The position numbers and the translations under genes are program-made. Source: Vitrella brassicaformis CCMP3155 (lineage: Eukaryota > Protista > Chromerida). From it: a stretch of DNA of 42,127 nt. Within the stretch, counting starts at the first letter, position 1; each line of letters opens with the position of its first letter. The stretch is taken from the NCBI GenBank assembly GCA_001179505.1, contig CDMY01000616.1, positions 1 to 42,127 of the forward strand, in the 5' to 3' direction. This document shows positions 1-42,127 of this stretch, in pieces. The notes under the pieces are model-generated. The model had not been told where the DNA came from. It saw only the letters and a list, made by a program, of their open reading frames with translations, and searched no databases.

Positions 1-133
1 GGTAGGTGGAGGGGGTTGGGTGTAGTCCGATACACGCTCGCTCATCCGAAAAGGAGGAGAAACAGCCGAGAAATAACATCAGTCTTCGATGGTCTAATAC
101 TATACATTGCCGACTCTAGAAGTCCTCCGAAAA

Positions 134-1856
134 ATGGAGGAGGCCTTGCGAGAGGGGCTTAGAGAGAAGGAGGAGCGTATTCAGGAGCTGGAGACCCAAG
201 TTTGGCACCAGGTGCGCCATTGCGACGTGTGTTGTCCTCTGTGTGTATGTCTTGTGTGTCGGTCAGAAGGAGGTGGACGTCATCTATCACAACCTCTGCA
301 GGCGGTATATGGAGTATGAGGTCGCCATTCTGTAAGCATTTCCGCGTTTCTCCTTCGTTCACACTGCGCATGCGCGAAGAGACGGCCGTTTTGTGTCGTG
401 CCCTCTGCTGTGTGTGCAGGACAAAGAATGATCGGATACGAAAGCTCGAGGCCGACAATGCGGCGCTGCAGCAAGAGGTTGATGAAGTCAGGCGCCTCCA
501 CGCGGCGAGACAGACAATGGCCCACCCCGTGCAGCCACCGACACGAGCGACAGTGCCGGTCCCTGCCGCTATTGTCGACAAAGTGACGGCTGGTGCGGTC
601 CCTCGATCCCTCACCGACACAATGGGAGATGACAAGGCGTCAGACGGCCTTGGTCGGTCTGACGGAACCTTCGCTGGAAGCGTCTCGACTATGGCTGATG
701 ATTATGAAGTCTTACAGAAGAAATACCAAGAGGTCAGTCTGTGAAAGCCAATTGGTGAAAGCTCCTTCAGTCCCTCGTTGATCCTGTGTATGCATTTTGT
801 GTGCAGCTGGAACAGAGATACCTGGCAGTCCAGCACCGGCTGAACATGCACGAGGCGGCTGTCATGCGTTTTCAAATGGGGCCTCCGGTGAGGCGACGGA
901 GCCAATCATGACACGGCCTGGAGAGACAAGCCGTCCATGCGTGATTTTGTGTGCGTTCCAGTCTTTCTACCAGCAGCCGAAGATGCCGATGCCTCCCTTT
1001 CCGCCTCATGGCTTTCCCATGGCACCAGAGCCAAAGGCTGCGCCTCTACAGGCCGATGCGTCATCTGACGGGTCGTCTCCCTCCTCCCCTGCCAGCCCAA
1101 CGCGCCTGTCTCCTTTCATGCGTCTGATGCCCCGGTCGCCGAGTCACGCCAGGAGCCCCACACACGCGGCCAAGGAAGGGAGCGATGGGGAGGTGCTGCA
1201 AAGGACCGAATCGGAATCGTCAAGTGAATCCGGTGAAGACCTATATCGTTCTCAATCTTATCTGGATGTCTCTCTCTACGTCTGTCTGTCTGCTGTTTCC
1301 GTCAGTGATTCATCACAAGGCATTCTGTGGTCTTCCTGGCTTCATGAGTGCGAGGCCGAGGGACGACAGAGCGAGCGTCAGGAAGAAGAAGAGCGACGAG
1401 CAGCAGCAGGCTTTCGACAACAAAGAGGATGCAGTCGATCTCACGGACGGCAAGACAACGGATGACAAGCAGGAGCCAGAAGCAGAAGAAGCCCGTCCAA
1501 TCGATACAGCACCCCCGCCTCCAAGTGAGACCCTTCCACGAGACAGCAAGCCGGCATCGCCTCCCATAGCTGCTGCCGCTGCCAGTGTCAATCCCAGCTT
1601 CAGCAGCAACGTGCCGCCCCTGTCGCTCCCTCGCCCGCCTGCTCAATACGGCCCTTATGTGCGAGAATTGGCTCCTCAGCCGTGGATGGCTGACGGGTCT
1701 CAGTCTGAACGACAGTTCGATCGCACCATGTGCGGCAGCACACGGCCTCTGTGGGAGGGACCATGGCCACCGCCCTACCCGGTGGGTTTTCCGTCGACGA
1801 CAGATGAAGCACAAAAGGGGGAGGCCGCGGCACGGGAGAAGAAGGCGTCATCCTAG
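134..1856 (+). CDS. Hypothetical protein, N-terminal coiled coil plus Pro/Ser-rich low-complexity C-terminus (about 6 exons)
   Basis: Phase-consistent GT-AG model: MEEALREGLREKEERIQELETQVWHQ|KEVDVIYHNLCR|RTKNDRIRKLEADN...YQE|LEQRYLAVQHRL...|SFYQQPKMPMPP...|VIHHKAFCG...KASS*. No recognisable domain. Confidence 0.6.
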
Positions 1857-2336
1857 TCGAATGAAGGGTGGGGTGTTTGCTGACTGATGGTTGTTGTGAT
1901 GGTGACTGAAATCTGACAACTAACTGGACTAAGTGCGGCAGACCGCTGACAGCTTGCAGATGATCGGCTGGTAATCACACGTAATCTGATTGTATGCTCG
2001 TTCTCTTGATTGTTCCGGCGTGAAGAGCAACTGGTGTTGCCGGCGTCTGCAGCGGTCGCCACACAAAGATTGTTGCGCCTCTAAGCGGGCAACGCTCTTG
2101 TCAGACCTCTGCCACATACGCCGATGACACCAGTTGCCGTTCACACACACAAGGACGGCCACACACATGACCTGGCCTCCATCCATCACGGCACACATGC
2201 GCAGGCACACTGACATCGACCGCACGAAAAAGGCAGCGATATATACAGAGCACACTCTCTCACTGAGTTCTGTCAGCTACATACACACACCAACCCGCGA
2301 CCTCGACTTGACCGATCCACCCATCCATCCATCCAT

Positions 2337-3095
2337 CTACTGGTGCTTCTTGGTGTCGGCGGGCCCGCCCCCCTTGTCCTCTGGTCCTCCGCTCTCCGAT
2401 ATCGTCTGAGAGGGCGTGGGTCGCGTGCTGGCGTTGGATGGAGGGTTGACCACTCGCAGCCGCGGCACACGCCCTCCGCGCCGCAGCTCCTGCTTCTTGA
2501 CCTCCACAAGCAGCACACCGGCGGAATACACCATCATCACCTGAATGGATCAAGACAGGACAGGCAGATAATCTGAGCGGTTGGTATTGCTTGGTGCGTG
2601 CGTGTGGCGGTGAGGGCTCACCACGAGGAGGAAGCCGATGAGGACGAGGGGGAGGGAGAAGACAATCGAGATGAAGGCACCATTGGCGTCGAAGTAGTTC
2701 TGCGTAGCGACCGTCTCCCAGTGCTCAGACAGGAACGAGTTGAGCCACTGACTGCTCCCACATAACACCGCTGAACCAACCAGCACACGCACACGGGCAA
2801 GACAACACACATTGGCTTCCAAACATCATGCCTCTCTCCTCTGGCCTGTATGTGTACCTATTGTGAAGAAGATAACGGCCTGCAGGGTGAACCTCCGGTG
2901 TGAGAGGAGGACCAAGAGCAGCACCACGGAGTGAAAGACGATGAGTGAGACGACGAGCGGCTCCGTCCAGTTGATGGCGTCGAGGAAGTCCCTCGCCTCC
3001 TTCCAGAACGTCCTCCGGCTGCTCATGAACTCCATCAAGGTCTTGTTGAAGATGTCCACAATGTCCAGCTGCTCAGCATCAAGCTCCGGATCCAT
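2337..3095 (-). CDS. TMEM18: Transmembrane protein 18 family
   Basis: Three exons give AINWTEPLVVSLIVFH...QNYFDANGAFISIVFSLPL...LLVEVKKQELR, matching TMEM18 hallmarks (AIDWxEP, YFDxxGxFIS, C-terminal basic tail). The start is placed at MDPELD; an upstream in-frame Met is possible. Confidence 0.85.
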
Positions 3096-3385
3096 GACGC
3101 TCACAATTGGATGTTCACTCAGCAGCGCTGAGTCACGCAACTCTTCAGTGGTACTTCGCGCTGGCTTCCACACAAGCTTGAGGCTGTGCTTTCGTTTTCG
3201 CTGCTTCCGCGATTGCGAGCTTCGCTGCGAGCTTTCCATCCGGCGAAGAGAAAGGAAGACGCCGAATTGTGCACTTTCTGGGCTTATTCTGCATATCTCG
3301 AGGTGCCACAACAATCATTTGCAAAGGAAACTGCCCGCCCCATCGAGACTGGGGCCCGGCGTCTCATCAGCAACGTGTTCTCACG

Positions 3386-6300
3386 ATGCCTGTTCTCGGC
3401 TTTCTTCGGACGAGCACCACGCTCTACGAGCTGGAGGAAACGAAGACAACCATCGGCCGCGATGAATCATGCGATATTGTACTGACTTCGAGAGGAGTGT
3501 CGCGCTTCCATGCTGTGCTGGAGTTCGGCAAGTTGGGAGGTGAGAAGGCCACGCTGACGGACCTTGGCTCCTGCAATGGGACGTTCGTCAACAACGTGAG
3601 GCTTCCGGCGCAGCAGGCGTATCCCCTGGAGCATGCTGACGTGATCTTCTTCTCGGCTTATGGTTCGTGAGGCACAACTGTGCGAGAGCCTTTGCTTCCG
3701 CCCGTCCACTTGTGACCATTTCTGCTTGTGCAGAGAAGGTTTCTTATCGGTTCGAGGTTCCAGGTGAGAAGCGAGTGGCGGCTTTGTTTGTCTACCAGAC
3801 TTCTGTCCTGTTATTTGTGCTGGTTGGTGTCTGTCCATATCGGTACAGGGAGGGACATATCTCCGATGCAGGAGGTACAAACATGCATGCCTGCGCTGCT
3901 TGACACTCATGAGTGGGACATGGCTGTCTCCTGTCCCCTTTCGCCCGGTGCATGCAGTCCCTCCCGCCAGCCAAAAACCCTCTTCTGGCGACAGCACTCC
4001 ACCTGCCAGCGGTAAGATGAATACGTGGACACAAGCGGCCGACGCTCCACCTCACTCGCTCGCTGCCTCCCTTTTAGGCTGGTTTGCCCTCCAGCCGTGA
4101 TCGTTCGGGCCGACAGATCGCGCGAGACATCATGCCCACTCCGCCCCGCTCAAGGTCGGGATCGCCCCCGTCACGCAGGAAGGTCTCGCCAGGCGCTTCC
4201 CGCTACACCTCACCGGCACTCTACCCCCGAGACCCCGTCCAGCATCGAAGCACGTCGGTGCCACCAAAGAGGAAAAGGTCAGCGATATGGCGACAAGACA
4301 ATATTACTAATCTATCATACTTGATGCGGCTTTTTGTCCACCGACAGGTCTCCCCGTGTTGAGGCGCTGCCGGAGGATGCCCATCCAAGTGGAGAGGTAC
4401 GTTGTATGTCTTTTGCTGCCATGTCTGCATTGTCGGTACGTCCAGGCCAACTCCCAGCCTCCCTCCCCTCGATCGCCCCTTCCTCCTGCTGTCAGCGTGG
4501 CTGATTTCAGCAAACGCAGGCAGCGGCACAACGAAGGCCAGAAGAAAGCAGACGAGGCTCCGCAAGCAGACGCCATCTCAGACAAAGTGCGGAGATTGAT
4601 GTTGGAGCAGCTGCTGAGGAAGAGCGGCCTCACTCTCTGGGAGTGCCGCGACACACTCGCCCAGATCGCCTCCACCTTTCCCAACGATGATCAGCGACCG
4701 AATGTCAAGGAGGGTATCCTGGCGAAATTCGGCACCAAGTCCGAGCTCATGGGCGCCCTGGGCGACATCCTTGCTGGGCCACCCTTCCAGCCAGCAGAGG
4801 ACGGCCGGGAGCCACCCGGCATGAAGGAGTGGCACAAATGGCTGGATGGACTCAAAGACTTCTCCACAAAGCTGACGCGGCTGGCTCTGCAGAGCCCGAA
4901 GGTCATGGTCAAAGCACCCGCAGAGCTGCCCCTCGGTGTGCCCCCGACCATTCACGAGCCTGGCGATGACCAGGATCAACAGAAGACGGAGCGAGAGGAA
5001 CCCGAAGACAGTGAGGCAAAGCTGTGGGAGGCGAGGTTCCGTGCTCTGGAGGCCGTGGCAGCCAATGTGCAGGGGCAGCTGGAGAGGGAGAAGGAGACCA
5101 ACCGAGGACTGAGACAACGCATCGACTCTTTCCTTGTCGATAGGCGACCGGACGACGACTCGGGAACAAAGGACACGGGCGACAGCGCAACCTCTCGACG
5201 CTTCGAGGCTCTCCACACGCAGATTCGTGAGCTTCGATCGCAGCTGCTTTCATATGAAGAGCTCATTGACAGTAGCAGGAGGCCGCTTCCTCCATCGGAC
5301 GAGAAGGCAACTGACGAAAGTCCGAAGGAAGGAGGCGACGCTGCTGCTGTTGTGCCATCTGACGGACAGAATGGCCGAGACAGCCTGAAGGACATGAAGG
5401 TACGTTTGCATGCAGGCGGCTGTCGAACGCATCACATGTCGTGTCTCCCTTTGTTTGTCGTCTTTTAGCGTCTCGTAGCTGACCTTCACAGCAAGAAGCG
5501 CCAGTACGATGAACAGAAGCGCCGTGAGGACACGGTGTCCAGAGAATGGACGCTGCTGGAAGACGAGCGGAATCGACTCCGTGAAGAAATTGCTCACCTG
5601 GCCAAAGCCAAGGAGGACATGAGAGTGAGACGCTTGCAGCAGAGACGAGACTGGCACGTCGTGTGCTGCAACTTTGTCGTGTGTGTTTCAGGTGCATCAC
5701 GACTCGACGCTGCAGGCAGCCCACGAGCAGCTGCAGATCCTGCAGCAGCAGCTTGTGGATGCGGCCAAGTCGGGCCCTCTGCCAGGCAGTGAGGGGGCCT
5801 TGGAGAAGCTCTCAGACGAAATCAAGCGAGTGACGGATGAGAGACGAACGCTCGAGGTACGAAGACGACAATAGGCACTGCTTAGCACTTTCCCTCATTT
5901 CCTTCTTGCAACAAAGACAGAAAGCAGCTGAAGACGGCCGCGCGAAGGTCGATGAGCTGCAGAGAAACTCCTCGCGAGAAGAACAGCGGCGGAAGCTGGC
6001 TGAGAAAATGTACGAGGAAAGCCGCCAGCTGCGGAACCGGCTGAACGAATATGAGAGGACCGGCGGTGTCCAGAGGGTCGAGCAGTACCAACGAGCCCTT
6101 TGGGAGCTCCAGGTGCGTGTCGGGAGAGGGGAATTATCAATTGCCATCCACATGCGCAAGGCGGCCTCGTCATCGTCTTTTCAGGAGGAGGTGGGCCTGT
6201 TGGAGCGCCACGTCGGCGAGCAGACTGCTCACATCCACCGTCTCACTCAAAATGGTCTCTCCGGCCTCGACAAGGACTCAGCTTTCGGCTACCTGGCCGA

Positions 6301-7374
6301 AAGGCTGCAGAGCCGCGAGCATCGGCTGCAGGGGTCCGAGGCGGCCGCAGAGGAGTGGCAGCGGAAGTGGAAAGACGCTGAGGCAGAGGCAGGCCGGTGC
6401 AACAGGGAGAAACTTGTCATGGTGAGGGCATCTTGCTGAGCCATGCGACAAGATTCTCATCATGCCTTTCGTCTTTTTTGTTCACGCAGGACACCAAGTT
6501 GAGGGCGTGTGCTGATCGTGAGGAGAAGCTTCTAAGCCTTCTGCAGCAGCATGAGCAGCGGCTTGAGCAAGAGAAGGAGAAGACCAAGAATGCGCTTGTG
6601 GCTGTCGAGGCGGCGGAGAAGGCCAAGGAGGCCGCATCAGCGTGGTTTGCCCCTCTCCAAACACCGCCCGCCAACGACAAGGTCACTGCCATGTCAACCC
6701 CGTTTCACCGGCCGCACTCGCCAGCAAGAGACGGGGACGTGCCTCTCTCGTTCCGCGGGCCACAGCCAGACATGCAGTCTGTCCTCCCACCTCCACACGA
6801 AGGCGACGGCGTGTCTCCGCAAGCTGATGCGCCTCGACGGCCGATGCAGAGGAATGGTCAGCTGCCGCCTATTGTTCCTCCGAGACAGCCTCGACAAAGA
6901 GAGGCCGTGGAGCCTGTATACGGTAGGGAAGAAATTGCGTTCACGGGTCGATTTGTGGTGCTTGTTGGTTGCGTGTCAGATGGGAGGAATCCGTCCGATT
7001 TTTGGGCGCCATCATTCCGCAGCACCCCGACACCCCCGCCACCCAGACTGCCCTTCTGGCAACTACTCTCCTCCCCATTCGACGCTTACCTCAGCAGGCA
7101 GCAGCAACAACAGCACAGCCTACACATGAATGTTGGCCTGTTCGGCGACAGAGCCATCGATCTCGGCGTCAGTGATACCGTTGTGCCGATGAGACAGCCA
7201 ATTGCTGTTGTGCAAGCAGCCGATGCGCTTGCGCCTATCGACATGCCATCGCCGACTGGCCGATTTGCCGACGAGGCGAACGAAGATAAGGGTGGTGTGA
7301 GGGCAAAAAAGGATGTGTCAGACTTGTTTCGCGATGACATTGATGGGTCAGTCGGGACGAGCAGTGATCAGTGA
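3386..7374 (+). CDS. FHA-domain protein with long coiled coil (FHAD1/CEP170/SLMAP-like architecture), multi-exon
   Basis: N-terminus TTIGRDESCDIVL...VSRFHAVL...LTDLGSCNGTFVNN carries the GR, SxxHA and NGT FHA motifs. Successive E/Q/R/L-rich coiled-coil exons follow, then a Pro-rich tail ending at TGA 7372-7374. Internal exon boundaries are approximate. Confidence 0.8.
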
Positions 7375-7516
7375 AGAGAGAAAGAGAGAGAGCTCATTCA
7401 CTCATTCATGAATGTGTCAATCCGTCCAGTGGTCATGTCGCTTGTTGTTCTTCTGTCGATTCAACTCTGTTCTGACTCCATCCATGAATCGGTTCTGTGT
7501 CAATACTGATGGGCAC

Positions 7517-8045
7517 TCATTCTTCGTCTGGCGGCTCATACTCCCTCTCCAACCTCTTGACGACCGACGCACACAGAGACAGTCAATACTCATTTGAGTG
7601 ATGCGTTTTCGTGTCACCTCCAAGTTGATTGGCTCGTTGGGCTGAGTGATTGACCAGCTCTTGATAGGTCCGCCATTCTGACCAGGCAGATTGATCTCCG
7701 AGGCAAGCAACCTGGACGCAGATGCAACAAGTAGCATGACAGACACGATCATCGTGGTTCCTTGCTCAACTTGCTAGTGCCTCACTCACTTCATGTATTC
7801 GCTGCCGGGAAGGGGGAAGCCGCCGGGACTGACGGCACGTTTTGTCTGTTTGTCTGTCTGGCCGGAAGCAGCTGGCCGCAGACCATCCGAGAGGCCGCCA
7901 ACCGTTGGCCGACGAGCATGACGGCCTGCACGCAGCAAGCAACACACAAATATGTGTGATTTGTGTTGTGTGTCGTAGTGGCAAAAAACCAACCCGACGT
8001 GACAGTGAGGATGGCCGCGAGAATGACGATGCACAGACCTCTCAT
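7517..8045 (-). CDS. Putative small secreted protein, 4 exons, about 106 aa
   Basis: MRGLCIVILAAILTVTSG|RHARRP...GGFPLPGSEYMK|LLASEINLPGQNGGPIKSWSITQPNEPINLE|RLEREYEPPDEE*. Three consecutive GT-AG introns have consistent phases (1, 2, 0), and the N-terminus is signal-peptide-like. Confidence 0.5.
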
Positions 8046-8246
8046 AGCGACGGACAGGTGGGCGACGAGTGACAGAGAGGGCTGCTTTGCTTTGCTTCGT
8101 TTCGTTTCGTTTCGACACGTTGGCGGTTGGGTCGATCGCATTCAATGGTACACAATCAATACATAAACGGTCTCCACCGGTACCGGACACATACATATGC
8201 ATGATCAAAAGTCTCTCTGTACAGACAATGTGGAACGAGGTCACGA

Positions 8247-8880
8247 TCATCCCGATGCATCGGCGGCAGCGGTGGCCGCCTTGCCCTCTGAGCTGGCAGG
8301 GGCTGCCCTGACCTCCTGCGCTATACCAAGCCTGCAACATACACACACAGACAGGCAAGTGAAGTCCTTTGTGCAGTGCATGAATCAGCTGCTTGTCTGG
8401 TTCCTTACTGTTGCTTGACTTTGAGGAGCTCCCCGCTCGCCTTCTCCTGCTGCTTCTCCAACGTGTGGATGGCGTTGCCGATCTGAAAACATGACGGCCA
8501 ATCGCTCGGATTCCCATCAATGGCACCTCGCTGGCTGGGTGGCTGACCTGGTTGATGCTGTCTTCAATCTGCGGCCGTATCTCGGCCACAGTGCGCTCCA
8601 CGAGCACCCCGCCAATCATTCTGAAGCATCGGCGCGTCGGCTCTACATTCTCGAACGCTTGAATCACCAACCTGCACAGCCATTCATTCATCCACTCACC
8701 AGAGAACAGCCCGTCGGTTTGCGTGTCATCGCCGCAGGTATTTCTGTGTTCTTCTGACCTGTGTTCGCTCCTCTGCTGCTCCAGCTCCTGCATCTTCATG
8801 ATGATGTCGTGGCGCTCCTTCTCCAACTCCTGCAGACGCTGGACGACCGCAGGATCTTGACCCTTCTGCCCACTCGCCAT
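8247..8880 (-). CDS. PFDN2: Prefoldin subunit 2
   Basis: MASGQKG...MQELEQQRSEHR|LVIQAFENVEPTRRCFRMIGGVLVERTVAEIRPQI... contains the diagnostic R(K/R)C(F/Y)RMxGGVLVERTV beta-prefoldin hairpin. Four exons, ending LGIAQEV...ADASG*. Confidence 0.9.
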
Positions 8881-9365
8881 CGCCAACTCGCACAGATCTC
8901 ACTAATGCCCAGCCGTTTCACTCACAAGAGGTCTGCTGCGGCCTCCATCCGTTCGTTTCCCTTCCCTTTGCCCTCAGCGCTTATGCGAGCTTGGATCGGA
9001 GGCAGAAGCCAAGCAAAAGCGGCGGTGAGAGCATTTCGCTTCCACAAGCACAGTGAGGAACAAAACAAACGAGAACATCGAGCATTCGTGACCTCCCGGG
9101 GAGTCTGATTCCCACCAGGATGATTCACGTGATGGTCCGTATGAGGACGAATGAGCCAATGAGCCAATGAACGACCCGTGATGGGAGCATCACTGTGTTG
9201 GGTTGGCATCTCTCTGTGTTCTCAGTTGGTGTTTGGGTTGTGGCGGCCGTCGAGTATGACTGACCAACCAGGTGCGCCAGCAGCGTTGCAAGGAAGAGGC
9301 ATGCAAGTGACTGTGGGTGTGTCTGTGTCTGTGCCTACGTGCGTGCAGTGGTGTGACTCATTGTG

Positions 9366-11122
9366 ATGGCCCAATCGTCGTCTGCCGCATCGCAAGCAGG
9401 ATCTCCTGCTGTGCCGCCCGGCTGCAAGGGGCTGGATGACGTCGACATCGTCCCTGATGAGGGCGTCAGTGCTCTCAGTCGGCAGCTGCTGGAGGGCTGC
9501 ATTCGGCGCACCGCCCAAGTCACACAACTGATACGTCAAGGAGCCGACCCGAGAGCCATCGGCCGCCTGCGCGTCCGCGGGATTACAGTCATCTCGTACT
9601 GTCCACACAGATGTCTGTCTTTCGCCATCGACAGCCCAACAAACACACCATTCCTCTGTGCGCGCGACGCTCATTACGCCGATGTGCCCGTGGTCCTGCC
9701 GCAGTGGTCTTCCCGTCAGCTGCAGTCTGACATTATCAATGCACTCATCGACGGCGGGGCGGAGATCAATGCGGGTGGAGGCGGAGGGTCTAGCACGCCC
9801 AGGCCCATCGAGGTCGCCATTCGTGCGGGCAATCTGACGGCTGTGGAGGCCCTCCTGGAGCGACAGGCCAACGTGCGTGGATTTAGGGTGATGCAGCTTC
9901 CGTATCTCCCTGATGATGCCCCTCCCGCCACTCGTGAGTACGAGGATGCTCTCATGTCAATCTACAACCGACTTGCCCAACACGACAGCACACTCGCAAC
10001 CGAACAGACCCCTCATGGAGAGAATCTGGTCCATTTGGCAGCCACGGCCCCCCTCATCTTCTCCCAGCTGTTCATCGACCAGTACCTTACCCTCATCACC
10101 AGCCACGGAGCCGACATGACGGCACGTATGACGGCAACATACAAGAGGGGCCACACGCCACTGCACGAGGCGGCAAGAGCTGGTTCCGACTGTGTGGCTC
10201 ATTGGCTGTGCCGCCAGCTCACAGCCGACGACATCAACAGAGGCAGGCCGAATCAGCCCAACCTCACACCCCTCACCATCGCTGTCGAGGAGCTCCACGC
10301 GACACCCCTCGACATCCATCTGCAGCGGGAACATGCAGATTGGGAGGGGCACTCAAGACGGATCCGCCAGTTCAAGACCGTCATCCGTGTGCTGCGGGGC
10401 GGGGCGGGGCGGCCCAGTCCATCGCCCGCATGCCCACCGCCACCGAGAGGCAGCGCCGTTATCGCCAGTTGGTGGTGACCGAGTACGTGACCGAGTATGC
10501 CACCGTGCTGACTGAGCTGTCCGAGGTCGTCATGTCGGCCATCAACGGCGCCCTCGCCCCCCAGCGCGACCACTCGATGCTTCTCGCCCGTCTGCTGCCC
10601 CTCGCCCCCCACCACGACGGCGCCCACCCCCACCCCTCCCCATCCAACATGGCATTCGGCCCACACGAGGCTGAGGCCATCGCATGGAAGATCGGCGCCT
10701 TCCTGCACGAGCCCCCCGCTGCTGTGGCCGCCATCGACCAGTACCTCATCGGCGAGTCGCTGCTGAGGCGCCGCGTGGGTGCGGCCGTCGGCCACTTCGT
10801 CAAGTCGGCGGCCACACAGACGAGCAGCAACAGGGAGGTGGTGGGCGGGACGCGATACCAGCAGCAGGGCGACAAGCGCGTCAAAGTGACCGTGCCGCCG
10901 CTGCAGTGCTTCGCCGTTCGTGGCAGTGGCGGGCAGGTGGTGCTGACGGGTGTGCGTGAGGTGGTGCACCGGGCCCGGCTGGACGAGGCGGCCAGCTGTG
11001 GTGTTACGGGGGTGGTTAAGGGCTTCAATGAGCATCTGGGCGATCAGGACTGCCAGTTCGAGTGGGGCCAGCTGGGGCGTCTGTCGGGGAATGGCCTGTT
11101 TATGTCGCTGGGCATCAACTGA
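9366..11122 (+). pseudogene. Intronless ankyrin-repeat protein of a Vitrella-type expanded family, with one internal frameshift
   Basis: Ankyrin motifs IINALIDGGAEINA, PIEVAIRAGNLTAVEALL and GHTPLHEAARAG. The family C-terminus (SIARMPTATERQRR...IAWKIGAFL...) continues in another frame after the (GGGGC)3 tract at 10396-10410. It could instead be a sequencing or assembly error. Confidence 0.75.
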
Positions 11123-11720
11123 GTGGGAGGGAGAGGGCAGTAAGGGGTGAAATGGCTGTATCTTTGACTCTTTCTTGCTGCAATTCAAGGACGGTTCTGT
11201 TTGCGAGTTTTGATGTGCTTCATGCGAGCTGGCCGGATTCTCAATGAACATTGCATGGTCATGTTCAATCGTTTTAACACGTTTCTGTCAATCAGTCTCA
11301 GTTACCGATATACCTACGACCATTAGCTAAAGTGTACAGAACGTCTGTCTGTCGCGTTAGCGCATTGCCGTCCTGTCGCGTAGTGTGTAGGCTACAAACA
11401 CAGAGGCAGCACTCTGTCGCATTTATCACCATTTGCTATCATCGTGCGCGCGCTGCGCTTGCGGCATGGATTCACGTACATATGGACGTGTGTAGCCATG
11501 GGTGCTGCACTGCCATTTGATCAATGAAATCTTACATGCAGACAAGACGACGACGAGCAATGAAATCTTACATGTCTGTATATATACGAAATGTGTATAC
11601 ATATTGTGTGTGTATACGACATACAGACATACAGACATACGTACGAACAATACGGAATACGGAAGCGATAGTGTACAGACAGAGGGAATGAAAGCAAAGC
11701 AAGCAAAGGTGAACTCCCAG

Positions 11721-14022
11721 TCAGCCGTTGTCAATGACATCTGACGACAGACAAAGAGGACAGACAGGCAGCAATCATGACACACACACATGCACGTGGG
11801 CTTGTTGCAATGCGTGTGTGAGTGAGTCAGCGTGTGTGTACTTTCGACATCCATCGTGACGACATAGGTGGGGACCACATGCTCTCTGACACACTCCTCG
11901 CCAGACGTCCTCTCGTACCCCTGCGTATGCAAAGAAAAGCGATGAGAGACATTGCATGCCGCCCGTGTCTCGTCAGGTTTGTGCGTGCCTGCGGACACGA
12001 GAGCGTCCCCTGGCGAAATATCAGCTGAATGCACTGGCCGCGCTGGTACTCGTAACCTGATGGGAGGCACACACACACACACACACACAATCACACAATC
12101 ACACCAATCGAGTCGGTTGGTGAGTGAGAGCGTCACCTCACCTAGTGGACATGCCACCTCAGGCTCGATCCTCTCCACCTTCACGCATACACCCTCCGCC
12201 AACCGGTCGCCATCAGAGCACTCCTGTCTGTATGGCCGCCTCCTTTGTCGGCAGCATCGGTCCTCACTGGCACCGCAGGTGTGGAAGTCCCGCGGGCACC
12301 TGAACTCGGGCTCCTCGTACGAAACCTCCATGCACTCGGGGATGCCATTGTCCTCATCCACGCCGCCGAGGTCGAATTCGCTGCCTGGCGGGCACTCGAA
12401 CATGGGCATCTCGCGGAGAATCTTCAACACGCACAGACACGAGAAGGTTCGTGCATAGGCAGGCAAGAGACAGGAGGGATCTGTCGCGTCGCCTTTCTCC
12501 TACCTGTATGCAGCTGTCAGGGTCTTCAGGGTCACGAACGAGGCCGGTAGGGCATTTGATGATCATTCGCTGGCAGCCGTCGCCATTCAGCTCGACGGCT
12601 GGCAGGTGCTCGCCATTGAGCTGGCGGTCGCGCTGCGTGTGGATGTCACACCCCACTGTGGCGGGGTACATATTGCGAGACACACAGGACACCTGACCTT
12701 CAACGCGCGACTCCCCATAGCCTTGCAGACAAAGAGCGTGTGTGCATGTAGGTGTCGCAACAACCAGGCCCTTATATAGTTACCTGGCGGGCACTGACGC
12801 TCCAGGGAGAGAGATATCCTCCTGACACACTCGAAATCGCCAGACTCTTGATCCACAAATCCGTCGGGACACGCCAATTGTGGCTCGACGTCCACTGTAT
12901 CGTCCACACAAGTGCTCCCTTCGTCGGTGGTGCTGCATGGACTGGGGGGCGATGCGGAATCTTCGCTGGTGAAAAGGCAGGTGGTCGTTGACTCGACGAG
13001 TGTTGAGCCACGAGGACAGCGCAATTCGCGGCGGCTGAGCTCGACGTCAAAGCACTCACCGTCAGTGAGAAGAGTCGCTGCGACACAGAACGGAGGAACA
13101 CACATACAAAGGGGAGGCATCACGTGGATGTCGCGTCTCTTCCCTCATCGTCTTACCATTGCACACATATAGGGGTTCGATCGTCTCCATCGCCACGCAA
13201 TCGCCGTCTTCGTCGAGTACCCCACCCGCCGCACAGCCAAGCTCTGGCGGCAGCGAGTCGACAGCCACGCAGAAGTCCCCCGACAAAGCACTTTTGTTGA
13301 AGCCATTCGGGCATGGTGGCTCTGCCCCCGGTGTGGCCTTGGCCTTGAGCAGGCACATCCCTCGATGCATGTCATACGGCTCGGGGCAGGTTTTGATGGG
13401 AACACGGGCCACAGACTTGACGCAGACGAGCCCAGAGGCATCCAGGTGCAAGCCCTGCACACAGACAAGGGACATGTGGGACATGTGATCGATATTCAAA
13501 CCACATAATAGGGGCAGGTCTTACTGCAGAGCAGTGGTTCTTCGGCTTGGCAGTGTACACTATCACACAGTCACCGTCACCGTCGTCCCATCCGTCCGGA
13601 CATCCGAGTGAGGGGGGGCTTTCGAACTTCATGACGCACCTGCCCCGCTCCAGGTTATACCCCTGTTCGCAGCTGAGCTCCGCAGCGGCCCACCGTCGCT
13701 CCACACATGCTATCTCCTCGTCATCCGATTCGGCGTTTCGCTCGGCACGAGAGCCCTCGGGACATGTCACCTGACACGTGTGTGAGGGATGGCAACACAC
13801 AAACCGGCAGATCTACCCTTCATTCGGCTCCTTGCCTTCGCAGGCCCGACCCCCACCAACCTGAGGTGGGATGCGGGTCATCTTGACGCATTCGTCTCTC
13901 AGCTCATCCATCTGGTACTTGTCCGGACAAAAGCTTTCCTGGGCGACAGACAGCAGAGCGAAGACGACGGAGACGAGCACCAGAGCGAATATGAAGACAA
14001 CCAACGCCGCCCTCAGCCGCAT
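11721..14022 (-). CDS. Oocyst/cyst wall protein-like (COWP/OWP family), Cys-rich and secreted, multi-exon
   Basis: Signal peptide MRLRAALVVFIFALVLVSVVFALLSVAQ, then tandem CPxG(Y/F)...C repeats (CPEG, CPDGW, CPNGF, CPRG, CPDGF, CPPG, CPLGY, CPQGY) with regular Cys spacing and acidic composition. Ends ...NVIDNG*. Confidence 0.85.
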
Positions 14023-14247
14023 CTGCCAGATCCTCGGTCCTCCAGAACACACACCAGCACCTCACTCGAGAGCACCCTCGGGTGACCAACTCACTTCCTT
14101 CGCAGACAACAAATGCATGGTACGAACGCTGTCAAAAGTAACACAATAGCGAAGCCAACCGCAGGCGAGATCGCGAGACCAACGGTTTTCTGGAGCCGTT
14201 TACTGAGGGATTCGCCCGTGTGTGTCGGTCTGCTGCCTGCCTCGTAT

Positions 14248-17079
14248 ATGGTCCCCCTTTCGATGACCTGCTCTGCTCCTCGTGACCTCTGTACGCCAGC
14301 TCTGTATGTAAGCATCTTCCTTGCTGTGTGCGTCGCCTCGGACGGAAAACACTCACTGCGTAGATACGATATCTCGGGACGCCGCAGACTGCAAGGCAAG
14401 CAATGCAGGACAGAAAAGGACAGAGCGCAGCAGGCAGCCACAGCGTGTAGCGCAGTAGCGAACATCTGTGTGTGAGTGTGAAATGAGCAGATGAGGCCAG
14501 TGTCAGGGGCGGCATTTCAGCGGCCATTGAGGCGGTCGTCAAGCCGACCCATGGGATTCAGCTCGATTCTGTCATGCTTGACCTCGCTCTTCACGCAATG
14601 GAAGACGTAAGTACCCTCGCGCACTGCACACTCACAATCCCCACCCTACCTAGTCTCACTGTGTTGCTGGGTCCGTCCGGTGATGCCTGCAGGTATTTTA
14701 CGAGAGCCAGCAGCAGGCGTCGGGAAACGCCACTTCATCAGTATCCGCGATCGACCCGTTCGGCCTATCGTCGGGTTTCGGTCCATCCTTCCAGCGACAT
14801 CGAGGTCTTCTCCGCGACCCTTCGAAGCTGCCACTCTTTGCAGAAGCGACGCACACAGTGGCAACTCAGGAGGGCGTATACGCTGATATCACCATCGATC
14901 CGAGACTCGCCACCTTTGATGGCTTACGGACCACCATGGCACAGCTAGACGCACTCAATGTCACCCACCTCACCCAGTACCGACACGTCATCGGCGGACT
15001 CGTGCCGTTCCACAACATTGCTGGTGTGGCCGAGATGGAGAGCGTGCGCGTCCTGCGGGCGTCGCAGGCCCGTGTGGTGCCCGTTGCGGACGCGTCGGTG
15101 GACAAGGAGGCTGCGTCTGCCCGAGAGATGTATGGTGTCAACGGGTCGACGGTGAGGTGTGTGGGGGTGCTATCTGACTCTTTCAACAACACCCGCAATT
15201 TTCAAGATGACATCGATGTGGTCGCGGAGACCGATACGGCTGATGGCAACGATGAGGTAGGGGAGACGAGGCAATGGATTGGGTTCACCCATCCGTGTGG
15301 AGCTGCCTTTGTCTGTCTGTGTGCAGGGTGCTAGGATAATGCGGCAGGTGCATGAGGCCCTGCCTGGCCTGAGGAGCTTCGCTTTCAACACTGCCCTTCA
15401 CGGCCAGGCGGCCTTCGCCGCGGGCATCGAGAGCCTCACCGAGCAGACGGGCTGCAACGTCCTGGTACATCAGACATTGGCACGGTGCATGCGCGGACAC
15501 CAGGCGGCTCGTGCATCATGTGTCATCAGGTGGATCATGTGACCGTGTTGCAAGAGCCCTTTTTCGCCGACTCCGTCATCGCAGAGGCGATCGACACCGT
15601 GGCCGCGAAGAACACCTCCTACTTCTCTGCCGCAGGTGAGGGGGCGGCGGCGCCACGTGCAGAGAGAGGAGGACAGCAGGCGATTGTCTATGTGTCTGGT
15701 TGGTCAGGAGGATTCGACGCTGCGGGTCTCTTCGAGACGTATGAGGACTCCGGCGTCAGCGAGACCGTCTCGCTCTTCGGACGTAAGAAGGCAAAGGGCA
15801 CAACCAGCACTGAGACAGCCACTGGGCGAGGAGTTGTCTGTTTGCCGTCTGTTGCTAATAGGGTCCCTCCCGTACACGTGGCACAAGTTTTCGAGTACAT
15901 CAGACTTCGACCTGCCCATCAGGATAGCCGCAAACACCACCGCCACTCTCGTGCTGGTCAGTGAGCGGGGGGTCAGGGGATGCATCCACCTTCATCATCC
16001 ACACACGCCTGTGTCATGCCGATGTCTGTCTGTACACGTGTGCGCAGAACTGGGCTGACCCTTATGTGTCTGCAGCTGGTACAGGCACACACAGACACCC
16101 CTTGGGCACTCATCCACGGAATCTTCCCACTGTGTTGCCCTATGCAGGCGAGTCTTCTGGTGGTGCTCTGACCGACTTGGACCTCTTTCTTTTCACGCCT
16201 GACGGCGCCGACGTGTTGGCGAGCGGCATCTCGAGCAACAAAGGGGCAGACCCCATCGAAATCGCCTACTTCACTGTAACAGAGAGAGACGAAAAGCAAG
16301 AGAGGTCGTATTGTGCATGTCCCTGCTGTGTGTCGTCTGTCAGAACGACGGCCCTGGAGAGGACTTCATCGTGCGTGTGGGCAAGTACATCACACACAAG
16401 TAGGCACACACACCAGCAGAGTCGAGGCAAGCAAGCTGTCGGCACCCTGGGCGTGTGCGTGTGTGTTCAGCGCCTCCACATCCGAGGCCGACTTCGAGTC
16501 GCCCGATCCCGACCACATCGGACTCGTTGGCTTCTCCGTCATCGACGTCCACGGCCACATGAAGGGACCCACTCAGTATGGTCACTCGACAGCTGCGGGC
16601 GCATCGGCCGTCGAAGCACCACAAACCGAGGTACGCATCACATCAAGCCAAGGGCGATGTTCATGTTCACCCGTCAATCAGGGCCCGCTGAATTTTCCCC
16701 TCCTGTATGACGCGACCGGCCAGCGGCTTCCCGAGGTCACCTACCGCCCCACAGCCGGCTTCGCATCCGCCGACGCTGCACAGGTGGTGGCCCTCGCCGC
16801 CATGATCAGGGAGAGCGACGAAGCCCTGACGCCAACAGAGGTCAACACAGTCATCCAACAGACCAATGGTGAGCGAGATGAGACACACGGGGGCTGATGG
16901 GTGCATGTGTGGTTGGTTCGTTGCTTGTCGCGACTGCAGCCAGCGTGACGGCTGCGTTGGCGGCGTTGAAGGATGGGTCGTGGAGGGCGGCAGCGGCGCC
17001 GGGCGAGAGTGCTGGTGCTGGAGACGAGGGCACCAGTGGTGATCAGCAGCACGACGAGGAGATGCTGGGGACTGCGTGA
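14248..17079 (+). CDS. Secreted subtilase-like (S8/S53-like, bacterial type) protein with degenerate catalytic motifs, about 13 exons
   Basis: The spliced model gives YGVNGSTVRCVGVLSDSF, NDEGARIMRQVHEALPG, VDHVTVLQEPFFADSVIAEAID, YFSAAG, NWADPY, TDLDLFLF, GADPIEI, PTQYGHSTAAGASAV and ALAAMIRESDEALTP, collinear with the bacterial GVxGxGxxIGVISD / DEGRAM / EPFFQDG / LTP peptidase family. Hydrophobic N-terminus followed by RRLQ. The first intron needs a GC donor. Confidence 0.8.
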
Positions 17080-18300
17080 TGACGTGTCTATGACTGTGAC
17101 GGTGACTGTGCTGTGCTGTGCTGCCATGTTGGTTGTGCGTGTGGGTCCATAGACCATCTGTCTGTCTATCTGTCTGCCTATTTGCATTTTTGTCCGTACG
17201 CACGTAGGGGGCCAGCCAGGCTGCCTTGTAGACTGGCTGGCCGGCTGGCGGGTGCGTATGCGCAAATGCATATATGCATGCAGGCATGGCGCCGTCGGTG
17301 GTTAGGTCGGTCGGTCGGTCGGTCGGCCGGTCGAGTGGATGTATCGCATTTGCGCCGTCTGGCCTCCCTGTCTCTCTCTCCCCTCTCTCTCTCTCTCTCT
17401 CTCTCTGAGCTCCACCCAGCAACGTAGTGAGACGCGTGTCAGATCGCAATGAAAGCCACCAATGCATCCATGGATGTATAGGCAATGGACACAAAATTGA
17501 GGGCATTTGGTAAGACAAGTGCGTGGTGGTGTCGTGTGTGTCTGTCGTGTGTGTGCCCTGCCTGCCTTCATGTGTCCGGTTTTCAAACTGGCCCCACGTG
17601 TATGTATGTGTGTCTGTCTGTCTGTCTGTCTGTGTGTACGCGCGCATGAGTGTATGAGAATGCTTTCATAACTCATTTGTCCCGCCTCTCTCCTCCCCTC
17701 CCTCTGTCTGTCTGTCTGTCTAATCTCTCGCTGCCTGCAGCTTGCTGTGTGTGCGTATTTGTGCACGTCCGTGTGTGTGAGTGTGTGTCGGGACATACAG
17801 ATCGATCGGCGCTTTTATACATGTCATATGGTGTGTGTGCGTGTGCGTGTGCGTGTACGTGTGTGTGCGCATGTGGCTGGTTGCACAAATATGTGCATAT
17901 ATTTACAGACATGCCTGCACACATGGACACACGTCATCTCGTGCTGACTGTCTGAGTGAATGTATAGACCTTTCAGCCCTCCTTCGTTCATCGCTTCATT
18001 GTGTCTGCTCGCTGTCTGTCGCTTCGCTTCATTCCACACACAACGCAACACATACAGTCCATCGTAGTCATGCAGATCATTCACTGTGAGTCTCTCAGTA
18101 CGCTGAAGTACCAACAGTCCCGGTGTATATCACCGTCAAGACAGCCAACCGTGTGTTCATCCATCCATCCGTCCGTCCGTCCGTCCGTCGTAAGGACAGA
18201 ATGCTCTCGCGTGCCGTTTTTGCGACGATCCAAGCGTCTCGCCCAACCAGCAGTGTTGCATCACACACAGAGAGAGGGATAGAGTTAGACAAACAGGACA
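17080..18300. repeat. Microsatellite-rich intergenic/3' UTR region
   Basis: (TC)n at about 17371-17406, plus (TG)n, (CTGT)n, (TCGG)n and (CCGT)n tracts, visible directly in the sequence. Confidence 0.8.
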
Positions 18301-18493
18301 GCCAGACAGACAAACACCCCTTTGCCCATCCCGTCGATAGCCCGCTGCCCTTTCAGTACCAGTACATCTGCCCCCCAACAGGCAGCCAGTTGATGTCAAT
18401 GTCACTGTCTGCCTCTCCCAAGGGAGGGCCAAAAACCGCCCCACCGCCGCCATTGTTGCCCTCCATGGCCTTGTGCGCAGTGTCCACACACCC

Positions 18494-20139
18494 TCACCGC
18501 CCACCGCTTGGCTGAGATTGCGGCGGCGGAGGTCTTTTCGCCGCTGCACTCCTTCCTCCTTTCGAGTGGTCGTCCGGCTCTGTTGAGGCGCTGGTCACTT
18601 CTGAGAGGCGGTATGTGGGGGTGGGCAAAATGGGAAACGGGAAGGGCAGGTGCGGCGGCGAGGCCGGGGGGGACGCAGCGCTCGACGAGGGCGTGAGGGA
18701 GGGCGGCGACGGCCCTCCTGGAGCGCCCAATGACGCCGCCTGTATCGCATCCTGGCTGCTGCTGCTGTGGTTGTTGTTTTGTCCCTCTGTCTGCCTTCGG
18801 TCCTTCTTGAGTTGTTTGTTATAGGCGCGGGATCTGTGGTCGGGGTGGTGGCAGAAGAGGCAGCCTGGCCCATTGCTGCACCGGTTGCTGCGCTTGAAGG
18901 CGAAGACGCAGGCGCGGCAGAAGCCCTCGGTGTGCCAGATGGACCCGATCGACATGGACTCTCCCGATGCTGTGCACGGAATCAAAGACGCCAGAGACGC
19001 TGCATATCAACAGACAAGGACAAATTTCTTTGTACGGCTTTCGCCTTCCCGTGTGTTTGGTGTAAGTGCTTACGCGTGACTTCCATGACTGTGTTGAAGG
19101 GCTCCTTCTTGCCCATGAGGGCCACAAGCCTCCTACGCAGCGCCTCCAGCACTTCTTTCTTCTCGTCCTCGCCCATCTCCTCCCCCAACACAGCAGCGGC
19201 TGGCAGGTCGTCCTCGTCGAGACATGCGAGCGCCATCCTCTCACCGAGATCATCAATCTCATCATTCGTGTCCTCCACATCAACCCCTCCCTGCTGGCCG
19301 CTGCTCGATGAGGGCTCCTCGGGCTCCGGCGCCTCCATCATGGCGTGGTGCGCGAAGGCCGGGCCCTCCTGCTGCTGGAAGGGGTGCAGCGTTGATATGA
19401 TCGGCGACAGCAGGGTGTCGGGATCTCCTGACGCCGCGGCAGACGGGTCTCCTTTTGTCTTTGACAGGGTCAGCGGAGACGGCAGCAGTGGCGAGTGAGA
19501 CCTGTCGGGCTGACCAGCAGCGGCCTTGTTGCCCCTGCAGCTTTCAATCCACTGCATGAATGGGTGCTCCGCCTGTGTGCCGACGTAGTGGTCGTACTGG
19601 CTGGCCGAGTAGCTCCTCTCCCTCTGGAGGGGCCGCGGCATCAGAAACGGATCGCCCTCGCCAGAAACGCCGCCCCACTCATACGACATCGTCAGGTCGT
19701 ACGCACCTACATGGCTGCCACGTGTGCTGTACCGCCCTGGCGACAGGGTGCTCGCGGGGCTGATGCCGCCCTCTGTCTCGTCAGTGGCCGTCAGAGCGAG
19801 GGGAGACGGCAGCTCACCGATAGCCGATTGGCATCCGAAGTACTCTGGTGTGAACCCATGAGGCGTGATGGGGAAGACGGGAAAACCTTGGTGTGGAAAC
19901 GGGTTGGGGAGGAGGGCCGGGGCCTCTTGGGCGGCCTGGGGCAGAGGAAGCAAACCACGCCTGCAAACCACAAATGACAATTTCAGGACGGAAATCGAAG
20001 TCACCATCCTTGTCGCTTACTCGTCGTCCGGAAGACACATTCCCGGAGGTCCTGACGCCATCGGCATGGCTCCCTCATGCTCCTGGTGGGGCCCGCCAGT
20101 GCGAGAAGCTGAGCCTCTCTTGTGGGCCATCGGAAGCAT
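18494..20139 (-). CDS. CCCH-type zinc-finger protein (SxGSxxH variant), 3 exons
   Basis: SIGSIWHTEGFCRACVFAFKRSNRCSNGPGCLFCHHPDH. Both introns have GTAAGC donors and consistent phases. Confidence 0.75.
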
Positions 20140-20554
20140 CCCCAGAACCTTCACGCCTCTCCAGGACGCTCAGGTGGCCCAGACGGCCGGCACGGACCGT
20201 CGAATGAGCACGTCTATGCCCAGGAACTGCAGGATGACGGGTCAGAAAAACTCGAGAGCCATTCGGAGGAAGAGCGATTGAAAACGGATAGTCGTTGCAC
20301 TTTGGCACCGACTGGTGAATGTCTCGGAGACTTGACACTTCCGTTTTCAAATGCGAGCTTCGAAACGGCCATCTAAGCTCGCAGGGGGAGATAGTGAACC
20401 GCTGCAGGAGAAAAGGGACAACGGCAGATCTACCCTCTTCCCGAACGACAAGAATCTCTTTGCAGGTGGGCAAATGCCGGTCCTCATTCAGGGCTTTCTT
20501 GTGTGTGCATCTGAGCCTGTGGGCGCTTACACTCAGATCTGACGCAGCAACACC

Positions 20555-21136
20555 ATGGCAGTGGCTGACCTGATCGCCTCAGGTATGCGCCGCACGCAGG
20601 CAGGCCCGTGAAGAGAAAGCAGACGGCCCTGTCGTGTTTGCACGGTGTCGTTTCAGGCCTGGCGGAGATTGTGTTTGCGGTGGTGGTGGTTGGGCTGATC
20701 ATGTGGCTGCCTTATGTCGACTGCGGGCCGAAGCACAACTCGGGCCACATGCTCATGTGCCAGTTCGCCATGGCGATCCACGGCATTCTGCAGTGCCTCC
20801 TCAGCCTGGCTCTCCCGGATGGTCTGTGGTATTATGGCGGCAGGTGAGCATCCGCAGGAATGACCTCACACGCAACACAGCACACTCGAGTGTATCTGTT
20901 GGCCTGCGTGTGTGCGTGATGCTGTGTGCAGCTGGTTTCTGGTGATCTTCTGCATCTTGTCGTGGGTGGTGCCGCTGCGGTTCTTCTTTGAGTCGTTCAG
21001 TGACAAGCTGCGCGGCAAGAAGTGGTGGCTGTTTCTGATGTTCTTCTGCTTCATCATCCTGAGCATCCAGTACGTGTGGATCTTCATCGAGTTCATGAGG
21101 AGGTACACCGGGGGATCCATCACCATACGCTTCTAG
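20555..21136 (+). CDS. Hypothetical multi-pass membrane protein (about 4 TM)
   Basis: MAVADLIASG|LAEIVFAVVVVGLIMWLP...GLWYYGGR|WFLVIFCILSWVVPLRFFF...WWLFLMFFCFIILSIQYVWIFIEF. Two GT-AG introns. The 3' end may vary. Confidence 0.6.
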
Positions 21137-21803
21137 ACAGGCAGACAGGCAGGCAGACAGGGGGACACACGAGCGTACGTGTACAGTGAGAGGATGCATG
21201 TCTGTCTGTTTCATACCGTCACACACGCGCGTCCGTTCTCTCTCTCTTCCTCCCTCCCTCAGATGAACGCCATCGACTGCACGAGTCGGTGTGGGGTTTT
21301 GGCATGCGTCGTGTGAGTGTCTGTGTCGTCGCATTTATGCGGTCTTGGCGTGTCATGTGTATTTCTCTGGCCATTTTCTAGATAAGGGGCTGCCTGACAT
21401 GTACATTGCCGTCGATGTGGGCCTTTTCTTGTGGTCGTTGTTTGCGTCAAGTGCATGGATGGATGATGGAGGATGCAGCTGGGAGAGCTGCACGAGGCCC
21501 CGCCATTTTGTCAAGCAGAGAGAGAGGTGGCTGTACTGACCGACCCACAGGCAGAGACGTGCCTCTGTTATGTGCCCATACATCACATTAAGTACACACG
21601 TACGTACACGTTTCTTTCTGATACACCCGCTTTATTGATGGCCCACGAACACTCTGTCCTGCTGTAAACCAGTCCGTGAGATGTCCGAGCTTGTCATGCG
21701 CGGGTCTTGTGGTGGAGGGTGAGCGAGACAGGCTGTGTAGCTGTGCCAATCGTCTGTGAATGCGCCTGTGATCTTTCCACCTCCGTCGGACTGCCATTGT
21801 TCG

Positions 21804-21858
21804 CAAGCTTCACTGAGAGGCGATGTCAATATCCACACGCGCCTCTCAGTGAAGCTTG
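21804..21858. repeat. Perfect 19-bp inverted repeat with 17-nt loop
   Basis: CAAGCTTCACTGAGAGGCG (21804-21822) and CGCCTCTCAGTGAAGCTTG (21840-21858). Confidence 0.9.
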
Positions 21859-22086
21859 AGCACCACAGTCATTCGACGAGGGGACAGAGCCGCCATTGAG
21901 TCGCTTTTGAGTCAGACAGAGGGAGGCGATTGAGGTTGTGTTGTTGCGTGTGTGTCGTGTGGCGGCTCTCGTGTGACACTCTCTCATTCCAGCTCGATCC
22001 GCACGGCATTGCGTAAACGCCACCGTACGGTATTGACCCAATTCCGCGTTGGGTGGGTGTGCTTCAGGGATGCCATGCCATCATGA

Positions 22087-22625
22087 CCATTACACGGACC
22101 ACTAGACGGCGTCGTCGTCGTTTTACCGCGAGCTTTGGCGAGCTTTTGCAGACCTTCCGTGGAAAGAATTGCACCCAGTGCCCGCACCCTTTGAGCACAC
22201 CACCAGCAAACAGCACACACCCCCACCTCAGGGGCGTCCAGGATCAGCGAAAAAAACGGTGAAAACACCACTACAGGCAAAGACGAAGCGAAGGGACGCA
22301 TCGATTACCACAGAAGAAGCATCTAAGCACAAGCAGCAATCCATAGGACATCCCCACGCCTCAGTGCCCTCCGACACCAGCAGAAAAGTTGGCAAAAGGA
22401 GCACCAGAAGTGGAGCACACAACAACGACACAGCGACAGCCATTACACGGACCACTAGACGGGTCGTTTTACCGCGAGCTATGCTAGCTTTTTCAGAAAA
22501 CCCGTGGAAGAAGTTGCATCCATTGCCCACACGATTCTCAGCACACCAGCAGCACACAGCACACCCCCCCACCTCAGGGGCGTCCAGGACGAGCGAAAAA
22601 AACGGTGAAAACAGCACCAGAAGCG
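22087..22625. repeat. Diverged tandem duplication, period about 353 bp
   Basis: CCATTACACGGACCACTAGACGG at 22087 and 22440. Both are followed by TCGTTTTACCGCGAGCT, CCCCACCTCAGGGGCGTCCAGGA and GCGAAAAAAACGGTGAAAACA. Confidence 0.85.
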
Positions 22626-23156
22626 GGGAACACACCAAGACAAACAGAGAGGGAACCAAAGGGACACTGCAGAAGGCACGCAGGAGGCCACACACCAGCG
22701 AACGAAACCCATAGAGCACGCTTGGCGCAAGAAGGGCAAAAGAAACGACGAAAAACGCACGCAGAAAGACGCTGCCACACGTCTGCCCCTCAAAGCGCAC
22801 AGAAAAGGTTGCTTTGAGCACCCAATGCCGTCTCAAGAGCCAAACAAACAGTTATTGCAGGCGGAGGCAGAAAGCAACGGTGAGAAAGGGCACTACGAAG
22901 CCGTCTCTTCGACTTCTCCCGCTCTCTCCAGAGTGATCTCGCGTCTCTCCAATGCATTCCTTCACATCGTTGCAGCTCTCTCCGCTCTTCTGTCGTCTCT
23001 CCACAACATCGTCTCTCCACTACACATACAACGCTAGCGCAGACTATCAGCGAATAAGAAGTTGAGGACATAGAGAAAATATTCCAGCCAACGATCCTGG
23101 CCAAGTACGTTAAGGCCGTCACGAATAATGAGACTTCGGCGCCTTCTCGTTGCGAC

Positions 23157-24259
23157 ATGGCTGATGACGCCCCTTCGGAGGCCGCCTCCAGTGCGTTCAC
23201 CGCCAACATGGTGGAGATCGTGCAGCGGCAGGCGGACGAGCACAGACACACGCAGCAGCTGTTGGTAGACGAGCTGAAGAGGCAAAGAGACGAGTACAAA
23301 GAGGAGCGAGACGCCTGGAAGCGGCGATGCGAGCAGGCGGAGGCTCAGCTGGCTACGCAGAGGGAGAGCGGCCAGCTGACGCCGCGGACCCTCGTGTGGA
23401 GCGGGGGGCTTTACTACGAGACGGTTTCTCACAACAAGCCACACGGCACTGGAGTCCTGAGGACGCTCGACGGACAGCGCAAGCGATATGAGGGGGCGTG
23501 GAAGGACGGACATTTCGACGGCGAGGGCACCTCCTACCACAGAAACTGCACGAGAGAGTATCAAGGGCAGTTCGCCCGCGGCAATCGTCACGGCTCAGGG
23601 ACGCTGTTCAACAGCGACGGCTCCACTGCGTGCGACGGACAGTGGGCGAACGGCGCGATGGTCGGCGATGGGATTGAGCGCCGCTTGCCTTGGGAAAGCT
23701 GTCACTATGAAGGGCCCCTGCGCAACGGCACACCACACGGCAGCGGGACAGCTCACTGGCCGAAGGGCGGCACGAGTGAGGGGCGGTGGGAGGACGGGCA
23801 AGTGGTCGGCGAGGGGAAGGCGGAGAAGCTCCCCCTGAAGGACGGCAAGACCTACACCGGGCCTCTGCAGGACGGCCTGCCGCACGGGGACGGAGTGAGC
23901 TATTACAACAACAGCCTCAAGTGTTATGAGGGGCAGTGGGAGGGTGGGGGTATGCACGGAATGACACCAGCTACAAGGACTCCCTCTCTCCCACCAAGCA
24001 GTATCAAGGCCAGTGGGAGGACGGCAAGCGGCATGGGAGAGGGACGGTCTATTTCAGTCGGTTGGGCAGTGAATATGTGGTCTTTGAGGGCCAATGGGCT
24101 GAAGGAAAAGCCCAAAGCGGGCGCTTCTTCCCTCATTGGTTCAGCAATTGGTATTGGCCGCCTGCAGCTCGCTTTCCGCCGGGGACCGATCGTAGCAGAA
24201 TTCTCGACAGAGTCAAGAAGGAGCTGGGGCGCATTCCTGAATGGCTGCCAGACGAATGA
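23157..24259 (+). pseudogene. Intronless MORN-repeat protein with N-terminal coiled coil and one frameshift
   Basis: Repeated YEGxWxxGxxHGxG units (YEGAWKDGHFDGEG, YQGQFARGNRHGSG, YTGPLQDGLPHGDG). The repeats continue in a different frame after about 23960 (YQGQWEDGKRHGRG...WLPDE*). Confidence 0.8.
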
Positions 24260-24488
24260 ATGACTGGATCATCGATCACAGAAATCAATGTATTCCTGTC
24301 ACATCACATGAATGTCTCGATGAGAATAATCGACACCCACACGATTGCATAAATATATCCACAGCACACAAGTCGTCCACCATGGCACACACACTTACTG
24401 AGTCCGTCATCTGTCACTCAGTCTCGGCGGCCTCATTCGCCAGCCGCCGCACCATCGCGCGAGAACGAATGTCGGCTTGACGAATCTG
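24149..24488 (+). repeat. Left copy of ~340-bp direct repeat (MORN 3' end, intergenic spacer, orphan EndoV last exon)
   Basis: Aligns by eye to 28881-29214 with about 7 substitutions and 2 indels (5 nt and 1 nt). Confidence 0.95.
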
Positions 24489-24781
24489 ACACACACACAT
24501 ACTCACCGACGAAAAAACATCTGGGCGGCGCGGAGATATTGGCTCTTTCCGAGTAAGAACGAATGAAACAATTTGGAACGCCAACACGTGCGTATGTCTC
24601 GCCATCGACATGCATGTTGCTCACGCAAGGCTTCCTGTATGGGCTTTATCGGTTGGAACATCATGTCTGTTTACGTCTCGGTCCACTCCTCCCTTTTCTC
24701 GTTTCGTTGGCCGCGATAGGTCACAAACAGAAACGTTCAGAGGCAAAAAGGCACATTGAAAGCTGTTGCCTGCCTATTTGA

Positions 24782-27331
24782 CTATCCATCGACAGCTTCC
24801 TGGACGGCAATTGAAAACTCCAGTATCTCGTCTCGGCACAGGATGATTCCCGCCCAAAAGAGCAGCACCACTGCCGCAAACACGGAGACGACTGACGCAC
24901 ACCCAAAATATGCCTTCATCTGCAGACACACACGGGCTCATGACACTACGCACGCCACTTGTGTCGAACGGGACATTCGTGTTTTCACCACGTGGAGTGC
25001 GTTCCGCTCGTTCAAGTCTTTCTCCCCGCGCATCAGAAAGGAAGCCCAGAGGAAGCCTGCCATCAGACATGCACAGAATTCGATCATTTTCGATATTTCA
25101 GTGCTAGCAGGAAGCCACCTGGGATATCACAGCAGAGAGCTGCAACGGGCAGAAAACAGAATGTGCAACCGTATGAGACGCGATAACACAATTGAATGCT
25201 GCAGGTGAGACATGTCACAAACGATGGGATGCAATCCCCATTCATTCCATGAGTAGATCATACATACGTTGAGTTTTCCGCTGGCAGCCGGCTCATCTCG
25301 AGGTTGCATCGGACAGCTCGTGAGGCGCGAAGTGCTGGACCGATAAAACCGAGGAAGACGGCATAGCCGATCGTGACGTAGATGATCCCGAGCACACACC
25401 AGGCCTTCTCGTACAAGCGGAAAGCATGGTCCAGATACAGCAGCCCGACGAACGGCACGGTCACAAGGAAGACGGTCGTATACGCCCAGCCGACGAAAAT
25501 GAATATGCGGTGCAGCAACGAGTCGCCGCCCTGCACGGTCTTCTTCTGCAAGAAACGCAACGCAAGGATGGAAGCACAACACCACAACTAGGGAATCAAC
25601 GATTGATTGAATAGCAGCTCACGATTGCCTCTTCAAAGCGGATGTAACGGAGTTTCCATGCTATCTACATGGGCAAGAGACATGGCATGGCTAGGAGACC
25701 AGATGCTGCCCCCATAGTGTGTGTGTGTGTGTGTGTGTGGCTCACATCCGAGATTGAGGTCTCACGGAGTCCCGGCTGATTGAAGAAATCCCCTAGCAGC
25801 TCGAACTTCACCCTTTGCTCGTCTCCATAGTATTCCTTGAATGTGTCGTTGATAGTGCCGACCACAAACGATGCGTACCAGATGCTGATTGTAAAGGCGC
25901 TGAATGAAAAACGACAAGAGGAAAGACACGTGAAAACATATCTATGAATACGACCCTCCCCCCCAAAGAGGCTACATATCGAAAGCAGCTGATCTGAAGG
26001 GCGATTCATCATCGAAGGGGAAGTACAGAAGGGGCAGGGCTGAAGTGAGAAGAGTCCACCCGAAGATCACCGCCACACCCTTACGGCGAGAGTACGCCTT
26101 TGCTTCCTCCTCCGCCACACTGTCAGCGTGCAACATTTTCTCGTCGTCTGCATACATCAAAATCAGCTGTCCGACGGGAACACTCTCTTCTGACAGCGTC
26201 TCTCCGTCTTTTCGCTGCGCAGCGTCCGCTTCTTGCCTGTCTTTATCGTCCCCGCCCTCTTTGGCCATGTTGCCTTCTTTTGCCTGCTCCTCGCCGTCCC
26301 GTTTAATGCCCGCCTGCGCTCCAACATCCAGCACGACGGCCGCTTTCTCTTCGGTTTCCTTTTCCCTTTTCTCCTTTTCTTCCTCTGACAGACAAACCCG
26401 CACATATGCCATACAAGTATAGCGGATCGTTGGACTTTGCCATACTTGTTTCGAGGCGGTACTTTTTTCTCTCATCCTTCAGAGTGGTTTCACATGTCTC
26501 TCCAGTTGACCTGCCAGGAAACGCTGGGCCAGGGCATGGACAGCAAAGACGGCGTCCCCCGCTGCCAGTTGGCCCCTGGCCGGCGACAGCCAAGTCGCTC
26601 TCTCTGCTGTCTTTGTCGGCTTCCCTTCTTCGTCACTGGGCCCTCCTACTTGCGTTGCCCCCTGCCCTACTTCATCTTCCCCACCACTCAGCTTCTTTCC
26701 GGACGCCTTGCTTTTCTGTGCTGCTGGTGAGGCCTCGTATTTCTCCCTGGTGTCGTCCTTCTTCTTCTCTGCAGTCTCCTTGGTAGTACAAGTGAAGTAG
26801 CCTTTGAGCGGCAGCCAAATCGCGCAACCTTGAACCAAGAGCGCGACGAAAAAGAAAATGGAATGAGCCCCAAGTCCAGCGGAGCCAATGGTCCTGCAGG
26901 TAGAACAAGAGAAAATGCAGCAACAGAGACATGGCGTGCGTCTGATTACGTGAGGCCAAAGAGGAGACAAAACTGGGCAAGCTCCATGAGGGTGATGGCG
27001 GCTTTCTTCAAATTGTCGCGCACCAGGCTCCGGATGCCGGAAATTGTGCAAGTACATTGGATGTTGCCCGTGGAGTCCTCCAGGAGGTTCTCAATGAGGC
27101 CCGTGACAATGGCGAGCAGGGTGAAGGTGAGAAAGAGTGTCCATGGATAGTCCTGAGAATTCAACGCGTGGAGACGCCCATGAAATCATCTACGTACGGC
27201 ATCATGTACCTCATCCACGACGAGAATGGCCCATACGTCCTGCAACAGCATCATAAGCACTGCGTGCAGGTTCATCACATTTGTGGGCTCAATCTCACCT
27301 CGGCCAAGGTCAAAAGCTGCACAAACAGCAT
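24782..27331 (-). CDS. Hypothetical polytopic membrane protein with large acidic/basic loop, about 8-9 exons
   Basis: Phase-consistent exons MLFVQLLTLAE|DVWAILVVDE|DYPWTLFLTF...|TIGSAG...FLA|EEEKEK...AFD|IAFTISIWY...|LWCCASILAL...ENST|WLPASTE...|MKAYFG...AVDG*, with about 10-12 hydrophobic segments. Confidence 0.65.
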
Positions 27332-27569
27332 TATGTTGAAGTCCACGTCGCACCGAGAGGGAGAGGACCTGGAGAGCGCCCCCAGGCCCCCACCGCCGAG
27401 GGACTTTGCCGCCTGTTTGAAGGAACGGGAAACGCCTTCCCGCGCTCCTCGTCACGACAGACGCGGAGCAGGTGCACGTCAAACATCCCCTGCTGTCGTC
27501 CTCTGGCTGGTGAGTCCTTATCTTCCTGTGTGTGGTGTAGGAGCAGCGTGGCACGGTGTGTTTATCGTC

Positions 27570-28594
27570 ATGAGGGGCATGAGGGTGTTCAACCTGAGTG
27601 TGGCGGCCTTGGATTTCATCCCGGTGTGCTTCTTGATCACCGGTAAGCATGCCAATACGGTGATCCAATTAAGGTGCAGCTGCCATGTTGTGCAGGACTG
27701 GCCTACGGCCATGTCGGGACAGTCTACCCTGGTGGCGAACGGCCGGTCAATCGAGGCGGTCCATGGGACGAGACGGATGAAACAGGCATGGGATTCATCG
27801 CAACGGGCATCTGTTTCCTCCTACTCTCCGTGATCTGCAAGTAAGCAAATAAATAGCAGACACCATGTCTCTCTCATATGCGTGATGTGTCTCTCCTGCT
27901 GTGTGTCGTCTATGCGTGTGCTTGTGCCTTTGCAGCCTCTACCTGGCACCACCGATATGATCACGGGAGCAGCGGAAATCACATGCATCGGTCACCTCCT
28001 TCACTTCCTGATATACTGCGCGATGCTGTTGGCCTTTATGATGGGTATGATCATCGGCAGGTTGCTGTGCCTGTGCTGCATCGCCACCTGGTATCCCGAA
28101 AAGTTCGACCTTCGTCGATTCTATACGTGGGGAGCCGATCTGATGGAAGATAACCTCCACTTTTACACTATCCGGGGGGGGGACAGCATAATGGACATCA
28201 ATATGACGGTCCCGGCTCTGCTGCTGAGCAGGCCATTCAAGTGGATCGCAACAGCCTTTTTTCTCGCAGGTAGGATGAACTACTGCCGTGCTATTTCTAC
28301 GCGTTGGGCCACCTTTCAGGCTTCGGCTTTTGGGTCCATTTCGAGAAGCAAATGAATGACGTGTCCCCCAGCACGCTTCTATCGAAGGAAGCGGGCATCA
28401 TCAGTGGGCTTCGTGGAATTAGCGTGAACCACTCTCGTGTCGCGTCTCTCTCTGTTGTGCTCTTTTTTCTGGTTTGTGAAGCAATGTTGGGGATCGGTCT
28501 GACGATCATCTCATTGGTCGCCGAGCATTTGTGGCTAAGATTCGAGTGCGGACCCGAAGCAGACAGGAACGAGCTCGAGGACCTGGACATCTAG
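27570..28594 (+). CDS. Hypothetical multi-pass membrane protein, 4 coding exons
   Basis: MRGMRVFNLSVAALDFIPVCFLITG|LAYGHVG...ICFLLLSVICK|PLPGTTD...AFFLAG|FGFWVHFEKQ...EDLDI*. Donors GTAAGC, GTAAGC and GTAGGA are phase-consistent. The start is approximate. Confidence 0.65.
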
Positions 28595-28880
28595 GCAGTC
28601 GGACAGCCGGACAGTCGCCCTGGAGTCTGTGTCTCTCTGGAGGCGAGATAGATAAGCACTTTAAAAGGCCTCTACCGCTCCATGTATCTATCGAGAGCTT
28701 AGACAGAGAGACCGGTCTTCATACGCAATGGGTGCATGTATGTGCTGAGGCGGTCTTTGTTTGTGCGTCAGTCTGTCTGTCTTCCCCCTAAATCGACTCC
28801 TACTCTGCAAGGAAGTGTGTCAGGGACAGTGGAAAGGGACGGCCGCTTTGACAATGAAGAAATACAGCAGCCGCAGCGAA

Positions 28881-29214
28881 TGGTATTGGCCGCCTGCAGC
28901 TCGCTTTCCGCCAGGGACCGATCGTAGCAGAATCCTCGACAGAGTCAAGAAGGAGCTGGGGCGCATTCCTGAATGGCTGCCAAACGAATGAATGACTGGA
29001 TCATCGATCACGGAAATCAACGTATTCCTGTCACATGAATGTCTCGATGAGAATAATCGACACCACACGATTGCATAAATATATCCACAGCACACAAGTC
29101 GTCCACCATGGCACACACACCTACTGAGTCCGTCATCTGTCACTCAGTCTCGGCGGCCTTATTCGCCAGCCGCCGCACCATCGCGCGAGAACGAATGTCG
29201 GCTTGACGAATCTG
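28881..29214 (+). repeat. Right copy of ~340-bp direct repeat (orphan MORN 3' end plus genuine EndoV last exon)
   Basis: Near-identical to 24149-24488. Confidence 0.95.
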
Positions 29215-29220
29215 CACGTG

Positions 29221-29253
<33 letters not shown>

Positions 29254-30066
29254 CACACACGCGCGCACAGACTGCATGTGTGGAGGGAGAGAGCGTACAG
29301 GATGTTGCTCACCGGTTCGGCCACTCGGTGCTTGGACAGGTGCGGCAGTATCTTCAGGGCGGTGTCGAGCGACACTCGGTGCCCACATGACACGATCAGC
29401 GGCACCGTGGCATCATCCGTCGGCCGATATATCGCCCCCAAGACACCTCGCGTGTCGCCCTTCAGCAAGTGGTGGGAAGGGGCGGTCGTCAGGTGCCGGG
29501 ATGCGAGCTCACGGGCCACCTCCTGACGGAAGGAAAAGCCTGTGTCTGCATCCTCGCTGCAGCGTTGTTCTGCTCACTCTGGTGATGCCATCGACGGTGT
29601 GGATGTTTTTGCTGACCCCAACGGTCGGAATGTCCACAAGGAGCCCGAGATGACAGGCCAGACCAAATCCTGAACATGTCACGCACAGAGAATGAGTGCG
29701 GTCATCATGTGTCACCTCTGTCTGGCTGACCTCTTGGATGGAGTATGCCGTTGCCGTCGACCAGCAGCAGCTGAGGCCACACGGACTCATCAGACGTCGC
29801 CTATGAGACGAAACGCAACGAGGTGTCCGCACTACTTGTGGCACAAGTGGCTGGATGTTCACCTTCATGTCTTCGATCAGTGCAGCGAGTGGAGGCGCCT
29901 CTGCACTCCATCCATAGCACACCCACACAGATGAGATCAGACACCCTCACTTGTCAGACAGAAACGGCCATAGCCCTCTCTGTCCTCTTCCCTTGCCTCT
30001 GAAGGCCAGGTATCCTGGCATGTAGGGCACGTTCAATTCAACCTCGCGGCACCTCTCGTACACAAC

Positions 30067-30105
<39 letters not shown>

Positions 30106-30530
30106 CCGACAACAGACACTCACACGGGTGGGGACTCTAATGCAGGGTGACTGTCACCTCCAGCGTGTCGAAGTCCAGCACCACGAGTGCGGCCACGGCC
30201 CGTGAAGGGTCCTCCTTGAAGAAGCTGAGATCCACACCGCCCACCTGTAGGTAGGCACGTGACACACCCGAATGAGAGCATTCACCCTGGCGTGGTACAG
30301 GCATGTGGTGTGCATTGCGCACTCACTCGTGTGAGTGCTGGTCTGCCATCGTCGAGTGGGCCTGTTGCTGCAGTGGGGATGCGCCAGTGGAATGAATCAT
30401 CGAGAATGAGTCGCTTCTTCATCGCGTGTTGATGCCTGAATCGTGACTCACAATCAATCAATCACGTCAGTGCATCTGTCGTTGCGTACCTCTGCCATTC
30501 CTCTGTCTGCGTTTCATCCGGCTCATCCAT
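29140..30530 (-). CDS. ENDOV: Endonuclease V (inosine-specific), multi-exon
   Basis: VGGVDLSF, PYMPGYLAFRE, LLVDGNGILHPRGFGLACHLG, PTVGVSK, IVSCGHRVSLDTA and EPIRQADIRSR. The acidic catalytic residues appear intact. Confidence 0.95.
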
Positions 30531-30795
30531 CTATTTTGCACCATCCTCCACGGGAAGGATCTGTGTCGGATCTAGGTGCTCAGAGGTTCACACGCCTCTT
30601 GCGTCTTCCTTTCTTCCCACGCCCCATGTGCGAGCTTAAAACTGCTGCTGCCGTCGGATCTTTCTCACCTCCCCGCCGCTTTCCGGACGCATCGGTGAAT
30701 GCTGTGTGAAGCACAGGAAGCCGACTGGAAAGGATTCTCAGCGAAACGAGGCGATCGAGAGGTCTCTCTGCGCAGCGGAGAAAAGAGAAAGGGGG

Positions 30796-32287
30796 ATGCT
30801 GACCAGCATCTTGGTGCCGCATCTGCCACCGCCGCCACCTGCCTTCTTGGCGCGCGCTCCCATCCCCTCTCCATCTCTCGCCACATCCCCTCATACTATC
30901 CATCACGCGTGCACAAGGCGGCGGCTCCGCTCTCCCTTTGTCCGTCAGCGGCACCCATCTCGGCTTGATGCGGTGTCGGGCCCTGTGCTGCTGCCGCCAA
31001 ACTTCTGGCTGCTGGAGCTGATTGGTCTGTTGGTGCCTTTCATCGTGGCTGTGCTGCCCGCGCTGGAGTACGAGATCAGGACGGGTTTGTTTCCCGTGCA
31101 GAAGGACTTTGGTGTGGACTTCTCGCGGCAAGAGGTCAAGGAGGTGACGCTGAGTGAGCTGTCGGACATTATAGAGATCAGCAAGAAGGAAGACAAAGGT
31201 GAGCAGGGACCCATTCGCAACGGCCACATGCACACCATGGATGGCCTGTGTGTCCTCTGTGTGTGTGCGTGAATGAATGTCTGCAGATCGTGTGGGCAGC
31301 TCTTTCCTGCGGCTGCTGTACATCTCTTCTTATTTCTGGTTCTTCTGGATAAGGACGATCTTCCCCTTCGGCAACGACCACAAGCTCCTGTGTGTCGTCG
31401 CCCCGGCAGTCGACCCCCCGCCTAACCAATCCACCGCAGACGATACCTCCACAAAAGAAAAGACCACTGACAACAGCTACTGGTTCGGCCGTGCGTCATC
31501 CGAGCGGCCCGTTGCGAGAAAGGCAGCCGGCGAGGCGGCAGCCGAGGATGAGCAGCAGCAGCCAGTGAGCGCAGCCGTGGCCACCGATCAACTGACCAGC
31601 GATCGGGCGCTCTCTCTCGCGTTGCCCTTCCCCGCCCCCCTTCCCTCCCACTTGGCCTCGCTGCTGCGGCAGGGCGGCGTCATGTCCTCCCTCAGCCCAT
31701 CGTCTCGAAGGCGGCTGAAGCTCGACCAAGACGGCAGGCGTGTCGACACAAGCCGGCGGAAAAAGGACAAGGAAGGCCCTGCGGACAGGGAGGCGGCGAT
31801 TAAGGAGCGGCATCGGGTGTTGGGTTTTGCTGAGCTGCTGATGCATCCCTTTTCTGGCCGGATGCCCGACTGGGTGCCCGTGCCGATGGTCCTGAAGCAG
31901 GCGCGGTTCGTCATGTCCTCGGCCCTCGCCGTCCTGCTGCCCTTCGTCTCGCAGCCGGAGCCCCTCCACCCCTACATCTGCAACCTGCTGGTGCGTCCTG
32001 AGTGCCGCAGGAAGGGCGTCGGCTCGCGGCTCGTCAAGGGATGCGAGAAGATGGCCGCGGCATTCGGCAGCAACAGCACCACTACTACCAGCACCACCAC
32101 CAGCAGTGGTGATGGTGATTGTGCGCTGTCGCGTGTTGGTGTTCGTAACGACGTGATAGGTTTGCATGCGGAGGAAGACAACGAGAGTGCCATCCAGCTG
32201 TACCTGAAGCTGCGGTACCGCATTGTGGAGAAGGTCGAGTGGAAGGAGAGCAAACTCAAGGTCGTCTACATGATGAAGGACCTCTGA
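30796..32287 (+). CDS. GNAT-family N-acetyltransferase, possibly plastid-targeted
   Basis: YICNLLVRPECRRKGVGSRLV (acetyl-CoA motif A) and LHAEEDNESAIQLYLKLRY (motif B). The N-terminus is Pro/Ser/Arg-rich with an AFL motif. One intron near 31199-31287. The true start is uncertain. Confidence 0.8.
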
Positions 32288-32832
32288 GGGTGTGTATAAT
32301 GGGACGGACCCGCGACACCCACGTGTGACACACAGACAGAGGCAGATTAAGTGAGGTGGTGAGCGTGTTTGTGTGTGTAAGCTGTGTATTTGTGAGATGC
32401 CGAACTCGACTTGTGTGAGGTTTTCGATTTTCGACATATAGAGTACCATGAATGCGCTTGCGTCTTGCAGTCCCGTGCACACACGTCTCTGACATGGAAG
32501 CCACAATGCAGCTGACGTCTCCCATCGATTGACAAAACACCGACGTGATGCACACATCGACGAAAGGGAAAACACCCATGCAGTCAGTCAGTCAGTCAGT
32601 CAGTCACTGTGTGTGTATTGGTGGAAGAGTGAAAACGAAAGGTAGCGAGGCGTGGAGACATGGTGGGCTGGTGGGCTATGTAGTTCTCGTGCAGACGAAG
32701 GTAAAAAGGTGTCTCTACCTGCAGTCGGTTCCCATTGTCATGCATCCTCTCTAGTGTGCGCATCTCTCTCTCGTATGCCATTGCCATGTATACGAGAGGG
32801 ACGGACGCACCACAAAGCATGCCTGTGTGTCT

Positions 32833-33447
32833 CTAGATGAGTCCAGCACGCCCCCACTTGGCCTTCGTGCTGCGTTTCTTCGTCTCCTTACGCGCCGCTT
32901 TGACCATCCAGGGCAGGCCCTTCGTTGGGAACATAACCCGGTGCTTTACCCAGCCCTCGTCCTCCTCGGTCTCCTCGTCCTCGGCGTGTCGCTCGGGGGC
33001 GGCGTCCGTGCGGTTCTCCTCAGCCGGCGGGATGCGCGTAGACCGGAAGACGCCCCCGGCGCCTCCGGACGCGCCTGTCCCCATCCCAGCGTCGCAGTCA
33101 GCTCCCATCGACATGAACTCGGCCTCACTGTGATCCTTGGCCTCAACAAACTGAATAACAGCATCACAGCATCACAAACATGTTGCATGGCATTGCATGC
33201 AATGCGTTTCTATCACAGCTCATTGCAGATGGAGTGGATAGCACTACATGAGTCACATATGTGTGCATTAGGGTGCTGTGCTGCATTTGTGACTCACCTC
33301 GGTGGGTTGTCCGTACGTGGACGTCGGCGTCCTGATGTTCTCAGGTACTCTCCAAGTGCTCTCTGCCTTCTGGCGAACGCCCGCAGCCTGAAGTGTGCTC
33401 CTCTGAGCCCACGAAAACCGACAGCAGCGAGAGAGCACCGGCGTAGA
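32833..33447 (-). CDS. Hypothetical short protein, 5' end unresolved
   Basis: A GTGAGT donor and ...TTCAG acceptor join ...TYGQPTE|FVEAKDHSEAEFMSMG...EDEETEEDEGW...GLI* in phase 0. No start codon was resolved. Confidence 0.35.
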
Positions 33448-33626
33448 CTGATCGAGAGAAACCACTGCGCTTCTCCTTCCCGAGACAATCGGGGCCCCAG
33501 GCGAGCTTTTAATTGGCCTCAGACAGTTTCCTCCTCTCTTTCGCTGTGTGTCCACCGCTTGTCCCACTTACATTATGAGCGCCCCATCTTGATATCTCGC
33601 CTCTTCCTGTTGCCTCTTCCCTGTCG

Positions 33627-36520
33627 ATGTCGGATCTGACTCATCCCGCTGCTGATCTCAAGTGCCTCAAGTGCGGATCTGTTGGCCGGCGAGTCACATG
33701 CCAGCTGTGCGGCGAGATGCTCTACTGCTCAACACGCTGCCTTCGTGAAAATGAAGACGACCATGGGGAGCCGTGTGAGCTCTTCCGCACTCTGGTGAGG
33801 CCGGCCTTCGCCAACACCAACGTCGCCCGGCTGTTTATCGGGTTCCTGGAGATGACCGACTTCCATACCTGTCAGCTAGAGCGCGAGAAGGCTGCCATCG
33901 AGAAGTGCCTCACTAGCGTGAACGGCACAGGGGAGGCCTGTGGTGATCCGACCATTGCTGCAGCTGCATCTGCCGAGATCTCTGAGCCACAGGCTGGCGA
34001 AGTTGATCTGACATTGCGAGGGGCTGCTTTCGGCTCTTGCTTTGGCTTTCACGCTTGCGTGGTGGACGCGACATTCGGAGGCGGTGCAGGTGTTTCTGAG
34101 CTCCCGGCTCTTCGTTTTGTGCCCGTCCTTGACAAGGTCCCCCGTGTGGACTTGCTGCTGCAGTCGCTCGCCAAGGCGGCTGTGCGTGACCTGCAACGGG
34201 CCAAGCTGACGGTTCGGTTCGTCGCTTTCGACCCGCACTTTGAGCCCCAGAACCATTCGCGTCCCTACACACTGGACGGCGTGCCGGTCTTCTCCACCCC
34301 TGACGCCTGCCTGTTGTCTGCCTTGTTCCGCAGCGTTTCCAAGTCCTTCCCGCTCGACAAGTACACCGTGCCGGCGACAGCCTTCCTCAACTGCCCCCCC
34401 AGCTTTGCCGCCTCCATTGGGGCTGTTAAGTGGCCCCGCTTTGTGCGCCATGCGACAGCTGGTCTCCTGGTGCCTTCGCCAGGCGAGCAGTGGGTGGAGG
34501 ATTGGGTGCGGCGCTGTTTGTGGCAGCGACGGATGGACCTAGCGGTGCTGCTTGACGCCAAGGTTGACCAGGACATGGGCAAGCTCAAGGTAGGTAGGGA
34601 AGGAGAGGGCAAAAGAGGGAGGGGCCACCAACTGATATGAACGGCGTGTGTGTCCATTGATTTGCCCGTCTGTCTGCAGAGCAAGGGCAAGGCGATCGAT
34701 GAAAGCGTGCTGGTGGAGCAGCAGCTGGCCCGCCTGCAGAAGGACACTGTGGCCGACTTCATGCGCATCCTCGAGAGGCTCAGGACCGCCGAGCCCATGG
34801 ACATCCATGCCGTCCTCTACGGCACCAATCGACCACTCGGTAGGGCGGCTGCACTCACATGACACAACGTCTCTGACTCACACACAGCGAGGGTGGGTTC
34901 TGCGCCTTCTCGCCATCAGATGCTTCCTTTGCCAGCGGCGACCCAGGTGCTGCTGCCGAGGATGAGCAGGCTGTGTGCGAGCGGCTGGAAGAGGAGATCC
35001 GCCAGGCCAGCGACATGGCTTCGGTCATCACTCGGCTCAAGGAGTTCGAGAAGTCGATTAAGAGCGCACTCGCCGTCAACGTGGGCAGACACACAGGCAG
35101 ATGGCTGGTGGATGGATGGATGGAAGGATGGATGACATACCGGTGTCCCCTGTCTGTGTGTGTGTGCAGGACAATCAGGACCTTTTGGTGCTGGTCTATC
35201 AGCTGGACGTGTATCTGTCCAAGAATGTCGACTTTTACCACTGGGCAGATCTGCTCAAAGTATGGTCCATCGACCCCGGCACAATCACTCACGCTCCGTC
35301 CAACTCCCTCCCTCTCTGCTGCCTGTGCGCCCGTGTCATTCAGGAAAGCACAGGCCTCTGGCGGCTCATCTGCCTCAAGGTCAAGCAGTTCCCTAACAAA
35401 AAGGTCAGCAACACACGTCACGTCACAAAAGGCCATCGACAGTTGGTTGGCGTCAGGGCTTCCTTGTGTGTGTGTGTGGTCAGGTCAAGGAAGAGGCGTG
35501 CAACTTCACCGACAGCATACTGGAGGGATTGGAGTGTGCCCAGCAGATCGCCAACGGCCCTGCACCAAAGGCAAGCTGCCACACAAGGGCGACGCAGACA
35601 GACAGGCAGACACGATACACAGCCACACTCCCTGTCTGTCTGTCTGTCTGTCTGTGTCTGCACACGTGTGTTGTAATGTGTGTGTCAGCGGCCCAAGGTG
35701 TTCCTGGATCTGAACAGCGTGGATGGCAATGGTGGCGAGAGAGTGCGGCGTGTGGTCATCACCCTCTTCACAGACGTCAACCCCAAGGCCGCCAACAACT
35801 TCAGGTGCTACTGCACCGGGGAGAAGGGCGTCGGCACGGAAGGATACCCACTGCACTACAAACGTACATTAGTGACCGATAACACACACACATGCACACA
35901 CAGAGACACACACACAGACAGGCGCTGGAGGAACTTGTGTGTCTTCCTTAAGGTACCATCATCGGCTATGCTGTCAAGGGAACCGACCTGGTGGGCGGCT
36001 ATCTGTCTGACGGCAACTGGACTCACATGACCGACAGCATCTATGGCATGTACCACAGCAAATGGGACCACCGCCGCTCGCTCGTCGCCCCCGGCCGGCC
36101 GGGCGTGGTGTCGCTCATCGGTGAAGCCCCGCCTTCCAAGCGGACCAAGGGCGTCCGCGACTATAAACGGCACGGTAATTACGTCAGTCATCACATGCGT
36201 CACTTTCATGTCAGTCACGTTTCTCATGCATCCCCTCATCCCATGCAGGTGGTCGGTTCCTCATCAGCGTCTCATCGGCCAACTCGGTTCATGTGTACGA
36301 CACGGTGGTCGGGGTCATCGAGGACATCCAGACCATCGCCCACCTGCACAGCATCTCCCTGCTGACCAGGGACGACAGCAGCGCCACCAAGGACAATGGC
36401 AAAGTGGCGACGGACTACGACATGCAGACGGGGCCTCTGTCCTCAACGCCGCCTCTCATTGCACCGGTCATCATCCAGGACTGCGGCCAGCTGCCCGACT
36501 CCGGTGCAATGACTGACTGA
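33627..36520 (+). CDS. zf-MYND protein fused to a C-terminal degenerate cyclophilin-like domain, about 9 exons
   Basis: N-terminus CLKC...CQLC...YCSTRC...H...C. C-terminus RPKVFLDL...[28 protein letters not shown]...PLHYK...SIYG...PGVVSL...RFLI...VIIQDCGQL. Every junction is phase-consistent; one uses a GC donor. Confidence 0.8.
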
Positions 36521-36896
36521 TTTCGCTGCCTGCCTGCCGGCCGGTCTGCCGCAGCCAGCAAAGGATGGACGGATTGGTGGATGGATGGGTCTGTTGATTG
36601 ATTGATGTGCATCTGTCTGGCTGTCTGCCTGTCTGTCTGGCAGTTGTGCAGTTGGTTAACTCATGTGTGGGATCCATGCATGGCGTGAGTGCGAAGGGCT
36701 GGACGTATAGAGTTGAGAATGTCTGTACACTGAGGTCTCTCGACAGACAGACTACATCACATCGAATGTGTGTGTAAGGACATCAAACAAGCGGCGCGTC
36801 CACACCGCACCCCGCAACTAGTCTCCAGCCATCTATATAACACACTACTCCTCCCTCCCTCACCCGCCTCTCCCTCAGCTGAACGCAGCCGTCCCT

Positions 36897-39419
36897 CTAT
36901 CGCTCCAGTGTAAGTCTGGTGTCATCGGCCCTGACCACGACAAATGGCGACCCGGCGGATGCCAGCGCCTCATCCACAGCGCCATTGGCAGACGCCAAGT
37001 AGGCCGGGAAGTGACGCAGCAGGCCGAAATGCGCATTCTGCATGAGAGCAGTGAGAACCTCGCTGATTTCCACCTTCTTGAGCTCTGGTGTGTTGTTGAT
37101 GACGTCCATGATGAAGTCCATCTGCACGTTGCCGAATCGGTCGTGGACGCAGTAGGGGGTGCTCAAGGTCAGTTGCTTGATAGGCGGGAGGCGGGCGGCG
37201 AGCTCGGGTGTCGCAAAGAGGTGGTAGATGGGGGACCTGTGCAACAGGCCCGCCCCGACCGCACCAGCTGGTGGAACGGGCCATGTGTTGGGGAAGAATG
37301 CCAGCACCAGCTCGTCCACATGGCCGCTGGCGTCAAGACACTCGAGTGTCAGCTGCGCGAGGAGGCCGGGGGCGGCCTCACGGGGCGGCGGCTGGCCCGT
37401 GCCGTAGCTTGTGTCGTATCGGCTGGGGAAATCCGTGAGCGTGACGGTGATCTTCTCGAGTTGTCCCTTGGTCGCCGCGAGCAGCTCCCTCACCCCGCCC
37501 TCTCTGAGCAGGTGGAAGGACGGGAACTTGAAGAGAACACGCTTGCTCAGGGAGGGGAAGCGGCTGTACGGGACCGCTGGGACCGACGGCAGCACGCCGC
37601 TGGTGACGGGAACGGCGACAGACTCATGAATGGTCAGCTCGGTCAGCGACTCGAACACGTAGTCGCCGAAGCTGCCGCGGGCAGCCGCCGATGCCGTGCT
37701 CGACACCGCCTTGACCTCCATTGACTCGGCCACCCGAGCCATCTCGCGGACGATCTTCTTGGGCAGCACGTCGGAGGCCGTCAGGGGGAGACGCAGCAGG
37801 TTGTCGTCAAATTCAGAGGGGACATAGACGAGCAGCTTGAAGGGCCGCTGGGTGGGCTGCCTGTCGGCCATCTCGCCACTCGCATCGTTGTCATCGTCAG
37901 CTCTGGAAACCATGTTGGGGAAGAGGGGCGCCCTCCTCCCACCGCCCACAGGCGGCTCGCATGCAGCTGCCGCACTCGAAAACGAAGGGGCCGCGCCGCT
38001 GCTGCCCGCCTGGTGGTGTGGCTGGCTGATCACGTTGGTCATGATATGGTCCTCCCACGATGCGATGGGGATGGCCGTCACGTGGGTGTCGGCAGCCGAT
38101 ACGCCCACACCGGCAAAGCGTTGGATGGCCGTGTCAAGGGCTCGCAGGCTGGTGAGAATACCATCCGGCTCCATGCCCTCCACAGCAAAGTACACGCCGA
38201 GTGTGTCGATGCGGCCGTTGCGTCCGATGGCCCCCTTGGTCTCCAGCACACTCAGCAGCGGCTGCCAGTCCGAGTCGTCCGTCGTCAGAAGGATGCAGCC
38301 GAGCGAGGTCAGGTTGGCCAGGGAGGGGGCGGCCGACAGAGCTGATGGCAGGTAGTGAAGAGGGAGGTTTATCATGTGCAGGTGGGTGAGGTGGGGCGAC
38401 GCCCCGATCCACCTCATGACGTACTGGGGCGCAATGAGAATGCTGACGAACGTCTTGAGGCTGGGAAGGGACCATCGCCGATCATAGGCCGTGCCTTGCC
38501 ACAGCGCCCCACTCATCACCACCTCCCTCGAGCTTGCCGAAGGTGACCCTCGGCGGCCCGGGGCTGCTGTAGACGTTGGGCAGGTCGACGGGCGAGACGG
38601 GCTCGATTGTCGTCTTGTCCTCAAATCGACACTTCTTGAGCGATGCCGCCGAACCCTCCAGCATCTTGGCGTACACCGCCCGATGGCCGCGGGCACGATG
38701 GCGCCCCTCCGTCACCTCCTCGTTGTCGCCCACTACTTGCGCCGGCTCATCGTCCTCTTCTCGCCCGTCGTCACTGGCGGTGTCGTCGCCCGGCTGGTCC
38801 TCATGCCCTCGCGAGTAGACCTCTTCGTCTGTGGCGATGGCGGCCGTCTGCAGGTGGGTCAGCCGGCTCCGCCGCTGCCGCAGGACGGCCCGCGATGCTC
38901 TGCGCCACAGCTTGTGGGTGGCGGGGGTGATGATCAGATGGCGGATGACGAACGGCGAACGGCACGTGTCCTGCATGGTCTTGTTGACGAGAGCCAGACG
39001 GACGGCCTCGAGTGTGGCCATGTGGTCACACACATGGGCCAGCTTCTCTGGCTGAACGCCGCACAGCGATGCATTGGGCGGTGGAGCAGCCTGCTCACAA
39101 CAGCAGACAGACAGACAGACAGGTTCTTATGTGTGCTGAGCTTGATGCTGTGTGACGACTTATATACCAGCTGTCGTTGTCTGATGATCTCATTGGCGAT
39201 GGCCTGAGTCTCGGGGCTGCTGAAATCTGGAACACACACACGCATCGACACAACAGCAACGCATCATGAACACATTTCACGGCACATCTGTGCACGTGGC
39301 GTGCCTGCCATCATCTCCCCTGTCGTTTGCTCATGGCGCTGCTGATGCTCTTGATCCGCCTTGTGTGAAGCAGCGGCAGGCCGCAGGAAGCGACGGATGT
39401 CAGCTTGGCGGCGGGGCAT
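36897..39419 (-). pseudogene. F-box-like/LRR-like protein of a Vitrella-type expanded family, with N-terminal PIP-box-like motif and one frameshift
   Basis: RQL|PEKLAHVCDHMATLEAVRLALVNK resembles an F-box. The frame switches at plus 38525-38527 from ...TFGKLE to EVVMSGALWQGTAYDRRWSLPSL, followed by a long Leu-rich repeat-like ORF to 36897. It could be a sequencing error. Confidence 0.65.
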
Positions 39420-39722
39420 GGTGGAATGAAGTGGCCGACAAAAGCAGCGGGCGGTACAGCAAAGCTCAATTGTGGCTAGAAAGGCAGGAAGCCTGAGGAA
39501 GTGCCGTCTGGGCAGGAAGATCGGGAGGCCCAGCACCACCTGAAAAGGCTGGCTGCTGAGGAAATGATGTGTCGCCCGCAGATGGATAACCTGGGCTATA
39601 GCCTTACAGCCTAATTGGTTTCAACAATCAGGCGACACACCACCTTCGGTGTATGGGGGCGGTCGCTCTTACCCGATATACGAGTGCCCATTGACGAGTG
39701 CCGGCACGGCAGCAACTACGCT

Positions 39723-41586
39723 ATGTCGAAACCTATTGACTATTCCAAGTGGAACCATCTGGATGACAGCAGCGATGACGAGGATCAAACTTGCCAACCG
39801 ACGTCCAAGACGCCAGGCAAGACGCCAGGCAGTCTGTCTGCCACTCACGTCGCCCAATGGACTCCCGGCGACGAATCACAGCCAACACGGCCCTCCACCA
39901 GCACCATATGCGGCCCTCCCGACACTCTCTGTCCCCCCGCGGCTCCCAGACTGACAGTCATCAGCCTCCGGCGTGCGCCACAGACCGTCGCGGCGTCCCG
40001 AAAGGCCAAGAAGGGCAAGACGCATTGCGGCGTACAAATGCCGATCACGTTCGAGGAGATGCCCGGGTGGATGGTGCGGAAGGATCCCGTCGCCCCTGAC
40101 GCAAGTGTCGAGGTCGAGAAGTGCATCGTGTGCCGCAAGCTGCCGCCGGCTGGGAGGGAGCACTTCATGGTGTGCAGCCGCTGTGTCCGGGAGGTCAGTC
40201 CGCATTACTGCGGCCAGGCGTGTTTGCGGCAGCACTTCGGCAGGGGACAGCACCTGCAGCACTTCTGCGAGACTGGGCGGTATCTGTACGACTCCATCCC
40301 TCTCCGTGGCAACTCGGCGGCCGTCAAGTATGTGCTGGGGTGGATGGACGAGGACACCTACATGAAGCTGCAGCGGCGGAAGCAGAAGGCGATTCTTGCC
40401 GAGATCGACAGCAACGGGGAGGCGGTGGTGAAGCTGACGGTGTGCGTCGAGAGCTACGGGACGAGCCGCGTCTACTGCGTCGTCTCGCTGACCAACGAGT
40501 CCCTCCCCGGACACGAAGACCGGACGCCGCCGCCTGACACGGGAGGGATGGTGTATCGCGAGCATGGCACCGTCATCTACTCGTCGTTCATCGTGGCCCC
40601 CGTCTCCACCGGTGGGCTGCTCCATCTGCAGCAGCTGAGCCCCGAGATGCGCGAGGTGATGCACGTCAAGGGCGTGGACGTGATGCAGAAGACGACTTAT
40701 GACCTGCTGAGCAGACAGCCGCCGCTCTTCCCCGCGCCATTGATCTGTGACACGGTCGACTCGGCCTTCTGGAGGGGGGAGAAATGCGCCCTGTCTGTGG
40801 ATGGAGAGGTCTTCCACTGGTACTTCCTGCCGCACGACGCACATGTGAGCGACACATGGGGAAGGAGAGAAACACAGACGGATGGGATTGATTGCTGCAT
40901 GTGGTGTGTGCAGGTGCTCACCACGTCGCTGAGGGACGCTGCAGGCCAGCTGTTTGGGCCGGTGGGGGAGGAAAGGATGACTGAGCTGCTTGCTGGCACA
41001 GCCGCCGCAATGTGCAAGCGGCTCATGGGCGTCAAGGCGTTCCTGAGTCGCGAGGAGTGGCGCAAGGCCATCGTGCAGGAGATCACCCAGAGGGCGGGCC
41101 TGCATGCCCTCTTCACACGGCTGTGCGGCCAACGCGCCACACAGGTGAGATCAGAGGAACAACACGAAGACACAGCACACAGTCACCTGTGGCTGAGTGA
41201 ACTCATCTCTCCCTCTCTCTCTGTGTGTGCAGAGGGATGTGTCGGTGGTCAGCGTCAAGACTGAGTACATCGAGACCGTACTCAGCCACATCGACGCCTT
41301 CCGCAAACAACTGGTCGACTATGCGAGAGACCTCAGGAGCCTCATCGGCACGGGCAACTCGCTCGCCGAGTTTGCCGACATGACCGCCGCCCAGATGCGG
41401 CAGATCGAGGAGGAGCTCTCGCGTGTAAGCTTTCCCCCTGCTATGGAGGAGAGAGTGGCCCGACACCGACAGCCGCTGCGCGACCCCTCGGTGCGCGAGA
41501 GGGTGGAGGGTGGGGTGGTGACGCTGGCGGATGGGAAACGAGTGACGGAGGCTGACCTGGCGCTGAGCGTACATGGGCTCATCTGA
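39723..41586 (+). CDS. MYND-like zinc-finger protein with Cdc37-like N-terminal motif, 3 exons
   Basis: MSKPIDYSKWNHLDDSSDDED and CIVC...CSRC...HYCGQAC...H...C. Two phase-0 GTGAG...CAG introns. Confidence 0.75.
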
Positions 41587-41866
41587 TCTCATCGGTGATC
41601 GTCTGATGGTATTTTTATCCATCTCTGTGGTTCGTGTGTGCACTGTCCTGCCGTGTCGTTTGTCGTCTGGTCTGCCTGGTGATCTTTATTTATCGTCGCC
41701 AATTGTCTGTGTGGCGTGATATGATGAGCGACTGGCGCGAGACGGTTTATGTGTTCGTGGAGCCGAGCAAATGGAAGACACGATGTGTATTTGACATAAA
41801 TTGATCACGAACACAGCAACGTAGTCGGGTCGCCATTGTCTGGATGCACTTGAAAAGCGAGTGAGC

Positions 41867-42127
41867 ATGCTTACAATCATCATGCTCGCACTCACTCGAG
41901 AGAGTAGAGCAGTAGACTTTAAGAAGTCGGAAACAGACCCGTCCGCTAATTGCTACGATTACCAGCGCGGCCAGTGTATTCAGCTTATATTTCGCCAGGG
42001 GACGCTCTCGTGTCCGCAGGCACGCACAAACCTGACGAGACACGGGCGGCATGCAATGTCTCTCATCACTTTTCCTTGCATACGCAGGGGTATGAGAGGA
42101 CGTCTGGCGAGGAGTGCGTCAGAGAGC
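41867..42127 (+). other. Partial inverted copy of the OWP gene 3' module in an open frame with a new N-terminus; runs off the window
   Basis: 41954-42127 is the reverse complement of 11881-12054 (174 bp, 7 substitutions, no indels). An in-frame ATG at 41867 gives MLTIIMLALTRESRAVD...NCYDYQRGQC...CPQ|GYERTSGEECVRE. Confidence 0.8.

Follow-up and report, generated by a model that had tools for sequence, protein, structure and literature searches.

The window analysed here, a 42,127-nt stretch of contig CDMY01000616.1 of Vitrella brassicaformis CCMP3155, contains at positions 14248-17079 (+) a gene whose product resembles bacterial subtilases and is altered in several of their most conserved motifs. 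The locus thus raises the question of where such a gene came from and whether its product still cuts proteins. The best explanation, given a probability of about 60%, is that it arose by duplication and divergence in the course of an expansion, specific to Vitrella, of bacterial-type S8 subtilases, and that its product is now a secreted binder that cuts poorly or not at all.

Gene structure

The gene forms a clean open frame of 13 exons and 12 introns (1944 nt, 647 codons, no internal stops), in agreement with the original prediction of an intact ORF interrupted by about 12 introns. The introns are 51-95 nt long; eleven have GT-AG borders, and intron 1 has GC-AG borders (AAG|GCAAGC). The deposited protein of this gene is P0001 (562 aa, V. 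brassicaformis CCMP3155; NCBI, UniRef and EukProt), which is the single member of its 90% cluster and originates from genome annotation. The model is identical to P0001 from residue 86 ('MEDVFYES') onward; an independent annotation thus agrees with the last part of exon 2 and with all of exons 3-13. Sequence searches were run with single exons and with the stored P0001, and the joined 647-residue model was analysed by scripts. Residue numbers (Asp165, Glu191, D240, N274, Ser483) are those of P0001; Gly274 of P0001 corresponds to Gly359 of the model.

Putative exon 1 (14248..14395, +) provides a Met start, the hydrophobic stretch ALYVSIFLAVCVA and RRLQ, and ends at a GC donor. This exon is absent from P0001 and aligns weakly to the first exons of the paralogs. 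The signal-like N-terminus and RRLQ noticed originally are therefore encoded in the DNA, while their exon keeps its putative status: its donor, although the best one in phase, is GC, and the frame is also open back to an ATG at 14113. Exon 2 (14491..14606, +) encodes the N-terminal pro-region, of which residues 52-88 align with the 'LVKSIPxTARRLFKPxNxQLDTLLYQLHF' region of the paralogs, and includes the P0001 start ATG at 14598. Its acceptor is fixed at 14490/14491 by a stop codon directly upstream.

Exon 3 (14693..15256, +) encodes the pro-domain and the VGVLSDS motif (Asp codon 15176-15178) and ends with DE (Glu codon 15254-15256). Exon 4 (15327..15464, +), running from GARIMRQVHEALPG to CNVL, covers the helix that follows this Glu and the next strand. 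Exon 5 (15530..15635, +) contains VDH (His codon CAT, 15536-15538), EPFF, and YFSAAG with the first base of a split Gly codon. Intron 5 (15636..15707, +; 72 nt, a multiple of three, stop-free) divides this codon, G|GA (15635 / 15708-15709), at the position of the oxyanion Asn, and exon 6 (15708..15782, +) opens with the GA that completes it. Exons 7-10 (15862-15956, 16048-16078, 16148-16275 and 16344-16399, +) encode the beta-rich insert, which separates the oxyanion strand from the GH motif. Exon 11 (16471..16630, +) carries PDPDHIGLV and YGHSTAAGASAVEA, with the GH motif of the family kept (His in 248 of 249 homologs). It is followed by intron 11 (16631..16681, +), the shortest at 51 nt, also a stop-free multiple of three, which reads in frame as VRITSSQGRCSCSPVNQ. 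Exon 12 (16682..16868, +) extends from PLLYDATGQRL to YRPTAGFASADAAQVVALAAMI and contains the Ser codon at 16766-16768. In exon 13 (16940..17079, +) the TAxDM...TGxGxVDA end of the family gives way to a short tail, acidic and of low complexity, that leads to the stop codon.

A splice form restoring SAAGN had been named as the outcome that would overturn the apparent loss of the oxyanion Asn, and none emerged: AGN is produced by none of 36 in-frame alternative GT/GC-AG combinations around intron 5, nor by read-through, and retention of intron 5 lowers the family-profile score by 8 bits. The in-frame translation of intron 11 resembles the missing FSSxG motif, and there are paralogs with an intron at the same aligned position. 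However, with intron 11 retained the profile score gains no more than 1.5 bits, and TSSQG is not placed opposite FSSxG in the profile alignment.

Family membership and active site

Exon-by-exon Pfam and NCBIfam scans were nearly empty, the exon pieces being short. Exon 9 gave a weak PPC-like match (E = 0.047), the exons being otherwise without a Pfam family at E <= 10, and the Ser helix of exon 12 weakly matched a mycosin model (E = 0.0026). P0001 as a whole matches no Pfam family at E <= 0.01, including PF00082 (Peptidase_S8), a model that the paralogs and bacterial homologs pass. Homology to the subtilases is accordingly taken from a family profile built without the window protein, against which the latter scores E = 4e-82.

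Related to it are, besides the Vitrella paralogs, hundreds of S8 subtilases from bacteria that have Glu in place of His. The bacterial subgroup (VGVLSDS / DEGRAM / VIVDD..EPMFQDG / SAGN / FFGTSAAAPH), named in databases only 'S8 family serine peptidase' and likened in the original prediction to the CDD Peptidases_S53_like model, is 27-34% identical to the window protein and collinear with it through the pro-domain, the catalytic domain and the beta-rich insert. The predicted collinearity was thus borne out by alignment, and for the pro-domain also by fold search, which aligns it to pro-subtilisins. In contrast to the bacterial genes, the window gene is eukaryotic with 12 introns, and its product lacks the accessory domains (T9SS tail, RTX, PPC, dockerin). 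By these alignments the window protein is a homolog by descent and an atypical member of the bacterial Glu-type subgroup.

Aligned to subtilases of known structure (chains of the proteinase K-like and subtilisin types), the family motifs AAGN and GTSA fall on the oxyanion Asn and the catalytic Ser, and the subgroup is presumed from sequence to use an Asp/Glu/Ser triad with an Asn oxyanion hole. We know of no Glu-type member with described biochemistry, and the roles given here to Asp240 and Glu191 are for that reason alignment-based. Conservation was scored over 249 aligned homologs. Asp165 of the window protein, which belongs to VGVLSDS and follows immediately on strand 160-164, is matched by Asp in 247 of the 249. 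Glu191, which opens helix 191-202 at the position of subtilisin His64, is Glu in all of them; its alignment to His64 of subtilisin BPN' variants is collinear, with a weak E value of 0.09 and one printed alignment that differs. Ser483, just ahead of helix 486-499, is Ser in 249/249. The window protein also keeps His305, His439 and the motifs SDS, DEG, the first Asp of VDD, EPxF (as EPFF), the His of WHxF, and GH.

Two positions invariant in the 249 homologs are altered, and the window protein is alone among the aligned sequences in having H and G there. VDD has become VDH, with His240 (CAT) in place of Asp, and SAAGN has become SAAGG across the splice junction, with Gly274 in place of the Asn that matches oxyanion Asn155 of subtilisin. 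Around the retained Ser, FFGTSAAAPH has become GFASADAAQ: the preceding GT is replaced by FA, and the Pro and His that follow by Ala and Gln. The KPDxxAPDG...DGFPNFFGT stretch is deleted inside the continuous DNA of exon 12, and FSSxG, GDLP, VGxxTSQGD and the C-terminal TAxDM...TGxGxV are lost as well. The changes to VDH, SAAGG and FASADAAQ and the loss of most of the KPDxxAPDG segment had been read from the DNA at the outset, and each was found at the codon or gap in question. Compared with the bacterial subgroup, the window protein thus lacks the second Asp of VDD, the oxyanion Asn, GDLP, FSSxG, KPD..PDG..NFFGT, the GT before and the Pro-His after Ser, and TAxDM..GxG. It keeps 55 of 89 columns conserved in at least 90% of sequences, against 77-81 for the paralogs and 60 for the lowest bacterial homolog, and by this count is the most eroded of 250 sequences. 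The description 'disarmed' is consequently apt for the oxyanion Asn and the other invariant positions, and goes too far for the triad: with Asp165, Glu191 and Ser483 all present in the alignment, the protein is not a classic dead enzyme.

Predicted structure

The AlphaFold model of P0001 has a pLDDT of 82 and a pTM of 0.84, values obtained with homologs as the alignment, so that an eroded protein may look better folded than it is. Strands with high pLDDT run across residues 278-422, the beta-rich insert, and residues 531-562 have a pLDDT below 50. The model matches pro-subtilisin E and pro-Tk-subtilisin with Z scores of 20-21 over 264-289 residues (4.0-4.9 Å), and mature subtilisins with Z of about 19.5 over about 205 residues (3.1 Å). 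The intact paralog P0004 matches subtilisins with Z of 31-32 over about 255 residues (2.5 Å). In the structural check proposed with the original prediction, the window protein is thus predicted to retain the alpha/beta subtilisin fold, of the pro-subtilisin type and weaker (Z 19-21) than that of the intact paralog. The top Foldseek matches of the model include the pseudoproteases CspC and CspA, and pro-kumamolisin is among the weaker ones. By sequence, P0001 has no match at E <= 10 in the PDB.

Vitrella paralogs

At least nine Vitrella loci, including the window gene, belong to the family. In at least six of them the canonical SDS/VDD/SAGN/GTSASAPH motifs are preserved, and a DEG-type Glu motif was found by pattern in four of these six. 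The paralogs P0004 (A0A0G4G343), P0054 (A0A0G4ERJ4) and P0006 (A0A0G4H1A3) are about 30-38% identical to the window protein, its nearest relative being about 38% identical, and share with it a Vitrella-type N-terminal pro-region, signal-like N-termini, host-like codons and common intron positions. They differ in that all catalytic motifs are kept, the Pfam S8 model is passed and 11-19 introns are present. P0004, the one paralog that was folded, aligns to nearly all of subtilisin, unlike the window protein. Several intron positions are common to the window gene and the paralogs, and some paralogs have small exons that have no counterpart in the window gene.

Base composition and codon usage follow the gene model. 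GC3 in the exons of the window gene is 0.71, compared with a GC content of 0.57 in its introns; codon usage is host-like, with a cosine to the paralogs of 0.95 in frame and 0.62-0.63 out of frame. A conserved gene pair was considered and rejected, as no copies of the Cys-rich neighbour adjoin the paralogs.

Two quick trees, made without an outgroup and including four modelled Vitrella proteins, place these four in one clade with SH-aLRT support of 99 in both; the window protein groups with P0054 and P0004 (92-95 in the two trees). Any transfer from bacteria would therefore be older than the expansion of the family. The loss of active-site residues, judged from the aligned paralogs, is a later event in the window paralog alone.

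Bacterial relatives and origin

The family was found at 437 loci in bacterial species genomes, and more than 10 phyla are represented among the 80 retained from these. The nearest ESM Atlas clusters are 100% Bacteria. The word-index searches listed the best 120 matches and missed some known Vitrella paralogs; among the matches listed, the family is confined to bacteria and Vitrella except for one MMETSP transcript, P0245, which branches among bacteria and has a twin on an intronless 2.5-kb contig. Searched exhaustively, exon 3 matched Vitrella paralogs, five sequences lacking an organism label and two repeat artefacts, and nothing else. Three of the five unlabelled sequences carry RTX or dockerin domains, and four are placed among bacteria in one of the trees. 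The two artefacts, P0003 and P0005, had looked like strong matches and were rejected because of their tandem repeats. Exact matching of a 36-nt piece of exon 3 to metagenome contigs gave nothing, and neither did a piece of the P0054 transcript contig used as a positive control, which makes this search uninformative.

The taxonomic distribution points to a likely bacterial origin of the Vitrella family. The Vitrella clade has a long stem and no supported bacterial sister in these outgroup-free trees, whose bacterial backbone did not resolve. Because the Vitrella proteins form one clade, share introns and have host codon usage, the acquisition, if it took place, would be old and family-wide. The idea of a domesticated bacterial gene is thus in keeping with an overwhelmingly bacterial subgroup and with a long-resident, intron-rich gene, but the window gene is one of at least nine loci and not a lone acquisition.

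Alternative explanations

The appreciable, although clearly less probable, alternative to a poorly cutting or inactive binder is that the window protein has remained a working peptidase whose mechanism or specificity has changed. A backbone amide, water or another residue could then stand in for the Asn side chain, and the remodelled loops could shift the choice of substrate. The intact Ser/Glu/Asp triad, with His305 and His439 also kept, the confident prediction of the core fold, and the maintenance of open frame, splice sites and codon usage, which argues for selection on some function, all fit such an enzyme. Substituting Asn155 costs subtilisin two to three orders of magnitude in kcat without abolishing catalysis. 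Against this, the damage extends well beyond the two invariant positions: Gly-Thr before Ser, the FSSxG strand and the loop preceding the Ser helix are all gone, about 50 residues of the subtilisin core are no longer aligned when compared with P0004, and the sequence that fails the Pfam S8 model is also the most eroded of the set. The protein is probably secreted and either has no enzyme activity or is a very weak enzyme. The same divergence could instead mark a decaying or silent copy, a pseudogene in the making whose frame has so far stayed unbroken. The window gene has exon-sized losses and the longest branch among its closest paralogs (1.24 vs 0.76-0.87 in one tree, 2.21 vs 1.06-1.23 in the other), and the protein collection holds no transcript-derived copy of it, in contrast to P0054 and P0006, which have transcriptome-derived entries. 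Yet with a branch exceeding one substitution per site, there are none of the stops, frameshifts or broken splice sites that a neutral frame of 1944 nt and 13 exons should by then have acquired, codon-position GC and codon usage equal those of intact paralogs, and the 55 conserved core positions that are kept include the triad; decay is accordingly considered very unlikely.

It is also unlikely that the family is not a bacterial acquisition at all, being either an ancient eukaryotic gene that was widely lost or a contaminant of the assembly. The long stem lacking a supported bacterial sister and the single MMETSP transcript would suit such an origin, and other eukaryotic members may lie below the top matches listed. 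Contamination is difficult to reconcile with 11-19 spliceosomal introns per copy, host-like codon usage, at least nine loci on large contigs adjoining eukaryotic genes, and a spliced transcript of one paralog. Vertical descent is opposed by the exhaustive exon 3 search, in which Vitrella was the only eukaryote, by the wholly bacterial nearest Atlas clusters, and by the position of P0245 among bacteria together with the intronless contig of its twin.

The preferred explanation, a duplicate turned binder, can be set out as a series of steps. The ancestor of the Vitrella family would have been taken from a bacterium long ago, and would then have picked up numerous introns, a signal peptide and the codon usage of its host before being duplicated. 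In the window copy, which retains the pro-domain and the beta-rich insert as well as the subtilase core, the oxyanion Asn would subsequently have turned into Gly and the invariant Asp of the VDD strand into His. This copy would also have shed the Gly-Thr before Ser, two or three segments (loops or strands) that flank Ser, and the C-terminal part of the domain. Its product would enter the secretory pathway and fold as a pro-subtilisin, unable to cut efficiently or to remove its own pro-domain, and would act by binding, as a decoy, a trap or a partner for substrates or active paralogs. A more far-reaching version is put forward only tentatively, with low confidence: that Vitrella is the only known eukaryotic branch of the Ser/Glu/Asp subtilase clade, and that the window copy is a pro-domain-locked, neofunctionalised binder like CspC or PCSK9, the surroundings of its active site having been trimmed in part through the loss of small exons and possibly the conversion of the FSSxG strand into intron 11.

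Comparison with known systems

The family would provide an example, dated by gene structure, of a bacterial-type secreted protease that settled in an alga near the apicomplexan parasites. Its many gained introns, partly shared between copies, are material for studying intron gain after gene transfer, and its naturally graded copies, from intact enzymes down to an eroded one, could reveal the catalytic needs of subtilases with Glu for His. The significance of the window gene alone is more modest, as one more probable pseudo-enzyme in a genome that already has several.

Among known subtilases that act by binding, which also include PCSK9, two of Clostridioides difficile resemble the predicted structure of the window protein. 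CspC and CspA (PDB 6mw4, 9pr8) are subtilisin-fold pseudoproteases (PMC6636752, PMC7200643, PMC12880746). They and the window protein have in common the subtilase fold, a retained pro-domain, a beta-rich insert, and duplication next to active relatives with loss of catalytic competence, which for the window protein would follow from the residue losses. In Csp proteins, however, triad residues are lost, whereas in the window protein the triad is kept and the losses concern the oxyanion Asn and the segments around it. The Csp proteins and the window protein are not specifically related in sequence, and the biology of Csp is that of spore germination.

The sedolisins (MEROPS S53) resemble the family in having Glu in place of the subtilisin His and a subtilisin-like fold. 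The Asp found four residues after this Glu in S53 is absent: the position is Met in at least 90% of bacterial homologs and Ile195 in the window protein. The family Asp follows the first strand, as it does in S8 and unlike S53, and the oxyanion residue, which is Asp in S53, is Asn in the family as in S8, and Gly in the window protein.

Gene structure and deposited protein

The window DNA is eukaryotic, its source being Vitrella brassicaformis CCMP3155. Between positions 14248 and 17079 of the forward strand, 13 exons join into a single open frame of 1944 nt (647 codons), in agreement with the intact, roughly 12-intron gene of the original prediction. Exon 1 (14248-14395) is putative and is followed by exons at 14491-14606, 14693-15256, 15327-15464, 15530-15635, 15708-15782, 15862-15956, 16048-16078, 16148-16275, 16344-16399, 16471-16630, 16682-16868 and 16940-17079. 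The 12 introns measure 51-95 nt each; 11 have GT-AG ends, the exception being intron 1, a GC-AG intron whose donor (AAG/GCAAGC) is good.

Database searches were performed with single exons or the deposited protein as queries, the joined 647-residue model being used in in-house scripts only. With exon 3 as query, exhaustive HMMER searching retrieved P0001, a Vitrella 'unnamed protein product' of 562 aa present in NCBI, UniRef and EukProt. The window model is identical to it from 'MEDVFYES' to the C-terminal end, and exons 3-13, which match the deposited annotation, are therefore independently supported. P0001 starts at an ATG internal to exon 2, and the remaining exon 2 sequence can be aligned to the N-terminal region of the Vitrella paralogs. 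Since a stop codon immediately upstream fixes the acceptor at 14490/14491 and exon 2 matches the paralogs, an upstream exon must exist, for which the putative exon 1 is the best candidate. It would encode a hydrophobic signal-like stretch similar to that of the paralogs, whose signal peptides are clear, and its frame stays open upstream to an ATG at 14113.

Introns 5 (15636-15707), 8 (16079-16147) and 11 (16631-16681) are stop-free and multiples of three in length, so that their retention would preserve the frame. Scored against the family profile, only intron 11 (51 nt) causes no drop when retained, the shift being just +1.5 bits; its in-frame reading, VRITSSQG..., is reminiscent of the family motif FSSxG.

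Head-to-head with this gene lies another multi-exon gene (11400-14052, reverse strand), whose Cys-rich product has repeated 'CP.G...C' modules. This neighbour has a signal-like start at 14052, and about 200 bp (14053-14247) separate the two start codons; no close copies of it were found next to the subtilase paralogs. The sequence right after the stop codon (17080-17800) is occupied by simple GTCT/GTCG-type tetranucleotide and CT dinucleotide repeats, which give rise to long but spurious reverse-strand open frames, such as 16667-17647.

Relationship to bacterial subtilases

P0001 has no Pfam or NCBIfam match of its own. The top-ranking matches to it are Vitrella paralogs; behind these come hundreds of 'S8 family serine peptidases' from bacteria and metagenomes, and a profile of 249 homologs built without the window protein recognised it with E = 4e-82. 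A survey of one-per-species bacterial genomes gave 437 loci of the subgroup, and the best 80 of these span more than 10 phyla, including Bacteroidota, Pseudomonadota, Planctomycetota and Cyanobacteriota; in the ESM Atlas, the closest clusters are 100% bacterial. Among the accessory domains of the bacterial proteins are T9SS sorting tails, RTX repeats, and PPC, FG-GAP and dockerin domains.

Members share the collinear motifs VGVLSDS, DEGRAM, VIVDD..EPMFQDG, SAGN, WHxF, YGHxNA, FSSxGG, KPD..PDGxNT and FFGTSAAAPH, the series to which the window gene had first been likened. Aligned with solved subtilases, the family profile places AAGN at the oxyanion Asn and GTSA at the catalytic Ser; a second alignment, weaker but collinear, matches SDS to Asp32 of subtilisin and the invariant DEG Glu to its His64. 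In the predicted secondary structure of P0001, Asp165 closes the first strand, Glu191 starts a helix and a helix follows Ser483. As the two agree, the subgroup looks like an S8 type with Glu replacing His. A literature search found no paper on its biochemistry.

Erosion of the active-site surroundings

The window protein was compared, in P0001 numbering, with the 249 homologs of the alignment, of which 3 are Vitrella proteins and the other 246 come from bacteria or metagenomes. It retains Asp165, Glu191, Asp239, His305, His439 and Ser483. Position 240 is His and position 274 Gly, where all 249 homologs have Asp and Asn, respectively. The Gly274 codon is interrupted by intron 5, and Asn was given neither by any of 36 in-frame alternative splices nor by read-through of that intron, so no splice form restoring SAAGN was found. 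Around Ser483, FA stands in place of GT and Ala-Gln in place of Pro-His. Absent as well are FSSxG, a stretch of about 35 residues running from KPD to NFFGT, the segments GDLP and VGxxTSQGD, and TAxDM...TGxGxV at the C-terminus. The substitutions and the KPD..PDG deletion read from the sequence at the outset are thus all borne out. Among 89 columns at least 90% conserved in bacterial homologs, the window protein keeps 55, the three annotated paralogs 77-81 and the lowest bacterial homolog 60. In the paralogs P0004 and P0054, small intron-bounded exons occupy the places of two of these deletions, which suggests that the latter arose by whole-exon loss.

The structure of P0001, predicted with 88 homologs as input alignment, reached a pLDDT of 82 and a pTM of 0.84. 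It aligned with unprocessed pro-subtilisins at Z 20-21, pro-peptide included, and with mature subtilisins at Z of about 19.5 over approximately 205 residues (3.1 A). The intact paralog P0004, predicted in the same way, reached Z 31-32 against subtilisins, with about 255 of their 266-275 residues aligned (2.5 A). Because P0001 aligns less fully than P0004, the window protein is predicted to keep the fold with about one fifth of the subtilisin core missing or displaced.

Paralogs and origin of the family

The Vitrella genome contains at least nine family loci, five of them on contig C295 (at about 5.8, 44.5, 384, 475.6 and 518.7 kb) and others on C554, C938, C964 and C514. Divergence is greater at the loci on C964 and C514, the latter contig bearing two oppositely oriented copies about 1 kb from each other. 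Six loci keep SAGN and GTSASAPH, with SDS and VDD each present in five of the six. The annotated paralogs P0004, P0054 and P0006 have 11-19 introns each. The window gene shares an intron after DE/G with P0006, one before the WHxF region with all three, one before the NDGPGE-type exon with P0004 and P0006, and one after the GA..V.A strand with P0054 and P0006. Transcript contigs L098 and L099 (JGI sample 3300017148) carry the intron-free frame of P0054, which is therefore certainly transcribed and spliced, its 19 predicted introns being really removed.

Two unrooted trees were built (111 and 63 rows; LG+C20, quick search), and in them a single clade unites the four Vitrella proteins (SH-aLRT 99). 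Inside it, the window protein joins P0054 and P0004 (support 92-95), and its terminal branch is about 1.5 to 2 times as long as theirs. The bacterial backbone is not resolved in either tree; by path length and identity the nearest proteins are cyanobacterial, without branch support. One family member among the MMETSP transcripts of marine eukaryotes, P0245, is probably a bacterial contaminant of the culture, since it branches among bacteria and its near-identical twin P0269 fills an intronless 2474-bp JGI contig.

A bacterial origin of the Vitrella family is probable from its taxonomic distribution among the matches listed, the trees being unrooted. The old horizontal acquisition and pseudo-protease originally proposed are partly supported: the bacterial source is favoured by this range, nesting within a donor lineage is not recovered from the unsupported backbone, and the erosion is specific to one paralog. 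The most economical account is a single old transfer from a bacterium into the Vitrella lineage, after which introns would have been gained and the gene adapted to its host and duplicated; far later, the active-site surroundings would have eroded in the window paralog alone.

Proposed function

The window protein is best read, with a probability of about 0.6, as a putatively secreted subtilase-fold protein that would be non-catalytic or barely catalytic and would keep its pro-domain. An active enzyme of altered mechanism is rather unlikely; Asp165, Glu191 and Ser483 are in place, and the oxyanion Asn and the flanks of the Ser are changed. Still less probable is a silent, decaying copy. On so long a branch, a neutral frame over 13 exons would be expected to pick up stop codons, frameshifts or damaged splice sites and to lose host codon periodicity. 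This frame is undamaged and the periodicity is kept (codon-usage cosine to the paralogs of 0.95 in the correct frame and 0.62-0.63 out of frame), which makes decay improbable; GC3 in the exons is 0.71 versus an intron GC of 0.57, as in the paralogs.

Regarding known systems, sedolisins are characterised by a Glu-x-x-x-Asp pair and an oxyanion Asp, and the subgroup lacks both. In a Foldseek search with the P0001 model, the pseudoproteases CspC and CspA rank high. Pseudo-subtilases and bacterial-type gene families in eukaryotes are both kinds already known, and the window gene, read as a non-catalytic or barely catalytic subtilase, would belong to both.

What the first reader, a model, noticed from the sequence alone, without database searches (positions are those of the whole stretch)
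24149..29214. 4.4-kb two-gene membrane cassette bracketed by ~340-bp direct repeats of a convergent gene junction
Seen: 24149-24488 and 28881-29214 are about 97% identical. Each contains the MORN stop region (+) and the EndoV last exon (-). The left copy completes MORN and the right copy completes EndoV. Between them lies a divergent pair of unknown polytopic membrane genes. Removing one repeat and the interval restores a simple MORN-><-EndoV arrangement. Inference: the insertion duplicated the shared bidirectional 3'-end region, so each cassette gene points into a copied terminator. This suggests integration of a circular DNA by recombination or a microhomology-driven segmental insertion, and the cassette could excise again by recombination. 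No transposase is present.
Basis: partly seen in the sequence, partly recalled or inferred. Interest (0 to 1): 0.75.

Follow-up and report, generated by a model that had tools for sequence, protein, structure and literature searches.

The report
Inside-out gene pair between duplicated gene-ends
In the alga Vitrella brassicaformis, a pair of membrane-protein genes sits between the tail ends of two housekeeping genes, with about 345 bases of that junction copied on both sides; the pair is arranged inside-out compared with its relatives elsewhere in the genome, which fits a known but rarely documented route of gene movement through a circular DNA intermediate.

Summary
Window 24142-24488 and 28874-29214 are direct repeats (9 substitutions, two indels) found nowhere else in the 72.7-Mb Vitrella brassicaformis CCMP3155 assembly. 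Each copy holds the last MORN exon, the shared 3' spacer and the last EndoV exon, with both splice acceptors.

An assembly artefact is unlikely. The contig has no N, and the longest stretch shared by the copies is 58 nt, below the assembler's k=75.

The 4.4-kb interval holds only gene A (at least 7 hydrophobic spans) and gene B (at least 4, transcribed), with no transposase. Both belong to a family found only in this species. Three other loci carry the unit as B-> <-A (tail to tail); here it is <-A B-> (a circular permutation).

A second family unit, on contig C263, is bracketed by its own unrelated private 156-bp repeat. The scan noted similar repeat-bracketed cassettes elsewhere in this genome.

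Best reading: a permuted family unit was inserted without a transposase, through a circle or from inside a tandem array, and the target was duplicated during repair.

The age is unresolved. The genes are about 50% identical to their paralogs, whereas the repeat is 97% identical, so this is either a recent relocation or gene conversion.

Both cassette genes show 5' damage. This is a new member of a known kind, of moderate interest.

The parts
23157..23943 (+). MORN-repeat gene, first coding exon of the annotated model
   Evidence: Pfam MORN E=5.9e-13. Exon 1 plus the last exon translate exactly to annotated protein P0008.
23944..24167 (+). Annotated last MORN intron (224 nt, GT-AG). It contains about 70 open MORN-like codons in phase with the last exon.
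   Evidence: donor GAGG|GT, acceptor CTGCAG|CT, and an open frame-b reading frame over 23936-24259.
24142..24488 (.). R-left, the left copy of the direct-repeat core
   Evidence: Only two copies exist in the genome.
24168..24259 (+). Functional last exon of MORN (ends ...IPEWLPDE, then stop), wholly inside R-left
24414..24485 (-). Redundant copy of the EndoV last exon (one change, K to E), with its CAG acceptor, inside R-left
24489..24624 (-). Degenerate copy of the EndoV last intron: an (AC)n run next to the acceptor, a diverged interior, and an 11-nt match to the 5' splice site (GTGAGCAACAT). It could act as a 3'-UTR intron of gene A (inferred).
   Evidence: P is about 0.05 once the microsatellite is excluded.
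24782..27486 (-). Gene A, a polytopic membrane protein of a Vitrella-only family. The stop is at 24782-24784 and conserved coding runs to about 27364. The start codon is uncertain because the ATG conserved in the closest paralogs is missing.
   Evidence: Exon blocks are collinear with four paralogs. At least 7 hydrophobic spans. N-terminus compared. No Pfam family. Only Vitrella hits among 1.84e9 representatives.
27365..27569 (.). Head-to-head spacer between A and B, the putative circle-closure or array joint
   Evidence: No detectable similarity to the paralogs' 5' flanks.
27570..28594 (+). Gene B, a polytopic membrane protein, transcribed. A 4-nt shortfall at the start of exon 3 (27936-27959) closes the exon 1-2 frame at a TGA that overlaps the ATG of the expressed 195-aa product.
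   Evidence: Transcript-derived proteins P0006 and P0007 are 100% identical. Frameshift shown against three paralogs. At least 4 hydrophobic spans.
28795..28843 (+). Weak MORN-like remnant (...CQGQWKG...) upstream of R-right, in phase with the copied last exon. It is a possible decayed outer part of the original duplication.
   Evidence: 37 of 48 nt identical to 23978-24025. Fraction of shuffles reaching the score: 0.004-0.008. Controls not significant.
28874..29214 (.). R-right, the right copy of the direct-repeat core
28900..28991 (+). Redundant copy of the MORN last exon with its acceptor (D to N change near the end), inside R-right
29140..29211 (-). Functional last exon of endonuclease V (IRQADIRSRAMVRRLANKAAETE, then stop)
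   Evidence: The preceding exon matches Pfam Endonuclease_5 positions 146-193 of 198.
29212..29312 (-). Last EndoV intron (GTGAGC...CAG), containing an (AC)n/(GT)n microsatellite

Best explanation
The structure is genuine. MORN and EndoV once lay tail to tail and shared one 3' spacer. A two-gene unit of a Vitrella-specific membrane-protein family was inserted into that spacer by a process that needed no transposase.

The unit arrived as a circular permutation of the family's normal B-><-A arrangement. The simplest route is a circularised unit opened in its own 3'-3' spacer. The break in the target was repaired so that a stretch of the junction ended up on both sides. That stretch covers both terminal exons, their acceptors and the intergenic DNA: 345 bp at 97% identity today, and possibly 0.5 kb or more originally. 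In effect it is a very long target-site duplication, made by staggered breaks with fill-in or by replicative template switching.

As a result MORN and EndoV stay intact, and gene A now runs into a copy of the EndoV 3' end while gene B runs into a copy of the MORN 3' end.

Shown: the repeat, its content and its uniqueness; the permutation relative to three other family loci; a second family locus with its own private flanking repeat; the absence of transposase and terminal inverted repeats.

Inferred: the circular intermediate, the repair mechanism, and the use of the copied 3' ends by A and B.

Unresolved: the age. Either the unit moved recently without leaving a donor copy, or the insertion is old and the core is kept alike by gene conversion.
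For: - Repeat confirmed and private to this locus.
- Both copies hold the same MORN-3'/EndoV-3' fusion, so the adjacency came first. The core runs from 19-26 nt before the MORN last-exon acceptor to 3 nt beyond the EndoV last-exon acceptor.
- Assembly support: no N in the contig; the longest stretch shared by the copies is 58 nt, below Velvet's k=75; no 75-mer in the window occurs twice (assembly method from PMC4501334). No second, empty-site contig exists in the assembly.
- Gene order: units at C263 and at two places on C277 are B-><-A, with 250-640 bp between the stop codons. The window has <-A B->, with about 84-200 bp between the 5' ends and 293 + 279 bp of 3' flank.
- The C263 unit is bracketed by its own private repeat of 156-161 bp (147 matches, 8 mismatches, 7 gap columns) that encloses exactly the unit.
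- Cassette GC is 53.4%, like the paralogous units (51-54%) and below the flanks (58%).
- No transposase, recombinase or RNA genes, and no terminal inverted repeats.
- The order-flip signature is the published hallmark of circular intermediates (PMC7450558).
Against: - No donor copy exists. All five A copies are about 45-52% identical in protein and about 60% in DNA, so the permutation is shown against old paralogs, not against the true source.
- An internal <-A B-> piece of a tandem array would give the same order, and C277 is such an array.
- The junctions carry only weak microhomology, which does not separate end joining from template switching.
- The closure joint has no recognisable homology to any paralog flank.
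Confidence: 0.5

Rival explanations
1. There was no circle. A replication fork or broken end in the MORN/EndoV spacer switched template into a tandem array of family units, copied the inner <-A B-> part, and switched back a few hundred bases behind its point of departure. That re-copied the junction (an MMBIR/FoSTeS-type insertion with a flanking duplication).
For: - C277 is a tandem array of units inside a ~10-kb segmental duplication. It also holds a truncated CCT gene copy and a pasted 235-bp gene-B snippet, both signs of error-prone copying at this family's loci.
- The right edge of R lies in an (AC)n run, and the left edge at a short CAGC repeat.
- Scan notes on this genome read similar structures as repair or copying scars (unverified leads).
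Against: - In the only array seen, A and the next B are 2.7 kb apart. In the window they are about 0.1-0.2 kb apart.
- No extant array member is close to the window's genes.
Confidence: 0.25
2. The insertion is old, of the order of the family's diversification. The duplicated target was originally longer. Its outer intronic parts have decayed, and the 345-bp core is kept near-identical by gene conversion between the direct repeats. This rival concerns the age of the event and is compatible with either insertion route.
For: - The cassette genes are about 50% identical to all paralogs, while the core is 97% identical.
- Weak collinear homology lies outside the core: 23978-24025 against 28795-28843 (37 of 48 nt; shuffle fraction 0.004-0.008), and the 11-mer at the EndoV intron 5' splice site (24614-24624 = 29302-29312; about 0.05).
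- The core ends exactly where length differences begin: an 84-nt difference on one side and a microsatellite on the other.
- Only 2 synonymous differences occur in the redundant MORN exon copy.
Against: - The outer homology is short, and the tests were chosen after looking at the data.
- The C263 repeat has no such outer homology.
- Recombination frequent enough to homogenise direct repeats should also delete the interval. The cassette looks partly decayed: B is frameshifted and A lacks its usual start.
Confidence: 0.4
3. Campbell-type integration: a circle that already carried a copy of R recombined homologously with the chromosomal R.
For: The product, R-insert-R with a permuted insert, is exactly what a single crossover gives (structure).
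Against: - Nothing explains how a family unit would have acquired the MORN/EndoV junction.
- Other units have unrelated spacers.
- R exists only at this locus.
- The C263 unit has a different private repeat. That fits target duplication at each site, not a repeat carried along.
Confidence: 0.04
4. Assembly artefact: the two copies are alleles, or mis-joined or mis-filled sequence.
For: The assembly was made from short reads with scaffolding and two gap-filling steps (PMC4501334). No read-level data could be examined.
Against: - No N in the contig.
- The copies differ at 9 sites plus two indels and share no 75-mer, so a k=75 graph separates them.
- Each copy has unique DNA on both sides.
- MORN and EndoV are each completed only by their own copy.
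- No empty-site contig exists.
- Gene B at this locus is matched 100% by independent transcript-derived proteins.
Confidence: 0.03

Closest known systems
Segmental duplications or translocations through circular DNA intermediates: human cSDPs (Chicote et al. 2020, PMC7450558) and the cattle KIT colour-sidedness translocations cited there
   Same: The block order is flipped between the copy and its relatives without inversion of the blocks. The breakpoints show no long homology. The location is dispersed, not tandem. No transposase is involved.
   Different: Here the blocks are two whole genes in a 4.4-kb unit, not tens to hundreds of kb. No donor of high identity is known. The target carries a 345-bp duplication, whereas the published cases report indels of 1-13 bp and microhomologies.
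MMBIR/FoSTeS template-switch insertions (replicative repair)
   Same: An inserted segment is flanked by a duplication of the acceptor site. Breakpoints lie at a microsatellite and at short repeats. Patchwork copying occurs at related loci.
   Different: Only one clean insert is present, and no templated snippets were demonstrated at the joints. The mechanism cannot be told from sequence alone.
Campbell-type single-crossover integration of a circle
   Same: The product has the same topology: direct repeats flank a permuted insert.
   Different: It requires prior homology on the circle, and there is no sign of that here.
Formation of extrachromosomal circles by recombination between direct repeats (Leishmania amplicons, yeast CUP1 circles; from my own knowledge, with CUP1 mentioned in PMC7450558)
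   Same: R-cassette-R is the kind of substrate that can pop out as a circle carrying one repeat.
   Different: No circle, copy-number change or empty site has been observed here. This is a prediction only.
Target-site duplications of DNA transposons and retroelements
   Same: A direct duplication of host sequence sits on both sides of an insert.
   Different: Transposon duplications are 2-20 bp and of fixed length for each family. Here they are 345 bp and 156 bp at two loci, with no terminal inverted repeats, no LTRs and no transposase or integrase.

Membership tests
Circular-intermediate segmental duplication (cSDP type) | Order flip (A-B to B-A) between source and derivative, with each block keeping its orientation | tested here: met
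   The window has <-A B->, against B-> <-A at C263 and twice on C277. This is shown against old paralogs, not against the true donor.
Circular-intermediate segmental duplication (cSDP type) | An identifiable ancestral (donor) locus of high identity | tested here: not met
   The best paralog is about 52% identical in protein and about 61-63% in DNA. No close copy exists in the assembly.
Circular-intermediate segmental duplication (cSDP type) | Breakpoints with only microhomology or short indels, and no long homology | tested here: inconclusive
   There is a CAGC at the left edge and an (AC)n run at the right edge. However, the acceptor site carries a 345-bp duplication that is not described for that class.
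DNA transposon | Terminal inverted repeats at the insert ends | tested here: not met
   No inverted repeat lies at the cassette ends.
DNA transposon | A transposase (or recombinase) encoded in the element or recognisable in it | tested here: not met
   Pfam scans of all long ORFs in six frames gave no such hit.
DNA transposon | A short target-site duplication of fixed length | tested here: not met
   The duplications are 345 bp here and 156 bp at C263.
Campbell-type homologous integration | The incoming circle carries a copy of the target repeat | tested here: not met
   R occurs only at this locus. The spacers of other units are unrelated to it.
Assembly duplication artefact | The copies are identical or share k-mers of at least the assembler's k, so the graph is ambiguous | tested here: not met
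   The longest shared run is 58 nt, below k=75, and no 75-mer is repeated (k from PMC4501334).
MMBIR/FoSTeS insertion | A replicative origin shown by templated joints or a retained donor | not testable with these tools
   This needs the donor locus, or population or long-read data.

The most novel reading that the evidence does not exclude
Vitrella has a recurrent, transposase-independent way of moving gene cassettes. A cassette leaves as a circle and re-enters elsewhere with a target duplication of 150-350 bp (or longer). Those new direct repeats then prime the next excision. The A/B unit would be one such roaming cassette: two of its five loci carry private flanking repeats and opposite permutations. 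The other repeat-bracketed cassettes noted by the scan in this genome would be further products of the same process.
Probability: 0.12. Interest if true: 0.75.

Novelty: new member of a known kind. Interest (0 to 1): 0.42.

Why it matters
How dispersed, non-retro gene duplicates and relocations arise is still poorly documented outside mammals. This locus offers a compact, fully sequenced example with three informative scars: a permuted gene order, a long duplication of the target, and a putative closure joint. The host is a culturable relative of the apicomplexan parasites.

The target duplication copied whole terminal exons with their splice acceptors and 3' ends. It therefore also shows how an inserted gene can immediately acquire ready-made 3' processing signals.

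If the same architecture at C263 and the other noted loci reflects one mechanism, Vitrella would be a practical system for testing circle-mediated gene movement by PCR and long reads.

Tried and rejected
- Third analogue. I first took the 190-235-bp gene-B fragment on C277 (43590-43824) and B3 as another "insert between target duplications". blastn showed that the region belongs to a ~10-kb tandem segmental duplication with a truncated CCT gene copy, so I dropped it.
- MORN intron boundary. I first placed the 23978-24025 match at a MORN intron-exon boundary. The annotated model shows it lies inside the annotated last intron, in an open MORN-like frame.
- Bacterial promoter and terminator scan: irrelevant for a eukaryote.
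- Function of A and B. Pfam found nothing. The ESM Atlas gave no usable hit. The AlphaFold model of P0006 had pLDDT 51, so I ran no fold search.
- Orthologous or empty-site loci.
- Base rate of private direct repeats. In the 96 kb I held, the only direct repeats of at least 100 bp and at least 85% identity are R, the C263 repeat and the C277 segmental duplication.
- Non-coding similarity. None was found between the cassette's spacer or 3' flanks and the paralogs' flanks.
- Spliced models. Models of A and B were never joined or searched; exons were handled one by one, by reference. The only joining was an in-script equality check of the two MORN exons against the annotated protein P0008.
Full report
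**Organism and sequence.** The window is the whole contig C616 (42,127 bp, no N) of a 72,700,666-bp assembly in 1064 pieces. Source names attached to proteins from this genome identify it as Vitrella brassicaformis CCMP3155. The size and piece count match the published assembly (PMC4501334).

**The observation.**
- A local alignment places the repeat at 24142-24488 and 28874-29214. The core has 9 substitutions, a 5-bp indel and a 1-bp indel.
- A DNA search of the whole assembly finds only these two copies.
- Joining the two MORN exons (23157-23943 and 24168-24259) in a script reproduces the annotated protein P0008 exactly. The last MORN exon and its acceptor therefore lie inside R-left.
- The last EndoV exon (29140-29211, minus strand) lies inside R-right. 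It follows an exon that matches Pfam Endonuclease_5 up to position 193 of 198.
- The core starts 19-26 nt before the MORN acceptor and ends 3 nt past the EndoV acceptor. It is therefore essentially the two terminal exons plus the shared 3' spacer.
- Each copy also carries the other gene's terminal exon as a redundant copy. Each redundant copy has one amino-acid change: D to N in the MORN copy and K to E in the EndoV copy.

**Is it an artefact?** The assembly was made with Velvet at k=75, followed by scaffolding, gap filling and a REAPR check. Several results argue against an artefact:
- The longest exact run shared by the two copies is 58 nt, and no 75-mer in the window occurs twice. A k=75 graph therefore separates the copies.
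- Each copy has unique DNA on both sides, and there is no empty-site contig.
- Gene B inside the cassette is matched at 100% by two transcript-derived proteins from independent sources, JGI and MMETSP.

**The cassette.** The 4,385-bp interval is filled by two genes.
- Gene A (minus strand; stop at 24782-24784; conserved coding up to about 27364) has at least 7 hydrophobic spans.
- Gene B (plus strand, 27570-28594) has at least 4 hydrophobic spans.
- Neither gene, nor any paralog piece, matches a Pfam family. No other ORF in the cassette matches anything, and there are no RNA genes.
- A profile of the best-conserved A block, searched against 1.84 billion representatives, returned only two true hits, both annotated Vitrella models of paralogs. 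The family is specific to this lineage as far as HMMER can see.
- Cassette GC (53.4%) equals that of the paralogous units (51-54%) and is below the flanks (58%), so the DNA is native.

**The new evidence: gene order.**
- Gene A has four paralogs: C263, C512 and two on C277. B-like genes sit next to three of them.
- In all three cases the unit is B-> <-A, tail to tail, with 250-640 bp between the stop codons. In the window the order is <-A B->, head to head, with only about 84-200 bp between the 5' ends. The 3' flanks are 293 and 279 bp, which together resemble one tail-to-tail spacer.
- An inversion cannot turn one arrangement into the other. A circular permutation can. That could be a circularised unit opened in its 3'-3' spacer, or the inner part of a tandem array.
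- The same order flip is the published hallmark of segmental duplication through circular intermediates (PMC7450558).

**A second case in the same family.** The C263 unit is bracketed by its own direct repeat: 30849-31004 and 36082-36242, with 147 matches, 8 mismatches, 7 gap columns and sharp edges. That repeat is unrelated to R, occurs nowhere else in the genome, and encloses exactly the unit (5,077 bp). So two of the five family loci carry private target-type duplications, and they have opposite permutations.

The scan's notebook lists further repeat-bracketed cassettes in this genome. These include one flanked by 254-bp repeats and one flanked by about 135-bp repeats between two convergent housekeeping genes. 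They are unverified leads and I did not test them. They suggest the architecture is a general product of how this genome inserts DNA, not a property of this family alone. In the 96 kb I held, the only comparable repeats are R, the C263 repeat and a C277 segmental duplication.

**Age.**
- All five A copies are about equally distant from each other: 45-52% protein identity and about 60% DNA identity in the conserved blocks. Non-coding DNA between paralogous loci cannot be aligned.
- The repeat cores, in contrast, are about 97% (window) and about 91-95% (C263) identical.
- One reading is that the units moved to their present sites long after they diverged and left no donor. The other is that the insertions are old and the repeats are homogenised by gene conversion.
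- For the window there is modest support for the second reading. A 48-nt stretch upstream of R-right matches MORN-like sequence upstream of R-left (37 of 48 nt; shuffle fraction 0.004-0.008; controls not significant). An exact 11-mer at the 5' splice site of the EndoV last intron recurs, collinear, beyond R-left (about 0.05 when the shared microsatellite is excluded).
- The core ends exactly where length differences begin, as expected for a conversion tract.
- Two points count against the second reading. The C263 repeat has no such outer homology. Recombination active enough to homogenise direct repeats should also delete a dispensable interval.

I leave the age open.

**State of the cassette genes.**
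- Gene B is transcribed. With the donor and acceptor conserved in all three paralogs, its exon 1-2 frame runs into a TGA, because the start of exon 3 is 4 nt shorter than in the paralogs. The stop overlaps the ATG at which the transcript-derived protein P0006 begins, so the first two membrane spans are cut off.
- A second transcript-derived protein (P0007) skips one hydrophobic segment.
- Gene A keeps every conserved block open. However, it lacks the ATG that its closest paralogs have just upstream of the CD.EFNI motif.
- Both defects lie towards the 5' ends, next to the putative closure joint.

**Mechanism and rivals.**
- I favour insertion of a circularised family unit, with a long target duplication made during repair (confidence 0.5).
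- Copying of an inner array segment by template switching, without a circle, is the main rival (0.25). C277 shows that such arrays and patchwork copying exist at this family's loci.
- Homologous (Campbell-type) integration is unlikely, because nothing suggests a circle carried R.
- A classical transposon is excluded by the missing terminal inverted repeats and transposase and by duplications of 156 and 345 bp.
- An artefact is unlikely.

**Comparison with the known, and verdict.** The locus works like the circular-intermediate or MMBIR class of dispersed segmental duplication. It fails one membership feature of that class, an identifiable donor, and it differs in having a long target duplication. 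I file it as a new member of a known kind. It is a clean, small natural example in a chromerid alga and of moderate interest. The more novel reading, a recurrent recombination-driven cassette movement, is not excluded and has a low probability.

Noticed in passing
L030:2350-2505 and L030:7583-7743 (= C263:30849-31004 and 36082-36242): A second family unit (B-> <-A) is bracketed by its own private direct repeat of 156-161 bp, about 91-95% identical, with sharp edges. The repeat is found nowhere else in the genome.
   Followed up: yes
C277:41370-44911 against C277:51475-56815 (L025, L027, L031): A ~10-kb tandem segmental duplication carries the two C277 units. Its first copy ends in a truncated 5' copy of a CCT/TCP-1 chaperonin gene, 90% identical to the full gene at about 55.7-58.1 kb. 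It also contains a 235-bp snippet of gene B exon 1 (43590-43824), pasted where the second copy has only about 30 bp.
   Followed up: partly
window 23936-24259: The annotated last MORN intron (23944-24167) contains about 70 open codons of MORN-repeat-like sequence in phase with the last exon. No canonical intron joins the upstream frame to it. This could be a recent intronisation, a frameshift bypassed by the annotation, or a base error.
   Followed up: partly
window 27936-27959: In gene B, the stop of the exon 1-2 frame overlaps the ATG of the expressed downstream ORF (ATGA). The gene could therefore yield a roughly 80-aa two-span peptide and a 195-aa protein from one transcript.
   Followed up: partly
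C512:about 41000-42650 (L024), protein P0002: The annotated model fuses a protein-kinase domain (Pfam Pkinase, E=1.4e-35) to the N-terminal part of the C512 gene A paralog. This is either a real fusion or a merged gene model. No B gene was seen at that locus.
   Followed up: no
window 11881-12054 and 41954-42127: A 174-nt inverted repeat, 96% complementary and 30 kb apart, with one arm at the very end of the contig. The scan noted it separately.
   Followed up: no
window 28319-28594, protein P0007: An MMETSP transcript-derived protein of gene B skips the segment SGLRGISVNHSRVASLSVVLFFLVCEA. This is an alternative splice that removes most of one hydrophobic span.
   Followed up: no

What the first reader, a model, noticed from the sequence alone, without database searches (positions are those of the whole stretch)
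33627..36520. zf-MYND fused to a catalytically dead cyclophilin domain
Seen: one phase-consistent spliced ORF runs from a MYND finger through a helical/coiled-coil region into a full cyclophilin fold. The cyclophilin part has no start codon of its own. Aligned to the canonical FHRIIPGFMCQGGD, the query reads [14 protein letters not shown], so R55->Y, F60->T and Q63->V (CypA numbering). The WLDGKHVVFG motif (W121, H126) reads approximately [10 protein letters not shown], and there is a basic insertion ([14 protein letters not shown]). Established: these residues form the PPIase and cyclosporin pocket, and MYND fingers bind PxLxP motifs and often partner Hsp90 chaperone pathways. Inference: a pseudo-isomerase scaffold with an architecture I do not recognise from described cyclophilin classes.
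Basis: partly seen in the sequence, partly recalled or inferred. Interest (0 to 1): 0.8.

Follow-up and report, generated by a model that had tools for sequence, protein, structure and literature searches.

The report
MYND finger fused to dead cyclophilin
This is a real, expressed gene of the alga Vitrella brassicaformis whose protein joins a MYND-type zinc finger to a cyclophilin domain that keeps its fold but has lost every catalytic residue; it belongs to a family of at least nine copies found so far only in this species, so it is a lineage-specific non-enzyme of unknown role, not an error.

Summary
Window 33627-36520 (+) is a 9-exon gene. Eight introns are spliced out in transcript contigs from three studies, and intron 6 is GC..AG. 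The product equals the deposited 729-aa Vitrella brassicaformis protein CEM26477.1 / A0A0G4GBH9.

Layout:
- a MYND-type finger (aa 13-50)
- an alpha/beta domain (about aa 120-300) with weak RNase-H-like fold matches
- a helical region (aa 302-507)
- a cyclophilin-like domain (aa 508-729)

The cyclophilin-like domain folds as a cyclophilin in prediction (TM 0.83-0.87 against solved cyclophilins). All twelve pocket positions examined, including the nine-residue published active site, are replaced: R55Y, F60T, M61D, Q63V, A101I, N102G, A103E, Q111R, F113L, W121S, L122V, H126D. The same positions are lost in all eight aligned paralogues.

The family has at least 9 genes, all in Vitrella. It evolves fast, yet dN/dS in the dead domain is 0.57-0.60, with confidence limits below 1. 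Family genes often sit beside a second family carrying a Cdc37-like N-terminal motif and a MYND-like finger.

No paper describes this architecture. The scan had already noted paralogues on other DNA of this genome. Verdict: a new architectural variant of the known class of non-catalytic cyclophilins. Function is inferred, not shown.

The parts
33627..36520 (+). Whole coding region: 9 exons, 729 codons plus TGA stop
   Evidence: Hand-built model, identical to deposited protein P0012. All 8 junctions are seen in transcript contigs of 3 studies.
33627..34589 (+). Exon 1 (aa 1-321): MYND finger, post-MYND helices and the alpha/beta domain
33663..33776 (+). MYND-type zinc finger, aa 13-50. Ligands C13 C16 C25 C28 C34 C38 H46 C50. 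Y33 is kept, but the peptide-contact Gln/Trp are replaced by L39/E43.
   Evidence: Pfam zf-MYND covers profile positions 1-39 at 18.1-19.6 bits, below the 22.7 cut-off. Alignment to the DEAF-1 MYND. Contact residues from PMC4742278.
33984..34526 (+). Alpha/beta domain, about aa 120-300, with predicted beta3-alpha-beta-alpha-beta (RNase-H-like) topology. No conserved acidic triad.
   Evidence: AF2 model, block pLDDT about 55-84. Weak fold matches to transposase, integrase and ROK cores. Invariant columns listed.
34530..35570 (+). Helical region, aa 302-507, across the end of exon 1 and exons 2-6. It includes the family's most conserved segment (aa 306-337) and a five-helix bundle at aa 406-502.
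35571..35688 (+). Intron 6, GC..AG, which joins the helical region to the cyclophilin-like domain. It holds a (CAGA)n/(TCTG)n inverted repeat.
   Evidence: Junction seen in X1, X6 and X7. Donor GCAAGC. Inverted repeat I2.
35689..35863 (+). Exon 7 (aa 508-565): near-canonical first third of the cyclophilin domain (beta1-beta2, helix 1, divergent loop ending in PLHYK)
   Evidence: E = 2e-14 to solved cyclophilins. 57% of the canonical consensus is kept.
35953..36174 (+). Exon 8 (aa 566-639): degenerate middle of the cyclophilin-like domain with Y571 (R55), T576 (F60), D577 (M61), V579 (Q63) and I621-G622-E623 (A101-N102-A103)
   Evidence: No sequence hit when searched alone. Residues mapped by alignment.
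36129..36173 (+). Basic insertion, aa 625-639, in the loop equivalent to CypA 101-111. The loop is 11 residues longer than canonical. It is present in all paralogues, and K628 is invariant.
   Evidence: Low pLDDT in the model.
36249..36520 (+). Exon 9 (aa 640-729): R642 (Q111), L644 (F113), S652 (W121), V653 (L122), D657 (H126), an insertion of about 30 residues, and the retained C-terminal DCGQL strand

Best explanation
This is a genuine, expressed Vitrella brassicaformis gene for a 729-aa, four-part, non-enzymatic protein. The parts are a MYND-type zinc finger, an alpha/beta domain, a helical region and a C-terminal cyclophilin-like domain.

Origin of the C-terminal domain (shown). It descends from a cytosolic 'divergent-loop' cyclophilin of the plant CypA / Cyp40 type. 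It keeps the beta-barrel fold. The catalytic arginine and the whole hydrophobic proline/cyclosporin pocket have been replaced, so it cannot work as a normal peptidyl-prolyl isomerase or cyclosporin receptor.

Family (shown). The fusion arose once and was then copied to at least nine genes in this species.

Function (inferred). The protein acts as a protein-interaction adaptor. The dead cyclophilin domain serves as a folded binding or structural module, with a newly fixed charged set (Tyr, Asp/Glu, Gly-Glu, Arg, Asp/Glu) in the old pocket. The atypical MYND finger and the conserved helical segment supply further contacts. Partners are unknown. A link to the neighbouring family of genes with a Cdc37-like motif is possible but untested.
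For: Gene and fusion.

Cyclophilin homology over 93-97% of the domain at 28-30% identity, best E = 3e-15. PDB cyclophilins match down to E = 4.8e-19.

Predicted fold: pLDDT 76.4, pTM 0.78. Foldseek top hits are divergent-loop cyclophilins at E about 1e-15, with TM by target 0.83-0.87.

Pocket loss at all 12 positions examined in all 8 paralogues, with structural G64, G65, F112 and G130 kept. The role of these residues is taken from PMC2911226.

Constraint: dN/dS of the domain is 0.57-0.60 in three independent paralogue pairs, with bootstrap upper limits of 0.80-0.89. ORFs are intact and intron positions shared across paralogues.

New conserved residues in the old pocket.

Family confined to Vitrella in an exhaustive search of 1.84 billion representatives with exon 1, and in two metagenome scans.
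Against: No biochemical data exist.

The structure is a prediction made from an alignment that included canonical cyclophilins, which biases it towards that fold.

dN/dS of 0.4-0.7 is high for a conserved protein. Half of the old pocket positions are hypervariable among paralogues, which also fits a domain that is merely tolerated.

The MYND match is below Pfam's cut-off for this copy, and its peptide-contact residues are missing, so even its binding role is uncertain.

No partner, localisation or phenotype is known.
Confidence: 0.7

Rival explanations
1. The cyclophilin-like domain is a tolerated vestige. The family's function lies in the MYND, alpha/beta and helical parts, and the C-terminal domain is drifting with only fold-stability constraint.
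For: The exons 8-9 part keeps only about 20% of the canonical consensus. It has higher column entropy among paralogues than the exon 7 part (1.02 against 0.55). Old pocket columns are more variable than the rest (1.31 against 0.85, P = 0.03). dN/dS is 0.54-0.63 in this part. The most conserved family segment is in the helical region.
Against: Omega confidence limits stay below 1 in three independent pairs. No copy of eight has a stop or frameshift in the domain. Six old-pocket positions are fixed in a new state, including an invariant Arg at Q111 and Glu at A103. The insertion loop and K628 are conserved.
Confidence: 0.2
2. The old active site has been converted into a diversified recognition pocket. 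A conserved charged frame with variable specificity positions (60, 63, 101, 113, 121, 122) would let each paralogue bind a different ligand.
For: Mixed pattern of fixed and hypervariable pocket positions. Fast protein evolution with low dS. Mosaic relationships between paralogues: P0009/P0013 are 93% identical in the alpha/beta domain but 57% in the cyclophilin-like domain.
Against: No site shown to be under positive selection. Pairwise omega is below 1. The same pattern is expected from simple relaxation. The mosaic can come from gene conversion.
Confidence: 0.15
3. The family derives from a domesticated transposase. The finger plus an RNase-H-like core with helical additions resembles hAT or P-element transposases, with a cyclophilin domain captured at the C-terminus.
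For: Foldseek's best PDB rows for aa 1-507 are P-element and Hermes transposases (E 0.008-0.03). The ESM-Atlas shape search returns ZBED, FAM200 and P-element RNase-H-like clusters, with TM 0.29-0.46. Integrase and ROK cores score Z 6-7.6 on aa 118-227. The family is multi-copy.
Against: All matches are weak, and the model has a mean pLDDT of only 64.9. There is no sequence-profile match to any transposase. No acidic residue is invariant in the domain. No terminal inverted repeats flank the gene. Copies carry conserved introns and different neighbours.
Confidence: 0.1
4. The domain is still an isomerase that uses substitute residues.
For: The fold is retained. A Tyr at the W121 position can support activity in PPIA (PMC2911226), which shows some plasticity.
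Against: The Arg55 equivalent is Tyr, Phe or Ser in all copies. Phe60, Met61, Gln63, Phe113, Trp121, Leu122 and His126 are all changed as well. PPIL4, with only Arg55 lost, and PPIL2, PPIL6 and SDCCAG-10, with far milder changes, are already inactive.
Confidence: 0.03
5. Gene-model artefact: two neighbouring genes wrongly joined.
For: The cyclophilin part lies behind a non-canonical GC..AG intron. Transcript contigs break inside exon 7.
Against: The junction is seen in three studies. A contig spans exon 1 into exon 7. The break is a 39-nt word shared with paralogue P0011. The MMETSP transcript holds the full ORF. Seven further paralogues show the same layout.
Confidence: 0.02

Closest known systems
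Divergent-loop cyclophilins (Citrus CsCyp 4jjm, wheat CypA 4e1q, Brugia malayi Cyp-1 1a33/1c5f, C. elegans Cyp-3 1dyw, Cyp40 1ihg)
   Same: They are the best sequence and fold matches. They share the beta-barrel, helix 1 with the NFR-x-x-CTGEKG motif, the extra loop ending in PLHYK, and the C-terminal DCGQL strand.
   Different: Those proteins are active isomerases and cyclosporin binders. Here every pocket residue is replaced, two loops are lengthened by about 11 and about 30 residues, and the domain sits at the end of a 500-residue unrelated N-terminal part.
Human non-catalytic or atypical cyclophilins: PPIL2, PPIL6, SDCCAG-10 (CWC27), PPIL4 (PMC2911226)
   Same: They are cyclophilin folds inside larger proteins, with no tetrapeptide activity or cyclosporin binding. 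They are thought to act as proline-binding or structural modules.
   Different: Those keep Arg55 (except PPIL4) and most of the pocket, and a single residue change can restore PPIL2 activity. The Vitrella family has lost all 12 pocket positions examined and carries different partner domains.
MYND proteins BS69/ZMYND11, DEAF-1 and ETO (PMC4742278)
   Same: C4-C2HC ligand pattern with canonical spacing, and the conserved Tyr before the fifth Cys.
   Different: The Gln and Trp that hold the PxLxP peptide are Leu and Glu in this protein and its six close paralogues. Only the divergent P0004 subfamily keeps the Trp.
Multi-domain cyclophilins with other partners (TPR, FKBP+TPR, CS, SYF2) seen as nearest ESM-Atlas clusters
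   Same: A cyclophilin domain combined with protein-interaction domains in protists and algae.
   Different: None of the listed clusters carries a MYND finger or the alpha/beta plus helical middle part. Their cyclophilin domains are recognised by Pfam in all members.

Membership tests
Cyclophilin-type PPIase / cyclophilin-like domain (Pfam PF00160) | Profile match at or above the curated cut-off | tested here: met
   23.0 bits against 21.7, covering profile positions 11-153 of 159 and aa 528-691. The margin is narrow. Exons 8 and 9 searched alone give no hit.
Cyclophilin-type PPIase / cyclophilin-like domain (Pfam PF00160) | Eight-stranded beta-barrel with two helices | tested here: met
   AF2 model with pTM 0.78. 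Foldseek finds solved cyclophilins at E about 1e-15 with TM by target 0.83-0.87. This is a prediction, not a solved structure.
Active cyclophilin isomerases | Invariant catalytic Arg55 | tested here: not met
   Tyr571 here. The eight paralogues have Y/Y/Y/Y/Y/F/S/S at this position.
Active cyclophilin isomerases | Pocket residues Phe60, Met61, Gln63, Ala101, Phe113, Trp121, Leu122, His126 | tested here: not met
   T, D, V, I, L, S, V and D in this protein. All are changed in all seven close paralogues, and in the divergent P0004 only Phe113 is retained. The residue list is from PMC2911226.
Active cyclophilin isomerases | PPIase activity and cyclosporin A binding | not testable with these tools
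   Needs recombinant protein.
MYND zinc finger (Pfam PF01753) | C4-C2HC ligands with canonical spacing | tested here: met
   C13, C16, C25, C28, C34, C38, H46 and C50. They align ligand for ligand with the DEAF-1 MYND.
MYND zinc finger (Pfam PF01753) | Profile score at or above the cut-off | tested here: not met
   18.1-19.6 bits against 22.7 for this copy. Paralogues P0001 (22.8) and P0004 (26.2) pass.
MYND zinc finger (PxLxP-binding type) | Conserved Tyr, Gln and Trp that contact the peptide | tested here: not met
   Tyr33 is kept. Gln is replaced by Leu39 and Trp by Glu43.
RNase-H-like / DDE transposase | RNase-H-like core fold | tested here: inconclusive
   Weak but thematically consistent matches, on a model with mean pLDDT 64.9.
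RNase-H-like / DDE transposase | Conserved acidic catalytic triad and terminal inverted repeats | tested here: not met
   No invariant Asp or Glu in aa 56-300. Only low-complexity inverted repeats lie around the gene.

The most novel reading that the evidence does not exclude
In Vitrella a cyclophilin active site was rebuilt into a new recognition pocket. The pocket has a fixed charged frame and paralogue-specific variable positions, and sits on an adaptor with an atypical MYND finger. This expanding family works together with the genomically linked family carrying a Cdc37-like N-terminal motif, as a lineage-specific client-sorting or co-chaperone system.
Probability: 0.15. Interest if true: 0.65.

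Novelty: new variant of a known kind. Interest (0 to 1): 0.4.

Why it matters
Non-catalytic cyclophilins are known, but they usually keep most of the pocket. This family shows a complete replacement of the pocket while the fold and part of the surface stay conserved, and the result was then copied many times in one chromerid alga, a close photosynthetic relative of apicomplexan parasites.

If the remodelled pocket binds something, this would be a clear natural case of an isomerase fold re-used as a recognition module. The repeated linkage to genes with a Cdc37-like motif would then point to a testable partner.

If the pocket binds nothing, the family is simply a fast-evolving lineage-specific gene family of unknown role. 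For annotation, the deposited name 'PPIase cyclophilin-type domain-containing protein' should not be read as an enzyme assignment.

Tried and rejected
- Exons 8 and 9 searched alone against Pfam and PDB sequences gave nothing. Only the joined domain or the family profile reaches cyclophilins.
- A profile search of the 5.8-billion-protein index with the full-length family alignment was swamped by 8000 word-sharing candidates and returned only five family members.
- ESM-Atlas feature searches gave no usable hit. The Atlas's own model is poor, at pLDDT 0.47.
- Two metagenome scans found no relatives. One used the N-terminal profile and one the degenerate cyclophilin part. One attempt failed for lack of a conserved stretch.
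- The profile of aa 1-507 against PDB sequences gave only a marginal MYND hit.
- The other exon-1 hits outside Vitrella are generic MYND proteins or a repetitive false hit. P0003, from an unidentified Logan run, shares only the finger and about 40 following residues.
- The 599-aa ORF downstream (36897-38696, minus strand) is unrelated to the family (hhalign probability 0.2%) and has no Pfam match.
- The neighbour family with the Cdc37-like motif shares only the finger and post-finger helix with this family (E about 5e-4, probability 30-35%), so common descent of the whole N-terminal part is not shown.
- Contig depth was not used to compare 5' and 3' expression, as the tool warns against it.
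- The CDS of P0010 could not be rebuilt by my exact splicing script, so it was left out of the dN/dS tests.
Full report
**What is there**

Window 33627-36520 on the + strand holds a nine-exon gene. I built the model by eye from three-frame translations. It joins to 2190 nt and 729 codons with one terminal stop. Seven introns are GT..AG. Intron 6 (35571-35688), the one joining the helical part to the cyclophilin part, is GC..AG.

The translation is identical, residue for residue, to a deposited protein of Vitrella brassicaformis CCMP3155. Its accessions are CEM26477.1 and UniProt A0A0G4GBH9, and it is auto-named 'PPIase cyclophilin-type domain-containing protein'. That fixes the organism. The protein also exists as an MMETSP transcript ORF.

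**Expression and the fusion**

Eight runs hold the stretch. Four of them hold about 60-67% of its words, which is the exonic share.

I laid three of these (X1, X6, X7; three different studies) beside a full-coverage DNA run (X3). All eight junctions appear in each of the three, and none appears in X3, which covers the introns instead.

- One spliced contig per run reaches from exon 1 (33745-33800) to 35826, which is 140 nt into the first cyclophilin exon.
- Another starts inside that exon and runs through exons 8 and 9 into the 3' UTR.
- The break between them, and a similar one at 33795-33829, falls on words of 35-39 nt that are exactly shared with paralogues P0001/P0010 and P0011. These are assembly-graph breaks, not transcript ends.

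An additional internal start cannot be excluded from contigs alone.

**The cyclophilin-like domain**

Sequence evidence:
- Exon 7 alone matches solved cyclophilins at E = 2e-14. It carries the NFR-x-x-CTGEKG helix and the extra loop ending in PLHYK that marks 'divergent-loop' cyclophilins.
- Exons 8 and 9 alone match nothing.
- The joined domain (aa 500-729) aligns to canonical cyclophilins over 93-97% of its length at 28-30% identity, best E = 3e-15. It matches PDB cyclophilins down to E = 4.8e-19.
- The full protein passes the Pfam Pro_isomerase cut-off narrowly, at 23.0 against 21.7 bits.

Fold evidence: an AlphaFold2 model built on eight paralogues plus ten canonical cyclophilins has pLDDT 76.4 and pTM 0.78. 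Foldseek places it on divergent-loop cyclophilins at E about 1e-15, with TM by target 0.83-0.87. The alignment contained canonical cyclophilins, so the model leans towards that fold.

**The pocket**

The published active site is Arg55 plus Phe60, Met61, Gln63, Ala101, Phe113, Trp121, Leu122 and His126 (PMC2911226). The MAFFT alignment gives the table below. A HMMER pairwise alignment independently agrees for the first block.

| CypA position | Residue here |
|---|---|
| R55 | Y571 |
| F60 | T576 |
| M61 | D577 |
| Q63 | V579 |
| A101-N102-A103 | I621-G622-E623 |
| Q111 | R642 |
| F113 | L644 |
| W121 | S652 |
| L122 | V653 |
| H126 | D657 |

Structural residues G64, G65, F112 and G130 are kept. 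The same positions are lost in all eight aligned paralogues.

Two loops are longer than in canonical cyclophilins. The other is about 30 residues before the last strand.

By comparison, the human cyclophilins PPIL2, PPIL6 and SDCCAG-10 are already inactive with far milder changes, and PPIL4 lacks Arg55 only. Loss of normal isomerase and cyclosporin-binding function is therefore a strong inference, although no assay exists.

**The MYND finger**

All eight zinc ligands are present with canonical spacing and align with the DEAF-1 MYND. The Pfam score for this copy is below the cut-off (18.1-19.6 against 22.7), while two paralogues pass.

Three non-ligand residues (Tyr, Gln, Trp) are strictly conserved in BS69, ETO and DEAF-1, and they contact the PxLxP peptide (PMC4742278). 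Only the Tyr is kept here. Gln is Leu39 and Trp is Glu43, and the same holds in the six other close paralogues.

**The middle**

A model of aa 1-507 built on eight paralogues is of moderate quality (pLDDT 64.9). The finger itself scores below 50. The model shows an alpha/beta domain (about aa 120-300) followed by helices (aa 302-500).

- No Pfam family and no PDB sequence matches this part.
- The alpha/beta domain's fold matches are weak but point one way: P-element and Hermes transposases, NurA and RuvC in Foldseek (E 0.008-0.3); ZBED, FAM200 and P-element RNase-H-like clusters in the Atlas shape search (TM 0.29-0.46); and ROK kinase and integrase cores at Z 6-7.6 on aa 118-227.
- I read this as a possible RNase-H-like topology, nothing more. 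No acidic residue is invariant in the domain, and no terminal inverted repeats flank the gene.
- The bundle at aa 406-502 resembles TFIIS-N/LW/HEAT-type helical units at Z 10-12, which is below the level that is meaningful for helical bundles.
- The most conserved stretch of the whole family is a helix-loop-helix at aa 306-337.

**The family**

An exhaustive phmmer search of 1.84 billion representatives with exon 1 found one close cluster and one distant one. Both are from Vitrella.

The members are P0001, P0008, P0009, P0010, P0011, P0012 (this gene) and P0013, plus the divergent P0004/P0014 at 26% identity. A further P0004-like gene lies tail-to-tail with P0008 and is annotated as two genes. 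That makes at least nine genes.

- Exon structure is shared among paralogues, with 9 or 10 exons.
- P0009 and P0013 lie head to head and lack the finger in their gene models.
- Domain-wise identities are mosaic. P0009/P0013 are 93% identical in the alpha/beta domain but 57% in the cyclophilin-like domain, which suggests exchange between copies.
- Two metagenome scans found no relatives, and no paper describes the architecture.
- The other exon-1 hits outside Vitrella share only the finger, or the finger plus about 40 following residues (P0003, P0007), or are spurious.

**Constraint**

Nei-Gojobori estimates give dN/dS of 0.4-0.7 for whole genes, 0.18-0.28 for the finger and 0.39-0.60 for the cyclophilin-like domain.

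In three independent pairs the domain gives 0.57-0.60, with bootstrap 95% upper limits of 0.80-0.89. Its degenerate exons 8-9 part gives 0.54-0.63, with upper limits of 0.80-0.93. Selection is therefore weak but present.

Among the seven close paralogues the twelve old pocket columns are more variable than the rest of the domain (entropy 1.31 against 0.85, permutation P = 0.03). Canonical cyclophilins show the reverse (0.60 against 0.82). Six pocket columns are nevertheless fixed in a new state: Tyr at 55, Asp/Glu at 61, Gly at 102, Glu at 103, Arg at 111 and Asp/Glu at 126. The first third of the domain keeps 57% of the canonical consensus and the rest about 20%.

**Neighbourhood**

Downstream in the window, at 39720-41586 (+), is a gene whose product starts with a motif like the Cdc37 N-terminus. 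This is visible by eye but not significant: CDC37_N scores 12 bits against a cut-off of 26.1. The product also carries a MYND-like finger.

Homologues of this gene lie next to family members at three other loci:
- head to head with P0008;
- between P0001 and P0010, head to head with the latter;
- convergent with P0009.

None lies within 10 kb of P0011 or P0014. Profile comparison links the two families only over the finger and the next helix (E about 5e-4, probability 30-35%). The linkage may reflect co-duplication, shared origin or shared function, and I cannot tell which.

Two earlier notes of this scan on other DNA of the same genome describe such pairs. I reproduced the arrangements on loci I fetched myself.

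**Reading**

- Shown: one gene, one transcript, the domain order, loss of the whole pocket, the family-wide pattern, and weak purifying selection.
- Inferred: the protein is a non-catalytic adaptor in which the dead cyclophilin fold is a binding or structural module.
- Rivals, in order of weight: a tolerated vestige; a diversified recognition pocket; a transposase-derived family; a still-active enzyme; an annotation artefact.

It is a new architectural variant of the known class of non-catalytic cyclophilins. It is already present in public databases but, as far as the searched literature goes, undescribed.

Noticed in passing
window 39720-41586 (+): This gene's product begins with a motif like the Cdc37 N-terminus (PIDYSKW-N-x-L-DDSSDDED). 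It is followed by a MYND-like finger and a post-finger helix resembling the one in the MYND-cyclophilin family. Homologues lie beside family members at three other loci (L001 7984-9796, L005 13472-14979, L003 4944-6439).
   Followed up: partly
window 36897-38696 (-): A 599-aa single-exon ORF lies convergent with the gene. It has no Pfam match and no relation to the family. Transcript contigs of the studied gene's 3' end run on past 36800 towards it, so the two 3' ends may overlap.
   Followed up: partly
L003 7067-9628 (-) and 10001-12582 (+): Paralogues P0009 and P0013 lie head to head, 372 bp apart, and both lack the MYND finger in their gene models. They are 93% identical in the alpha/beta domain but only 57% in the cyclophilin-like domain, a mosaic that suggests exchange with other copies.
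   Followed up: partly
L001 13371-16360 (-): A full-length relative of the divergent P0004 subfamily lies tail to tail with P0008. It is annotated as two genes (165 aa and 634 aa), which is probably a split gene model.
   Followed up: partly
window 35591-35612 and 35637-35658 (intron 6); also 35098-35140, 35881-35924 and 36592-36705: Introns and the 3' UTR carry (CAGA)n/(TCTG)n tracts. In the GC..AG intron they form a 22-nt inverted repeat that is 91% complementary. These tracts have very high word depth in all runs and cut the assemblies.
   Followed up: no
window 33795-33829 and 35797-35835: Exact words of 35 and 39 nt are shared with paralogues (L005, L004) despite about 55-60% protein identity overall. 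They could be short gene-conversion tracts or strongly constrained codons.
   Followed up: partly
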